Assembly (NCBI GenBank): GCA_050246635.1
Contig: JBFWVR010000005.1
Location: 43,095 to 107,094, forward strand
Direction of reading: 5' to 3'
DNA: 64,000 bases
DNA from: Vicinamibacterales bacterium
GTDB taxonomy: Bacteria; Acidobacteriota; Vicinamibacteria; Vicinamibacterales; UBA2999
Position numbers and translations under genes: made by a program. Position 1 is the stretch's first letter; each line of letters begins with the position of its first letter. The notes under the pieces are model-generated. The model did not search any database and was not told where the DNA came from. It worked only from the letters and a program-made list of their open reading frames with translations. This document shows, piece after piece, positions 1 to 64,000 of the stretch.

Positions 1-3000
1 CACGGATCGTGACGGCGAAGGTGTCCCGGCCGCGGCCGCGCTCGCCCTGATCGGTGGCCGTCACCTCGAAGGTGTAGCCGGACCGGCCGTCCCACCAGCC
101 CGTGCCGCTGAACACCACGGTGTCCACGCCGGTGGCCGGGCCGCGTCCTGGCGTGTACCCGGGCGCGTCCCTGAAGGTGACGTCGGTGACGGTGAACGAC
201 ACGTAGACGTCCCGATGGCGCGGCCGGTTGCGCACGTCGAGCAGCAGCCAGCCCCGTTCCCACCCGCGCGTCGTCTCCCGCACGTGGAACGCAAACCCGG
301 TCTTCGTCGCGTCCTCCTTCACGTGTCCCACGCCCACCATCGTGCCCGGGACGTCCGTGGCCGGCGGCGGCTCCACTGTCACCGTGAACGTCGCCGCGGC
401 CTCGTTCCCGGCGGTGTCCGCCGCGGTGCAGGTGACGACCGTGTCGCCGACTGGGAAGAGTGTGCCGGAGGCGGGCTCGCACGTGACGGCCACGTCGCCG
501 TCGAGGTCGTCGACCGCCGTGGGCGGCGTGAACGTGACGGTCGCGCCCGTGGCGTCCGTGGCCGGGACGGCCAGGTCGCCGGGCACGCCCGAGAGCACCG
601 GCGCGGTGGTGTCGGCCGCGAACGCGAAATACGCGATGGCCGGGTCGTGGTCCGAGAGCCGGGTGGGCGTCGAGGCGTCACCGCGCGCCGTCTCCGGGAA
701 GTCGGCGTTGATCCGGGCGTGCGCGAAGAGCGCCAGCGCCGCCGCCGCGTCAGCCGACAGCAGGATGTGGTCGAGCGACTGGGCGTTGCCGTCGAACACA
801 TAGGAGTAGTCGCCGGGCAGCGCCGCTGACACCATGCCAGGGTTCACGACCGACGCAGAGTGGTTGACGACCTCCGTCGCCGGTGCCTGGTTGCCACGCA
901 CGATGCCCATGACGTCCACGTACCCGTCGTTCACCTCGAAGGCGTTGTAGTCGCCGACGGAGACCACCGGCACGCCGGGGTAGGTCGCCTGGAGATCGGC
1001 GAGGACCTGCGCGACGCCCTCGGCCTGCGCCTGCCGCTTGGCGCGGACCCGCGGGCCGGAGGACGGGTCGTCCACGTCGTTCAGCGACCGCAGGTGGTTG
1101 ACCAGCACGATGACGTCCTGGTCGTAGTGGCCCGCCGGCGCCGTGATCGTCGCACGCAGCGAGAGCGACGGCCGGTCGTTGAGGATGTCCACGCTGCCGT
1201 CCGTCGGGTCGACGAACGTCGCGGCCTTGCCCCACTGGACGACGTCCTGCACCTGCACGCGTGAGGTGCGGACCAGGAACCCGACGTCGATGCCGCCGAT
1301 GTCGTTGCCTTCCTCGAGATACGCGGCGTACTCGCCAGGCAAACCCAGGTCGAGGTTGACGCGTTCCGCGATCTGCTGGAGCACGGCGAGGTTCTCGACC
1401 TCCTGCACGCCGAGGATGTCCGGCGCCCCGAGGGCCAGCCGGATGGCCAGCGACGCCTTCGACAGGCGCGTCTCGAGCGCCGCCGGCGTCATCACGACAT
1501 CGCTGGTGGACGGGTCGTTCACCGTGTCGAAGAAGCGCTGGAGGTTGAACGAGGCCACGGTGTACTCGGCCGGGCCAGCCGACGGCGCGCTCGTCGGCGC
1601 GATGCCGGCACCCACCGCTGGCGCCGCCGCCGGGTCCGGCAGCACGGTCCACGTGCGGAAGCCGTAGTCCACGATCCCGACCAGGCCCGCGATCGGCGTG
1701 CCACTCGACAGGTCGAGTGCCGGCGCACCGAGCGCGTCGCTGTCCACGCGGATGCGCTCGGGGTTCCCGTCGAACACGGGAATCGCGCAGGGCCCGGCCG
1801 CGCAGGGCGGCGCCGCGTTCGGGGCCTGGATGCCGGCCTCTCGGATCGGACGGTCCTCGCCGGCGAAGACGGCGTAGAAGACGCCGTTGGTCCCGCCGAA
1901 CGCGTCGTTCTCGTCCACGAAGCCACCGGTCGGGCTCACGGTGACAATCGGGTCGAGCGCGACCCGCATGCCCTCGTACCGCTCCCACGGCAGCAGGCCG
2001 CCGTCGGGCGTGAGGTCGGCGGCACCCAACGCAACGGGCGCCGGCAGGGTGGCGCCGGGACCGAGGTCCACGAGGCTCGACACCGACGCCAGCTCCGTGA
2101 GCGACAGGAGCGCGGGCTCGCCGCTGGGGGTGTACTCCGAAACGGTTCCCGTGGCGCGCAGCGTCGTGCCCGGCGCGTAGGCGGCCGGCGCGCTGCTGGT
2201 GAAGACGAACAGGCCCTCGGAGGTGAGCGGGTCGCCGTCCTCGCTGCCGGGGGCGGTCTGGATGAAGACGCCGTTGCTGCGCGCGCCCGTGAACACGCCC
2301 TCCACCGTCACCACCTGGCCGGCAAGCGGCGACGCCGCGCCGCTCCCCTGGACGTCGTGGGGCAGCAGGATGACGGGCGGTGGGGTGACGGTGATGTCGA
2401 AGGCGTCGGACGCGCCGCGGAACTGCGCGTCCGTGACATCGACGGTGACCGACTTGACCCCGGGCGCGATGAACGCCGGCACGGTCAGGCCAATCGAGTA
2501 GACCAGGTCGCCTGCCACCGCGTCGCCGTGCGTCCCATCGTCGAAGAACGGCTGGTCGACCAGGCCGCCCACGGCTGAGAGGTTGCCGATCACCTGCAGC
2601 CCGGTGCTCGTCGGGCTGCTGCCCGGCGCCACGGAAGCCAGCACCAGGAGGTCATCGCCGACCGCCACGGAGGACGGCGCCGTGCTGCCGGTGACCGAGA
2701 GGCTGGTCGGTGCGCCACACGCGTTGACCGGCGACGTGGCGTTGCGTGGCGTCGGCGCGCCGTTCTCGAAGTCGGCGAAGTTGTCGTCGGTGTCCGTGCA
2801 GCCGCCGGCCTTCCGCAGCGCGGCGGTGGTGTTGTTCAGGTTCGGCGACGTCGGCTGCGTCTCGTAGCAGGTGGCGCTGCCGCCGAAGCCGACGACATCC
2901 ACCGCGCCGACGCCGGCGGAGGGGCAGACGGTGCCGCTGACGATGGTCGACTGGTTCGCGACGAGCGCCACCTTCCCGGAGGACGCGCTCATGGCAATCG

Positions 3001-3355
3001 TGCCGACAGCGTCGGGGGTGGGGAGCGGGGTGGTGCCCCCCGAGCCCTGCGACTCCTGCACCAGGAAGTAGGCCCCCGGCTGGATCACGCCGGTGAGGTT
3101 CGTGCGCTGCCAGCTGGTGCCCGTGCTCGACGCGTACTGGATTGACCAGGTGCTGAGATCGACCGGGACCGTGCCGCGGTTGAAGAGCTCGACGAAGTCG
3201 TTGGTGTAGGTGGCGCCGCTGTTGCCGCCGCCGCCGTAGATCTGGCTGATGACCACCGTGCCGCCCGACGCCTGGGCGTCGAGGCGGGCGGCCGGCTGGA
3301 TGCCGGCGACGAAAGCCGCCAGGGCGGCCAGTGACAGGATGGACCGTATGCGCAT
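1..3355 (-). CDS. Secreted lamin-tail-domain + endonuclease/exonuclease/phosphatase (ExeM/NucH-like) extracellular nuclease with HYR-like repeats; 3' end outside the window
   Basis: Not in the ORF track because no stop lies in the window. Manual translation from ATG at 3355: MRIRSILSLAALAAFVAG (signal), VVISQIYGGGGNSGATYTNDFVELFN (LTD), DGDPLTSEGLFVFT (OB region), ASFNLQRFFD, GVQEVEN, VGDYNAF, YVFDGNAQSLDHIL and SDHDP (EEP catalytic motifs), then VTCTAADTAGN HYR-like repeats. Confidence 0.85.
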   Translation of the reverse strand, partial: MRIRSILSLAALAAFVAGIQPAARLDAQASGGTVVISQIYGGGGNSGATYTNDFVELFNRGTVPVDLSTWSIQYASSTGTSWQRTNLTGVIQPGAYFLVQESQGSGGTTPLPTPDAVGTIAMSASSGKVALVANQSTIVSGTVCPSAGVGAVDVVGFGGSATCYETQPTSPNLNNTTAALRKAGGCTDTDDNFADFENGAPTPRNATSPVNACGAPTSLSVTGSTAPSSVAVGDDLLVLASVAPGSSPTSTGLQVIGNLSAVGGLVDQPFFDDGTHGDAVAGDLVYSIGLTVPAFIAPGVKSVTVDVTDAQFRGASDAFDITVTPPPVILLPHDVQGSGAASPLAGQVVTVEGVFTGARSNGVFIQTAPGSEDGDPLTSEGLFVFTSSAPAAYAPGTTLRATGTVSEYTPSGEPALLSLTELASVSSLVDLGPGATLPAPVALGAADLTPDGGLLPWERYEGMRVALDPIVTVSPTGGFVDENDAFGGTNGVFYAVFAGEDRPIREAGIQAPNAAPPCAAGPCAIPVFDGNPERIRVDSDALGAPALDLSSGTPIAGLVGIVDYGFRTWTVLPDPAAAPAVGAGIAPTSAPSAGPAEYTVASFNLQRFFDTVNDPSTSDVVMTPAALETRLSKASLAIRLALGAPDILGVQEVENLAVLQQIAERVNLDLGLPGEYAAYLEEGNDIGGIDVGFLVRTSRVQVQDVVQWGKAATFVDPTDGSVDILNDRPSLSLRATITAPAGHYDQDVIVLVNHLRSLNDVDDPSSGPRVRAKRQAQAEGVAQVLADLQATYPGVPVVSVGDYNAFEVNDGYVDVMGIVRGNQAPATEVVNHSASVVNPGMVSAALPGDYSYVFDGNAQSLDHILLSADAAAALALFAHARINADFPETARGDASTPTRLSDHDPAIAYFAFAADTTAPVLSGVPGDLAVPATDATGATVTFTPPTAVDDLDGDVAVTCEPASGTLFPVGDTVVTCTAADTAGNEAAATFTVTVEPPPATDVPGTMVGVGHVKEDATKTGFAFHVRETTRGWERGWLLLDVRNRPRHRDVYVSFTVTDVTFRDAPGYTPGRGPATGVDTVVFSGTGWWDGRSGYTFEVTATDQGERGRGRDTFAVTIR

Positions 3356-3574
3356 GCGTGCCCCGCTCTCCATCGGGTGAGACCGGCGCCGGTTCAGAAA
3401 GATCGGTGCCAGCCGGTGCGGGCCGCGGTTTGCGCCCAGATGCGCGCAACGTGCGCCCGACACCAGCCGCGCCTGCACTTCCGCGTCCCGTTCTGGGACA
3501 CGGCGATTGCAGAATCAGCTGCCGGTCGACACGAGGCTAGCCGAGGCGCGTGGCGTCCGCGTGACGGTCCGATC

Positions 3575-4171
3575 TCAGGACGGAATTTCTTCGTGCAGCC
3601 ACCGCGCGCAGTCGCGGAAGGCACGGGCGCGGTGCGAGATGGCGGCTTTGTCGGAGGGACTGAGGGCGGCGGTGGTCGTGCCGAAGGGGGGATACAGGAA
3701 GATCGGGTCGTACCCGAAGCCACCCTCGCCCGAGGGGCGATCGGCGATGCGCCCCTCCACCGTTGCTTCGGTCTCGAAGCGCAGGTTGCGGCCGTCGGCC
3801 ACGGCCAGCGCCGTCACGAACCGGGCGGTGCGGCGTTCGGGGGGCACCGCCGCGAGCCGGCGGTAGATCTCGGCGAAGCGGTCCGCGTACGACACGCCCT
3901 CCCCGAGGAAGCGTGCGGACCGCACGCCGGGCTCGCCGCCCATCGCGTCGATGACGAGCCCGGAGTCCTCGGCAATCGTGAGCAGGCCCGACGCCGCGCC
4001 GTACGCCAGCGCCTTGAGCCGGGCATTCTCCCAGAACGTGGCGCCCGTCTCCTCGGGCTCCGGGATCGGCGGCAGATCCTTCAGCGTGACGAGCGTGATG
4101 GGGGTGTCCGCCAGGAGCGGGCCGATCTCCCGGAGCTTGCCGGGATTGGTCGTGGCGACGAGCACCCGCAT
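3575..4171 (-). CDS. rdgB: Non-canonical purine NTP pyrophosphatase (RdgB/HAM1)
   Basis: MRVLVATTNPGKLREI, ETGATFWENARLKA, AEDSGL, PGVRSARF, GFGYDPIF, ISHRARA motifs; follows rph. Confidence 0.95.
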   Translation of the reverse strand: MRVLVATTNPGKLREIGPLLADTPITLVTLKDLPPIPEPEETGATFWENARLKALAYGAASGLLTIAEDSGLVIDAMGGEPGVRSARFLGEGVSYADRFAEIYRRLAAVPPERRTARFVTALAVADGRNLRFETEATVEGRIADRPSGEGGFGYDPIFLYPPFGTTTAALSPSDKAAISHRARAFRDCARWLHEEIPS

Positions 4172-4175
4172 CGGA

Positions 4176-4907
4176 TCAGCGGGGGAGGATCGTGCCGACG
4201 ATCGCACGCTGCATCTCGAAGAGCTGCGCGAGGCCGCGATCGGCGAGGTCCAGCAGCCCCCCGAGCGCCTCGCGGTCGTACGGCTCGCTCTCCGCCGTGC
4301 CCTGCACCTCGATGTAGCGGCCGCCACCGGTCTTGACGATGTTCATGTCGACGTCGGCCTTCGAGTCCTCCTCGTAGGCCAGGTCGAGCAGGGGCATGCC
4401 GCCGACGATGCCGACGCTCGTCGCGGCGACGTAGTCGTTCACGGGAATCGCCTTGATCGCGTCCTGCTTGCGCAGGTGATCGAGGGCGAGGACGAGGGCG
4501 ACGAAGGCGCCCGTGATCGCGGCCGTGCGGGTGCCGCCGTCGGCCTGCAGCACGTCGCAGTCGAGCCAGATCGTGCGCTCGCCGAGCTCGGGCAGGCGGA
4601 CGACCGCCCGCATCGAGCGGCCGATGAGGCGCTGGATCTCCATGGTGCGGCCCCCGACCTTGCCGGTCGCCGCTTCGCGCGTGGAGCGCGTGCTCGTCGC
4701 ACGCGGGAGCATGCCGTACTCCGCGGTGACCCAGCCCTTGCCGGTGCCGCGCAGGAAGGGCGGCACGCGGTCCTCGACGCTCGCGGCGCAGATGACGCGC
4801 GTGCGGCCGACCTCGATCAGGGCCGAGCCTTCGGCGTGCTCGAGATAGTGGGGCGTAATCGTCGTCGGGCGCAGCTCGTGGGGGGCGCGGTCGTATTGGC
4901 GGTTCAT
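4176..4907 (-). CDS. rph: Ribonuclease PH
   Basis: [69 protein letters not shown]. Confidence 0.98.
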
Positions 4908-5506
4908 CGGGCAATCAACTCTTCGTTCTTCCGGAGGGGGCGCCGGAGGTCGACGTGGCCCGCGAGGGTGTCCACCTCGCGGCCGTCGATGAGGATCTGG
5001 ACGTCGGTGATGGTGGGGAGGTTCATCGTCACGGCGTCCACCAGCGTGTAGACGGTGATGAGCTCGTTCATCGAGCCACCGGGATGGGCGGTGCGGATGG
5101 CGCCGTCGAGGTCGATGAACAGCTCGCCGCGATCGCTCGCGAAGACGCCGCGGAGCGTCGTACCGTCGGGAACCGTGCGGGCCAGGCCGTCCGGCGGCGG
5201 CGTGGCCAGCTGGGCGGCGAGGATCTCGCGCGCCTGCTGCACCGTGGCCTCGGCGAGCGGCACCTCGTGTTCGACGCCGACGAGCTGGTGGCCGTCCCCC
5301 GAGGCGAAGAACAGCGTCACCTTGATGGTCGGTCCCGCCGCGGGATCGCCCGGGGCCGGCGGCGCCGCCGCGGTCTGCGCGTCGGCCGGCAGCGCCTCGG
5401 GCTCCGAGGTGGAGAGCAGGCGAGAGAGGCCCGTCATCAGCGCCCAGCCGAGCAGCGTGGTGGCCGCGGCTACGGCCACGATCGTGAGCAGGCGGCGTGC
5501 GTTCAT
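4904..5506 (-). CDS. GerMN domain-containing membrane-anchored protein
   Basis: N-terminal TM helix; [39 protein letters not shown]; overlaps both neighbours by 4 bp. Confidence 0.85.
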
Positions 5507-7050
5507 TCCTGGGCCGTGCCGCGTCCGGCGGAGGTGCGGTAGCTGGCGATGGCGTCGAACAGGGCCAACGCGAGCCGATCCTGGTAGCTGCCGGAGCCGA
5601 GCTGGCGCTCTTCCTCCGGGTTCGAGAGGTACCCCATCTCCACCAGCACCGCCGGCATGGTGGCGCCCACCAGCACGCGGAACGGCGCCTGCTGGACGGT
5701 TCGCGGGCTCATGGCGACGCGACCGGCCAGCGTTCGCTCGACCGTGGTGGCGAGCGCGGCCGACTGCTCCAGGTACCGCGTCTGGGCGGTCTCCCAGAGC
5801 ATCAGGTCGATGGTGCGGGTGCCACCGCCGAGGGCGGGCAGCGCGGTCCCGGTGTCCTGCGCCCGTTCGCCATCGGTCGTCGCGCGATCCGCACTCAGGT
5901 AGTAGACCTCGGCGCCGCGCATGCCAGCGCGCACCGAGGCGTTGGCGTGCACGCTCAGGAAGATGTCGGCCCGGTGGCTGTTGGCGTAGGCGGTCCGATC
6001 GTCGAGCGACAGCGTGCGGTCGTCCTCGCGCGTCAGGTAGACACGCAGCCCGAGGCGGCTCTCGATGAGGGTGCGCAGCCGTCGCGCCACCGCCAGCGTC
6101 ACGTCCTTCTCCTGGATGCCGTCGGGGCCCACGGCGCCGGTCTCGTCGCCGCCGTGGCCGGGGTCGATCACCACGGCGCGGACACCCGGGGCATCGCCCT
6201 CGAACAGCAGCGGGTCTGGCGCCGCGTCTCCCGGTGCCGGCGTGGCAGGCTCCGGCGCCGCCGGTTCGGGCGTGGTGGTCGTCGGCGGCGCCGTGCCACG
6301 GACCTCGACCGTCAGGCGCGTGGTGGTGGCGTCGGGCCGGGAGGTCGTGGCGCGATAGGAGGCGTAGCGCGGTCCCGTCAGGATGGCCAGCGCGTCCGTG
6401 CGTTCGGCGACCGGCGCGAGACCCTGCACGAACGGCTGCTCGGGCGTGGCGCCGAGGGCGCCGAGTTCGATGGCGTCGGCGCCGGTCACCGAGACCACCA
6501 GCCGGCCGGTCTCGGGCATCACCTCGGCCGGCGCGGCCGGGGAGATGTCGATCGTGACGGTCGCCGCGGTCTCGCTGGCCGTGACCCGCGCGCTGACGCG
6601 GGGCACACGCAGATCACCGACGACGAGCAGGCGGGAGGCGGAGCGCAGATCGAAGCGGGTGCGGAGCGCGGGCCCGAGCGCGCGGGGGAGGAATTCGACT
6701 GGCACCAGCCACTGGCCGTCCTGGCGGACCGGCGGCGCCGGGAGCGAGACGAGGCGGCCGCCGACGGAGACGACCGCCTGGGCCTCGGACAGCAGGATGG
6801 ACGCGCCGCCGGCCGTGATGGTCACGCCGCCGGCGAGGCGGTCCTCACGCACATCGACGCCGAACGCCGACGCCACGTCGCCCAGGGCGACGTAATCCCG
6901 CCCGCTGACGGCGACGATGGGGACGGTTCGTCGGCCGTCGCGGGTGAGCACGGCAAGCGCGGCGCCCTGCGCCTCGGCGGGTGGGGCGGGCAGGACGGCG
7001 CCGGCCGCGAGGGCCGCCGCGGCCACCAGCGCCAGGAAGTAGCGGGTCAC
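5503..7050 (-). CDS. N-acetylmuramoyl-L-alanine amidase (Amidase_3)
   Basis: Signal peptide; [44 protein letters not shown]. Confidence 0.92.
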
Positions 7051-7111
7051 GACCCGTACATCATAGCGTCAACGGTGGCCCGGCCGGGCCGTCCCACACC
7101 CCGTCGCGGGC

Positions 7112-7471
7112 CTACGATGCCCGCTTGAGCACGATCTTGATCACCTCGGGGTTGAGGCTCTCCTTCTGCACCACCACCTTGACGCGCTTGGGTTCGTACC
7201 CGGCCTTGTCGAACTGCACGACCCACTCGCCCTTGCCGATCCCGCCGATGGCCCACTTGCCCTGGTCGTTCGAGTTGCCCTGCAGGGCATCGCCGCCGGA
7301 GGTCGGGGCCTTCACGACGACCCCGTCGAGCGGATCACCCGCCTCGGAGACGACGACGCCGTTGATGCGGCCGATGCCGCGGTTCTGCGCGAGGCCGACG
7401 GTGGTGCCCGCGACGACCATCGCGGCGGTGAGCATGGCAACGGTGAACGTCTGCTTCAGGACCTGCTTCAT
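7112..7471 (-). CDS. Small secreted carboxypeptidase-regulatory-like (CarboxypepD_reg) domain protein
   Basis: Signal peptide; GRINGVVVSEAGDPLDGVVV...SNDQGKWAIGGIGKGEW...KAGYEP beta-sandwich pattern; GGAGAG RBS. Confidence 0.75.
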   Translation of the reverse strand: MKQVLKQTFTVAMLTAAMVVAGTTVGLAQNRGIGRINGVVVSEAGDPLDGVVVKAPTSGGDALQGNSNDQGKWAIGGIGKGEWVVQFDKAGYEPKRVKVVVQKESLNPEVIKIVLKRAS

Positions 7472-7689
7472 GACGTGGCTCTCCCTCGAGGGACAAAGGA
7501 GGGGACGTGCCCTGGCCGGCCTCCCCCGCGTTGATTACCGGTTGTGGGGCCGGAATCGGCGTCGCGCGCGAAGACTTTAGCGAGGGGCGCCCGGTGCTCC
7601 TTGGGCGGTCTCGAGCGGACACGAGCGTCAAGGGGGCAGGGAGGGGCGTGCGATCCCGCGCACACGCACACGGGGCACACACCATCCAT

Positions 7690-7790
7690 GAGGAATAGAG
7701 AATCAAGAACCTACGAATAGAGAAAGGAATTCAGGAATTCCGAATTCGGAATTCCTTTCCGGATTCGGACTTCTGGATTCTCTCTTCAAC
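7690..7790. repeat. Intergenic short-period GAATT/GAATC-type repeat tract, partly palindromic
   Basis: gaaaggaattcaggaattccgaattcggaattcctttcc; related to tracts at 57306-57441 and 63435-63548. Confidence 0.6.
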
Positions 7791-9038
7791 TTACAGGCCC
7801 CGCCCCATGAAACGCGTCCCTTCGATTGGCGACTCGTAGTACGGCGCGACCTCGACGAAGCCGCACTGCACGTAGAGGGCGTGGGCCGCGACCATCTCGG
7901 GCAGCGTGTCGAGGACGATCTCCTCGAAGCCCACGTCCCGCGCATGCGCGAGCACGGCGTCGACGAGCGCGCGGCCCAGGCCCAGGCCACGTGCCTCGCG
8001 ACGCACGAAGAGGCGCTTCATCTCGGCACGCCGATCGCCGCGCTGGCGGCAGGCGGCCATGCCGAGTGGCGAGCCCCCTCGCCAGGCCACGAGCAGCGTG
8101 CCCCGTGGGCCGGCGTAGTCGCCCGGCAGGTTCCGGTGCTCGTCGTCGAACCCCTGGAAGGAGAGATCGCGCCCCAGCCATGCCGCGTACTCCCCAAGCA
8201 GACCACGCGCGACCGCGACATCCGACGCGCTCGTGGCCGCGGCGATCACGATGCCCGATGGCGCGGGACGTCGCCCCGGACGGCCGCGGCGCCGCGTGCC
8301 CTCCCGCGCGACCGCTGCACCCAGACCACCAGTGCCCTCTGTGCCGTCTGTGGCACCGATGCCATCTGTGGCGTCCGTGGCGTCTGTGCCATCTGCAGCG
8401 TCTGTAGCGTCTGTGCCATCTGCAGCGTCTGTAGCGTCTGTGCCATCTGTGCCATCTGTGCCATCTGTGGCCCCTGTGGCCCCTGTGGCCCCTGATGGCT
8501 GGGCCAGCGCCTGACGGCCGCCCTCATCCCTGCCCCGGGCGAAGATCACGCTGTCCTGCCAGCGCCCATCGATCTGCCACGTGGCCGCGAAGCGTGCCGT
8601 CTCGCGGAATCCCAACTGCGTGAGCAGCGCCAGGCTGCGGTCGTTGCGGGGATCGACGTCGGCGCGGACGGTCTCGAGGCCAAGCACGTCGAGTGCGTAG
8701 CGACAGGCGCGGTCCACCGCTTCGTGAGCGAGTCCCTTGCCCCAGGCGTGGCGCGCGAGCAGGTAGGCAATCCACGGCGGCTCGTGCAGCGCGACACGGC
8801 CCACGACCTCGCCGCGGTGCTCGATGGCCCACTCGTACCGGCGTCCGGCCTCCGCGTCGGCCACGACCCCGGCCAGCCACGCCTCCGTCTCCGGCACGCT
8901 CCGATGCGGTGTCATCGCGGTGAACACCATCACCTCGGGATCGGCCATGGCCCTCGCCAACGCCGCCGCGTCGGACACCACCAGCGGGCGGAGGCGTGTC
9001 CGCGTCGTGCGCAGCAGGGGTTCGTGACGCATCAACAT
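7791..9038 (-). CDS. Tandem GNAT acetyltransferase (RimJ/RimL-like domain + second GNAT domain) with a low-complexity repeat linker
   Basis: Domain 1: RTRLRPL, YLLARHAWGKGLAHEA, DPRNDRSLALLTQLGF. Domain 2: AEMKRLFVRREARGLGLGRAL, LDTLPEM, ALYVQCGF. No stop between them; start placed at ATG 9038 (alternative 9032). Confidence 0.75.
   Translation of the reverse strand: MLMRHEPLLRTTRTRLRPLVVSDAAALARAMADPEVMVFTAMTPHRSVPETEAWLAGVVADAEAGRRYEWAIEHRGEVVGRVALHEPPWIAYLLARHAWGKGLAHEAVDRACRYALDVLGLETVRADVDPRNDRSLALLTQLGFRETARFAATWQIDGRWQDSVIFARGRDEGGRQALAQPSGATGATGATDGTDGTDGTDATDAADGTDATDAADGTDATDATDGIGATDGTEGTGGLGAAVAREGTRRRGRPGRRPAPSGIVIAAATSASDVAVARGLLGEYAAWLGRDLSFQGFDDEHRNLPGDYAGPRGTLLVAWRGGSPLGMAACRQRGDRRAEMKRLFVRREARGLGLGRALVDAVLAHARDVGFEEIVLDTLPEMVAAHALYVQCGFVEVAPYYESPIEGTRFMGRGL
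8332..8495. repeat. 9-bp-period tandem repeat (gccatctgt variants) inside the GNAT ORF
   Basis: gtgccatctgtgccatctgtgccatctgtggcccctgtggcccctgtggcccctg; encodes GAT/DGT/DAT tripeptides. Confidence 0.9.
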
Positions 9039-9039
9039 T

Positions 9040-9114
9040 TGGTGATCTGGTGATCTTGTGATCTCGTGATTTTGTGATTTTGTGATTCTGAAAAAGGGGT
9101 CTGACCCCTTCTTC
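9040..9114. repeat. 8-bp-period (tgtgatct) repeat tract followed by the palindrome aaggggtctgacccctt
   Basis: ggtgatctggtgatcttgtgatctcgtgattttgtgattttgtgatt; near-identical tract at 61331-61365. Confidence 0.8.
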
Positions 9115-9124
9115 AGGTTCGGCC

Positions 9125-9439
9125 CTACCCGGCCAGCTTGAGGCCGGCGATCCCCAGCACGACCAGCGCCAGCGAGGCCAGGCGGGCGGGGGAGGCCGGT
9201 TCGCCGAGGAGCAGCATGCCCAGGACGGCGGTGCCCGACGCGCCGATGCCGGTCCACACGGCGTAGGCGGTGCCGGCCGGCAGCGACTTCATCGCCTCCG
9301 CCAGCAGCACGAAGCTCCCCACCAGCGCGGCCAGGGTCACCACGGTCGGGACGGGGCGCGACCAGCCCTCGGCGTACTTGAGGCCGACGGCCCATACGAT
9401 CTCGAGCACTCCGGCAATCACGAGGGTGGTCCAGGCCAT
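9125..9439 (-). CDS. sugE: SMR-family exporter, SugE/Gdx type
   Basis: [42 protein letters not shown]; 104 aa, 4 TM; AGGAGG RBS. Confidence 0.9.
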
Positions 9440-9627
9440 GGCGTCGGTTGTCCTCCTGTCAGGCATCTTATCCGGGCTTCGCCACCGCCTGCCGGAGCCG
9501 CGCCCTCGGCCGATCGGGCAGTCCGATCGAATGGTCGGTATGTTCGGGCCGGCCCGGCCCGGAAGGCGTTGCCGGCCGCGAGGGCGTGGGGTACGCTCGG
9601 GGCTCAACCTTGAGGAGGGCGAACCCC

Positions 9628-10515
9628 ATGGAAGGGAAGAAGGCCTCGGACTTCGATCCGAACGTGCTCCGCCTGTTCGATCAGTACGTGCACGGCGCCA
9701 TCAACCGCCGCGACTTTCTCGATCGCGCGGCGAAGTACGCCGCGGCCGGGGTCTCGGCCGCGGCGCTGCTCGATCAGCTGAGCCCCAACTACGCGCGGGC
9801 GCAACAGGTGAAGCCGGACGACCCGCGGATCCGCACCGAGCGCATCACCTACCAGTCACCGCAGGGCGGCGGCGCCATCTCGGCCTTGTACGCGAAGCCC
9901 GCCAACGCCTCCGGCAAGCTGCCGGGGGTGCTCGTGGTGCACGAGAACCGGGGCCTCAACCCCTACATCGAGGACGTCGCCCGTCGCGTCGCGGTGGCCG
10001 GGTTCCTGGCGCTCGCGCCCGACGCCCTCTCGCCCCTCGGGGGGTACCCGGGGACGGACGACGAAGGCCGCGCGATGCAGCAGAAGCGCAACGGGCAGGA
10101 GATGCTGCAGGACTTCGTGGCCGGCGCCCAGCACCTGATGAAGAGCCCCGACTGCACGGGCAAGGTCGGGGTCGTCGGCTTCTGCTACGGCGGCAGCGTG
10201 TCGAACCAGCTGGCCGTGCGGCTGCCGGAACTCGCCGCCGCGGTGCCGTTCTACGGCGGGCAGCCGGCCGCCGAGGACGTGCCGAAGATCAAGGCGCCGC
10301 TGCTCATCCACTACGCCGGGCTCGACGAGCGCGTGAACGCGGGCTGGCCCGCCTACGAAGCCGCGCTCAAGGCCAACGACAAGGTGTACACGATGTACAT
10401 GTACGACGGCGTCAACCACGGCTTCCACAACGACACGACGCCACGGTACGACAAGGCCGCCGCCGAGCTCGCCTGGGCGCGCACGATCGAGTTCTTCAAC
10501 GCCCACCTGAAGTAG
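9628..10515 (+). CDS. Dienelactone hydrolase family protein (YghX-like) with RRxFL-type leader
   Basis: [25 protein letters not shown] nucleophile, [12 protein letters not shown]; GAGGAGG RBS before ATG 9628. Confidence 0.92.
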
Positions 10516-10523
10516 CGACAGGG

Positions 10524-10564
10524 AAAAGGGGAGCTCCACGCTGGCACTGCTCGTGGAGCTCCCC
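10524..10564 (-). terminator. Rho-independent terminator-like hairpin between convergent genes
   Basis: 13-bp perfect stem ggggagctccacg/cgtggagctcccc next to aaaa (U-run on the minus strand). Confidence 0.7.
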
Positions 10565-10599
10565 GATGCGGCGCGACCGCGCCGCGGATCCCGTCGGCG

Positions 10600-11151
10600 C
10601 TACCGTGACGCGCGCACGTCGTCGGCCATCTCCTCAGCCAGGTGCGTCACTTCGTCCCACCGCGTCAGCTCGTAGTCGCGGTTCGTGTCCGTCGGCGCGC
10701 CGTGGCGGCCGGCGATGCGCTTCATGAGGAACCGGACCAGCGGGTTGTACTGGGTGTAGGCGAGCCGGCCCGCGAAGCACACGATGTGGCCGGGATGCCA
10801 GCCGGTCGCGTCGGCAAACGCGGCCGCCAGCGCCCGCGCGGACTTGACCTCCACCGGGTCGCTCGACGCCGCGCTGAGGCACACCGAGAAGAACGCCGAG
10901 GGATGCGCGGTGAGCGCGTCGCGGTGGCGGCGGGCGAACGCCGTGGCCTTCCGCTGGTGTTTCCCGATATGGAGCGACGCGCCCAGGAGCGCGCCGCGGA
11001 CGCGCGACCAGTCGAACTGATCGGCCTCAGGCGTGCCGATTTCGAGGGCGACCGCGTCGAGGCCGTGCGCGCGGAGCTCATCGGCCAGGCGCTCCGCAAT
11101 CCGCCGGGTCTGCCCCTCGCTCGTGGCGTAGAAGACGGGCACCTCGCACAT
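10600..11151 (-). CDS. Flavodoxin-domain protein, HemG (protoporphyrinogen IX dehydrogenase)-like
   Basis: FYATSEGQTRRIAE, GASLHIGKH, AFFSVCLSA, FAGRLAYTQY, TDTNRDYELTRWDEV. Confidence 0.85.
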   Translation of the reverse strand: MCEVPVFYATSEGQTRRIAERLADELRAHGLDAVALEIGTPEADQFDWSRVRGALLGASLHIGKHQRKATAFARRHRDALTAHPSAFFSVCLSAASSDPVEVKSARALAAAFADATGWHPGHIVCFAGRLAYTQYNPLVRFLMKRIAGRHGAPTDTNRDYELTRWDEVTHLAEEMADDVRASR

Positions 11152-11396
11152 GGCGAACCTCCCCCGCATTCCATGCAACCTCCGAGCCTCTCCCGCCGGG
11201 GCATTTCCCGCGGGAATTGAGGGGCCCGAGCCGGCGTGTGCGCGGTCGCCGGCACGCGCCTGGCGGGGGCCCGGCAGATCCCCGGCAGGCGGGACGTCGG
11301 ATGCGGCGAACCGGCGTGGGGAGCCGGGCTGCGCGCGTGCGAAGTGGGAGAGGCAGGCGTGGGGTGGGGCCGCCGCCGGGCAGCGGCCCCGCCGCG

Positions 11397-11711
11397 CTAT
11401 TTCGCCGCGGATGCCGTGATCGCCGTGGCGATCATCGACTTGCCTTCGTCGCGGTACCGGACGGAGATGTGCGACCCGACGGTGAGCGCGCCCTGCCGGT
11501 GCGTGCTGCTGTTGAGCACGAACGTCATCTCGGCCGGCGTGCCGCTGGTGGTGAGCACGAGCGCCGTGGCATCCACGGACTTCACGACACCGGTGATCGT
11601 GTGGGTGGCGGCCGCCGCCGCGCTGCGTTTCGGAGCCTGGGCCGCGGCCAGGGGGGCGGCGAGCGTGGCGAGCAGGGCAAACACCGCGGCGACTTTCAGG
11701 ATCTGTGACAT
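11397..11711 (-). CDS. Small secreted OB-fold-like protein (DUF5666-like)
   Basis: Signal peptide; TITGVVKSVD, MTFVLNSST, LTVGSHISVRY pattern; GAGGTG RBS. Confidence 0.65.
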   Translation of the reverse strand: MSQILKVAAVFALLATLAAPLAAAQAPKRSAAAAATHTITGVVKSVDATALVLTTSGTPAEMTFVLNSSTHRQGALTVGSHISVRYRDEGKSMIATAITASAAK

Positions 11712-11814
11712 GGTGACACCTCGGGAATCTGCGCCGGCCGCGGCTTGTCCGCCGCCCGGCACCGTGACTGTCCCCATTCCAGCCGCGCGACCTGAAACGG
11801 ACGTGAACGCCGCA

Positions 11815-13229
11815 TTAAACCGCGTTAACGTCCGGTGACGCCGCCGGCAGGCTCACGGTGAAGACCGACCCGGCCCCCGGCGTGCTCGTCACGCCAATCC
11901 GGCCGTGGTGTTGGCCGACGATCCACCGCGCGAGCGTCAAGCCCAGCCCCGCGCTGTCACCCCGTGGCGGCCGGCTGTCCCCGTGGCGGTAAAAGCGGTT
12001 GAAGACGTGCGGGAGGGCCTCCGCGGTGATGCCGACGCCGGTATCGTGGACCGCCAGCGTGACACGGGCGCCGGCGCGCGTCACCACGACCGTGATGTGG
12101 CCCCCGGGGGGCGTGAACGCGAGGGCGTTGTCGACGAGGATCAGCAGCAACCGCTTGAGCCACTCCGGGTCGCCGGTGACGCCGGCCTCACCCTCGCTGC
12201 GGGTGTCGAGCGTGACCTGTCCGGCCTGCGCCATGACCTGAAGCTGATCGACGATGGATGCGGCCAGGCTCGCGAGGTCCACGCGGGTCACGTGCATCGG
12301 GATCTGGCCGCCTTCCGCGCGCGCGAGCGTCAGGATGCGCGCGATCAGGCGCCTGAGCTTCTCGATCTCCTCCAGCTGGCTGACCAGGCGCGTCCGGATG
12401 TCGCGCCCCGACTCGATGTCCACCAGCGCCTGCTCGATGTCGCCACGCAACGCGGCGAGCGGCGTGCGAAGCTCGTGGGCCAGCGCGGCGCTGAACTGGC
12501 GCATCTCGGCAATGGAGCTCTCGAGCCGCGCCAGCGTGTGATTGAACGCCGTCGCGACCGCGTCCGGTTCGTCTCCCGCGCCGCGCACGGGCAGGCGTCG
12601 CGCCAGGTCACCAACCTCGATCGTCCCGGCCGCCGCCGCCACGTCCGCGAGCGGACGCAGGGCGACTCGCAGCGTGAGGCGACCGATGGCAAGCGCGCCC
12701 AGCACGCCGGCTGGCAATGCCATCAGCAGCAGCACGAGGAAGCGTCCGAGCGTCCGGTCCATCGGCGCGAGCGAGACGCCGACCTGGAGCAGGTAGACGT
12801 GGCCAGGCGACGGCCGCAGCACGCTGTTCGAGAGGCGGATGCGGCCCCGCTCGGTGTAGAAGTCGCGGATGACCGGCGTCCGGACGAACGTCTCGACTTC
12901 CCCGGCCGTGAAGTCCAGGCCCAGCGGGCGGATGGCGTCCGAGCGGGCCAGGCGCTGGCCGGTCGCGCCGTCGAACACCTGGAAGTAGCGGGTGGCCTCC
13001 TGGACGAATGCCGCTTCCGCGCCGTCGCGCGTGTCGTACTCGATGGTGGGCAGGCCCTCGCGGAACCGGAGGTACCCATGCAGGCCGGTCGTCAGGCTCT
13101 GCAGCGTCGCGGTGACGTCGGCATCCAGCTGGTAGGCGAGGACGTGGTAGGTGACCGTGCCGCCCATCGCCAGCACGGCGCCGAACGCCGCGGCGTAGAC
13201 GGCGGTCAGCCGGGCTCGCAACGTGAGTG

Positions 13230-13233
<4 letters not shown>
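11815..13233 (-). CDS. Sensor histidine kinase (HAMP-HisKA-HATPase, CusS/CzcS-like)
   Basis: Two TM segments; AHELRTPLA H-box, LVDNALAFT, HDTGVGI, FNRFYR, GLGLTLA; GTG start overlaps the regulator stop. Confidence 0.9.
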
Positions 13234-13900
<667 letters not shown>

Positions 13901-13904
<4 letters not shown>

Positions 13905-16531
13905 CGTCCTCCGTGGCGCACCACCGCGGCCGGTGCCGTGGGGGCACCCTGCCCGTCCCGGTCGGGACCGCGCGCCGGCAACGGCTGATCGTGGAGGAAG
14001 CGCCGGTAGCCGCCCGCGATGAGGGCGGCGACATCCGCGAGGACCTGCGGCAGCCGCAGGCCGCCGGGGTACGCCAGGTAGTGGGGCTCCCAGGTGGGCC
14101 CGAACTTCTCCTTGAACGCCCGCAGCCCCCGGAAGTTGTAGGCGACGCCGCCGTGCGCATAGAGGAACGCGCCGGCCCGGTTCCACAACGGCGCGACCGG
14201 CGACGGCTCGAAGCCCGACAGCGGCGCCATGCCGAGCGAGAACCTCCGGTAGCCCTGCTCGCGGCCCCAGAGCATGAGGTGCACGAACAGCGCCTCCATC
14301 ACCTCGTTCGGGGCATCGGGCGTGTGCCGCATCAGGTCCACCGAAAGCTCGCCACCCGGGCGCGCCTCCCAGAGGTTCGCGAAGGCCACGATGCGCCCGT
14401 GCTGCTCGATGACGCCCACCGGATAGCGGCAGAGATACGACGGATCGAAGAAGCCCAGTGAGAAGCCCTTCTCCGCGCCACCGCGCGACTGCAGCCACCT
14501 GTCCGAGACGTCCTGCAGGGCCGGCAGGAGGTCGGGGACGGCCGTGGCGGGCAGCACGCGAAACGAGGCGCCCGCACGGTCCATCCGCCGGAGCGCCTGC
14601 CGGTATCGTTTGCCGGCACTGCCGTCGAGCGTGAACGCCTGGAGATCGACCTGCGCGGCCTCGCCCAGCTTGACCAGCGCGAGTCCCATGTCGGCGTACA
14701 CGGGCAGGTAGGCCGTGGACACCTCATAGAAGACCGGCGTGCCGCCGGCGTCGGCGCAGCGCTCGAGGAACAGCCGGACGAGCGGGCGCACGGACGCGGC
14801 CGGGCCGACCGGGTCGCCCATGGCCGCCCAGGTCCCGCCCTCCACGCCGTACATCACGAAGCCGGTGCGCGCCTCGTCGAAGAGCAGCGCCTTGTCGCGC
14901 AGGAAGACGAGCTGCGCCGAGGTCCGGTCCTGCCCCGCGACCACGCGGGCCGCGGCCGCGAGCTCGTCCTCGGTCGGCGCCTGCGGCGTGTAGGCATGGC
15001 GGAACAGCCGCAGGAGCGCGACGAGCAGGAGCACGACGGCGGCGCCGACGAGACCCCGCAGCGCACGGGACGCCTCGCCGTGCAGCTCGAATTGCCACCA
15101 GAGCTCGTCCGAGTATTCGACGTGCTTGAAGGCGAACAGCGTGAGCCAGAGCGCCGCGCCGAGGGCTGCAGCCATGGCGGCGAGCCAGGGCGCCGTGAAC
15201 TGTGCCTCGAAGAGCGCCGCGCGGCGGTCGAACGCCGGGCGCGCCCGCGCCAGCAATGCCAGCACAGTCAGCAGGATCAGCGCTTCCTCATAGTCCGCGC
15301 CCTTCAGCAGGGAGGCGGCAGCCCCAGCCGCCAGCGCCACGGCGGCGAGCAGCCAGGCGGCGTCGAGTCGCCGCGCGAGGCCACGCGACACCACCAGCAG
15401 GCCGGCCCCGATGACGCTGCCGGCGAAGTGCGAGAGCTCGATGAGCTCCAGCGGCAGGAGACGGCTGATCCAGCCGAGGCGGCCGGCAGCCGCCGGCGTC
15501 GCGCCGGAGGCCAGGAGCAGGCTGCCGGCGACGAACGTCAGTACGGCGAGCAGCGGCGGCGCCAGCCGTTCGGTCAGCGCCCCCACGGCTGCGCCGAGGC
15601 GCGTGGCCTGCTCGCGCCGCCGGCGCACCTCGTCCGCCACGAGCACGGCCGTCGCCAGGAGCAGCGGCAGCAGGTAATAGATCGCGCGGTACACGACCAG
15701 GGCCTGCAGCAGCTGGGCCGGAGGCACCTGCGATCCGAGCAGGGCCACGAACGTGCCCTCGAACACGCCGAGTCCGCCCGGGACGTGGCTGGCCAGGCCG
15801 AGCAACTGCGCCGCGAGGAACGCCCCGAGGAATGCCGGAGCCGTGATCTGCGTCTGCGGCACCAGCGCATACAAGACCGTACCCGCGAGCATCCAGTCGG
15901 TCGCCGAGGCGGCCACCTGCGCGACGGCCAGTCGGGGGCGGGGCAGCGGAAGCACCCGCCCCCGGATCCGCAGGCGCCCCTGGCCGATGAGGGCGGCCAG
16001 GACATAGCCGACACTGATCGCGACGAGCGCGCCGCCGGCCGCGCGGGCGGCACCGGGGCCGAGCAGGCGCGCGGCGCCTGGTAGCGGCGCGAGCAGGAGG
16101 CTGAGGCCGGCGACGAGGAGCAGGCCGGACCAGAAGGTCACGACGTAGGCCGCGGCGATCCGCGTGAAGGTCGCGCCGGTCACGCCCCAGCGACGGTAGT
16201 ACCGGTATCGCACCGAGGCGCCCGAGAGCGACGCGAGGCCGACGCTGTTCGCGACCGCGCACGCGAGGAAGGACACCGCGGCGACGCGCCGCCACGGCAG
16301 GCGCACGCCCGCGACCGCGAGCGCCAGGAAGTCGTAGGCGGTGAGGACCGTATAGTTCGCGGCCGTGAGCCCCACGGCGAGCAGCATGTGCCCGGGCGGC
16401 AGGTGGCCGACCGCTGCCGTCAGCTCCGGCCAGGTGACGGCCGCCAGCTGCGTGCGCAGCAGCTCGAGGGCGGCCGCGAACGCGACCAGCGCCCCGGCGA
16501 CCGGGAGCACGGCCCGCAGGCGGCGGTTCAT
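13901..16531 (-). CDS. mprF: Bifunctional aminoacyl-phosphatidylglycerol flippase/synthase MprF
   Basis: Polytopic N-terminal half (SGASVRYRYY, SHVPGGLGVFE); DUF2156 domain (RDKALLF, AMGDPVG, EKGFSLGFF, DLMRH, SLGMAPLSG, YNFRGLRAFKEKF). Confidence 0.95.
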
Positions 16532-17400
16532 GGCGTGGCGGTGGGGTGCTGCTGGATCCAGGCCAGGGCGTCGTCCAGGGCCTGTCCGAGTGCCGTTGCG
16601 GCGTTGCTGAAGCGGTGGTCCGCGGCCTCGACGAGCCACAGCCGCTTCGGGTCCCCGGCCGCGGCCAGCACGCCCTGCACCTCGGCGAGCGGCACGTACT
16701 CGTCGTGTGTCGAGTGAATCGCCGCCAGCGGCAATGGGGCGATGCCCGCCACCACCGACCGGCTGCTGAACCCCGGCTCGTCGGGAGACCGATGGGTCAG
16801 GTACGTGAGCGCGTCGCGCCAGCGCCAGGCCAGCTCGTTCCAGTCGGGCAGCCCGAGGGCGATGATGCCCGCCAGCGCCGCGCGGAGGTCCGCGTCGGTC
16901 GCGGCCAGCACCGAGAGCCCGGCGCCTTCGGAGACGCCAACCAGCAGGACGGGACGGCTGGTCGCACCTCGGGCGTAGGCGACGAGCGTCCGGTAGTCGC
17001 CCGCGACGTCGGCGGGGGCCAGCGTGCGCTGCGCCTGCGTGAAGCTCGAGAGGTAGGCGCGCACGTCGAAGCCGATGACACGGTACCCGCGCGTGGCGAG
17101 GACGGCCGCCACATGCGGTCCGAGGTGGATCCATCCACCGTCGCCGCTCGACACGATCACGGGCGCGCCGCCGGCCTCGCCGTACACGTGCAGGCGCTGT
17201 GGATGTCCGCGGAGTGCGAGCGTCTCGAGGGTCTGCGCCCGGGCCGGCGCTGCGGTCCCGAGCAGCAGCGCGAGCAGGACGACCGGCGTGCAGGGCGATA
17301 GCTTCGTGAGGGAGCGCGGCGACCGACGATGCGCCGCTGAGGCAGGGCCGGGGACAGCCGCTGCGCGGGTCCGGGCAGGACGGTGAGAGGCCACGTGCAT
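16528..17400 (-). CDS. AcvB/VirJ-like periplasmic alpha/beta hydrolase (lysyl-PG hydrolase family)
   Basis: SSGDGGW, LVGVSEGAG nucleophile elbow, ADHRFS; stop overlaps the mprF start; start position uncertain. Confidence 0.75.
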   Translation of the reverse strand: MHVASHRPARTRAAAVPGPASAAHRRSPRSLTKLSPCTPVVLLALLLGTAAPARAQTLETLALRGHPQRLHVYGEAGGAPVIVSSGDGGWIHLGPHVAAVLATRGYRVIGFDVRAYLSSFTQAQRTLAPADVAGDYRTLVAYARGATSRPVLLVGVSEGAGLSVLAATDADLRAALAGIIALGLPDWNELAWRWRDALTYLTHRSPDEPGFSSRSVVAGIAPLPLAAIHSTHDEYVPLAEVQGVLAAAGDPKRLWLVEAADHRFSNAATALGQALDDALAWIQQHPTATP

Positions 17401-17482
17401 GGCGCGCGGCCGTTGCCGGCCCACGCAGGATCTACGATACACCCGTTCGGCCGTGCGTCGCGGCCGGGCCCGGGCGGGTGGC

Positions 17483-18685
17483 TCAGTCCAGGACGTTCGT
17501 GATGCAGTGCGTGTTGCCGCCGACGACGTGGGCGTAGTCGCGAATCGGCACGGGTTGATACCCGGCGGCCGCATAGGTGCGGTAGGCCGCGAGCCCCTTG
17601 CCCTGCAGGTCTTTTTCCCCCAATTGTTCCACGCCCACCGATCCCGCCTTCACCTCCCCGGGAAAGACAGGGAAGATGATGCGTTTCTCGCCGGTCTGCT
17701 GGTCCACGAAGGGCACGGCATTGGTGGACATCTGGTACCGCGCGACGTGCTCCTGCCGGTGGTCGATGACCAGCGTGCGGTACCCGAGCCCTTCGAGTTG
17801 CCGCCGCGTCGCCTCGAGCTGGGTACGCTCACGCGAGCTGCCGTCCACGATCCGGTTGACGACCGCCGTGCCGTCGCCGAGCAGGATGAACGCCTGGTCG
17901 AGGTGAAACAGCCGGGGGCTCTGCTGCTCCTTCCCGACGACCACGACCTCGGCGCCGCCGAAGTCCGACGAGACGATGCGGGTGACGTCGTCCACCGACA
18001 GCGTGCGACCGAGCCGCGCGTAGTTCTCGATCGTGAGCCAGACGTCGTTGTAGCCGATGAACACGCGCAGGCGGTTGCCCACGCGATCGAAGGCGAGGTT
18101 GCCGCCCTCGAAGACGAAGTCGGCCTGCACGATCATGTCGCCGAAGACGTCCCGCGCCACCTCGGCACGCGAGCGTGAGAGCTCGCGGTTGTACTCATCG
18201 CCGCTCTCGACCGCCATCGGGACGAGGAACCGGTCCTGGCCGTCCACGACGATGCGCTCGCCCAGATCCTGCGCCCACATGTCGAGCCCGCCCTTGACGT
18301 CGTCCAGGGTGTGGAGCACCAACGGCCGGTCGCCCGCGACGGCCTTGAGCCGCGCGAGCTCCCCGGCGCCCTGTGCCGCGCTGACGGCGATATCGATGCG
18401 CGTGTACGCCGGGAGCGCCTCGATGAGCTCGCTGTAGGCGTGCTGGATGAAGGTCAGGTAGATCGCGCGCTGCTCAGGCGTCGCCGCCACCCCGAACTCG
18501 TCCGGCACGGAGAGGTAGAGCCGCTTGAGCGCGCGCTCGTACTCCGGCCGCACCGGAAGCGCGAGCGGTTCGAGCGCGCCGGGCAGGTCGCGCGCCGCCG
18601 CGACGAGACGCGCGGCACCTGGGCCGGCGGCGAGGACGAGCGCCAGCAGGGCGCCGACGAATGACGAGGTGGTGGCCTTGCGCAT
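17483..18685 (-). CDS. Secreted pentein-superfamily (agmatine/peptidyl-arginine deiminase-like) protein
   Basis: Signal peptide; MWAQDLG, FEGGNL, FHLDQ and C-terminal GGNTHCIT with the catalytic-type Cys. Confidence 0.75.
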   Translation of the reverse strand: MRKATTSSFVGALLALVLAAGPGAARLVAAARDLPGALEPLALPVRPEYERALKRLYLSVPDEFGVAATPEQRAIYLTFIQHAYSELIEALPAYTRIDIAVSAAQGAGELARLKAVAGDRPLVLHTLDDVKGGLDMWAQDLGERIVVDGQDRFLVPMAVESGDEYNRELSRSRAEVARDVFGDMIVQADFVFEGGNLAFDRVGNRLRVFIGYNDVWLTIENYARLGRTLSVDDVTRIVSSDFGGAEVVVVGKEQQSPRLFHLDQAFILLGDGTAVVNRIVDGSSRERTQLEATRRQLEGLGYRTLVIDHRQEHVARYQMSTNAVPFVDQQTGEKRIIFPVFPGEVKAGSVGVEQLGEKDLQGKGLAAYRTYAAAGYQPVPIRDYAHVVGGNTHCITNVLD

Positions 18686-18737
18686 GAGGTAGTACGGCTG
18701 AGCTCATCGCAGAGCTTATGCCGTTATGGTCGAGATG

Positions 18738-18752
18738 GCAAGGAGCCTGCCA
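18738..18752 (-). promoter_or_regulatory. Putative sigma-54 (-24/-12) promoter for the deiminase-like gene
   Basis: Minus strand TGGCAGGCTCCTTGC, GG-N10-GC spacing, about 50 bp upstream of ATG 18685. Confidence 0.45.
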
Positions 18753-19014
18753 AGAGCAGGACGGGCGGGACGCGCCCGAAAGTCCGGGGTGGACAGCGGC
18801 CGGCCCGCACGGCCGGGGCGGAACGGCCTGGCGTTCAGGCTGCCGGGCGTCACGGTTGCCACAGCTCGGCCATCGGGCTGGGGACCCGGGGTGCACCACC
18901 CGGCCGATGCCGCATGTGGGGAGGCTGCGCCACAGCCACGGAGGGCATCGCCACCGCCGGGGTGCCTGAGGCTGGATCGGCGTGTGCAGTCGTGACCGGC
19001 CAAAGGAGGACCAC

Positions 19015-19530
19015 ATGTTCACGACACGGAAATGGCTTCTTGCCCCTGCGCTGACGCTGCCGCTGAGCCTGGCCGCTTGCGGGGGGGACGCGGCGGTGCC
19101 GCCGAGCGCCCAGGACGACGCGCCGACCGCCGGCGAGACCGCGCTCCAGGACGAGCCACGGACGGTCACCGGATGCCTGCGCGGCGGCGAGGAGGCCGGC
19201 ACCTTCGTCGTCACCGCTGATGCCAATTCGCTCACGTCCCTGACCGCCAGGTCGGCGACGGGTGAGCTGCCGACCTACACCTACGTGCTCGACACCGGGC
19301 AGGACCTGTCGTCGATGGTCGGGCACCAGGTGGCCGTGACCGGCACGGTCGAGGCGTCTGACGACTTCGAGCACACGCGCTCGCGCGAAACCGAGCAGCC
19401 CACCACCGAGGGCGAGACGGTCACGCCGACGGTCGAGACGGAGCGCGACTTCGACCTGGAGCTGCGCCGGTTAGCGGTCGAGGACATCCGCTCCGTGGAT
19501 GACACGTGCGACACGGGCACGAACCGTTAG
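19015..19530 (+). CDS. Acidic lipoprotein of unknown function
   Basis: AAGGAGG RBS; lipobox LAAC; TVTGCL...GHQVAVTGTV OB-like pattern; terminal Cys. Confidence 0.75.
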   Translation: MFTTRKWLLAPALTLPLSLAACGGDAAVPPSAQDDAPTAGETALQDEPRTVTGCLRGGEEAGTFVVTADANSLTSLTARSATGELPTYTYVLDTGQDLSSMVGHQVAVTGTVEASDDFEHTRSRETEQPTTEGETVTPTVETERDFDLELRRLAVEDIRSVDDTCDTGTNR

Positions 19531-19782
19531 TGGCCTCCCGCCCCGCGACACCCGGGCCGGCGTCTCCGCGCCGGCCCGCGCGGTCGGCAACTGGGCGCCG
19601 AGGCGACCGAACGGGAACGAGGCGCCACGCCGTGGCGCGCCGGCAGGAGTTGGGCGGCATCCGGGTGTCCATCGTATCCCCGGGGGGAGTTCGCCGTGAT
19701 CAGGCCGGTCCGCGCCACTGGAGACGCGGCGAACGGGTTGTCACGCGCAACAACGAGCGGCCTCTCCGGGAAAGCCGGTCGG

Positions 19783-20811
19783 TTACCTTGCCAACAAACG
19801 CGCGACCGGCCGCAGCGTCGGGACGTGATCGCAGACCGCCTTCACGATCGAGAGCATGGGCACGGCGAGGATGGTGCCCCAGGCGCCCCAGATCCACGTC
19901 CACACGAGCAGCCCCAGGAAGACCACCACCATGTGCATGCGTTCGGTCTTGCCGAGCAGCGGTGGCAGCAGCAGCCAGCCCTCCGCCGACGTGACGGCCA
20001 GCGCGGCTGCCGACACCTGGATCGCCGGCCAGATGTCCCCGAACTGCGTCAGCCCGACGACGAACAGGCCGCCCGAGACAATCACCGGTCCGAAGTACGG
20101 GATCGAGTTGAAGAGCCCGGCCGCGAGCCCCCAGACGGCCGCCTGCTGCAGCCCGAGCGCCTGGAGCGCCGCCCACGTCGCCGCCGCCACCACTACGGCC
20201 GTGCCCGCGCGGACAAGGAGGAACCGCTGCACCTGCGTGTTGATGTCGTCGAGCACGCCGATCGTGGCCTGGCGTCGTTCACGATCACGGCCCGCCAGCT
20301 CGAGGAAACGTTCCTTGAAGTGCGAGCCCGAGAGCAGCAGGAAATAGGTCAGGAACACGACGACGGTCACGGAGCCCGCCGCGGCCATCAGCCAGCTCGC
20401 GCCCTGCTGCAGCAGCGCCGGAGACGGGGAGCGCGCGGCCTGTTCCGCCTGCCGCGCCGCGCCGGGACCAAGCCCGATCCAGTCGGCGGCCTCACGCGTG
20501 GCGTCCGGGATGGCCGACGCGGCTCGCGAGATGTCGTCACGAAGCGCGTAGCCGCCCCACATCGCCAGGCCGAGCAGCAGGCTCAGCACGAGCGCCGCCC
20601 CGGCGAAGCGGGGCAGGCGGTGGCAGGCCAGCCATTCCACCACGGGCTCGAGCGCGTAGCTCAGGAGCACCGAGACGACGATGGGGATGAGCAGGGAGCT
20701 GGCCGTCCGGAGGAACAGCACCGCCGCCAGCACCGCGAGGATCCACAACGCCATCCGGCCACTCGACGGCGACGACGGGCGCGACGCGGGTGCGGTGTCG
20801 GCTCCCGCCAT
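19783..20811 (-). CDS. AI-2E family transporter
   Basis: LSYALEPVVEWL, FNSIPYFGP, EGWLLLPPLLG, WGAWGTILAVP. Confidence 0.9.
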   Translation of the reverse strand: MAGADTAPASRPSSPSSGRMALWILAVLAAVLFLRTASSLLIPIVVSVLLSYALEPVVEWLACHRLPRFAGAALVLSLLLGLAMWGGYALRDDISRAASAIPDATREAADWIGLGPGAARQAEQAARSPSPALLQQGASWLMAAAGSVTVVVFLTYFLLLSGSHFKERFLELAGRDRERRQATIGVLDDINTQVQRFLLVRAGTAVVVAAATWAALQALGLQQAAVWGLAAGLFNSIPYFGPVIVSGGLFVVGLTQFGDIWPAIQVSAAALAVTSAEGWLLLPPLLGKTERMHMVVVFLGLLVWTWIWGAWGTILAVPMLSIVKAVCDHVPTLRPVARLLAR

Positions 20812-21974
20812 TACGACCCCTGACGCGGCCCCTTGGCGTGCACGACCCTGGGCTTCTTGACGCCAGGTCGTGTGATCCGCTGCCGGCCACTGGGCCGCTT
20901 CTTCTCGCGGTGCTTCGGCAGGCGCACGGCCCGCCGGGTGCGAGCGGAGCGGTAGAGCGCCTCGATGATGCGGACGTCCTGCGTGCCGTCCTCACCGGAC
21001 GGTTCAGGCTGCGTGCCGTGCAGGATGCAGTCGGAGAAGTACAGGAGCTCCGGCGCGAACTGGTCACGCTTGCCAATCCGCTTGCGCGTCGTCCGTCCCT
21101 CGGCGGTGAGCTCGTACGCCAGCTCGCCGGAGTACCCGTATGCCGGCTCGACCGCCACCTGTCCCTTCGTGCCGACCATGCGGTAGGCGGAGACGTGCTG
21201 CGCGTCGAAGCTGGTGACGAATGCCGCGACCCGGTCATCCCCGAAGCGCAGCAGCGCCCCGGTCGTCGCGTCGATCTCCTTCAGGCGTGGCCGGCCGGTA
21301 TTCGCCGAGAGCGCCATCACCTCGGTCGGTTCGTCGCGGAAGAGGTAGCGGGCGGCGTTGATGCAGTAGGTGCCGATGTCGAACAGCGTGCCTCCCCCGA
21401 GCTCCTTGTCGGTCCGGATGTCGCCGGGGCGCACCATCTGGGAGAAGGACGAGTTGAAGTAACGCGGCTCGCCGACGCGGCCCTGCCGGATCAGGTCCAT
21501 CACCTCCGTGTTGAGGGCCTCGAAGTGCAGGCGATAGGCGACCATCAGCTGGACCCGGTGCGTGTGGCAGGCCCGCACCATGCGTTCGCACGCCTTCGCG
21601 GTGTCGGCCAGCGGCTTCTCGCAGAGCACGTGCACGCCCGCCCGGGCCGCCCGGACCGTGTACTCCTCGTGCATGGAGTTCGGCAGCGCGATGTAGACGG
21701 CGTCCACTTCTGCGAGGCATTCGTCATACTCCTCGTAGCTGAACGTCCGCGTCAGGCCGTATCGCTTCGCGGCCGCCCGCCGCTTTGCCGGGTCGTCGCT
21801 GACGACGGCGACGAGCCGGGAGTTGCGGCGGGCGTGCTTGAACGCAGGGAGCACGGCCACCTGCGCGATATGGCCAAGGCCGACGACGGCGTAGCGGATC
21901 ACGCCGTCCGCTCGGCGGCGGGCGGACCGGCGGCGCGTGCGTGTAGCGGCGGATCGGCTCGAGGTCGTGGGCAC
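20811..21974 (-). CDS. Gfo/Idh/MocA family oxidoreductase (glucose-fructose oxidoreductase-like)
   Basis: IRYAVVGLGHIAQ, VYIALPNSMH, HVLCEKP, GGGTLFDIGTYCINAAR; GTG start after AGGAGG. Confidence 0.92.
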   Translation of the reverse strand: MPTTSSRSAATRTRRRSARRRADGVIRYAVVGLGHIAQVAVLPAFKHARRNSRLVAVVSDDPAKRRAAAKRYGLTRTFSYEEYDECLAEVDAVYIALPNSMHEEYTVRAARAGVHVLCEKPLADTAKACERMVRACHTHRVQLMVAYRLHFEALNTEVMDLIRQGRVGEPRYFNSSFSQMVRPGDIRTDKELGGGTLFDIGTYCINAARYLFRDEPTEVMALSANTGRPRLKEIDATTGALLRFGDDRVAAFVTSFDAQHVSAYRMVGTKGQVAVEPAYGYSGELAYELTAEGRTTRKRIGKRDQFAPELLYFSDCILHGTQPEPSGEDGTQDVRIIEALYRSARTRRAVRLPKHREKKRPSGRQRITRPGVKKPRVVHAKGPRQGS

Positions 21975-22055
21975 GGGCGTTCCTCCTGAGGTGCGACGGG
22001 GCCGCTGACTGCCGAGGCACAGGCGGGCCCGCCGTCGGCGCGTGCCGACACGCGG

Positions 22056-22071
22056 TGCAAGCGCACTGCCA
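22056..22071 (-). promoter_or_regulatory. Putative sigma-54 promoter for the Gfo/AI-2E operon
   Basis: Minus strand TGGCAGTGCGCTTGCA, close to TGGCAC-N5-TTGCW, about 80 bp upstream of the start. Confidence 0.6.
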
Positions 22072-22503
22072 GTCGATGGCGACGTCTGTGCGACCGGGAA
22101 ATGTCGGCCATCTCTGCCGAGACCGCCGCGGTGCTGCATCTGGGGAGTCGTCGGTCACATTGCGGACGGTCGTCGCGCACGGCGCGCTGCTGGCCCAGGT
22201 GCGCGGACGCACTCGAGAGCACTCGAGGAACAAGCCGTCGAACAAGTGTGTGAAATCGGAGCGACGATGGGATGCGCCGATCCACACGTGTGCCCCTCCG
22301 TGCTATAACCAACAAAGGCACGCGCGGCACCGACCCCGTGCAAGCCTCTGCGGCATCCCCCGCCGCAGCACGCCGCCTCCCCCCGGCGGCACGGACAGAC
22401 CGCGGGCCAGTCATCGATCCCGTGGCTGTCTCTGGCCGTTCGTTCGCGAACGCCCCTGTGACCGTCAGCCCGCCGGAGCATCCGGCTCGAGGAGCACTCC
22501 ACC

Positions 22504-22761
22504 ATGCCGCAGCCTCTGGACGGCGACGTCACCATCCGGCCCGTCAAGCTCGAAGGTGCCCTGCACTGGGTGGTCGAGGAACGGCGGACCCGGACGTCGC
22601 TGTCGCCGGTGCCGTTTGCGCGGTTCGGGCTGGCTCGGCAGTTCGCGATGGACTACGCCAGGGGGCTGGGCGTGGCGGTCTGGTTCTCGGCAACACCGCT
22701 CGCGAGCGAACGCGATACGTTGCTCCTGCACGGACGCAGCGGCGCGGCCCGCTCCGCCTGA
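22504..22761 (+). CDS. Small hypothetical protein (85 aa)
   Basis: GAGGAG RBS; protein-like composition; converges on the NRPS. Confidence 0.5.
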   Translation: MPQPLDGDVTIRPVKLEGALHWVVEERRTRTSLSPVPFARFGLARQFAMDYARGLGVAVWFSATPLASERDTLLLHGRSGAARSA

Positions 22762-22780
22762 TCCGAGCAGGCGGCCGCCG

Positions 22781-25700
22781 TCACCCCGCCTTCGAGAACA
22801 ACGTCATCAGCGCCGCCCGGCGCGCGCGTCCAGCCGGGGCGGGCGGCCGCGACAGCTCGGCCTCCATCGCCTGTGCCAGGCTCTCGAGGTGCGTGGTGAC
22901 GCAGCCACGATGATCCCCGGGAATCGGGACCAGCCTGGCCCCGGGTGCCGCTCGCAGCCAGCCCTGTGACGCGGTCGCGCTGGCTTCATCACTGACGAGC
23001 AGGCTCACGGGCAGGCGCAGGCGCCGCGGCACGTAGGCGCCAATGGCCCGGACGTAGCGGGCCCACACCTGTGGGTCGTGTCGTACGCCGCGCTCGAGCG
23101 CCGCCACGCCGTCCGCCTCCGTGCGGCCCCGCGTGAAGCGGCGGGCCTTGTCGACCGCGAACCGCGCCACGCCGCGCGCCGTCGACTGCGCGAGCACCCG
23201 GGCGGCGTCCCCGATCCGGAGCGTGAGGTCCACCCGGGCGGCCTCGTCCCGGCCGGTCAGCCGGCAGAGCGCGCGAATGGCGGCGTCCACCGGCGCCAGG
23301 CGCGGCTCGACGGCCGGAGGATGGACCATCAGCACGCGCACGACGTCGCGCTCCCGGCGGAGGTGCCGCGCGACCTCGAACGCGACCAGGGCGCCGTGGC
23401 AGTAGCCGCCAATGGCGATGGGGCCCTCCGGGCATCGCTCGCGGATCAGCGCCGTGTACGCCGTGGCCATCGTCTCGATGGAGGGCGGAGGGCCGTCCCC
23501 CTCGATGCCGAGCGGCGCGATCGTGTAGACGGGTTGGGACTCGGGGAGCTCCCGCGCCAGGCGGGCGCAGTAGAGGCCGGCGCCGTTCAGGTCGCCGTGC
23601 AGGAAGAACAGCGGCGGCCGTGCACCTGCCGTGCGCAGGGCGGTCAGGGGGCCGGGCGACCGGTGTCGCGCGCGCCACAGCGCGCCGGCGAGACCTTCGA
23701 TCGTGGGGTGCTCGAGCAGCACGCGAAGTGGCACCCGCTCCCCGAACAGCGTCTCGACCCGCAGCATCATCTCGGCGGCAAGCAGCGAATGACCGCCCAG
23801 CGCGAAGAAGTCGTCCGTCACGCCAACCGGCCGGACATCGAGCAGCGACTCCCAGAGCGCGGCCAGCTCGGCCTCGAGCGGATCGCGGGGCGGCACCACG
23901 GCCCGGGCCGGCTGGGCCGTGATCGCGGCTGCGAGCGCACGATGATCCACCTTGCCCTGCGGTGTGAGGGGCAAGGCGTCGACGCACGCGACCGAGGGCA
24001 CGGCGTGACGGGGCAACCGGGCGGCAAGGTACCCGCGCAGCGCGTCCGCATCGGTCGCGCCGGGAGCGGTGAGGGTCACCGCGGCCACGAGGCGTCGCTC
24101 GTCGCCGTCACCGATGATCCCGACCACCGCGGCTGTCACGGCCGGGTGCGCCCCGAGTACCCCCTCGATGGCGGCTGGCTCGATTCGATGCCCGCGGATC
24201 TTCAGCTGGCGATCGAGCCGCCCGACGAAGACGAGTGCGCCCTCGGCGCCCAGGCGGCACACGTCGCCGGTGCGGTACCAGCGTGTGCCGTCCCGGTCGA
24301 CGAAGCGCGCGTCCGTCTCGTCCGGCCGCTTGTGATAGCCGAGCGCCAGGCCGTCCCCCGCCAGCCAGAGCTCGCCGGTGAGTCCCCGCGCCACGGGCCG
24401 TCCGGCCTCATCCATCACGGCCGCGATGGTCCAGGCGATCGGGCGGCCGATCGGCACGGTGGCGGCGTCCGCCGCCACGGTGCGGACGTGGTGGACGGTC
24501 GCGAACGTCGTGCATTCGGTGGGGCCGTACGCGTGCACGAGGCGCTCGGGCGGCGACGCGCCGAGGACCGCCGCGACGGCCGTGGGGCTTGCCGCCTCGC
24601 CGCCGAAGAACAGCGCGCGGAGCGGGGCAAACGCCGATGGCCGGCTGCGCGCGACCTGGTTGAAGACCGCTGTCGTGACGAACAGCACGTCGAGTTGCCG
24701 CCGGCGGATCTCTCGGGCGAGCGCCGCAGGGGCGACCACGACCTCCGCAGGCAACGGCACCAGCGTGGCGCCATTGAGCAGGGCACCCCAGATCTCGAGC
24801 GTGGCCGCATCGAAGGTCGGGTTGGCTGCCTGCGCCACACGGTCGCCCGGCCCCACCCGGAGATAGTCGGTGCCCACGACGAGCCGGACGACACCACGGT
24901 GGGGCACGAGCACGCCCTTCGGGGCTCCGGTGGAACCCGACGTGTACAACAGGCACGCCGCCGTGTCAGACGCGGTCGCGACGGCCGGGGCGATCGGGTG
25001 CGAGTCGTCGTGAAGCGCCTGCGGATCGACGCGGCGGACGTCCGGCGGCCACTCCACCCCGGACGCGACTGGCGCGAGCACCACGGTGACGTCGGCATCG
25101 GCGAGCGTGGCGGCACGATGCGCAGGCGGGTCCTGGGGGTCGAGTGGGACGTACACGGCCCCGGCCTCCAGCACGCCGAGCAGGGCCGCGACCATGGGCG
25201 CATCGCGCGTCGCCAGCACCCCCACCCGATCGCCGGGCTGCACGCCCTGTTCCTGGAGCGCCCCCGTGATCCGGCTGCTCCAGCGCTGCAGCGCCGCGTA
25301 GGAGACGCGCTCGTGGCCCGTGTCGATGGCAGTCGCGGGACCATGTCTCCTGGCCGCACGCGTGAACAGCTCATGGATGGAGGCGTCCCGGGGGCAGGCC
25401 GTCGACGGGCCACGCAGCACCGCCCGTTGTCCATCGGGGTCGCAGGCCAGGGCCGAGACGGGCAGGTCGGGCTCGGCCAACGCGGAGGCGAGCAGCGTCC
25501 CGAACGCCCGCGCGGCCCACCCCATCGTCGTCGAGGCGAAGAGGTCGTCGCTGAAGACGATGTTGGCGGTGAGGTCCTCCCGCTCGAGCACGGCCGTGAG
25601 CGACACGTCGGTCTTCGCGGTGCCGGTCGGTGCAGGCAGGGGCACGTACTCGAGGCCGTCGCGGGTCGAGACCGTGTCATCCGGCACGGCGTGCAGGGTG

Positions 25701-26788
25701 AAGAGCGCGCGGAAGAGCGGCGCCGTGCGCGCACCACCGGACGCACGCACGGCATCGGTGATGGCCTCGACCCTGGCGTCGCGGTGCCGCAGCGCGTCGA
25801 GCATCACCTGGCGGCCATGCTCGAGGAGCCCCGAGAAGGGCAGCGCCGGCTCGACGCGCAGGCGCGCCACGATCGTGTTGACGAAGCAGCCGACGACAGG
25901 CTCGAGCTCGACCCGGTCGCGGCCGGCGACGGGCATGCCGATGGCGAGATCACGGTCACCCGTCCACCGGGCCAGGAAGGCCGCGAATGCCGACACCAGC
26001 ACGGCCGCCGGCGTCGTCCGGCAGGCGCGCGCGAGGCGGTGAACGGCGGCCCCCGTGCCGACGGCGAGGGGCACGCGGATGCGCTGCCCCCGCCACGTGG
26101 GCGCGCTCGCGGGCACGTAGTCGGCCGGCCAGGCCGGGCCCGGGGGCAGATCGGCGAGGACCTCTCGCCAGTACGCGAGCGACTGCGAGGGCGACTGCGC
26201 CGTGTCCTGCTCCGCCTCCCAGACCGCGTAATCGGCGTACTGGAGCGGGGGGTCGCCGAGGGCGGGCTGCTCGCCCCGGGCGTGCGCCGCGTAGGCCCGT
26301 GTGATCTCGTTCTGCAACAGCCCGAGCGACCAGCCGTCGGCAATCGCGTGGTGCAGCGAGAGGCAGAACAGGTACCGCGGGCCGCCGAGGCGGTACAGGC
26401 GTGCGCGTACCAGGGGCCCCCGTCGCAGATCGAACGGCGCCTGCGCCTCGGCACGCACGAGCTCACGCGCACGGTCGGTAAGCGCGTGGTCGTCCGTGCC
26501 CGCGACGTCCTCGATCTCCAGGGGAGAGGAGAGCCGCTCCGCGACCACCTGCACCAGGCGTCCGTCCACGTGATCGAAGTGCGTGCGCAGGGCCTCGTGA
26601 CGCGCGATTACCGTCTCGAGGGCCTGGGCGAACGCGGCCTCGTCCAGGGCGCCGCGAATGAGTGTGGCCTTGGCAATCGTGTACGCGACGCCCGTCGGGT
26701 CGCTCTCCGACAGGAACCACAGCCGCTGCTGGGCCAGGGACGCGGGGAACACATGGACGGCACCCGGGGGACCGGCGACACCCGTCAT
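22781..26788 (-). CDS. NRPS termination module C-A-PCP-TE
   Basis: SLAQQRLWF, HHAIADGWS, YTSGSTGAPKG, YGPTECT, YRTGD, GKVDH, FFALGGHSL, TE with GYCHG and GDH. Confidence 0.95.
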   Translation of the reverse strand: MTGVAGPPGAVHVFPASLAQQRLWFLSESDPTGVAYTIAKATLIRGALDEAAFAQALETVIARHEALRTHFDHVDGRLVQVVAERLSSPLEIEDVAGTDDHALTDRARELVRAEAQAPFDLRRGPLVRARLYRLGGPRYLFCLSLHHAIADGWSLGLLQNEITRAYAAHARGEQPALGDPPLQYADYAVWEAEQDTAQSPSQSLAYWREVLADLPPGPAWPADYVPASAPTWRGQRIRVPLAVGTGAAVHRLARACRTTPAAVLVSAFAAFLARWTGDRDLAIGMPVAGRDRVELEPVVGCFVNTIVARLRVEPALPFSGLLEHGRQVMLDALRHRDARVEAITDAVRASGGARTAPLFRALFTLHAVPDDTVSTRDGLEYVPLPAPTGTAKTDVSLTAVLEREDLTANIVFSDDLFASTTMGWAARAFGTLLASALAEPDLPVSALACDPDGQRAVLRGPSTACPRDASIHELFTRAARRHGPATAIDTGHERVSYAALQRWSSRITGALQEQGVQPGDRVGVLATRDAPMVAALLGVLEAGAVYVPLDPQDPPAHRAATLADADVTVVLAPVASGVEWPPDVRRVDPQALHDDSHPIAPAVATASDTAACLLYTSGSTGAPKGVLVPHRGVVRLVVGTDYLRVGPGDRVAQAANPTFDAATLEIWGALLNGATLVPLPAEVVVAPAALAREIRRRQLDVLFVTTAVFNQVARSRPSAFAPLRALFFGGEAASPTAVAAVLGASPPERLVHAYGPTECTTFATVHHVRTVAADAATVPIGRPIAWTIAAVMDEAGRPVARGLTGELWLAGDGLALGYHKRPDETDARFVDRDGTRWYRTGDVCRLGAEGALVFVGRLDRQLKIRGHRIEPAAIEGVLGAHPAVTAAVVGIIGDGDERRLVAAVTLTAPGATDADALRGYLAARLPRHAVPSVACVDALPLTPQGKVDHRALAAAITAQPARAVVPPRDPLEAELAALWESLLDVRPVGVTDDFFALGGHSLLAAEMMLRVETLFGERVPLRVLLEHPTIEGLAGALWRARHRSPGPLTALRTAGARPPLFFLHGDLNGAGLYCARLARELPESQPVYTIAPLGIEGDGPPPSIETMATAYTALIRERCPEGPIAIGGYCHGALVAFEVARHLRRERDVVRVLMVHPPAVEPRLAPVDAAIRALCRLTGRDEAARVDLTLRIGDAARVLAQSTARGVARFAVDKARRFTRGRTEADGVAALERGVRHDPQVWARYVRAIGAYVPRRLRLPVSLLVSDEASATASQGWLRAAPGARLVPIPGDHRGCVTTHLESLAQAMEAELSRPPAPAGRARRAALMTLFSKAG

Positions 26789-29700
26789 GCGACGCTGCTC
26801 CGGTATTGGCGCCGATCCGCCCGTGGGATCTCCGGCCGGGCCGCCCCCGGCGTGGCCGTCGCGTCGATGGCGGCGGCGAGCTCGGCGAGCGTCGGCGCAT
26901 CGAAGACGGTCCGGATGGAAATGCCGGCGCCGAGCGCACGGCTGACGCGGGCGACCAGTTGCGCGGCGAGCAGCGAGTGCCCCCCCGCCTCGAAGAAGTC
27001 GTCGTCTCGCGAGACGCGCGCGGTGCCGAGCACCTCGCGCCAGATGGGTGCCAGGGCGCGTTCGGTGGGCGTCTCCGGCGCTCGCAGCGGCTTCGCCACC
27101 AGCGGAGCGGCGTCGAGCGTGCGCAGTGCCGCACGATCGACCTTCCCGTTCGGGCCGAGCGGCAGCACCGGCACGCGGTGGATGCGCGTGGGCACGGCCG
27201 CGGCCGGCAGCGTGGCCACCACGTGACGACGCAGGGATGCGGGTGGGATCTCGCGCGTCGACACCACGTAGGCGGTCAGGGTCCCGTCGCCCTGCGGTCC
27301 GGCCATGACCACGGCCGCCTGCACGTCCGGGTGCCCCGCGAGCACCGCGCCGACTTCACCGAGGTCGACGCGGACGCCGCGCACCTTGACGGCCTCGTCG
27401 TAGCGGCCATCGATCTCCACGATGCCGTCGGGCGCGTACCGGCCGCGGTCGCCGGTGCGGTAGACGATGTCGTCGGGATCGCGGGTCAGCGGGTTCGTCG
27501 TGAAGCGCTCACGTCCCTCGTCGCCGAGGTACCCCAACGACCGGTACGGCGTGCGGATCACGATTTCTCCCGGCTCGCCGATGCCGCACGGCCGGCCGCC
27601 CCTCAGGATCAGGACCTCGGCTCCCGGCATGGCGCGGCCAATCGGCATGACGTCCCTGGATGGCGCCGGCGGCACCTCGTAGGCGCACTTCGCGAGCGTC
27701 GTCTCCGTCGGGCCATAGAGGTTCACGACCCGCGTTGCCGGTGCGGATGCCCGCCATCGCGACACGAGTGCGCGGGAGAGCGGCTCGCCCGCGAAGAAGG
27801 TCACCCGCAGGGCGTCGAGCGGTGGGACGTCGGGTTCCGCGTCGAGCCAGGTCTGGGCCATGGCGGGGACCGCGTGGAGAAGCGTGATGCCCGCGCGGCG
27901 CAGCCACGAGCGCGTGGCCCCGGATGTGGCGCCTTCGGCGCCGCCGGGCACGACCAGGGTGGCGCCGCAGGTCAGGGGGAGGAACGCTTCCCGCAGGAAC
28001 ACGTCGAAGGACGGCGAGGTGACCTGGCCCACCCGGTCGTCGGGGACGACCGCGTAGGTGCGGGCCTGCCAGTCGAGGAAGTGCGCGAGCCCTTGATGTG
28101 ACCCGAGCACGCCCTTCGGGACTCCCGATGTGCCGGAGGTGAAGCAGACGTACGCCGGGTCACCGGTCCCCTCGCGCACCTCGCCAGATCGCGCACACAC
28201 GAGGCGAGCGCCCGAGGTGTCCAGCGAATCCCGGTGCGCCTCGAACACGTCGTCTCGCCCGCGCCAGGCCGCGGGCAACGGTTCGGTGGCGATGAGCGCG
28301 GCCGGCTGCGCGGTCTCGAGCAGCTTGAGGGCGCGTTCGCCAGGCAGCGCGGCGTCCACAGGGACCGCCACGTGCCCGGCCGCCCACGTCGCCAGCATCG
28401 CGGCCACGAACACCTCGCCCGGTGATCCCGCCACCGCCACGTGACTGCCCGGGGCGAGGGCCCGTGCCGACAGATGCCGGGCAATCGCGCCGGCCGTCCG
28501 CGACAACTGGTCGTACGAGACGGGACGACCGCGGTCGTCGAGCGCCTCGCGTGTCGGGTGGCGCGCGACCTGTTCGATGAACGACTCCACGACCGTCGGG
28601 CGGTGGTGACAGGGCAGGGGGCGGGTGCCCACCGGCAAGGGCGCCTCGGGTGTCGTATCGGCCAGGGCGATGTCCTCCACGCGAGCGCGGGGCGCGGCGG
28701 TCATCGTGCGCAGCGTGCCGGCGATCTGCCGCAGGAGTGCCGTCATGCGCGGCCGGGAGAACTGCGAGGTGCGCCACGCGGCCCGGAGCTTCAGCTCGTC
28801 GTGCGCGAGTTCCGCATACAGCGTCAGGCCCATCTTGGCATCGCGTGTGCCGGTGGGCCTCGTGTCCAGCGCCAGGTCCGCGAAGGCGGCGGACGGCGTG
28901 GCGGTATTGAGGAAGTTCAGCATCACGTCGAAGAACGGTGGCCGTCCCGCGGCGCGTTCGGGCTGCAGCGCCTGCACGAGTCGATCGAAGGGCAGGTCCT
29001 GGTGGGCGAACGCACGAAGGACGGACGTTCGCACGCGCGTGACCAGGTCGAGCGCCGTGGGGTTCCCCGACAGGTCGCATCGCAGGACCAGCGTGTTGAG
29101 GAAGCACCCGATGGTGCGCTCGAACGCGGAGTGGTCGCGGCCGGCCACCGGGGTCCCGAACACCACGTCGGGCTGATCGGCCAGGCGCCCGAGCACGAGG
29201 GCCGTCGCAGCGGCGGTGACCATGAAGGGGGTGGCATCGGCGGCGCGGGCGAGCTGCCGCAGGGCTGCGGTGTCGGCGCGACCGAGCACGAGCTCGGTCG
29301 AGTCCCCGCATGTGTCGGCGGGGCCACGCGGGCCGTCGGCAGGCAACACGAGCTCCGGGGCGCCGTCCAGCTCTTCGCGCCAGTAGGCCACGAGTGCGGC
29401 TTCGCGCTCGGCCGTGAGCGCCTCGCGCTGCCTGCGAGCGAAGGTGGCGTAGTCCGGCGGTGCGGGTGGCAGGTCGGGTGGACGGCCGGAACGCGCCGCG
29501 GCGTAGAGCGCACCGAGCTCCTGCACGAGGACCGCGCCGGACCAGGCATCGAAGATCGCGTGGTGGCAACTGACGTGCAGCTCGTGCGCGTCCGGTCCGG
29601 TGTGGACCAGCACGGCGCGCAGCAGCGGCGCCACCGACAGATCGAACGGGCAGGCGAGCAGCGCCCGCATCAGGTCCGCCGCGGCTGCCGGCGGATCGTC

Positions 29701-32700
29701 GAGGTTCGAGACGTCCTTGCGCGCGAGCTCGACGGTGACGTCGGCGTGCACGACCTGCACGCCATGACCGCCCTCGACACTCAGGGAGGTGCGCAGCGCC
29801 GGATGGCGGGCCATCAGGCCGCGGAGCGCCGCCTCCAGGGCCCCGGCCTCGAGCGGCCCCGTCAATCCGATCCGCGCGCCGACGACGTACTGGGTGGTGC
29901 CAGGCGCCAGCTGCTCCATGAGCCACATGCGCTCCTGGGCAAACGACATGGGCGGAGCGTCGTCACCTGGCGGCGCGGGTCCGGTCACGTCCGCGGGCCC
30001 GGGACGCGGCGCCGCGTCGGGGACCAGACTGTCCACGTGGACGGCCAGCCCGGCGACGGTCGGGTGGGCGAAGATCGCGGGCAGCGTCACTGCGACCCCG
30101 AACGTCTCAGACACGCGCGCCGCCAGCTGCGCGGCGTTCAGGGAGTGGCCGCCAAGATCGAAGAAGCTGTCGTCTGCGCCGATGTCGTCCCGTCCGAGCA
30201 GCGTCGACCAGATGGTGTGGAGGCGGCGTTCGGTGTCGCTGGCGGGACCGCGTCCCGCGCGTCGCAGCAGAATCCCGGGGGCCGCGCCGAGGGCGTCACG
30301 ATCGATCTTTCCGTGCGGCGTCCGTGGGAGCTCCTCGACCTGGCGGAGCTCGGAGGGCACGAAGTACTCGGGGAGCCGGCTGCGCAGGAAGGCGCGGACA
30401 TCCGTGTCGGACAGCGACGCCCCCTCGACCCCGACCACCACGCCCACCAGCACTTGGCCCTCGTCGCGCGACGCGGCGAGGACGACGGCGTCGCGGATGG
30501 CTGGGTGCGTGATCAAGGTGCGTTCGATCTCGCCGGGCTCGATGCGGTAACCGCGAATCTTGAGCTGCGAGTCGGCCCGGCCGACGAACTCGAGCGCGCC
30601 ATCGGGGCGCCGTCGCGCGAGGTCGCCGGTCCGGTACAGCCGCGCACCGGGTGGGCCGAACGGATGGGGTACGAACCGCTCGGCGGTCTGCCCGGGGCTC
30701 CGCCGGTACCCGAGCGCGAGGCCGGCGCCCCCGATGTACAGCTCGCCGACCATGCCCCTCGCGACGGGCTCCAGGCAGGCACCGAGCACGTGGGTCTCGA
30801 CGTTCCAGATCGGCTGGCCGATGGACACGCCCGCGCCGCCTGTGCCGCCGGCATCGCCGATCTCGGCAAAGGTCGCGACGACGGTGGCCTCCGTGGGGCC
30901 GTAGCCGTTCAACAGGCGCGCCGTCGGCGAGACACGCGCGCGCCAGGCCGCCAGCCGGTCGGCCTGCATCGCCTCGCCCCCGACGAGCACGAGCCGCACG
31001 CCCGGTGGCAACGGGCTGCCGGCATCGGCGAGGAGGTGCCAGTACGCCGTCGGCAGGTTCAGCACCGTGATGCCGAGCGCGGCAAGGCGCGCCATGAAGG
31101 GGGCGCCAGCCGCGGGGAGTTCCGCGTCCCGGAGGACGAGCGTCGCGCCGGCCGTCAGGGTCGGGAAGATCTCCTCGACAGCGGTGTCGAAGGTCAGCGC
31201 CGCGAACTGCAGGGCCCGATCCCCGGGGCGCAGCCCGAACGTGGCGCGGCCGTAGGCGGCGTAGTTGGCCAGGGCGCGGTGTGGCACCTCGACCCCTCGT
31301 GGCACGCCCGTGGAGCCCGACGTGTAGATCACGTACGCGAGGTCGCCTCCATCGGCGGGTGCCGGCCGCGTCGTCGCGGGTGCGGCCGCGAGGAGATCGC
31401 CAATCCCGACGGTCGTGTCGTGGTCGTGCTCGCCGATGACCAGCCAGGCGCTCGCGTCGGTCACGAACTGCTCGCGGCGGGCGCGCGGCGCTGAGGGATC
31501 CAGCGGGAGGTACGCGGCGCCCGCCGCGAGCACGCCGAGGATGGCGATGACGTACTCCGGCGACCGGGGCAGCGAGATGCCGACGAGGTCGCCGGGCCGA
31601 ACGGCGCGGGCGTCGAGGCCGGCGGCGACACGGGAGGCCGCGTCCACGAGCTCCGCGTAGGTCACGCGGCGTTCGCCGGCTTCGACGGCCACCGCGTCCG
31701 GCGCCTCTCGCGCCACGGACCAGATGACCTCCAGCACGTTCTGCGCCGGGGCCGCCGGTTCACGCGGGCCCGTGCCGGCGGCGATCTCGGCCTCCCGTGC
31801 GTGCTCGTCCAGCAGGTGCAGCTCGCCGACCCGACGATCCGGGGCCTCGAGGATCTGGTCGATCACCCGGACGAGCTGCGCCGCGACGAGGCGCCGCTGC
31901 CCGTCGTCGAAGACGTCGTCATGCGTGTCGAGGGCGAGCGCCGGGTCGTCGCTGGCTCGCCCATACAGCTGGACGGCGAGGCACTCGCGCTCGGCGCCGG
32001 TATGCAGCCAGTCGATGGCAGCGTCGCAGCCGGGCAGCCCCTGCAGGGGCGTCGTGTGCACGTTCAGCAGGACGTCAGGGACGGGCGTGCCGCCTGCCCG
32101 GGCGCGGCGGGCCTGCCGGAGGGCCGCGCGCAGGGCGGAGCGAATCCGCGCCATCAGCGTCTGCATCGAGTCGGACGGCGCACACGTCACCGTCAACGGC
32201 AGCACGTCCATGAACAGCCCGGCAATCGCGCGAGCGTGGGGGCGACGGTTCTGGTAGGGGACGCCAATCGTGAATCGTCGCCCACCCGTCATGTGGAAGA
32301 GATGCGCGACGAGTGCCGCGGCGGTGAGCAGGAAGATCCCATGGTCACCTGATTGCGCGCCGTCGACCCGAAGGCCGGCCTCACGCAGCGCCCGCGCCCG
32401 GCGGTGGCCGAGCGGCATCGGCGTGCGCGTCACGTGCGTGGTCTGCCGGTGTGGCGTGCGTCCGAAGAATGCCAGGGGCTCCGCGGCCGGCCCCCGCGTG
32501 GCGGGCTCCCCGCACGATCCGTCGATGGCCGATGGCTGCGTGGTCAGCCAGTCGAGAAACCCCGGATGCTGCGCTTCGGCGGCAGGCCCACCGCATTCGT
32601 CGGCGTAGAGAGCCGCCATGCGCTCGCAGAGCAGCCGCATGGAATGCCCGTCCGTGATCAGGTGATGCTGGACGAGCAGCCAGTGATGATGCAGCGGGTC

Positions 32701-34461
32701 ACGCGAGACGAGGTACGACCGGAAGAGCGGACCGGACAGGTCGAACGGCTCTCGTGCCCGCGCCTGGCACCATGCGTCGATGGCCGCATGGGGGGCGTCG
32801 CCCAGCGACACGTGCTCCACCGTACCCGCGAACCCGCCGTCGTGCTGGCGCGGGCCGTCGGGGCCGTCCGTGAACGAGAGCCGCAGCGCATCGTTCGAGG
32901 CCACGAGGCGCGCAAAGGCGCGCGTGAACGCACCGGCGTCCACGCGGCCGTCGAGGTGCATCGCCATGGCGACGTTGTAGAGGGGCGTCTCCGGCGACCG
33001 CTGCTGGTCGAGCCAGACCCGCAGCTGCACCGGCGACAGCACGACGCCGGCACTCCGGCCCGCATGAGCCGGACGATGGGCGGGCCCCTCCAGCGGCGCG
33101 TCGGGTGACGCTGCCACGCCGGCGGCGAAGGCGAGGAAGGCCTCGAGCGCGTCCGCAGCGGCTCCCGCGGAGAAGCGGTCCGCGCTGTACTCGAGGGAGG
33201 CGTCCCACGCGTCGCCGGCCGCCGAGAGCGTGAGGCCGAGATCCACGCGTCCCCCCTGCATCGAGACTGGCACGATGGAAGTGGCCAGGCCCGTCAACTG
33301 GGGAGCCGGGAGGCGCTGCGGTACGAGGGCGAAGCTCGTGCGCGCGAGCGGCCGGTGGACGCCGGACGCGCGGAGGCGCTGCACCACCCGCTCCAGCGGC
33401 GCCTCTTCGTGCGCGTGCGCGTCGGTGAGGGTGACGCGTGCGAGGCGCACGACGTCCCGGAGGGTACGGCACCTGCGGAGGTCGAAGCGGAGCGGCAGCG
33501 TGTTCGTGAGCATGCCCACCGTCTGCTCGAACGCCACCCGCGTCCGGCCCGCGCTGGGCGTGCCGACGATCAGGTCATCGGAGCCGGACCGCAGGCGGAG
33601 CCAGCTCACCCACGCGGCGAGCGTCGCGATGAAGGGCGTGGCGCGCTCCTCGCGTGCGAGCCTCGCAAAGCCCTCCATCACCGAGCCGGCCACCACCTGC
33701 CTGGCGCGGCCGCCCGAGAGGGTCGGCGCGGCCGCGCGCTCGTCACCGCCCAGATCGAGATCAGGCGGGTCCGCCAATGCGCGGGCCCAGAAGTCCACGT
33801 GCGCATCCAGGTGGCCCAGCGAGTTCCGGACGTGCTGCCAGGCCGCGAAGTCAGCCTGATGGGTGGCGGCGAGGTCCAGGATCGGGGAGGCGCCGGCCCG
33901 GTCGTTCTCCCACGCGGCTTCGAGGTCGGCGCCGAACACCGCGGCCGAGGCGCCGTCGAAGAGCGCGTGGTGGAACACCAGGAGCAGGCAGTGGTCCTCG
34001 GGCGCGCGCCGCAGCAGGGCGGCCCGCCACCCGGGGCCGTCTGCGAGTTCGAACGGCTGGTGCATGACAGGCGCGGCGGCCGCGCGGTACGCCACCTCGG
34101 GCGAGGCCTGGTCCGGGGCGGGCACGACGGTGAGCCGCACGGCCGCCGGCGGATGGACGTGCTGCACCGGCAGGCCGCCCTCGGCAACCAGGGTCGTGCG
34201 TAGCGCCTCGTGCCGGGCGGCGACCGCGGTCAGCACGCGTTCCAGCCGCGCAACGTCGAGGGGGCCTTCGAGTCGCAGGGCGAACGGGATGTGGTAGGCC
34301 GTGTTGCCGGGGTGGCGCTGCTGCAGGAACCAGAGGCGCTGCTGGGCGAGGGAGGCGGCGCAGCGGTCGTCCGTGCACGGATGCGGCAGGTGGTCTGCCG
34401 TGGTGCCGAGATCGATGCCGTCCTGCCAGAGCAGGCGGGCCACGCGGTCGTGCCGGCTCAC
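26785..34461 (-). CDS. NRPS C-C-A-PCP-C-A-PCP
   Basis: C motifs HHALFDG, HHLITDG, HHAIFDA; two A domains (YTSGSTGVPRG, FTSGTSGVPKG, YGPTE, YRTGD, GKIDR/GKVDR); PCPs LGGHSL and AGGHSL; start uncertain (ORF open to 34599, GTG at 34461 chosen). Confidence 0.93.
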   Translation of the reverse strand: MSRHDRVARLLWQDGIDLGTTADHLPHPCTDDRCAASLAQQRLWFLQQRHPGNTAYHIPFALRLEGPLDVARLERVLTAVAARHEALRTTLVAEGGLPVQHVHPPAAVRLTVVPAPDQASPEVAYRAAAAPVMHQPFELADGPGWRAALLRRAPEDHCLLLVFHHALFDGASAAVFGADLEAAWENDRAGASPILDLAATHQADFAAWQHVRNSLGHLDAHVDFWARALADPPDLDLGGDERAAAPTLSGGRARQVVAGSVMEGFARLAREERATPFIATLAAWVSWLRLRSGSDDLIVGTPSAGRTRVAFEQTVGMLTNTLPLRFDLRRCRTLRDVVRLARVTLTDAHAHEEAPLERVVQRLRASGVHRPLARTSFALVPQRLPAPQLTGLATSIVPVSMQGGRVDLGLTLSAAGDAWDASLEYSADRFSAGAAADALEAFLAFAAGVAASPDAPLEGPAHRPAHAGRSAGVVLSPVQLRVWLDQQRSPETPLYNVAMAMHLDGRVDAGAFTRAFARLVASNDALRLSFTDGPDGPRQHDGGFAGTVEHVSLGDAPHAAIDAWCQARAREPFDLSGPLFRSYLVSRDPLHHHWLLVQHHLITDGHSMRLLCERMAALYADECGGPAAEAQHPGFLDWLTTQPSAIDGSCGEPATRGPAAEPLAFFGRTPHRQTTHVTRTPMPLGHRRARALREAGLRVDGAQSGDHGIFLLTAAALVAHLFHMTGGRRFTIGVPYQNRRPHARAIAGLFMDVLPLTVTCAPSDSMQTLMARIRSALRAALRQARRARAGGTPVPDVLLNVHTTPLQGLPGCDAAIDWLHTGAERECLAVQLYGRASDDPALALDTHDDVFDDGQRRLVAAQLVRVIDQILEAPDRRVGELHLLDEHAREAEIAAGTGPREPAAPAQNVLEVIWSVAREAPDAVAVEAGERRVTYAELVDAASRVAAGLDARAVRPGDLVGISLPRSPEYVIAILGVLAAGAAYLPLDPSAPRARREQFVTDASAWLVIGEHDHDTTVGIGDLLAAAPATTRPAPADGGDLAYVIYTSGSTGVPRGVEVPHRALANYAAYGRATFGLRPGDRALQFAALTFDTAVEEIFPTLTAGATLVLRDAELPAAGAPFMARLAALGITVLNLPTAYWHLLADAGSPLPPGVRLVLVGGEAMQADRLAAWRARVSPTARLLNGYGPTEATVVATFAEIGDAGGTGGAGVSIGQPIWNVETHVLGACLEPVARGMVGELYIGGAGLALGYRRSPGQTAERFVPHPFGPPGARLYRTGDLARRRPDGALEFVGRADSQLKIRGYRIEPGEIERTLITHPAIRDAVVLAASRDEGQVLVGVVVGVEGASLSDTDVRAFLRSRLPEYFVPSELRQVEELPRTPHGKIDRDALGAAPGILLRRAGRGPASDTERRLHTIWSTLLGRDDIGADDSFFDLGGHSLNAAQLAARVSETFGVAVTLPAIFAHPTVAGLAVHVDSLVPDAAPRPGPADVTGPAPPGDDAPPMSFAQERMWLMEQLAPGTTQYVVGARIGLTGPLEAGALEAALRGLMARHPALRTSLSVEGGHGVQVVHADVTVELARKDVSNLDDPPAAAADLMRALLACPFDLSVAPLLRAVLVHTGPDAHELHVSCHHAIFDAWSGAVLVQELGALYAAARSGRPPDLPPAPPDYATFARRQREALTAEREAALVAYWREELDGAPELVLPADGPRGPADTCGDSTELVLGRADTAALRQLARAADATPFMVTAAATALVLGRLADQPDVVFGTPVAGRDHSAFERTIGCFLNTLVLRCDLSGNPTALDLVTRVRTSVLRAFAHQDLPFDRLVQALQPERAAGRPPFFDVMLNFLNTATPSAAFADLALDTRPTGTRDAKMGLTLYAELAHDELKLRAAWRTSQFSRPRMTALLRQIAGTLRTMTAAPRARVEDIALADTTPEAPLPVGTRPLPCHHRPTVVESFIEQVARHPTREALDDRGRPVSYDQLSRTAGAIARHLSARALAPGSHVAVAGSPGEVFVAAMLATWAAGHVAVPVDAALPGERALKLLETAQPAALIATEPLPAAWRGRDDVFEAHRDSLDTSGARLVCARSGEVREGTGDPAYVCFTSGTSGVPKGVLGSHQGLAHFLDWQARTYAVVPDDRVGQVTSPSFDVFLREAFLPLTCGATLVVPGGAEGATSGATRSWLRRAGITLLHAVPAMAQTWLDAEPDVPPLDALRVTFFAGEPLSRALVSRWRASAPATRVVNLYGPTETTLAKCAYEVPPAPSRDVMPIGRAMPGAEVLILRGGRPCGIGEPGEIVIRTPYRSLGYLGDEGRERFTTNPLTRDPDDIVYRTGDRGRYAPDGIVEIDGRYDEAVKVRGVRVDLGEVGAVLAGHPDVQAAVVMAGPQGDGTLTAYVVSTREIPPASLRRHVVATLPAAAVPTRIHRVPVLPLGPNGKVDRAALRTLDAAPLVAKPLRAPETPTERALAPIWREVLGTARVSRDDDFFEAGGHSLLAAQLVARVSRALGAGISIRTVFDAPTLAELAAAIDATATPGAARPEIPRADRRQYRSSVA

Positions 34462-34799
34462 GAGCGCCCCCGGGTCACGGTCCCGGCGGAGCGTCGCGCG
34501 GCACAATCGTGTCGGCGGAGCGGGGCCGGGCGCGAGGCATGGTCGGCGTGGCGGGGGAATCGGCGCTGTTCGGTCATGGGCAGTGACCCTTGTCAGCAAG
34601 GGCCGATCCAGTGCCCGGGTGCACGCAAAATCAATCAGTTGCGGCGGATGGGCTTACGAAAGGTTCCACTTAGGGATCCCGGAGGTGCACAAGTGCGCCC
34701 GTGACCGGGCTGGCCGGAGGGGGGGCGGTCCGCCGCCGGCCCCAGGCTCATCACAATCGGCTTGCGTAGGCCTCGAGCCCGGCGCTACGTTCTGTCCCC

Positions 34800-35825
34800 A
34801 TGCGCCGATACCTCTTCCTGGCTTCGTTCCTCGTCCTGACCGCCGCCCTCGTCTCCCCGCTTGCGCAGGGGGCCGCGAACCGCGTGAACCTGACCGGCAC
34901 CGTCGTGGTCGTCAACCAGCAGGCCGACTCCGTCACCCTCATCGACCTGAAGACGATGGAGGCGTACCGGCACGTGCCGGTGGTGGGCGGGCCGCACGAG
35001 GCGGCTGCCTCGCCGGACGGGCGTTCGGTGCTGGTCACCAACTACAACAAGCAGGGCGTCGGACCGCAGAAGGTCCTGAGCCTCATCGCGCTGCCGAGCG
35101 GCGACCTGATCCGGACCATCGACCTCGGCGAGTACCGCGCGCCGCACGACGTCCGCTGGGTGGACCCCTCACGCCTCGTCGTCACGTCGGAGGCGAACCA
35201 GGCGCTGTTGCTGGTGAACGTCGAGACCGGCGCCATCGAGCGGGTGTTCCGCACCGACGCGGGCGTCTCGCACATGCTCGCGTTGTCGACCGACCGCACG
35301 CGCCTCTACTGCTCGAACATGCGTGACGGCAGCGTGAGCGCCTTCGACTTCCAGACGGGCGAGAAGCTGAAGGACATCAAGACGGGCGAGGAATGCGAGG
35401 GGGTAGGGGTGACGCCGGACGGGCGGTGGGTGTGGGCCGGCAACCGCGCGGAGGACACGATCTCGATCATCGACACCCGGACGCTCGAGGTCACCAAACG
35501 CATCTCGTCGCCGGGGTTCCCTTACCGGGTGCAGTTCACGCCCAACGGCCGGTTCGCGCTGGTGCCGCACGCCGAGGCCTCCTCGCTCGTGGTCGCGGAC
35601 GTCGCGAGCCAGTCGATCGTGAAGTCGATTCCGCTGGGACTGACGAAGGTGGCGGAGCCGTCGACGGCGGGCGTGTTCCCGCACCCCGACAACCGGCATG
35701 CATTCGTGACGGTGCGCAACGACAACTCGATGCTGGTGCTGGATCTCGAGACGGGGGAGACGCTGGGGCGGGTGGCGGTGCAGGACAGCCCCGACGGCGT
35801 GACCTACTCGCCCGTGCAGCGGTAG
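34800..35825 (+). CDS. Secreted YncE/YVTN-type beta-propeller protein
   Basis: Signal peptide; repeated PHEAAASPDG, EGVGVTPDGRWVWAGN, PYRVQFTPNG, PDGVTYS blades. Confidence 0.88.
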   Translation: MRRYLFLASFLVLTAALVSPLAQGAANRVNLTGTVVVVNQQADSVTLIDLKTMEAYRHVPVVGGPHEAAASPDGRSVLVTNYNKQGVGPQKVLSLIALPSGDLIRTIDLGEYRAPHDVRWVDPSRLVVTSEANQALLLVNVETGAIERVFRTDAGVSHMLALSTDRTRLYCSNMRDGSVSAFDFQTGEKLKDIKTGEECEGVGVTPDGRWVWAGNRAEDTISIIDTRTLEVTKRISSPGFPYRVQFTPNGRFALVPHAEASSLVVADVASQSIVKSIPLGLTKVAEPSTAGVFPHPDNRHAFVTVRNDNSMLVLDLETGETLGRVAVQDSPDGVTYSPVQR

Positions 35826-35943
35826 GCCGGCCTCGGGCCTGCGCGGGCACCCGCGTCCTGCGGGTGCCCTTCGTTTCTCCGTACAGACGAACGGCCGCCG
35901 GAGCCCGGCGGCCGTTCCCCGAACAGGACGCGTGCGTCCGCGA

Positions 35944-36393
35944 CTACTTGCGGCGGATGTAGGTCACGTGCGAGACGCCCGTGATCTTGCCGTCCTTGTC
36001 GAAGCGGATGTACTCGTTGTTGATCTTGGTGTTGTCCTCGTTCAGCGTGTTGATCACGATCTGGTTGACCTGACCATTGCGCTTGTTGAGGATGCGCGTG
36101 CTCTTCGCGTCGATCACCTCGACGGCGGTCTCGGCGCCATCCTGGCCCTCGACGGGGCGGAACTTGCCGTCGAACAGCGTCACGTAGCTCCAGCCCGACT
36201 TCGGGTCGCTCGGGTTGCTGATCGTGATCTTCATGCCGCCGTCCCCGTAGGGCTCGTAGGTCATGACGTTGTTGGGATTGGTGGAGTTGTCCCAGATCCC
36301 GTACCGCTCCTTGCCCTGGGCCCACGACGAGCTGGCGGTGAACAGGAGGGCGGCGACGACGGCGGTGCAGGCGAACACATTACGGAAACGCAT
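35944..36393 (-). CDS. Secreted hypothetical beta-rich protein (149 aa)
   Basis: Signal peptide MRFRNVFACTAVVAALLFTASSSWA; strong GC3 codon bias; FDGKFRPVEG pattern. Confidence 0.75.
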   Translation of the reverse strand: MRFRNVFACTAVVAALLFTASSSWAQGKERYGIWDNSTNPNNVMTYEPYGDGGMKITISNPSDPKSGWSYVTLFDGKFRPVEGQDGAETAVEVIDAKSTRILNKRNGQVNQIVINTLNEDNTKINNEYIRFDKDGKITGVSHVTYIRRK

Positions 36394-36501
36394 GGATTGA
36401 GCCCCTTTCCCGAGCTTGGCACGCGAAATTGAAGCGTCAGCATACCCCAGATAGGGGCGGTGGCGGCAATTCGGGATGTGGATTTTCGGGGTCGCGGCAG
36501 G

Positions 36502-36528
36502 TTGGCAATCCTTGCCAAGTGGTATCCT
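36502..36528 (+). promoter_or_regulatory. parDE operator palindrome with extended -10
   Basis: Perfect inverted repeat TTGGCAA-tcc-TTGCCAA followed by TGgTATCCT, about 30 bp before the antitoxin start. Confidence 0.6.
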
Positions 36529-36558
36529 GAGCCCACTGGTTCCGCCTGGAGGTGTCTC

Positions 36559-36840
36559 GTGCCAACCCGCAACATCAGCCTGACGCCGGAGCAGGACGCG
36601 TTCGTGGACGAGGTGGTCGAGTCCGGCGAGTACCAGAACGCCAGCGAAGCCCTCCGGGACGCGCTCCGCGCGCTGCAGCAGCGGCGCAAGGAAGACGTGC
36701 TCCGCCTGAAGGCGCTCCGGGCGCAGGTGAAGGGTGGCCTCGACGCCCTCGAGCGCGGTGACGCCGTCACCGTTGCCGACTCCGAGTTGGAAGGCTACCT
36801 CGACGGGTTGACGGCCACCGACGGCAAACGCATCCGTTAG
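36559..36840 (+). CDS. parD: ParD-family (ribbon-helix-helix) antitoxin
   Basis: GGAGG RBS; TRNISLTPEQDAFVDEVVESGEYQNASEALRDALRAL. Confidence 0.9.
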   Translation: MPTRNISLTPEQDAFVDEVVESGEYQNASEALRDALRALQQRRKEDVLRLKALRAQVKGGLDALERGDAVTVADSELEGYLDGLTATDGKRIR

Positions 36841-36859
36841 CCGCTCCGCCGAATCACTG

Positions 36860-37210
36860 ATGGCGCGGTTTCGCCTCGCCAGGCCGGCGGACGTCGATCT
36901 CTCCGCCATCCTCTCGACCAGCGCCGAGCGGTGGGGACTCGAGACCACGCGTCGCTACGCCGCGCTCATCGTTGCCGCACTGCGGCAGGTGGCGGCTGAC
37001 CCTGCCGGCCCGCTGACGCGGGCCCGTCCCGAACTTGGCGCGGACCTCCGCAGTTTCCACATGCGTCACACGAGGGCCTCCGGAAGCGTCCCGCCCGTCA
37101 AGCGTCCACCTCACCTGCTGTACTACCGCGTGGCCAGCGACGGCGTCATCGAGGTGGTGCGTGTGCTGCACGAGCGCATGGAGCCGAAGCGGCATGTGGC
37201 GGAGTTGTGA
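36860..37210 (+). CDS. parE: RelE/ParE-family toxin
   Basis: FRLARPADVDLSAI, ERWG, RPELGADLRSFH, HLLYYR, IEVVRVLHERME. Confidence 0.9.
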   Translation: MARFRLARPADVDLSAILSTSAERWGLETTRRYAALIVAALRQVAADPAGPLTRARPELGADLRSFHMRHTRASGSVPPVKRPPHLLYYRVASDGVIEVVRVLHERMEPKRHVAEL

Positions 37211-37242
37211 CCCCGGTCGTCCTCGTCGCGCCGGGCGGCATT

Positions 37243-37506
37243 TCAGAGTTGCTTCAGCAGCGTGACGTCGCCGGCGATGAGCGCCTCTTTCTTCGCTCGC
37301 GACCAGCGTTTGAGCTGGCGCTCGCGTTCGAGGGCGGCGGCGCGAGTCTCGTGCCGTTCGAAGTACTCAAGCGCAACAGGACGGCGGCTGGCGGTGAATC
37401 CCGACGCGCTTCCGTCTCGGTGTTGCTCCAGGCGCCGAGCGAGATCAGCGGTTTCGCCAATGTAGAGAGCGCCGTTGGCGCAGCGCAGCACGTACACGAA
37501 ATGCAC
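37243..37506 (-). CDS. Small GIY-YIG nuclease (UPF0213/YhbQ-like)
   Basis: FVYVLRCANGALYIGETADLARRLEQH, ALERERQLKRWSRAKKEALI. Confidence 0.88.
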   Translation of the reverse strand: MHFVYVLRCANGALYIGETADLARRLEQHRDGSASGFTASRRPVALEYFERHETRAAALERERQLKRWSRAKKEALIAGDVTLLKQL

Positions 37507-37564
37507 GCTGACGACGATGCCATCGTCGAGTGCGTAGATGCGAGAGGAAACGGCTGGGCCTGGC

Positions 37565-37805
37565 GGCCCTTCGACTCGGTCGCTTCGCTCCCTCGCTCAG
37601 GGCATTCTCCCTGGAGGGGGGCAGGCGGGTGTGGTGGCCCTTCGACTCGGTCGCTTCGCTCCCTCGCTCAGGGCACCATTCGCTGGAGCCGCGCGTGCCG
37701 CACGGCTCTCGCGAGCAGGCCGTTTGATACTGGGCCTGCCATGAGCGAGTGATACTGGGCCTGCCATGAGCGAGCCGCGCGCGAAGCGCGCGGCGAGTCG
37801 AATGG
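37565..37805. repeat. REP-like repeat cluster: two identical 40-bp copies, a 25-bp tandem duplication and an inverted copy overlapping the tmRNA CCA
   Basis: ggcccttcgactcggtcgcttcgctccctcgctcagggca at 37565-37604 and 37636-37675; tgatactgggcctgccatgagcgag x2 at 37725-37774; inverted variant at 37763-37805. Confidence 0.85.
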
Positions 37806-38154
37806 TGGAGGCGGCGGGAGTTGAACCCGCGTCCGAGAATACGGCCTCGCAGGGCAGCTACGTGCGTGTCTCCATTCTGAATGTCGCAGCCGGTTCTGAA
37901 CGGAGCCAAACGCCCCGGCCGCCAGTCCCGAAAAATCTCACCCCGATGCGTCGAGACCACACATCAGGGCCAGCCCGTTGAATGACGGTCAACCCCGGAA
38001 GCACGGGCGCCTTCCGGATGACCGCTCACTGGTTATTAAGCAGCGAGAGCGTAGTCGGAATTCGCAGTTGCGAATTGTCCACCGGATTAACGAGGTGATG
38101 GCCCTCGGCACGCGCCCCACGAATTCGCACCCCCGTCGAAGCCAGGTCGCCCCC
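37803..38154 (-). ncRNA. ssrA: tmRNA (transfer-messenger RNA), tag (A)ANSDYALAA
   Basis: 5' GGGGGCGACCTGGCTTCGAC; 3' GGACGCGGGTTCAACTCCCGCCGCCTCCACCA; internal GCG AAT TCC GAC TAC GCT CTC GCT GCT TAA TAA; 352 nt; TAAAAT -10 upstream. Confidence 0.97.
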
Positions 38155-38278
38155 AACTCCGGGTGCTCGAATCGCAGCGGATCCCCATTTTACCACCGTT
38201 CGGCGGTCACCTCGGGGGCTGGGCCGCCCGCGGGCAGGAGCCCGGGCACGGCCAGGGACCCCGATGAGGGCCCCCGGG

Positions 38279-38511
38279 GTTATCTGCGGATGAACGCGGC
38301 GGAATGCGGATATCCGCGGCCGTTCGTGGCGTCGCGGTGCGTCAGCGACGCTGTGCTTCAGCGGACGCGGTGCTGCAGCACGCGTGCCGCCGCTGGCGTT
38401 CATGTCGGCTACTCTTCAGCAGAATCATCCACAGATGGACACTGATGGGGCCCACGCTGATGACGTCCGCCCTGGCGCATCCGCGTTCATCCGCGTGCAT
38501 CCGCGGATAAC
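38279..38511. repeat. MITE-like intergenic element with about 21-bp imperfect terminal inverted repeats
   Basis: gttatctgcggatgaacgcgg ... ccgcgtgcatccgcggataac; the right end recurs at 49471-49505 with 1 mismatch in 35 bp. Confidence 0.55.
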
Positions 38512-38667
38512 TCCTGTCTTGCCCCGTCCCAACCTTGCCGGACACCACTGGAAGCAGCAACGCGCCACTCCCAGTGGTGCCGGCAGACCGTCCCTGCTGC
38601 CCGCCACGCGACCGGATCTGCGTGATCCGTCCATCGTGGGGGGCATCTGGCCGTGCCAGTCAGCGGC

Positions 38668-41505
38668 CTACCAGATGAGGCGCACGCCGAGTTCCCCCTG
38701 CGTGCCCGGCCGCGCGCTGAAGATGCGCCCGAAGTTGCTCGACAGGGCGTTGCCGACCCGGCCGATCAGGTTGTCGGTGTTGAACAGGTTGAACGCCTGC
38801 GCCATCACCTGCAGCGTGACGTCGCCAGGCAGCCGGAAGTCCTTGCTGGCGCGGATGTCCACCATGTTGATGCGGGAGCTGTCGATCTGCGAGGCGTCCA
38901 CCGCCGGCAGGCCCTGGCTGGCCCGGTAGGCGTTGACCGTGCCGAGGTCGAGCGTGCGGCTGCCCGCGTTGCGCGTCGTGCCGGGGACCAGGTCCGTGTT
39001 GAACCCGTCGCCGTTCAGGTCACGCCCGGCCGTCGCCGACCACGGCAACTCCGAGCGCAGCGACCAGATCACCCCGAGGGTCACGTCGGCCGGCAGCAGG
39101 ACCGACCCGCTGGCCACCAGCGCGTGCCGCCGCTCGCCAGCCGAGGGGCCCCAGTCGAGGCCGAGGTCGAAGGGGTCGAGGTAGCGGCCCAGCAGGTTGT
39201 TGTCGTCGCTCCGCGTGTAGGTGTAGCTGACGAGCGCCTGCGTGCGCCGGCTGTACCGCTTCTCGAGCTTCAGGTAGACCGCCTTGTAGTCGAGGGAACC
39301 GGTCGACTGGTTGCGATCCACCCGGCCGAAGACGGGGTCTGGCCGCTCACGCGTGACCGGATCGCGCGGGTTGATGTCGAGGATCTTCCGGTCGTGGTTG
39401 GTGTCCGTGTACACGGCGTCCACGTGCAGGGCCAGGTCGCCGTAGAGATGGTGCGACACGCCGACGCTGTACTGGTTCGAGTAGGGCTGCACGTAGTCGT
39501 TGGCCACCACCGTGATGTTCGCCGGCGCCGAGACGATGAACTCCGCCGGGTCGCGGCCGCCGTACGGGTCGGGATACGACGGGTTCGTGATGTTCACGCT
39601 GAAGCGCTGGTAGTTCCGGAACTCGTTCAGGTTCCCGAGGATGCGCACGTGGCCGTAGTAGAGGCCATACCCGCTCCGGAACACCGTCTCCCCGTTGCCG
39701 AACACGTCCCACGCGAGGCCGACGCGTGGTCCCCAGTTGTTCGTGTCCCCTCGCTGCGACACGTCGATGTACGGGATCTCGATGGGGAACACGGATGGGT
39801 CGAGGTCCTCGTTGGCGGCGCCGTAGAGCCGCTCGTAGCGCAGCCCCAGGTTCAGCGTCATGTTGTCGTGCACCTTCCACGAGTCCTGCACGAACCCCAC
39901 CGAGTACTGGGTCGGGTGCTTCGTGTTGATCGGCGGCAGGCTCGCGGTGAACGTCGTCGCGCCCGTCAGCGCGGCGATGGACGCCGGGTCGTTCGGGTCG
40001 AAGTACTGATCCGACGCGAAGGTGTAGGAGCCCAGGATGTTGCCGGTGTTCTCCTCCTGGTAGGGCATGTAGCTGTAGTCGAAGCCGAACTTGATGTCGT
40101 GGCTCCCGGCCGTGATGCTGTAGGTGTCCTTGATCTGGTACCGCCCTTCGGGACCGAGCTCGTCGAAGCTGCTGCCGTAGGACATCGACGGGAAGTTCAG
40201 CCCCTGGCTCAGGCGGTTCATGCGCTCCGGCGGGAAGCTGCCCGTCTGGGTGAAGATCGTCGTGCCGGCTGGCGCGATGTAGTACGCCGCCGTGGCGACC
40301 TGGATCCGGAAGTCGTTGAGCTGGCGGGCGCCACGCACCCACGTGTGGCCGACGACGAGCGAGGTGCGTGGCACCTCGATGTCGTAACCGGCGGTGCTCG
40401 CCGTCGTGCCGCCGCAGCCGTTGCACTCGCTGCGTTCCTGTTCCTGCGCCCAGCGCGCGAACATCGACTGCGTGTTGCTCACCTGGTAGTCCACCCGCCC
40501 GAGGTACAGGTTCCGGGTGAAGGGCTTCTTGAACGTGCCTTCGACCGAGGAATAGAACTGCGGCAGGCCGGTGTTCACCGTGTAGAACTCGTTCACCTGC
40601 GTGCGCTCGACGGCCCCGAAGAAGTGCATCCGGTCCCGGATGATCGGGCCGCCCGCGCTCACGCCGAACTGGTGGCGGCGGAACTCGGGTTTCTCGGTCT
40701 CGAAGAGCCCCTTCGCGTTCAGCGACTTGTCGCGGAAGTACTCGAACCCGCTGCCCGTGAACGCGTTGGTCCCCGACTTGGTCACGACCTGCACGATGCC
40801 GCCGGTGGCGAGGCCGAACTCGGCGGGGAACTGTTGGTTGCTGACCTTGAACTCCTCGACCGCATCCTGCGGCAGGTTCTGGCGGGGCTCGCCGTCCTCC
40901 GCCATGTTGTTGATCATGCCGTCGACGACATTGCCGGTGCTGTTGAAGCTCATCGACCCGCCGACGTTCACGGTGGGGAAGAACGACCGGGTGGCATCCA
41001 CGCTCGTGCCCGGCATGAGGAGCGCGAGTGACAGGTACTGCCGCGAGTTGATCGGCAACGCCTCGATCTGCTCCTGGGTGACGACGCCGGAGACCTCCGC
41101 CTTGGTCGTGTCGACGACCGGCGCCTCACCGCTGACGACAATCGACTCCGTGAGGGCGCCGACCGCGAGCGTGAAGTCCTGCCGAAGGGCCAGGCCAATC
41201 GTCATCTCGATGTCGCGGACTTCCTGGGGCGTGAATCCCCCGAGCTCCGCGCGCAGGGTGTAGCGACCCGGACCGAGGGCCGGAAAGCGGTACCGGCCAT
41301 CGGCCTCCGTCACCGAGAGCCGCTGCACGCCGCTCGCCTGATTCCTCAAGGTGACCGTGACGCCGGGCAGGACACCGCCCTGTTCGTCCTGCACCACGCC
41401 CTCGATCTGGCCGGTGCCCCCCTGGGCCCGCGCGGGGACCGGGCCGATCACGGACGCGGCCAGGACCAGCACACCGGTCACGAACCAAGCTCGCCAACCT
41501 CGCAT
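38668..41505 (-). CDS. TonB-dependent receptor with N-terminal carboxypeptidase-regulatory domain (Oar-like)
   Basis: Signal peptide; GVVQDEQGGVLPGVTV, AVEEFKV...AEFG...GGIVQVVTKSGTN, LNLGLRYE, GPRVGLAWD, AFNLFN, C-terminal GVRLIW; GGAGG RBS. Confidence 0.93.
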   Translation of the reverse strand: MRGWRAWFVTGVLVLAASVIGPVPARAQGGTGQIEGVVQDEQGGVLPGVTVTLRNQASGVQRLSVTEADGRYRFPALGPGRYTLRAELGGFTPQEVRDIEMTIGLALRQDFTLAVGALTESIVVSGEAPVVDTTKAEVSGVVTQEQIEALPINSRQYLSLALLMPGTSVDATRSFFPTVNVGGSMSFNSTGNVVDGMINNMAEDGEPRQNLPQDAVEEFKVSNQQFPAEFGLATGGIVQVVTKSGTNAFTGSGFEYFRDKSLNAKGLFETEKPEFRRHQFGVSAGGPIIRDRMHFFGAVERTQVNEFYTVNTGLPQFYSSVEGTFKKPFTRNLYLGRVDYQVSNTQSMFARWAQEQERSECNGCGGTTASTAGYDIEVPRTSLVVGHTWVRGARQLNDFRIQVATAAYYIAPAGTTIFTQTGSFPPERMNRLSQGLNFPSMSYGSSFDELGPEGRYQIKDTYSITAGSHDIKFGFDYSYMPYQEENTGNILGSYTFASDQYFDPNDPASIAALTGATTFTASLPPINTKHPTQYSVGFVQDSWKVHDNMTLNLGLRYERLYGAANEDLDPSVFPIEIPYIDVSQRGDTNNWGPRVGLAWDVFGNGETVFRSGYGLYYGHVRILGNLNEFRNYQRFSVNITNPSYPDPYGGRDPAEFIVSAPANITVVANDYVQPYSNQYSVGVSHHLYGDLALHVDAVYTDTNHDRKILDINPRDPVTRERPDPVFGRVDRNQSTGSLDYKAVYLKLEKRYSRRTQALVSYTYTRSDDNNLLGRYLDPFDLGLDWGPSAGERRHALVASGSVLLPADVTLGVIWSLRSELPWSATAGRDLNGDGFNTDLVPGTTRNAGSRTLDLGTVNAYRASQGLPAVDASQIDSSRINMVDIRASKDFRLPGDVTLQVMAQAFNLFNTDNLIGRVGNALSSNFGRIFSARPGTQGELGVRLIW

Positions 41506-41570
41506 CTGCGACCTCCAGTCTGATGACTCGTTCATCCCGCCGACCACGGCTGCCGACCAGAACCGGGCCC

Positions 41571-43676
41571 TCATGGCCGCGCTCCCGTGGCTGCGCCGAA
41601 GTGCTTGTCGTACCAGGCCAGGCTCCGGTCGATGATGTCGACGAGATGGCCGGTCTGCCGGATGCCGTGCCCTTCGAACTGGTAGCGGAGCATCACCGTC
41701 TCGACCCCCACGTCCTTGAGCGCAATGTAGTACTGCTCCGCCTCCGCGATGGGCACGTCGTTGTCGTTCTCCCCGTGGACGAAGAGCACCGGGGTCTTCA
41801 CGTTCGCGACGTACCGCAGCGCCGAGCGTTGCCACAGGAAGTCCATCAGGTTCATCGCGTCGCCGGCCGCGGCGGGCTTCTTGCCTTCCGGCCACGTCTC
41901 GTGGGGCAGCATGCCGAACTCGACCGCGAGGTAGTCGTGGTAGTACGACATGTAGTTGAAGCTCACGAGGTTGGCGATGCCGGCGGCCGGGATCGCCGCC
42001 TTGAACCGGTCGGTCTGCGTGATGAGCCAGTCGGTCAGCTGGCCGCCGTAGCTGCCGCCCTCCACGCCCAGGCGGTTGGCGTCGATCCAGGGATAGCGCG
42101 CCAGGGCCGCGTCGATGCCGGCGAGCACGTCCTGGGCCTCCGCCCCGTTCTGGTCGCCGAAGATGGCGTCCGCCAGCGCCTGTCCATACCCGGTCGAGCC
42201 CCGGTAGTTGACCATCAGCACCGCGAAGCCATGCGCGGCGTAGACCTGCGCCTTCGCATTGAACGTCGGTCCCTGCTGCCCGTGCGGCCCGCCCTTGATC
42301 ATCGCGACCAGCGGATACGTGCGGGCGGGGTCGAGGCGAAGGGGGAGGGTGAGGAACGCCTCAATCTCCAGCCCGTTGACACTGGAGAACCGCAGTGACT
42401 CGACGGGGGCTATGGCCCGCGTCTTCAGGAACGCCGTGTTGACGTCGGTGAGCATGCGCGCCGCGCCGGTGGCCCCGCGCAGGTACAGCTCCGCCGGCGC
42501 CTCCGGGGTCTCGAGCGTGTACGCCAGCACGCCGTCCGGACCGGCCGACCACGAGCCGATGCGGCCGCGCTGGTCCGCAGCCGGCTCGACGACGACCGGG
42601 GCGGCGCCTTCCGGATCGAAGCGGTACAGGCGGACGCTGCCTCGCTCCTGCACCGTCGCCAGCACGCTGCGGCCGTCACGGGTCCATCCCGGCGCGCCCT
42701 GCCGGTTGTCCAGGCGGCCCATCTCGCGGCGCCCGGAGCCGTCCGCGCCAATCAGCCACACATGCGTGTCCTCCATCGTCGTCTCGGACGAGGTCAGGTC
42801 GCGCGTGGTGCCGAGGTAGGCCAGCGTGCTGCCGTCGGGCGAGAAGGTGGGACGGTACTCCGCACTCTTCGTGTTGGTGAGCCGCCGGATCGACCCGTCC
42901 GCGACCGCCACCGTGAACAGGTCGTAGTTGAAGAAACGATCGGGGTCCGGCTCACGGTTCGAGACGAAGGCGATCACGTCGCCGCGGGGCGACCAGTCGA
43001 TCGAGTGCTCGTAGAAGTCGCCCGTCGTGAGTTGCCGGACGGCCCGCGTCCCGACGTCGACGATGAAGATGTGCAGGCGGCGGTTGTCGTTGAACCGCGT
43101 CGCGCCCTCGGACGCCGTGGGCTTGTAGAGGTAGCGCGTGATCACCATGGGATCGCCGTTCGCGTCCTCGGTCTCGGGGCCGGGCGTGGCGGCGATGAAC
43201 GCAATCTGCCGGCTGTCAGGCGACCACGTGAGCCGCTCGCCCGACGATGGCAACGGGTGATTCGTGCCCTGCACCTCGGCAAGGAACGTGAGCCCGGTCC
43301 CGTCGGGCCGCGCGACCATCAGGCCCGACTGGCCGTCGTGACGTCCGAAGAACGCGAGCCACGCCCCGTCGGGCGACCACCGCGGCCCCGATGCGCCATC
43401 GGCATCCGAGCCGAGCCGACGGGACTGGCCCGTCGCGACGTCCATGATCCGGACCTCGGTCGAGGGAAAGCCGGGGCCGTCGGCGTGTTGCACCGAGTAC
43501 GCGATGTGGCGGCCGTCCGGCGACACCTCGACGCCGGTCACCGCCTTGAGCTGGTGGAGGTCCGTGCTCGACAGTCCGGGCGCCTGGCCCGAGACCGGCG
43601 CGATGCCCGCACCGAGGACGCCGAGGATGAAGAGGGAGGTGCGACACCATCTGGCGAGGGAGAACCGACTAGACAT
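41571..43676 (-). CDS. S9 family (prolyl oligopeptidase/acylaminoacyl peptidase) with PD40 beta-propeller
   Basis: WSPDG repeats, GGPHG, NYRGSTGYG, GGSYGG, HGENDNDVP, EGHG catalytic triad. Confidence 0.93.
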   Translation of the reverse strand: MSSRFSLARWCRTSLFILGVLGAGIAPVSGQAPGLSSTDLHQLKAVTGVEVSPDGRHIAYSVQHADGPGFPSTEVRIMDVATGQSRRLGSDADGASGPRWSPDGAWLAFFGRHDGQSGLMVARPDGTGLTFLAEVQGTNHPLPSSGERLTWSPDSRQIAFIAATPGPETEDANGDPMVITRYLYKPTASEGATRFNDNRRLHIFIVDVGTRAVRQLTTGDFYEHSIDWSPRGDVIAFVSNREPDPDRFFNYDLFTVAVADGSIRRLTNTKSAEYRPTFSPDGSTLAYLGTTRDLTSSETTMEDTHVWLIGADGSGRREMGRLDNRQGAPGWTRDGRSVLATVQERGSVRLYRFDPEGAAPVVVEPAADQRGRIGSWSAGPDGVLAYTLETPEAPAELYLRGATGAARMLTDVNTAFLKTRAIAPVESLRFSSVNGLEIEAFLTLPLRLDPARTYPLVAMIKGGPHGQQGPTFNAKAQVYAAHGFAVLMVNYRGSTGYGQALADAIFGDQNGAEAQDVLAGIDAALARYPWIDANRLGVEGGSYGGQLTDWLITQTDRFKAAIPAAGIANLVSFNYMSYYHDYLAVEFGMLPHETWPEGKKPAAAGDAMNLMDFLWQRSALRYVANVKTPVLFVHGENDNDVPIAEAEQYYIALKDVGVETVMLRYQFEGHGIRQTGHLVDIIDRSLAWYDKHFGAATGARP

Positions 43677-44056
43677 CAGCTACCTGCCTTCCGCAGAGGT
43701 CGGAGTTGTCTGCCTCAACACGACACGCGAAGTGGAGCGCGTGCGGCGGCCTCCTGGTCTCGAGAGGGTGACCAGGTGCCGGGGGGACCCGGGAGAGGAG
43801 AAAAGGACAAACGATCCGCCCTGATCCTGCCAAGGGACCTGAGGGAGGACTCGCGAAGGAAAGCAACGGCCGTGTGATGACGGCTGGTCGCGGATGCTAC
43901 GGGCGCCTCCGGCGGGAGTCAAGACGGTAGCGTGCAAGTGGCATGTTCTGCGTGCAACGACCGCGGCAGTGGCCCGCAGGGCGACGTCATGCCTCCAACG
44001 GACGAGCTGCGGCAGGCAACAAACGACGGCTCAGTGAGTTAACGTCCCCTCCCGCC

Positions 44057-44086
44057 TTGACTTGCCCCGGCGGGCTTCCCCATAAT
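44057..44086 (+). promoter_or_regulatory. Putative sigma-70 promoter
   Basis: TTGACT-18 bp-CATAAT, about 200 bp upstream of the 44294 start. Confidence 0.45.
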
Positions 44087-44293
44087 GCACAGCAGGACGT
44101 CGCCAGCGCACGATCGGGCCCGTGCCCGCTGGCACGATGTGTTCCCAGCCGCATCCCCGTCCTGCCCGGTGGCCACGTTCGACCTCGACGCCGAGCTTCT
44201 CCTTAGACCGCCCCGTGTACCGGAGCGGCCCGTGGACGCCCGGCGCCGCCAGCCGCCGGAACCCCAAGACCATCCGCCCGCACTGGGACCGCG

Positions 44294-45673
44294 ATGCCGC
44301 TGGACGATGAACTTCGCCATTCCATCGACGCTGCCGTCGAGGCGCTGCGCGCGCGCCTTGACGACGGGCTGACGACCGCTGCCGCCGACCTGCGCGCGGC
44401 CCTCGACGCCGTCGACGCGCGCCGCGCCGAGGAACGCGCACAGGCCACCGAGGCCGCCCGCGCCGCCGCGTTCGCCGAGGCCCAGGCGGAGACCGAACGG
44501 CTCGTCGCCGAAGCCGAGGCGCGTGGCCGGGCCACCCTCGACGAAGCCGTCGCCGCCGCACGCGCGGACGAGCGCGAGACCGCCTCGCCCGAGATCCGCC
44601 GCATCGTCGAAGCCGAGATGCGGCAGAAGGTCGAGCACGAACTCGCCGCGGCCGAGCAGCGCATGGCGGCCGCCCTCGCCGACGCGGAGGCCCGCGCCGC
44701 CTCGACGACCCGCGAGTCGGTGAAGGCGGCCAAGGTGGAGGAGCGCGAGTCGGAAATGGCTGGTGTCTCCCGCCTCGTCGAGAGCATCCGCGGCCTCGAC
44801 GGCGCGACCTCGCTCAGCGAGGTCCTCGACGCCCTCGCCCAGGCCGCGAGCCGTGAGGCCGCGCGCGTGGCGGTCGTGTTGCTGCGCGGCGATCGCGTCA
44901 CCGGCTGGCGCCTGTCGGGCTTCGGCCCGCGCGATCAGCAACCGAAGAGCGTGGACCTCGCGCTGAACCAGGCTGGTGTCATCGGCCTCGCCGTCGGCGC
45001 CGCGCGTCCGGTGACGACGCGTGACAGCCAGACCGCGGCGAAGGGCCCGGTGTTCGAGCACCTGCCCACCGACCGCATGGGCATGGCCGTCCCCGTCATC
45101 GTCGGAGGGCGCGTCGTCGCGGTGCTGTACGGGGATTCGGTGACCCACGATCCTGCGGCCCACACCGCCCCGAGCGCCTGGCCTGAGGTGCTCGAGATTC
45201 TCGCGCGCCACGCCGCCCGGTGCCTGGAAGCCCTCACGGCCCAGAAGACGCTGTCGACGCCGACCTCGCGCTTCTGGGGTGGTCCCGGCCGGACGGGCGG
45301 CACGGACGCGCCGGCGCACGACGGCAGGCCGCCGTCCCCGCCCCTGCAGATGCAGGCCACGTCCGGCCCTGCCGTCCCGGTTCCGCCATCCGCTGAGACC
45401 AGCACCCAGCCCAGCAACGTTGCGGAGGAATCGGCACGGCGCTTCGCACGGTTGCTGTTGTCCGAGATCCGGCTGTATCACGAGCCCGCGGTGGCCGAAG
45501 GCCGCGAGCGGCGCAACCTGCTGGCGCGCCTGGCGCCCGAGCTCGAACGCGCGAGGCGGATGTACGACGCCCGCGTGCCCGTGTCGTTGCGCACGCGCGC
45601 CGAGCTGTTCCAGCAGGAGATCGTCGCCACGCTCGCGGGCGGGGATCAGTCGCTCCTGGGAGCGCCGGCATGA
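44294..45673 (+). CDS. Coiled-coil + GAF-like + C-terminal helical domain protein of unknown function
   Basis: Ala/Glu-rich N-terminus; AVPVIVGGRVVAVLYGD GAF-like strand pair; ARRFARLLLSEIRLYHE C-terminal motif; ATGA overlap with the next gene. Confidence 0.75.
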   Translation: MPLDDELRHSIDAAVEALRARLDDGLTTAAADLRAALDAVDARRAEERAQATEAARAAAFAEAQAETERLVAEAEARGRATLDEAVAAARADERETASPEIRRIVEAEMRQKVEHELAAAEQRMAAALADAEARAASTTRESVKAAKVEERESEMAGVSRLVESIRGLDGATSLSEVLDALAQAASREAARVAVVLLRGDRVTGWRLSGFGPRDQQPKSVDLALNQAGVIGLAVGAARPVTTRDSQTAAKGPVFEHLPTDRMGMAVPVIVGGRVVAVLYGDSVTHDPAAHTAPSAWPEVLEILARHAARCLEALTAQKTLSTPTSRFWGGPGRTGGTDAPAHDGRPPSPPLQMQATSGPAVPVPPSAETSTQPSNVAEESARRFARLLLSEIRLYHEPAVAEGRERRNLLARLAPELERARRMYDARVPVSLRTRAELFQQEIVATLAGGDQSLLGAPA

Positions 45674-47817
45674 GCGCCGGGACGCGCCGGAACGGCGCTG
45701 GGCTCGCCCTCGTGCTGGCCGTCGGGGCCCTGGGCGTCTGGGCCACGGGCTTCGAGGCATCGCCCGCGCAGCAGACCGCGCTGGAGTCGCCCGACATCCA
45801 GCCGACCGACCATCCGCCGCTGCCCGCGAAGCTCTCCGCCATGTGGCTCGCGCCGGCCGCCTCACAACGGGGCGCGGCCGCGCCTGTCATCGATCGCTTC
45901 GTCGAGGGCGTGCGCCTGCTCGAGGAAGAGAAGGACCCGGCGCGGGCCTTGCCCCTCGTGAGCGACGGCCGCCTCGCGAGCACGCCCCTGGCGGCGTACG
46001 CCCAGTTCTACACGGCCCGTACGCTGATGGCGCTCGAGCGCTACGACCAGGCCGAGGCCGCGTTCGCGGCCGTGGCGGCCAGCGGCGTCGAGGGGCACCT
46101 GCCCGAGGACGCGCTGTTCGGCCAGGCCGAGGCTCGCGAGAAGCGCACCGACGCGGCAGGCGCACTGACGATCTACGAGCAGTTGCTCAAGCGGCGGCTG
46201 GCCGCCCCGCATGTCGCGTGGCTCCGCTACGCCGAGGCGGCCGAGGCCGCCGACCAGCCCGTGAAGGCGCTCGACGCATACCGGCGGGTCTACTACGACT
46301 ACCCGCTCACTTCCGAGAGCGACGATGCCGGTCGCGCGCTGCAGCGGCTGCGGGCCATCACGCCGTCGACCACGGAGCTGGCAACGCGGGAGCGCCGCCG
46401 CGCCGACCAGTTGTACAACGCGCGCCAGTGGCGCGACGCGCGCGACTCCTACGACCGCCTCGCCGGGGTCTCGAGCGGTGACGAGCTCCGCTATGCGGCC
46501 ATCCGCCGCGCCGGCTGTGACGTCCGCCTCGGGCGCGCCACCCAGGCCAGGCGCGCGCTCGCGGCCTACCTGGACGATGGGCCGTACTCGGCCGAGGCGC
46601 GCCTCCACGACGTGCTGGCGACCCGCGCGGGCCGCGCGGCCGACTACGTCGCGGCCGCGCTGAAGTACGCGCGCGACTACGCCGGCACGGAGCTGGCCGC
46701 GTACGCGCTCGACGAGCTGGGCACCCACCACATCATCGTGGACGAGGACGAGGAGGCCGCCGCGGTCTTCGAGCGCATCGTGCGCGAGTACCCCTCCGGC
46801 GAATTCGCGGAGCGGGCGGCCTGGAAAGCAGGCTGGTGGGCCTACCGTCACGACCGCTACGCCGACACGATCCGGTTCTTCGAGCAGGGCACGGCGACCT
46901 TCCCGCGCTCCGACTACCGGCCCGCCTGGCTCTACTGGACCGCGAAGAGCTACGAGCAGCTGGGGGACCGCAAGACGGCGATCGAGCGCTACCAGCTCGC
47001 GCGGACCGACTACGGCGGGCTCTACTACGGCCGCCTCGCGGCCGATCGGCTCAAGGCGCTGAAGGCGCCCGCCGCGACGGTGGCGCTGGCCCGCGCCGAG
47101 CCCACGGTCGGGCCGCCGCCGACCACGGGCATCATCGCGACGCTCATTGGCGCCGGCCTCTACGACGAGGCGATTGCCGAACTCCGCTACGCCGAACGCG
47201 TCTGGGGTGGCTCGCCGCAGATCACCGCGACCATCGGGCTGGCCTACAACCGCGCGGGCCGCTTCCGTCTGGGCATCAACGCCATGAAGCGGGCCTACCC
47301 GCAGTACATGACGGCGGGCGGGGCGGAGCTGCCCGACGAGATCCTCCGCGTGCTGTTCCCGATGAACTACTGGGAGCTGATCCGCAAGATCTCCGCGCGG
47401 CGGGATCTCGACCCGTACCTGGTCGCGGCCCTCATCGCGCAGGAGTCCACGTTCCAGGCCGACATCCGTTCCTCGGCCAACGCGCTCGGCCTGATGCAGC
47501 TCCTGCCCACGACCGGGCGGCGGTACGGGCGGAAGATCGGGATCCGGCGGTACTCGACGGCCCGGCTGCTCGAGCCCGAGGTGAACATCCTGATCGGGAC
47601 CGCCTACTTCCACGACCTGATGGCGGAGTTCGGCGGGTCGCACTACGCGCTGGCCAGCTACAACGCCGGCGAGAACCGCGTGCGCGCCTGGCGCCGCGAG
47701 CGGCCCGGGTTGCCGCAGGACGAGTTCATCGACGACATCCCGTTCCCGGAGACGCAGAACTACGTCAAGCGGATCCTGGGGACGGCCATCGACTACCAGC
47801 GCCTGTACGGAAACTGA
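45670..47817 (+). CDS. TPR-containing soluble lytic transglycosylase (Slt family)
   Basis: ALIAQESTF, ALGLMQL, ALASYNAG, IPFPETQNYVKRI; N-terminal TPR-like helices. Confidence 0.92.
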   Translation: MSAGTRRNGAGLALVLAVGALGVWATGFEASPAQQTALESPDIQPTDHPPLPAKLSAMWLAPAASQRGAAAPVIDRFVEGVRLLEEEKDPARALPLVSDGRLASTPLAAYAQFYTARTLMALERYDQAEAAFAAVAASGVEGHLPEDALFGQAEAREKRTDAAGALTIYEQLLKRRLAAPHVAWLRYAEAAEAADQPVKALDAYRRVYYDYPLTSESDDAGRALQRLRAITPSTTELATRERRRADQLYNARQWRDARDSYDRLAGVSSGDELRYAAIRRAGCDVRLGRATQARRALAAYLDDGPYSAEARLHDVLATRAGRAADYVAAALKYARDYAGTELAAYALDELGTHHIIVDEDEEAAAVFERIVREYPSGEFAERAAWKAGWWAYRHDRYADTIRFFEQGTATFPRSDYRPAWLYWTAKSYEQLGDRKTAIERYQLARTDYGGLYYGRLAADRLKALKAPAATVALARAEPTVGPPPTTGIIATLIGAGLYDEAIAELRYAERVWGGSPQITATIGLAYNRAGRFRLGINAMKRAYPQYMTAGGAELPDEILRVLFPMNYWELIRKISARRDLDPYLVAALIAQESTFQADIRSSANALGLMQLLPTTGRRYGRKIGIRRYSTARLLEPEVNILIGTAYFHDLMAEFGGSHYALASYNAGENRVRAWRRERPGLPQDEFIDDIPFPETQNYVKRILGTAIDYQRLYGN

Positions 47818-47999
47818 GACGCTGTAGAGCAAGCCACGAAGCGCACGAAGAACACGAAGGCCGGAGCCGGCGGGGGCTTTGCCCCTCCTCGGGACACGGG
47901 GCAGACCGCTCGTCTCACGGGAACGGGACGAGAGGGGGCCTCACCCGCTCTGTGCTCCCGTTGACGGGGCTCGGCCGGCGCTAAGGTATCCTCTTCCGC

Positions 48000-49175
48000 A
48001 TGTCGTCGAAGATTCGGCCGTCCCTCAAGCTGGCCTCGTTCGCGGATTCCGTCTTTCCCGTCATCAACCGGCTTGCCGCCGAGCATCAGGCGGTGAACCT
48101 GTCGCAGGGCTTCCCTGACTTTCCGGCGCCGGACGCCCTCAAGGACGCCGTGTGCCGGGCCGTCCAGGCCGACATCAACCAGTACCCGGTGACCTGCGGC
48201 ACACCGCCGTTCCGCGCCGCGATCGCGCGGGAGTTCACGCGCCGCTACGGCGTGCCGGTGCACGACGACCAGATCACCGTCGGGTGCGGCTCGACCGAGG
48301 CCATGATGGCGACGCTGCTCGCCACCGTGAATCCGGGCGACGAGGTGATCGTCTTCGAGCCGTTCTACGAGAACTACGGGCCCGGCACGATCCTGGCGGG
48401 AGGCAGCCCCCGCTACGTGCGGCTGCGGCCGCCGGACTGGCGCTTCGATCCGGCGGAACTGGCCGCGGCCTTCAACGACCGCACGAAGGCCATCGTCATC
48501 AACACGCCGAACAACCCGACGGGCAAGGTGTACGACCGCGAGGAACTGCAGGTCATCGCGGACCTCTGCCAGCAGTGGGACGTGCTCGCCATCTCCGACG
48601 AAATCTACGAGCACATCGTCTACAGCGGGCACCAGCACGTGCCGATTGCGTCACTGCCCGGCATGGCGGAGCGGACCGTCACGGTCAACGGCTTGTCGAA
48701 GGCCTACAGCGTGACGGGCTGGCGGATCGGCTGGGCGATTGCGCCGCTGGTCCTGTCGCCGGGCATCCGCAAGATGCACGAGTTCCTGACGGTCGCCGCC
48801 CCGGCGCCGATGCAGGAGGCCGGGGTTGTCGCGCTCGGCCTGCCGGACGACTACTACACCGCGCTTGCGGCCGACTACGAGCGCCGGCGGGACGTGATGC
48901 TGGCCATCCTCGAGAGGCACGGCTTCACCTGCTATGCGCCGTCGGGCGCCTACTACCTGATGGCGGACGTCGAGCGGTTCGGCTTCGAGGACGACTTCGC
49001 CTTCGCGCGGCACCTGGCGGCCGAGGTGGGCGTCGCCAGCATCCCCGGCAGCAGCTTCTTCAGCGACCCCGCCGCCGGACGCACGCTCGTGCGATTCTGC
49101 TTCTCCAAGCGCGACGAGACGCTTACGGCCGCCGACGAACGCCTCGCGAAGCTCGCGGCGCCGTCGGGGCGATAG
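48000..49175 (+). CDS. Class I/II PLP aminotransferase (YbdL-like)
   Basis: NLSQGFPDF, NTPNNPTGKV, SDEIYEHI, LSKAYSVTGWRIGW, VRFCFSK. Confidence 0.93.
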   Translation: MSSKIRPSLKLASFADSVFPVINRLAAEHQAVNLSQGFPDFPAPDALKDAVCRAVQADINQYPVTCGTPPFRAAIAREFTRRYGVPVHDDQITVGCGSTEAMMATLLATVNPGDEVIVFEPFYENYGPGTILAGGSPRYVRLRPPDWRFDPAELAAAFNDRTKAIVINTPNNPTGKVYDREELQVIADLCQQWDVLAISDEIYEHIVYSGHQHVPIASLPGMAERTVTVNGLSKAYSVTGWRIGWAIAPLVLSPGIRKMHEFLTVAAPAPMQEAGVVALGLPDDYYTALAADYERRRDVMLAILERHGFTCYAPSGAYYLMADVERFGFEDDFAFARHLAAEVGVASIPGSSFFSDPAAGRTLVRFCFSKRDETLTAADERLAKLAAPSGR

Positions 49176-49189
49176 CGACAGACGTACGG

Positions 49190-49510
49190 GCCACCGGGAC
49201 ACAAAGACACGGAGGCCGGGCGGTACGTGCTAAGGCTGCAGGCGGGCACGTAGCTGCACTAGCAATGCAGCCACGGAGGCACGGAGGCACGGAGGCACGG
49301 AGACCACCGTTGTGGCAGGACACGTGGCGGCGCAGCACCCGAAGGGTGCTGCGCGGGGAAGCACAATGGGCCAACACAAGACACCGTGTGGGATCTCGGC
49401 GTGTCTTGTGTTGGCCCGTTGTGCTTCCCCGCGAGGCGCCGCTCAGCGGCGCCTGCGCCGCCTCAGTCACGCATCCGCGTTCATCCGCGTTCATCCGCGG
49501 ATAACCCTCT
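49190..49510. repeat. Composite intergenic repeat tract (cacggagg x4; catccgcgtt x3; internal inverted repeats)
   Basis: ccacggaggcacggaggcacggaggcacggaga and gcatccgcgttcatccgcgttcatccgcggataac. Confidence 0.75.
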
Positions 49511-49530
49511 AAGCCTTTGTGGGTCGTTCG

Positions 49531-51168
49531 TTACTTCAGCCGATACAACCGCACGCCGTCCCGTTCCTCGATCAGTTCCAGGTCCGCGCGCCAGCCGACC
49601 GCGCGCAGGGCGTCCTCGCCGCGCTCGGCCAGGAAGGCGTCCACGTGCAGCACGACGTGGGTGACGCCGAGGGTGTGGAGGCGATAGGTCGCGGCGTCGG
49701 AGGGGAAGTGGCGCAGCACCTCGGCGTCGCGGGCATAGCGATCGGGCACGAAGCCGCTGTAGCCGTTCACGAGCGGCCTGAAGTGGATGGTTGCGGGCAG
49801 CAGGTAGCGCGCATTGCGTTCGATGGACGCCGCCGGGAACAGCGGATACTCCGCGACCACGGCGGACGGCGTGGCGGCCAGCGTCGCATAGACCGGGGAG
49901 ATGTCCGGCGGTGGCACGTAGGCCATTGGCGCACGCAGCGCTTCGAGCGTGACGAGCCCGATGAGCCCGGCGGCCATCGCGGGCCACCACGGCGTCGCGC
50001 GCCAGCGGCGCTCGAGGACGAGCGTGCCGAAGCCCGCGAGCCCGGCCATGGCCACCAGCCCGAGCCAGCCCCAGCGCGCCGCGCCGCGGATGCCCTGCAG
50101 CAGGGGGACGTGCGCGTGCAGCCACGCGTATCCCGGCAGTGCCGGGCCGAACGACAGCGCCACGCCGGCGAGGCCCACCGCCGCCAGCATGCGGGCCCGG
50201 TGGTCGCGCCACGCCAACCCACCCGCGAGCGCGACGACCGCCAGCGCGGTGACGGTGATACCCGGGAACAGCGCCGTGCGGCCCTCGAAGAACACGTGGC
50301 TCCACAGGTCGTAGTGGAGCGTGCCGGCGGTCACGAGGTAGTCCTGCCAGTGCGCGGAGTACAGGGCGACCTCCTCAATGGAGCGCGCCAGGCCCTGGTC
50401 CTGGTTCACCTCGTAGTACGGCCACAGGAACGGCGCGACGATCCCCGTGCCCAGCACGCCGGCGGTGGCGAGACCCAGCCAGGCCGCACGGCCTGCTCCC
50501 GTTGCGCGGCTCCAGGCCTCCGGACGCACCAGCGCGCCGACGACCAGTGCCGCTGCCGTGAAGACCAGCGTGTAATTGGAGCAGAGGCCCTGGAGCGCGA
50601 ACAGCAGCGCCAGCCAGGCCGCGGCGGCCCACGGCGGCCGGCGTGACGCGGCCGCGCGCGCCAGCACGGCGTCGAGCGCGGCGAGCGCCAGCGGGAAGAA
50701 CTCGACATGCAGCGCCTGCAGGTGGGGGATGCGGGTGAGCAGGTGCGCGTTGAACGCGTAGGCCGCCCCCGAGACGAGGCCGGCAGCCGTGCTGCCGGTC
50801 CAGCGGCACACGACCCGGCACATCGCCCACCCCGACAGCGTGAGCCCCGCGAGCACCAGCAGGTTGTAGACCGCGACCGGCGGGACGCCCGACCAGGTCA
50901 GCGGCGCGCCGAGCAGCGCCGGCACGATGAGGTGCTCCGAGAAGGCGAGGGCGTGCGGCGAGGGGTGGAAGATCGGCGCGTCGAAGAGATGGAGCGGCGA
51001 CGTGGCAAGGGCGTGCGCGTCCCACGACACGATCCAGGTGTTGAGCGTGGTGTCGGCGTTGTCGAGGCGCGTCAGCGATGCGGGGGCCGACGCCAGCGGC
51101 CACGTATGGAGGACCGCCAGCGCCGCGAACAGCCCTAGTTCGGCCAGTCCACGATTTCGTAGAGCCAC
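49531..51168 (-). CDS. Polytopic membrane protein, GT-C/YfhO-like glycosyltransferase candidate
   Basis: DTTLNTWIVSW, FDAPIFHP...LAFSEH, ALFPG, PLVNGYSG; many TM segments; paralog of the upstream gene; start uncertain. Confidence 0.7.
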   Translation of the reverse strand: MALRNRGLAELGLFAALAVLHTWPLASAPASLTRLDNADTTLNTWIVSWDAHALATSPLHLFDAPIFHPSPHALAFSEHLIVPALLGAPLTWSGVPPVAVYNLLVLAGLTLSGWAMCRVVCRWTGSTAAGLVSGAAYAFNAHLLTRIPHLQALHVEFFPLALAALDAVLARAAASRRPPWAAAAWLALLFALQGLCSNYTLVFTAAALVVGALVRPEAWSRATGAGRAAWLGLATAGVLGTGIVAPFLWPYYEVNQDQGLARSIEEVALYSAHWQDYLVTAGTLHYDLWSHVFFEGRTALFPGITVTALAVVALAGGLAWRDHRARMLAAVGLAGVALSFGPALPGYAWLHAHVPLLQGIRGAARWGWLGLVAMAGLAGFGTLVLERRWRATPWWPAMAAGLIGLVTLEALRAPMAYVPPPDISPVYATLAATPSAVVAEYPLFPAASIERNARYLLPATIHFRPLVNGYSGFVPDRYARDAEVLRHFPSDAATYRLHTLGVTHVVLHVDAFLAERGEDALRAVGWRADLELIEERDGVRLYRLK

Positions 51169-52829
51169 ACGTCGTCCTCCTGGACGAGCGGCCGCAGGTA
51201 CGGCGCGTACGTGTCCAGACGGTCCATCAGGCGCGCCCGCAGGCGCCGGTCGTACAGATCGAGGTGGAACACGACGTACCGGGCGCCAATCCGCGCCAGG
51301 ATGCCGAACGACTCACGCGACGGGAACGAGCTCAGGGGCACCACCGTCTCCCGGAAGTCTTCCGGGATGTGATCCGAGTAGCCATTCACGAGCGGCATCC
51401 AGTGCGCCGTCGAGTTCAGCATGTAGTACGCATGCCGCGGGAAGTCGGTCCGGCGATAGAAGTACGGGAACTCGACGACCGGGCCCGTGGGCAGCGTGGC
51501 AAGCACCTGGTAGGCGCGCGCGACGGGCTCCGCCTCACGCAGCGTGGTGAGGGGCGCCGCCATCAGCTCCGCGGCCGCGGCCACGACCAGCAGTCCGCCG
51601 ACGAGTGTTCCGCGCCGCTGGCCCCGGACGAGGTGCGCGACCGAGACGGAGGCCAGTGCCGCCAGCGAGAGCGACACCAGCAACCCCATGCGCGCCGGCG
51701 CGCGCAGGAACGAGAACACCGGGATCGTGTCGAACAGCAGCGTGTACAACCCCGCCTTCGGCCCGAACGACGCCCAGAACGCGAGGAGGGCGAGGAGGAT
51801 ATAGAACGCAGTGACGTCCCGCGTCGCACGTTCTTCGTGCCCTTCGTGCCCTTCGTGCCCTTCGGAACCTTCGTGTCCTTCGATCCGCGCCTTCTTCAGC
51901 CCCAGGATCGCCCCCCATACGCCCAGGGCGATCAAGAGGCCCCCCGGAAACAGCACCTCGTTGAATCCACCGAGCGCGCTGAGCCACCACCGGTGCGCCC
52001 AGGCGGACGAGGCCAGCCAGGCGCCGACGTCGGCGGAGTACATCCGCGCGTCGTCCAGCGTGCGCTCGAAGCCGGCGTTCTCCTGGATGCGGATGTAGGG
52101 CAGGAAGAATGGCGCGGTGAGCGCCACCGACACGAACGCCGCCAGGCCGATGCCGACCCAGTAGTCCACGCGGCGCCACAATCCGCGTGTCACGGCGAAG
52201 AAGAGCGTGGCGAGTCCAATCGTGAGCGCCGCGAAGATTCCGTAGTACGCGCACGACAGCGCCTGTGCCCAGAGCACGAGCCCGAGCCCGACAGCACGGC
52301 CGACCGTCTGCCGGTCCACGAGGCGGTGGAACGCCAGCAGGCTGAAGGGCAGGCCGGCCGTCATCAGCAACTGGATATGCGCCGTACGCGCGAAGATGTA
52401 CGGGCAGAACGCGAACAGCACGCCTGCGACGGCACCAGCCGCGCGGCTGCCGGTCAGGTAGCGCCCGAGGTAGTACCCGCCGAGGGCCGCGAGGACGAAC
52501 GCGACGAGCACCACGCTGTTGTGCGCGGTGTAAGGATTGTGCGTCGTCATCCACGCCGGGATCGCGAGGACCCCTGCGCCGAGGTTCGCCTCGGAAAACG
52601 CCAGCGCGTCCAGGTGCGGATAGAAGATGTTGGCGTCGTACACGCCCAGCGGCGCCGTCGTCAGCGCATGGGCCACCCACGCGACGTTCCAGATGCTGAG
52701 ACGCCCATCGTCGGTCTGGAGGCGTCCGAGGCGGTCGAGACCGAAGGCGAGGGGATATGTGAGGACGATGGTGAGCCCGGCCGCGAGGAGCGTGGCGACG
52801 CCCGCTTCGGCCAGCCCGCGGAGGCGCAT
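51135..52829 (-). CDS. Polytopic membrane protein, GT-C/YfhO-like glycosyltransferase candidate
   Basis: DGRLSIWNVAW, YDANIFYP...LAFSE, VLFPG, LRAPARM, PLVNGYS; contains an in-frame EGH repeat. Confidence 0.7.
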   Translation of the reverse strand: MRLRGLAEAGVATLLAAGLTIVLTYPLAFGLDRLGRLQTDDGRLSIWNVAWVAHALTTAPLGVYDANIFYPHLDALAFSEANLGAGVLAIPAWMTTHNPYTAHNSVVLVAFVLAALGGYYLGRYLTGSRAAGAVAGVLFAFCPYIFARTAHIQLLMTAGLPFSLLAFHRLVDRQTVGRAVGLGLVLWAQALSCAYYGIFAALTIGLATLFFAVTRGLWRRVDYWVGIGLAAFVSVALTAPFFLPYIRIQENAGFERTLDDARMYSADVGAWLASSAWAHRWWLSALGGFNEVLFPGGLLIALGVWGAILGLKKARIEGHEGSEGHEGHEGHEERATRDVTAFYILLALLAFWASFGPKAGLYTLLFDTIPVFSFLRAPARMGLLVSLSLAALASVSVAHLVRGQRRGTLVGGLLVVAAAAELMAAPLTTLREAEPVARAYQVLATLPTGPVVEFPYFYRRTDFPRHAYYMLNSTAHWMPLVNGYSDHIPEDFRETVVPLSSFPSRESFGILARIGARYVVFHLDLYDRRLRARLMDRLDTYAPYLRPLVQEDDVWLYEIVDWPN

Positions 52830-52846
52830 GAGACCCGTATGGTAGC

Positions 52847-53617
52847 ATGAGCACCGCCTCTCTCCGGGACCGCATGGATCGCCTTCTCGAGCTCACCTAC
52901 CACGCGGAACACGAGCATTTCTGGTTCAACGGCTTCCGTCGCTTCACCGATCCCCTGCTCGCGCAGGCGACCGGCGGGCGGCCGGTGGCACGCGTGCTCG
53001 ACGCCGGCTGTGGTACCGGGTTCAACCTCGAACGGTTCCAGGTTCATGGCCCGACGTGGGGGTTCGATCTCTCCGCCCGCGGCCTCGCATTCGCCCATGG
53101 GCGCGGACACCGCCGCATCGCCCGGGCGAGCATCGGGGCGATGCCGTTTCAATCCGGCACCTTCGACCTGGTCACCTCCTTCGACGTGCTCCAGAGCGTG
53201 CCCGAGGACGTGGAAACCGACGCGGCGCGCGAGTTCGCCCGCGTGCTGCGGTCCGGCGGGTACCTCCTCCTGAGCGTGGCGGCGCTGGAAGTGCTGCGCG
53301 GCCGCCATTCCGCATTGGCGCAGGAGCTCCGGCGCTACAGGCGGCCACGCGTGCGGCGCCTGCTCGAGGGGGCCGGGTTCGTCGTCGAGCGCCTGACCTA
53401 CACGCATGCCTCGCTGTTCCCGCTGCTCTTGCCCATCCGCACGTGGGACCGCTGGACGAGCGACGGGGAGGTGCAGGCGGCCGGTGATCAGCTGGAGGTG
53501 CCGTCGGGCCCGGTGAATGCCGGCCTGAGCGCGGTTCTCGCGGTCGAGGCCGCGCTGATGCGTGTGATCGACATGCCCTTCGGGAGCTCGGTGCTGTGCC
53601 TGGCGCGCAAACCCTGA
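52847..53617 (+). CDS. Class I SAM-dependent methyltransferase
   Basis: EHEHFWF, VLDAGCGTG, PFQSGTFDLVTSFDVL, RVLRSGG, PFGSSVLCLARK. Confidence 0.88.
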   Translation: MSTASLRDRMDRLLELTYHAEHEHFWFNGFRRFTDPLLAQATGGRPVARVLDAGCGTGFNLERFQVHGPTWGFDLSARGLAFAHGRGHRRIARASIGAMPFQSGTFDLVTSFDVLQSVPEDVETDAAREFARVLRSGGYLLLSVAALEVLRGRHSALAQELRRYRRPRVRRLLEGAGFVVERLTYTHASLFPLLLPIRTWDRWTSDGEVQAAGDQLEVPSGPVNAGLSAVLAVEAALMRVIDMPFGSSVLCLARKP

Positions 53618-56280
53618 GTCCACCGGCCTCACGCGCGGGCGGGTTGATGCTGGCAGCCCTGGCCGGCGCCTCCGCCTGGGTGTCGCTCGGTACGCTCGCT
53701 GTCACCAGCAGTGAGACCCTCACCCGTGTTGGTGCACTGCCGCCGATCTGGGTCCTGATCGGACTCGTGGCGGCCGCCGTGGCGGCCGCGCATCTCGATC
53801 GCCTCCCGACCGGGCGCGCATGGCCACTCTCGCTGACGCTGCTGCTGTGGCTGCCGTGGATGCCCGTGCGGGTGCCAGCCGCGATGCTGGTCTTCGACGG
53901 GCACGCCGAGTTGCTCGTCTGGGCCGCAGCGCTGCTCGGTGTGGCCTTCTCGGGCCCCATTGCCTGGCCCGACCGCCTGCGCAGGCTGGTCGCCGAACCC
54001 CGCCGGGCGCCCGTGGCCGCCGGGCTCGCGGCGGCGGCGTGCTTCGGCGCCGGGGCGGTGGCCATCGCGCCACAGATTCCTGCCGGCGACGAGCCGCATT
54101 ACCTCATCATCACGCAGAGCCTGCTGAAGGACGGTGACCTGCGCATCGAGAACAACCACCGTCAGGGTGACTACCTCTCGTATTTCGACGGGGCGCTTCC
54201 ACCCGACTACCTGCGCCGGGGCACCGACGGCGAGATCTACTCGATCCATGCGCCTGGAATCTCCGCGGTGGTGCTGCCTGCGTTCGCGCTCGGCGGCTAT
54301 CCGGCGGCCGTGCTGCTCGTCATCCTGCTCACGGCCGCGGGCACGGCCTTCGCGTGGCACGCCGCCTGGCTGTTGACCGGGAGTGTCGGGGCGGCGTGGT
54401 TTGGATGGGCGGCGGTCACGTTTGCCGCGCCGGTCTTCTTTCACGCGTTCACGATCTATCCCGACGGCACCGGCGCCGCGCTCGCGATGTTCGCGGCCTG
54501 GGTGCTCGTTCGCCTCGCGGTCGGGGGCGCGGCCTCCGTGGCGGCGCCGTGGCTGGCGGCGACCGGGACGGCGCTGGCACTGCTGCCGTGGCTGCACACG
54601 CGCTTCGCGCTCGTGTCCGTCGGCGTCGGGGCGGCCATCGCGCTCAGGCTCCTGGTGCGGCCCGATCGCCTGCGCGCGCTGTCGGCCTTCGCGGCCTTCC
54701 CGGCCGTGGGCGCCGCTGGGTGGTTCCTGTACTTCAGGGTGATCTACGGCACCTTCAGTCCGGCGTCGCCCTACGGCGGCTACACGCAGAGCTCGCTGGC
54801 GAATCTCTGGCCCGGGTTGCCGGGGCTGCTTGCCGACCAGCAGTTCGGCCTGTTCGCCAGCGCGCCGGCGCTCCTGGCAGGCGTCATCGGCCTCGTGCCA
54901 CTCGCGCGGCGCTATCCGCGCCTGGCGGTCGAGTTGCTGGCCGTCGGCGTGCCGTACGCGATGGCCGTGGGTTCCTATCGCATGTGGTGGGGCGGTTACA
55001 GCGCCCCGGCCCGCTTCCTCGTCGTCCTGCTGCTGCCGCTGGCCGTAGCGGCCGCGGCCGCCTGGCGCGCCGGAGGACGTGGCAGCCGCGCGGGCTTGCT
55101 CGCCTTGTTGCTGGCGAGCGTGGCGACACTGGGCGCCCGCACCTTCGTGGAGCAGGGCCGCTTCGTCTACAACAGCCGCGACGGGCGCGACCTGCTGCTC
55201 GAGTGGGGCTCGCGCCAGGTGAATCTCCCGCTGGCCTTCCCGAGCCTGCACCGCGATCCCGTGCCGCAGGCGCTTGCTGACGCGGCCGTCTGGCTGGCCG
55301 TGGCCGCGATGGGCGCTGGCGTGCTCGTGCTGCTGTCGGACAGGGGCTGGCGCCGCGGCCAGGCATGGACGGCGACGGCGTGGACCGCTGCCGTCGCGTC
55401 GATGCTCGCGATGACCATCGTCTGGTCACGTCAGCCCGGGACAGCCGTGACGGCGACATCGTCCCAGGCCGACTTCCTGCGGAACTGGAACCCGACGTTA
55501 CAGCCGCTGACGCTGAGCGTCCTGCCGACCCGCCGGGTGAGCGCCGCCGATCTGCCTCGGCGCCTGACCCTCGAGACGACGGAGCGTGGGGTGGCCGTCG
55601 GGGGCACGCGTCCGTTGTTCCAGGTGCCGCTGGTGCCCGCCGGTCGCTACGAGGTGCTCACGGATGGCCGTTCCCGCCTCTCAGGCGCGTTGGACGTCCT
55701 CGTCGGCCGGACGAGCCAGCGCCTCGACCACTGGCCGGTGGATGGCCGCCCGGGTGGCGTACCGGGGCTGACCCTCGAACTGCCGGTGCTGGTGCACTCG
55801 GTGACGATCGTGGGCGACGCGGCCGCCACCGGTGCGATCACCAGCCTCTCGCTGCGACCGCTGGAGGTCGTGCCACCGGCCGGCCGCGTCGACGATGACT
55901 ACGCCGTCCGGGCGTCGCGATATGGCACGCTACGCGTGTTCTTCATGGACGACAACGTCTTCATGGAGGCGCCGGGCTTCTGGACACGCGGTGGCGCCAC
56001 CGGTGTGGTCGTGCTCGACCCGGACGAGGGCAGCGGGCGGTCACTCCGGTTGCGCGCTGGCCCGGTGCCCGTCGTGGTGGACCTCGAAGCCGGCGACTGG
56101 CGGGAGACGCTGACGCTCCCGGCCGGCGAGGAGCGTGTCATCGATCCGCCGGCAGGCGAGGGGGGCGCCACGACCCTGTCCATCCACACCCACGACGGCT
56201 TCCGCCCGTCGGAAGTGGACGCCCGCAGCGACGACCGCCGCTTCCTCGGCGTCTGGCTGGAGCCCGCCGAGCGGAAATGA
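53596..56280 (+). CDS. Large polytopic membrane protein, GT-C-like, with a C-terminal periplasmic beta domain
   Basis: GDEPHYLIITQSLLKDGDL, YSIHAPG, LPWLHTRF, DQQFGLF, WWGGYSAPARF; true start may be about 53614-53647. Confidence 0.7.
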   Translation: MPGAQTLSPPASRAGGLMLAALAGASAWVSLGTLAVTSSETLTRVGALPPIWVLIGLVAAAVAAAHLDRLPTGRAWPLSLTLLLWLPWMPVRVPAAMLVFDGHAELLVWAAALLGVAFSGPIAWPDRLRRLVAEPRRAPVAAGLAAAACFGAGAVAIAPQIPAGDEPHYLIITQSLLKDGDLRIENNHRQGDYLSYFDGALPPDYLRRGTDGEIYSIHAPGISAVVLPAFALGGYPAAVLLVILLTAAGTAFAWHAAWLLTGSVGAAWFGWAAVTFAAPVFFHAFTIYPDGTGAALAMFAAWVLVRLAVGGAASVAAPWLAATGTALALLPWLHTRFALVSVGVGAAIALRLLVRPDRLRALSAFAAFPAVGAAGWFLYFRVIYGTFSPASPYGGYTQSSLANLWPGLPGLLADQQFGLFASAPALLAGVIGLVPLARRYPRLAVELLAVGVPYAMAVGSYRMWWGGYSAPARFLVVLLLPLAVAAAAAWRAGGRGSRAGLLALLLASVATLGARTFVEQGRFVYNSRDGRDLLLEWGSRQVNLPLAFPSLHRDPVPQALADAAVWLAVAAMGAGVLVLLSDRGWRRGQAWTATAWTAAVASMLAMTIVWSRQPGTAVTATSSQADFLRNWNPTLQPLTLSVLPTRRVSAADLPRRLTLETTERGVAVGGTRPLFQVPLVPAGRYEVLTDGRSRLSGALDVLVGRTSQRLDHWPVDGRPGGVPGLTLELPVLVHSVTIVGDAAATGAITSLSLRPLEVVPPAGRVDDDYAVRASRYGTLRVFFMDDNVFMEAPGFWTRGGATGVVVLDPDEGSGRSLRLRAGPVPVVVDLEAGDWRETLTLPAGEERVIDPPAGEGGATTLSIHTHDGFRPSEVDARSDDRRFLGVWLEPAERK

Positions 56281-56313
56281 AAAAGGGGGTCGACCGCGTG
56301 TCAGCCCCCTTTT
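56280..56313. terminator. Bidirectional terminator-like hairpin
   Basis: aaaagggggtcgac-cgcgt-gtcagccccctttt between convergent genes. Confidence 0.65.
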
Positions 56314-56354
56314 CCGCACCTCCGTGCCGCACCTTCGTGCCGCACCCCCGTCTA

Positions 56355-57173
56355 CTAAAACCTCACGATGCCCGCGTAGTACCACCCCTTGAACTTCAGG
56401 TTGCCGCTGTCGAGGTCGACGGCGTAGCTGACGTCCACCGAACGGTAGCCGACCTGGGCCCCGAAGTTGTTGGAGAAGTTCACGACGGAGTAGAAGTCGT
56501 AGTCCAGGTACCGTCCTTCGTACTCCTCGGACAGGTTGTCCGGGATCTTGAAGAACGTCACCTCGCCGCCGATGGCCAGGGCCGGCAGGACGTACCCGCG
56601 GCCGACCAGCCCGAAGGTCGGGATGGGCGCGACCTGGTTGGTGAACTCCTCGCCGATCGGGCTGTTCAGTGACACCTTCACGTCCGAGTACTTCAGGTCC
56701 GCGAGCACCCCGAGGTAGCCGCGGTCCCGGTAGATGAAGTCGTACTCGTACCCGAAGCGGTAGGTCTTGAGGTCGGCGCTGGTGGCGACGGGCAGGCCGA
56801 CGGAGTAGCGCTGGCCGTTGAACACGAACTCGCGGGTGAGCGTGGTCTCGGCCTCGTACTTGATCGGCAGGTAGTGGAACCGGAACTTGTGCCGGCGGGC
56901 GGGCCTGAGCACGAGCCGGACTTCCGGGATGCGCTTCTGCTCGACGCCGAGGTCCTCCACCAGGTCCACGTCGTCACCCACGATGCCGAGTGACTCGCTG
57001 CTGATGATCAGGAACGGCTCCGGGTTCCAGTAGGCGAAGGCCGCCTCGATGTGGAACGTCTCGCCGACCGCGGGGTCGGGCGGGGCCTGGAACTGGGCGG
57101 CCGCGGGCGCCGCGGTGCCCCAGACGATGCTGAGGACCGCCGCCGCACGGATCAGGTACACACACGTCCGCAT
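56355..57173 (-). CDS. Outer-membrane beta-barrel protein
   Basis: Signal peptide; alternating aromatic beta strands; C-terminal FKGWYYAGIVRF (BamA-type terminal Phe). Confidence 0.8.
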   Translation of the reverse strand: MRTCVYLIRAAAVLSIVWGTAAPAAAQFQAPPDPAVGETFHIEAAFAYWNPEPFLIISSESLGIVGDDVDLVEDLGVEQKRIPEVRLVLRPARRHKFRFHYLPIKYEAETTLTREFVFNGQRYSVGLPVATSADLKTYRFGYEYDFIYRDRGYLGVLADLKYSDVKVSLNSPIGEEFTNQVAPIPTFGLVGRGYVLPALAIGGEVTFFKIPDNLSEEYEGRYLDYDFYSVVNFSNNFGAQVGYRSVDVSYAVDLDSGNLKFKGWYYAGIVRF

Positions 57174-57305
57174 AGACGCCATCTCTGCCCCGGGATGTCC
57201 GATCGTTGAATTCCGCACCCGCAGGGAAACGCGGGCGTCCGGCCCTGGGGGAGGGCCGCCAGCCTGACTGGGAGGACAGGCTCAGCAAGGGTAGCACGGA
57301 CGACA

Positions 57306-57441
57306 GGGAATTCAGAATCAAGAAAACGGAATCAAGAAAGGAATTCTGAATTCGCAAGTTGGGAGGGGAGCGACCAGGGCGCTCGTGTTCTCGTCGGTGT
57401 GAATGCCCTTCTTGATTCCGTTTTCTTGATCCTCAATTCTC
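57306..57441. repeat. Long imperfect inverted repeat built from gaatcaagaaaacg units
   Basis: gggaattcagaatcaagaaaacggaatcaagaaaggaattc ... ttcttgattccgttttcttgatcctcaattctc; same unit at 63445-63548. Confidence 0.75.
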
Positions 57442-57496
57442 TGACCGTGTACGTGCGACAGGCCGGACTCAGGTCCGGCCTGTCGCGCGTATGCGG

Positions 57497-57619
57497 TCAG
57501 AGCTTGCGGGTCCGCTCCAGGACCCGTGGGTTCGCCCCTCAACAGCCGGGGGGCTCGGCGTAGGCGAGTTCGAAGAACTGCCGGACGCCGGCGAGGAACC
57601 GACGGAGCCAGTCGCGCAT
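57497..57619 (-). CDS. Candidate CstA-associated small selenoprotein MRDWLRRFLAGVRQFFELAYAEPPGCUGANPRVLERTRKL
   Basis: ATG 3 bp after the cstA stop, AGGAAGG RBS, TGT-TGA (Cys-Sec?) with TGA at 57541-57539, SECIS-like hairpin 12 nt downstream. Confidence 0.6.
57507..57526 (-). promoter_or_regulatory. Candidate bacterial SECIS element
   Basis: CGGGTCC-TGGAGC-GGACCCG: 7-bp perfect stem with a G-containing loop starting about 20 nt after the in-frame UGA. Confidence 0.55.
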
Positions 57620-57622
57620 CGT

Positions 57623-59440
<1,818 letters not shown>

Positions 59441-59567
59441 AGGGCGGGAATAATATCACCGGCCAACTCTGCCGCGTTTGTAACAGATTGTCTTTGCCGC
59501 GCCACCGTCCGCGCCGTTTTCGCGCGTTTTTCCGGGACCTGACCGCCCGCGATCGCGTCCCTCCGGA

Positions 59568-61328
59568 GTGCCCGCTCGGATGCCGTCCCCACTCGCCCGC
59601 CTGCTGCGCCTGATGCTGCGCCATCAGGGCGCCCTCGGCCTCGGCCTCACCGCCGTCGTGCTCTCGACCGGCATCACCCTCGCCGGGCCGTGGGTCCTCA
59701 AGCTGGCCGTGGACGACCTGACCGCGGCCGTCACCCGCGAGAAGCTCCTGTTCTACGCGGCGGCCATCCTCGGGGTCGCGCTGGCCGGCGGCGCGTTCCG
59801 CTTCGTCATGCGGCGCGCCATTGTCGGCGCCTCCCGCCGCTTCGAGTACGACGTGCGCAACCAGGTCTTCGCGCACCTGCAGCGCCTGCCCCCCGGCTTC
59901 TTCGCCACCCGCCGCACCGGCGACCTCATGTCGCGCACGACCAACGATCTGAACGCCGTGCGCATGATGGCCGGGCCGGCCGTCATGTATTCCGTCAGCA
60001 CCGCCCTCACCTTCATCGCGGCCGTCGCGCTGATGGCCGGCATGAACGGGCGCCTCACGCTCATCGCCCTCGTGCCCCTCCCCGTCGTCACGCTGTCGGT
60101 GCGGTACTTCGGCCGCGCCATCCACACACGGTTCGAGGCGATCCAGGCCCAGCTGTCGGAACTGTCGGCGGTGGTGCAGGAGGCCCTCGCCGGCGTGCGG
60201 GTCGTGCGCGCGTACGGGCAGGAAGCCCGCGAGCTCGAGCGGTTCCGCGCCGCCAACGCGGAGTACGTCGCCCGCAGCCGGGTGCTCATCCGGCTCCAGG
60301 GCCTGTACTACCCCAGCCTCTCGCTGCTGATGGGCCTGTCGGCCCTGCTCGTCCTCTGGCTCGGCAGCCGGGACGTCGTCGCCGGGCGGATGAGCGTGGG
60401 CGACCTGGTCGCATTCAACGCGTACCTGCTCATGCTCTCGTGGCCGATGATCGCGTTCGGGTGGGTCACCAACATGCTGCAGCGCGGCCTGGCGTCCTGG
60501 GGCCGCCTCCTGGAAATCCTCGACGTCGAGCCGGCCATCACCGACCGCGACGTGACGCACCCCGAGGTGCAGCCAGCCGATCTCCAGGGCGCCGTCGAGG
60601 TCCGGGATCTCCACTTCGGCTACGGCGGCGCACCCGTGCTCGACGGGGTGTCGTTCAGCGCGAGGGCCGGCGAGACCGTCGCGATCGTGGGCGCAACCGG
60701 ATCCGGGAAGTCGACGCTGCTCGGCCTGCTCGCCCGGCTCTACGACCCGCCGCCCGGCTCGGTGTTCGTGGACGGCATGGACGTCCGGACGCTGCCGCTC
60801 GCCACACTTCGTGGCGCGCTCGGCGTCGTGCCGCAGGAGGCGTTCCTGTTCTCGGATTCGCTCGGCGACAACGTGCGCTTCGGGCGGCCGTCCGCCTCGC
60901 TCGAGGACGTGCGCGCCGCAGCCGCGGTGGCCCGCCTCGACGTGGACGTCGCGGACTTCCCGCGCGGCTACGACACGATGGTGGGGGAGCGGGGCATCAC
61001 GTTGTCCGGCGGCCAGAAGCAGCGCACCGCCATCGCCCGCGCCGTCCTCGTCGACCCCCGCATCCTGGTCCTGGACGATGCGCTGTCGGCGGTGGACACG
61101 GGCACGGAGGACGCGATCCTGGCAAACCTGCGGAAGGTCCGCCAGGGCCGGACGACGTTCATCGTGTCGCACCGCGTCTCCACGATCCGGGACGCCGACC
61201 AGATCCTCGTGCTCGAGCGCGGACGGATCGTCGAACGCGGCACCCACGTCCGGCTGCTGACGGCAGGCGGCGTCTACGCCGCCATGGAAGCCCGGCAAAG
61301 GCTGGAACAGGAAGTGTCGGATTTCTAG
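59568..61328 (+). CDS. Heterodimeric ABC exporter subunit 1 (TMD+NBD)
   Basis: TGDLMSRTTNDL, GATGSGKST, LSGGQ, degenerate Walker B ILVLDD, SHR; start may be ATG 59580. Confidence 0.93.
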   Translation: MPARMPSPLARLLRLMLRHQGALGLGLTAVVLSTGITLAGPWVLKLAVDDLTAAVTREKLLFYAAAILGVALAGGAFRFVMRRAIVGASRRFEYDVRNQVFAHLQRLPPGFFATRRTGDLMSRTTNDLNAVRMMAGPAVMYSVSTALTFIAAVALMAGMNGRLTLIALVPLPVVTLSVRYFGRAIHTRFEAIQAQLSELSAVVQEALAGVRVVRAYGQEARELERFRAANAEYVARSRVLIRLQGLYYPSLSLLMGLSALLVLWLGSRDVVAGRMSVGDLVAFNAYLLMLSWPMIAFGWVTNMLQRGLASWGRLLEILDVEPAITDRDVTHPEVQPADLQGAVEVRDLHFGYGGAPVLDGVSFSARAGETVAIVGATGSGKSTLLGLLARLYDPPPGSVFVDGMDVRTLPLATLRGALGVVPQEAFLFSDSLGDNVRFGRPSASLEDVRAAAAVARLDVDVADFPRGYDTMVGERGITLSGGQKQRTAIARAVLVDPRILVLDDALSAVDTGTEDAILANLRKVRQGRTTFIVSHRVSTIRDADQILVLERGRIVERGTHVRLLTAGGVYAAMEARQRLEQEVSDF

Positions 61329-61330
61329 CA

Positions 61331-61638
61331 TCTGGTGATCTTGTGATCTCGTGATCTTGTGATTTGGATTGGTGGATTTGGGGGATTGAGGGATTGAGGG
61401 ATTCGAGCGGGGCGCGGCAGCGCGGGAGCTGTTGCGCCGTGAGACACCCTTATCTGTGCATCCAGCCTTCATCTGTGCATCCGTGTCTCTGACCTTTGTG
61501 CATGGCGTGTCTCTGACCTTTGTGCATCCGTGTCTCTGATATCTGTGCCATCTGTGCAATCTGTGGCCTGTGCCATCCGTGGCCTGCGCAATCTGTGGCC
61601 TGTGCAATCTGTGGCCTGTGAAATCTGTGGCCTGTGAA
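61331..61638. repeat. Composite intergenic tandem-repeat tract between the two ABC half-transporter genes
   Basis: tgtgatct x4, gggattga x3, gtgtctctgacctttgtgcat x2, atctgtggcctgtg x5. Confidence 0.85.
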
Positions 61639-61640
61639 AC

Positions 61641-63431
61641 ATGAGCGACATCGCTGCTGACGAGATTCTCGGCAAGGCCTACGATGCCCGCCTGATGCGG
61701 CGGCTGCTGGCGTTCCTGTGGCCCCACTGGCGGGCCGTGGTCGTGGCCTTCGTGGCCATCGTCGCCACCTCGCTGCTGGCGCTCGTGCCGCCCTTCCTCA
61801 TCCGGCAGGTGATCGATGTCCAGATCCCGGCCGGTGACCTGGATGGCCTGGCGATCACGGCCGCGCTGTACCTGGCGACGCTCGTCGCGCAGTACGGCGC
61901 CGAGTTCGTGCAGACGTGGACGCTGCAGATGACCGGGCAGCGCATCATGTTCGACCTGCGGATGGCGATCTACGCCCACCTGCAGCGGCTCGACCTGCGT
62001 TTCTACGACCGCAATCCCGTCGGCCGCCTCATGACACGCGTCACGACGGACGTCGACGCGCTGAACGATCTGTTCACGGCCGGGGTCGTCTCGGTCTTCG
62101 GCGACGTCTTCACGCTGGCCGGGATCATGGGCGTGATGCTGTGGCTCGACTGGCAGCTCGCGCTGGTCGCCTTCTCGGTGCTGCCGCTGATCGTGATCGC
62201 CACGCAGTGGTTCCGGCTCGGGGTGCGGGAGTCGTACCGGGCGGTCCGCATGTGGATTGCCCGCATCAACGCCTTCCTGCAGGAGAACATCACCGGCATG
62301 GCGACGGTGCAGCTGTTCCGGCGCGAAGGACGGAACTTCGAGGCCTTCGACGCGCTCGACCGCGGGCACCTCGAGGCGAACCTCTCGGGCATCACCTACT
62401 ACGCGGTGTTCTATCCGCTGATCGAGATCATCGCCGCCCTGGCCACCGCCCTGCTGATCTGGTTCGGCGGCGGCGACGTCATCCGCGGCACCGTCACCCT
62501 CGGCACCCTCGTCGCGTTCATCCAGTACGGCCAGCGCTTCTTCCGGCCGATCTCGGACCTGTCGGAGAAGTTCAACGTGCTCCAGGCCGCGATGGCGTCG
62601 TCCGAGCGGATTTTCGGGCTGCTGGACACCCCGGTGGAGATCAGCTCACCGGAGGCCGGCCGGGTGCCGGCACCGGTCGAGGGCCCTGGGCGCCGCACGA
62701 CGCCGTCGCGGATCGAGTTCGATCACGTCTGGTTCGCGTACACCGGTGAAGACTGGGTGCTGCGGGACGTGTCATTCGTAATCGAGCCGGGGGAGCGGGT
62801 CGGCATCGTCGGGGCGACGGGCGCGGGCAAGACGACGGTCATCAGCCTGCTGCTGCGATTCTACGACGTCAGCCGTGGCCGTATCCTGCTGGACGGCCGG
62901 GACATCCGCACCTTCGACCTGCACGCACTGCGGCGGCACTTCAGCCTCGTGCTCCAGGACGTGCACCTGTTCTCGGGCACGATTGCCGCGAACATCCGGC
63001 TCGGAGAATCGGGCATCGGGGACGAGGCGGTCCGTGCCGCGGCCGCGGCGGTAAAGGCGGACCGGTTCATCGACGAGTTGCCGGGCGGCTTCGACGCCCC
63101 CGTGGCGGAGCGCGGCGCGACGCTGTCGGTGGGGCAGAAGCAGCTGCTGTCGTTCGCCCGCGCGCTCGCCTTCAACCCACCGGTGCTGGTGCTCGACGAA
63201 GCGACGTCAAGCGTGGACACCGAGACCGAGATCCTGATCCGCGAGGCGTTGGGCACGCTGATGCGCGACCGTACGACCGTGGCCATCGCGCACCGCCTGT
63301 CGACCATCCAGGACATGGACCGCATCCTGGTGTTCCACAAGGGCCACCTGCGGGAGTCGGGTTCCCACCAGGCGCTGCTCGCCGAGCGCGGGCTCTACTA
63401 CCGCCTGTTCGCGCTGCAGTTCAACAACTGA
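61641..63431 (+). CDS. Heterodimeric ABC exporter subunit 2 (TMD+NBD)
   Basis: GRLMTRVTTDVDAL, GATGAGKTT, degenerate signature LSVGQ, canonical VLDEATS, AHR. Confidence 0.93.
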   Translation: MSDIAADEILGKAYDARLMRRLLAFLWPHWRAVVVAFVAIVATSLLALVPPFLIRQVIDVQIPAGDLDGLAITAALYLATLVAQYGAEFVQTWTLQMTGQRIMFDLRMAIYAHLQRLDLRFYDRNPVGRLMTRVTTDVDALNDLFTAGVVSVFGDVFTLAGIMGVMLWLDWQLALVAFSVLPLIVIATQWFRLGVRESYRAVRMWIARINAFLQENITGMATVQLFRREGRNFEAFDALDRGHLEANLSGITYYAVFYPLIEIIAALATALLIWFGGGDVIRGTVTLGTLVAFIQYGQRFFRPISDLSEKFNVLQAAMASSERIFGLLDTPVEISSPEAGRVPAPVEGPGRRTTPSRIEFDHVWFAYTGEDWVLRDVSFVIEPGERVGIVGATGAGKTTVISLLLRFYDVSRGRILLDGRDIRTFDLHALRRHFSLVLQDVHLFSGTIAANIRLGESGIGDEAVRAAAAAVKADRFIDELPGGFDAPVAERGATLSVGQKQLLSFARALAFNPPVLVLDEATSSVDTETEILIREALGTLMRDRTTVAIAHRLSTIQDMDRILVFHKGHLRESGSHQALLAERGLYYRLFALQFNN

Positions 63432-63434
63432 AGA

Positions 63435-63548
63435 AGAGAGAAACCAGAAAACGGAATCAAGAACGGCGACAAAGGGGGCAGACCCCTGTGTCGACTCCGC
63501 TCTCGATTCCGTTTTCCTGATTCCGTTTTCCTGATTCTGGATTCCCTG
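63435..63548. repeat. Inverted/tandem gattccgttttc repeat tract between convergent genes
   Basis: gaaaacggaatcaagaa ... gattccgttttcctgattccgttttcctgattc. Confidence 0.7.
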
Positions 63549-64000
63549 CTAGGACGGCGGCAGCGCGAACGGCATGGTCTGCTCGAGCGGCTTGGAGGGC
63601 AGCGGGCGCTCGGCGCGGGCGCGCTCCCGCTGGCGGAACAGGTTGTCCACCACGCTCGGGGCGCTGTTCTGCGGGTTCCAGCCCAGGCGCAGCACGGTGA
63701 CCTTCACCGGCCGCCGCCCGAACTGCAGGGCCTCCTTGCAGCTCCAGAGGTACAGATCGAGAATCCGCCCCTGGACCGCGGGGCCCGTGTCCATGATGGT
63801 CCAGATGCCCGAGTACTTCTCGACCGGGCTGTCGATGCGCACGACGGTGCCGACCGGCAGCAGCAGCGGGTCGGCGGCCGCGATGCCCGTGCGCACCCGC
63901 GCGCCGGAGGCGGTCGTCTCGCCCTTGCAGTAGGCCGTCGCGGTGAACGGCACCTGGGAGCCCGGCTGGGCCGCCGTGGCCGCTTCCGCGAAGATCGCCT
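63549..64000 (-). CDS. 3D-domain (MltA-like/Stationary-phase survival type) protein; 5' end outside the window
   Basis: FTATAYC, TTASG, AADP...LPVGT, DTGPAVQGRILDLY; frame stays open to the window edge. Confidence 0.85.
   Translation of the reverse strand, partial: AIFAEAATAAQPGSQVPFTATAYCKGETTASGARVRTGIAAADPLLLPVGTVVRIDSPVEKYSGIWTIMDTGPAVQGRILDLYLWSCKEALQFGRRPVKVTVLRLGWNPQNSAPSVVDNLFRQRERARAERPLPSKPLEQTMPFALPPS

Follow-up and report, generated by a model that had tools for sequence, protein, structure and literature searches.

What is encoded by the short stretch directly behind cstA in this genome, and is the TGA in its middle a stop codon or a codon for selenocysteine (Sec)? In the window, by which we mean the whole 64,000-nucleotide stretch of Vicinamibacterales DNA analyzed here, cstA on the minus strand is followed, 3 nt past its stop, by an ATG at 57619. 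This opens a micro-ORF whose first part, MRDWLRRFLAGVRQFFELAYAEPPGC, runs to an in-frame TGA at 57541-57539; beyond it, the same frame reads GANPRVLERTRKL and ends at another TGA, at 57499-57497 (Table 1). We put the probability at roughly 75% that the micro-ORF is a SelB- and SECIS-decoded micro-selenoprotein of about 40 residues, with a G-C-U-G-like center. The initial annotation had reached a similar proposal from the letters of this locus, and the elements that it named (the cstA stop, AGGAAGG, the ATG, the internal TGA, the 12 nt, the stem and loop, and the second TGA) are exact to the base. It had stated that the listing of open reading frames misses the micro-ORF; a 26-aa ORF at 57539..57619 is listed when the minimum is 20 aa.

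Table 1. Features at the 3' end of cstA and in the micro-ORF behind it (positions in the window)
Feature	Position	Strand	Remarks
cstA (CstA-family pyruvate/peptide transporter, 605 aa)	57623..59440	minus	Pfam PF02554, E 5.1e-214; stop TGA at 57625-57623
AGGAAGG Shine-Dalgarno-like site, within the cstA 3' end	57627..57633	minus	7 nt upstream of the micro-ORF ATG; sequence as read, function putative
Micro-ORF, read-through form	57497..57619	minus	26 codons + TGA (proposed Sec) + 13 codons + TGA stop = 40 residues
TGT-TGA, Cys26 codon and proposed Sec27 codon	57539..57544	minus	TGA in 39/39 family copies
12-nt spacer from TGA to hairpin (codons G-A-N-P)	57527..57538	minus	length invariant across 20 aligned copies
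Proposed SECIS hairpin	57507..57526	minus	7-bp stem CGGGTCC (57526-57520)/GGACCCG (57513-57507), pairing perfect; loop TGGAGC (57519-57514); from folding, RNAalifold, and covariation
Second in-frame stop TGA	57497..57499	minus	13 codons past the first TGA
Long hairpin	57439..57502	minus	arms of 30 nt with 90% complementarity around a 4-nt loop; its start is at the second stop; resembles a terminator but lacks a T tract, role putative

The locus itself is sound. Contigs from two other sequencing runs (X2, and X4 from another study) are identical over the stretch that they cover, with X4 ending at 57646. The cstA product scores 590.6 bits with the NCBIfam model NF011590, under that model's cut-off of 1188. 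RNA folding retains the hairpin at 57507-57526 in both the minimum free energy and the centroid structures. A scan for consensus intrinsic terminators found 0 candidate sites in 57150-57750, and neither of the two hairpins is followed by a T run. Farther downstream, several relatives share a conserved stretch, TGnTAT(T/C)CT..., which we rejected as an RNA motif; it looks like a putative promoter of the extended -10 type for the gene that follows.

Any Sec reading presupposes the machinery for it, and the initial annotation had made its proposal depend on this. The source genome (5.64 Mb in 57 contigs, 98.8% complete) contains selA, selB, selC, and selD. The scores for selB (344.8 bits), selA (541 bits), and selD (358.9 bits) are all above the curated cut-offs, and ARAGORN calls a tRNA-SeC with anticodon tca. 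In addition, selD itself carries an in-frame TGA (SCAG-TGA-ASK, a classical Sec site), as do two formate-dehydrogenase-type genes. Given this machinery and these TGA-bearing genes, the source organism decodes UGA as Sec. The known sites also provide a layout for comparison. At the fdhA Sec site, the TGA is followed by 11-12 nt, a 7-bp stem, and the loop GGUCU, and this layout is matched in the fdhA genes of seven relatives; at the second fdh-like site, it is followed by 12 nt, a 6-bp stem, and the loop GGGCU. The micro-ORF, with 12 nt, a 7-bp stem, and the loop UGGAGC after its TGA, has a geometry equal to the fdhA-type layout of the source genome and the seven relatives.

Among genomes that hold the micro-ORF, selB was found at E <= 1e-89 in 27 of the 29 inspected. 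The remaining two (G065, 74% complete, and G102, 90% complete) both carry fragments of selA where a contig ends, a position that would cut selB off. The co-occurrence of the micro-ORF with the Sec trait is only suggestive, since 301 of the 401 order genomes (75%) have a selB that scores above the cut-off, and related genomes are not independent.

How widely, then, is this arrangement shared? A DNA search of 61 related genomes, together with tblastn, detected the ORF, a TGA in the same column, and a similar downstream peptide in four other genomes. With a family profile made from the first members, 401 genomes of the order were searched in all six frames without halting at stops; this gave 57 matches in 54 genomes, of which 40 matches contained exactly one TGA. 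Thirty loci were read: 28 are canonical, one is a variant (G352), and one (G150) is a non-member, excluded as a holder because its TGA falls in another column. The copies from the order search outside these 30 loci are in G380, G377, G375, G340, G370, G372, G207, G214, and G250, with a second weak match in G016. Within family f4, matches were found in 11 of 118 genomes, every one with TGA. In a phylum-wide sample of 401 genomes, 8 matched, all within the order (families f1 and f4), and no micro-ORF was found outside it. A strict DNA pattern, applied to one genome per species across all prokaryotes, gave 29 matches. Of these, 26 are titled as Acidobacteriota or Vicinamibacterales metagenome-assembled genomes (MAGs); one is labelled "Betaproteobacteria" and has a micro-ORF peptide identical to that of the G291 locus; and two from MAGs labelled otherwise (L120 and L122) are chance matches and were dropped. 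A homologous-protein search with a family alignment found one protein among three candidates and added little.

Pooling and de-duplication left 39 distinct copies, all from Vicinamibacterales-type Acidobacteriota. Rows without the pattern (L079 and L082) or outside the family (L152, L156, and L162) were removed before counting, and L128, which has PPGC-TGA and the canonical hairpin with an unlike N-terminus, was left out. The genome tallies may take in three genomes flagged as unpublished (G026, G308, and G342), on which no claim rests individually; G026 had no match in the 61-genome DNA search, the order profile search, or the PF04328 search of relatives. In all 39 copies, the first stop is TGA. 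This is not mere stop-codon usage, since the second stops of the same copies are mixed (TGA 16, TAG 15, and TAA 8). The codon before the TGA is TGT in 35 copies, TGC in 1, AGT in 2, and TCC in 1, so that Cys26 is replaced by Ser in three; U precedes the UGA in 37 of the 39, and G follows it in 36. When the codon at the TGA column was left free in a scan of metagenomes, 15 of the 18 matches were family members, 12 with TGA and 3 with TGG, and none with Cys or another stop. Seventeen weak stop-free matches from the order search were examined as possible Cys forms: 16 look like out-of-frame G+C-rich DNA or parts of larger proteins and were rejected, while the 17th is the variant member G352, which reads PPCG-TGA and has a different 5-bp hairpin, with loop GUC, 12 nt after the TGA.

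The hairpin is an RNA structure under selection, and its geometry is that of a SECIS element. Across 20 aligned copies, 98.6% of 140 stem cells pair, with double changes in four of the seven pairs (19 cells); when the partners were slid by 1-3 columns as a control, only 22-49% of cells paired. The stem covariation score is 0.461, compared to 0.156 in shuffles, and 0 of 500 shuffles reached it. RNAalifold predicts the identical helix from the alignment. The loop begins U-G-G-A in 19 of the 20 copies and G-G-G-A in G001, leaving G-G-A invariant. By the published consensus ranges, the spacing of the hairpin from the UGA and the G in its apical loop are SECIS-like. No Rfam SECIS family matched at E <= 10 in 57200-57700, where the only matches were generic microRNA models on the long hairpin. 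This miss is uninformative, since the same library also misses the selD and second fdh-like sites, two of the three genuine Sec sites of the source genome; on the fdhA site, RF01989 (SECIS_3) gives 38.9 bits, below its gathering threshold. Of the 321 hairpins in the source genome that combine a TGGA-type loop with a stem of 6 bp or more, only one, at the micro-ORF, has a TGA at this offset. Recurrence in 39 distinct sequences, covariation of the stem, and this uniqueness place the combination of ORF, TGA, and hairpin beyond chance.

One could imagine that the RNA is all there is, a conserved element at the 3' end of cstA that lies in an open frame by chance, with no gene. The product would indeed be very short, and the stem accounts for part of the residue conservation past the TGA, as S/V and D/T lie on opposite sides of stem pairs and for this reason swap together. 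We nevertheless regard this as extremely improbable. In the 26 codons that precede the TGA, most variation falls on codon positions 1 and 3 (entropies of 1.43, 1.01, and 1.34 for positions 1 to 3) and the amphipathic pattern is kept, a start codon is found at a similar distance in most copies, and 14 of the 36 assessable copies of the element lie away from cstA. In the 12-nt spacer, codon periodicity is too weak to be used (entropies of 1.07, 0.93, and 1.12), a point against the Sec reading.

If there is a protein, where does it end? Here, the position of the second stop, a Cys form, and a Trp form are signs that ribosomes pass the TGA. The second stop lies exactly 13 codons past the TGA in 17 of the 39 copies (TAG 8, TGA 7, and TAA 2), and 12-14 codons past it in 21, from several families and with all three stop codons, the last residue being mostly L, I, or F. 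By our own estimate from base composition, a random first stop would fall in that three-codon slot with a chance of about 6%. Each of the 39 copies has at least 12 sense codons past the TGA. The tails of the other 18 are long and unconserved (18-78 codons), and those of the g13 type show no conservation when G013, G140, and the TGG lineage are compared; a functional long tail is therefore not supported by them. The initial annotation had proposed looking for TGA aligned with TGC or TGT, and neither codon occurs at this column in the genomes searched (401 of the order, 118 of family f4, and 401 of the phylum). The sole Cys form is a library protein, P0006 (36 aa), which came to light when 1.84 billion representative proteins were searched exhaustively with the profile. 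It aligns with the G131 copy at 75% identity and without gaps, ends at the same position, and reads PPCNC where G131 has PPAC-U; its R-to-S and L-to-M changes sit on stem positions and, judged from the peptide, imply 2-3 broken pairs. This is a single case, known as a protein only, and a search for the DNA encoding it did not find it. The Trp form comprises the protein P0014 and three metagenome contigs of one lineage, which have TGG at the column and a frame that stays open; the hairpin of this lineage is still foldable.

The same data bear on the idea that the product is only a 26-residue, Cys-ended peptide, the TGA being a true stop and the hairpin a pause or leader-peptide switch or an element for mRNA stability or processing. 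Eleven public proteins end ...EPPGC or ...EPPGS, that is, where gene callers have cut at the TGA, and the tails of 18 copies are variable. The N-terminal 26 residues are clearly protein-like in the structure prediction, with a pLDDT of about 80 in the helix, compared to 56-57 in the tail, and the strongly conserved L-L-Y-x-E-P-P-G-C before the stop could serve as a nascent-peptide signal. We consider the short peptide unlikely to be the whole answer. Its stop is never TAG or TAA, though all three codons serve as second stops; the second stop keeps its position from one family to another; in the Cys and Trp forms, the same frame continues past the column; the spacing of the hairpin equals that of the fdhA SECIS elements; Sec genes are present in all 29 holders inspected; and no T tract accompanies the hairpin.

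Passage of the ribosome need not involve selenium. The hairpin might stimulate read-through of the UGA by a near-cognate tRNA, such as that for Trp, giving a short and a long isoform independently of Sec. The natural TGG lineage with its foldable hairpin fits such a scheme; by the same token, it counts against the Sec reading, since a Trp lineage would be unexpected if Sec chemistry were essential. The strict context, with U before and G after the UGA, also suggests an effect on decoding. Still, we judge read-through of this type to be very unlikely. A Cys beside the UGA (36 of 39) and a Cys replacement, as in P0006, are the usual marks of a Sec site, the geometry fits the SECIS elements of the source genome, and every inspected holder has Sec genes. 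To our knowledge, hairpin-driven UGA read-through of such a kind has no precedent in bacteria, and this, too, counts against it.

We therefore return to the micro-selenoprotein and how it might be made. Initiation at the ATG at 57619 would probably be coupled to termination on cstA. At the UGA, the 7-bp hairpin 12 nt downstream would recruit SelB with Sec-tRNA(Sec), and Sec would be inserted beside Cys26. Translation would continue across the codons that encode the hairpin and end at the second stop 13 codons on, so that the sequence of the tail would be largely dictated by the RNA stem. The predicted product begins with an amphipathic helix, which is followed by a P-P-G-C-U-G turn and a short basic tail; with the TGA of the source genome read as Sec, its center is G-C-U-G. 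AlphaFold2, run on the family alignment, gives a mean pLDDT of 66.9, with the helix at residues 2-17 and low confidence elsewhere, and the hydrophobic moment of this helix is 0.64 at a mean hydrophobicity of 0.03, making it strongly amphipathic. The 40-residue Cys-Sec reading with such a helix, as first proposed, is thus well supported by computation, from the Sec genes, conservation, and covariation to the moment; the homologues retain the TGA, an open frame beyond it, and a hairpin in which changes are compensatory. The vicinal Cys-Sec pair might form a selenenylsulfide, and we speculate that the micro-protein could have a redox or metal-sensing role.

One can also envision the locus as a selenium-gated translational switch and not only as the gene of a redox protein. 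Where Sec-tRNA and SelB are lacking, ribosomes would stop at the UGA and release the 26-residue Cys-ended peptide; where they are available, the ribosome would proceed across the hairpin to the second stop. In the source genome, this stop lies in the foot of the 30-bp hairpin, and a ribosome that arrives there could affect what becomes of the mRNA or how the next gene is expressed. If recoding as such had a role, this would fit the TGG lineage with its hairpin, the Ser-for-Cys copies, the strict U-UGA-G context, and the many copies away from cstA. We think it quite improbable that the locus works in this way.

What of the neighbor? The micro-ORF lies directly behind cstA in 14 of the 39 copies, within 151-350 nt of it in 5, and one gene beyond it, with a Trp-dioxygenase-like gene between, in 3. 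In 14 copies, there is no cstA within at least 1.5 kb upstream, and 3 are not assessable. The link to CstA is therefore frequent and not obligatory: 22 of the 36 assessable copies follow a cstA gene of the same strand at a distance of up to about 1 kb, and 14 are elsewhere, beside genes as varied as those for an ABC transporter, a DUF3179 protein, a pyridine-nucleotide disulphide oxidoreductase, TonB-type receptors, and a hydrolase. In a genome of the same genus (G001), the ORF is next to a divergent ABC transporter, as is found upstream of cstA in the window; cstA is missing at that locus and is present elsewhere in the genome. The suggestion that the micro-protein is a partner of CstA thus holds for the position of most copies and does not extend to the rest, such as that of G001; we infer a partnership from gene position only, and any action on CstA would likewise be conjectural.

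If confirmed, the micro-ORFs would constitute an undescribed selenoprotein family, among the shortest and so far found only in one order of soil Acidobacteriota. The peptide has no Pfam or NCBIfam match at E <= 10, and in gene calls and databases it is either cut short at the Cys or overlooked. With its proposed SECIS element within a 13-codon tail, the locus would also be a compact natural test case for Sec decoding in acidobacteria. As for the cory-CC-star small proteins, which the initial annotation had named for comparison, a scan of the whole NCBIfam library gave no family for the 26-aa or the 41-aa reading, and the micro-ORF does not have a CC-stop end. Of the 119 families and subfamilies of prokaryotic selenoproteins that a 2026 inventory lists in its Table 1 (PMC13188914), KCU-star/DUF466 among them, none is of this kind, and literature searches on CstA-linked, DUF466, and acidobacterial or Vicinamibacter selenoproteins found no description of one.

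The proposed SECIS element has its nearest likeness in that of fdh (RF01989, SECIS_3), in which the UGA is followed, after some 12 nt, by a 6-8 bp stem rich in G+C and a small loop that contains G. The loops differ, being (A/G)GUCU in fdh and UGGAGC in the micro-ORF, and RF01989 has no match at the micro-ORF at E <= 10. At the level of the protein, other CU selenoproteins (SaoC, SaoL, HgcA, MbdU, and thioredoxin reductase with its C-terminal Cys-Sec) have adjacent Cys and Sec, described as a proposed selenenylsulfide redox or soft-metal site (PMC4607533 and PMC13188914), and in animal thioredoxin reductase such a pair is reported as the selenenylsulfide redox center (PMC4607533). None of their NCBIfam models matches the micro-ORF, and their taxa, sizes, and gene neighborhoods differ from those of the micro-ORF.

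The closest parallel is the KCU-star/DUF466 family (PF04328, Sel_put; NF033934), which shares with the micro-ORFs small size, a gene next to cstA (for the micro-ORFs, in 22 of the 36 assessable copies), and a vicinal Cys-Cys or Cys-Sec pair. The E. coli members YbdD and YjiX, encoded next to CstA and its paralogue, are described as ending in Arg-Cys-Cys, and ybdD as needed for CstA-dependent uptake of pyruvate (PMC5847655). Those of Campylobacter and some Helicobacter reportedly have Cys-Sec followed directly by the stop, with the SECIS element downstream of the TGA, and a preprint notes that genes for CU selenoproteins are often truncated at the CU in databases. DUF466 proteins are about 60-70 aa long with the CC or CU right before the stop, whereas the micro-ORF has 26 residues, including the Cys, then the TGA and 12 or more sense codons that include the hairpin. 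This agrees with the earlier remark that it is shorter than Sel_put-type families, with an internal CU instead of a terminal one. PF04328 was found in 0 of 61 relatives in six-frame searches in which the positive controls, E. coli and C. glutamicum, did match, and no more than 3 of 201 phylum genomes score above its cut-off. When the micro-ORF family was compared by hhalign with three DUF466 proteins from acidobacteria, the probability was 3.2%. The micro-ORFs are thus not members of DUF466, and no sequence relation between the two families was detected. If confirmed, the micro-ORF would add a second and apparently independent case in which a CstA-type transporter gene is followed by one for a small protein with vicinal Cys-Cys or Cys-Sec, and it would strengthen the idea that such pairs matter for this class of transporters.

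The bases around the in-frame TGA of the micro-ORF, the proposed Sec codon, are strongly biased across the family. Where the preceding codon encodes Cys, it is TGT in 35 of 36 cases (positions 57539-57544 for the codon and TGA in the window), in genomes of about 70% G+C; the two AGT Ser codons found there likewise end in T, and a G directly follows the TGA in 36 of the 39 family copies. On these codon and base counts, a U-UGA-G context seems to be under selection in the micro-ORF family. In the window's own genome, a U also precedes the TGA of selD (ggt TGA g) and of both fdhA (att TGA c) and a second fdh-like gene (act TGA c). Unlike this fdhA, the fdhA genes of seven relatives have ata TGA.

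The second stop of the micro-ORF sits within the 5′ foot of a long hairpin (see the table), and the stretch from the end of the micro-ORF through this hairpin folds much more strongly than shuffled sequences (z, -7). No such hairpin was seen among the relatives whose loci were read. The adjoining AT-rich inverted repeat appears to be a dispersed intergenic element of MITE- or REP-like type; in the window's own genome, its arm sequence has at least 60 occurrences, spread over more than 20 contigs and frequently arranged as inverted pairs spaced 100 to 170 nt apart. A similar TTGATTCTGGATTC stretch is found 3′ of the micro-ORF in G001, a genome of the same genus.

Features of the window downstream of the micro-ORF or at its second stop
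Feature	Position	Strand	Description
ORF	56355-57218	-	287 aa; downstream of micro-ORF
Inverted repeat	57304-57443		AT rich; 43-nt arms, 88% complementary, 54 nt apart
Hairpin	57439-57502		30-nt arms, 90% complementary; 4-nt loop; no T run

The downstream ORF had no match in Pfam. In several relatives, cstA is followed by a gene for an outer-membrane-like protein with a signal peptide, and this gene has its own extended -10-like promoter.

The micro-ORF is also found away from cstA. In G001 (locus L059), it adjoins a divergent ABC transporter gene; the cstA gene that lies between these two in the window is missing there, and the cstA copies of G001 are on other contigs. In G140 (L080, 1-1482), it follows a gene for DUF3179, one of the predicted selenoprotein families in the table of a 2026 review (PMC13188914), and a pyridine-nucleotide disulfide oxidoreductase gene lies downstream.

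Variant copies were also found. In one lineage, from metagenome contigs L154, L159, and L168, TGG (Trp) replaces the TGA, the ORF has 65 residues, and the hairpin is retained in bulged form. Ser replaces the preceding Cys in L073, L076, and L067 (G279, G243, and G245; PPSS-TGA and PPGS-TGA), copies in which Sec would stand without a neighboring Cys. G016 has, besides a canonical copy, a second weak match with one TGA (C69:22753-22833; E value, 5.6e-4), which may be a paralogue. Finally, the variant member in G352 (L079) ends in PPCG-TGA. Its hairpin (5-bp stem CCCCG/CGGGG, loop GUC), located 12 nt past the TGA, differs from that of the other copies and is similar to the hairpin following the selD TGA of the window's own genome.
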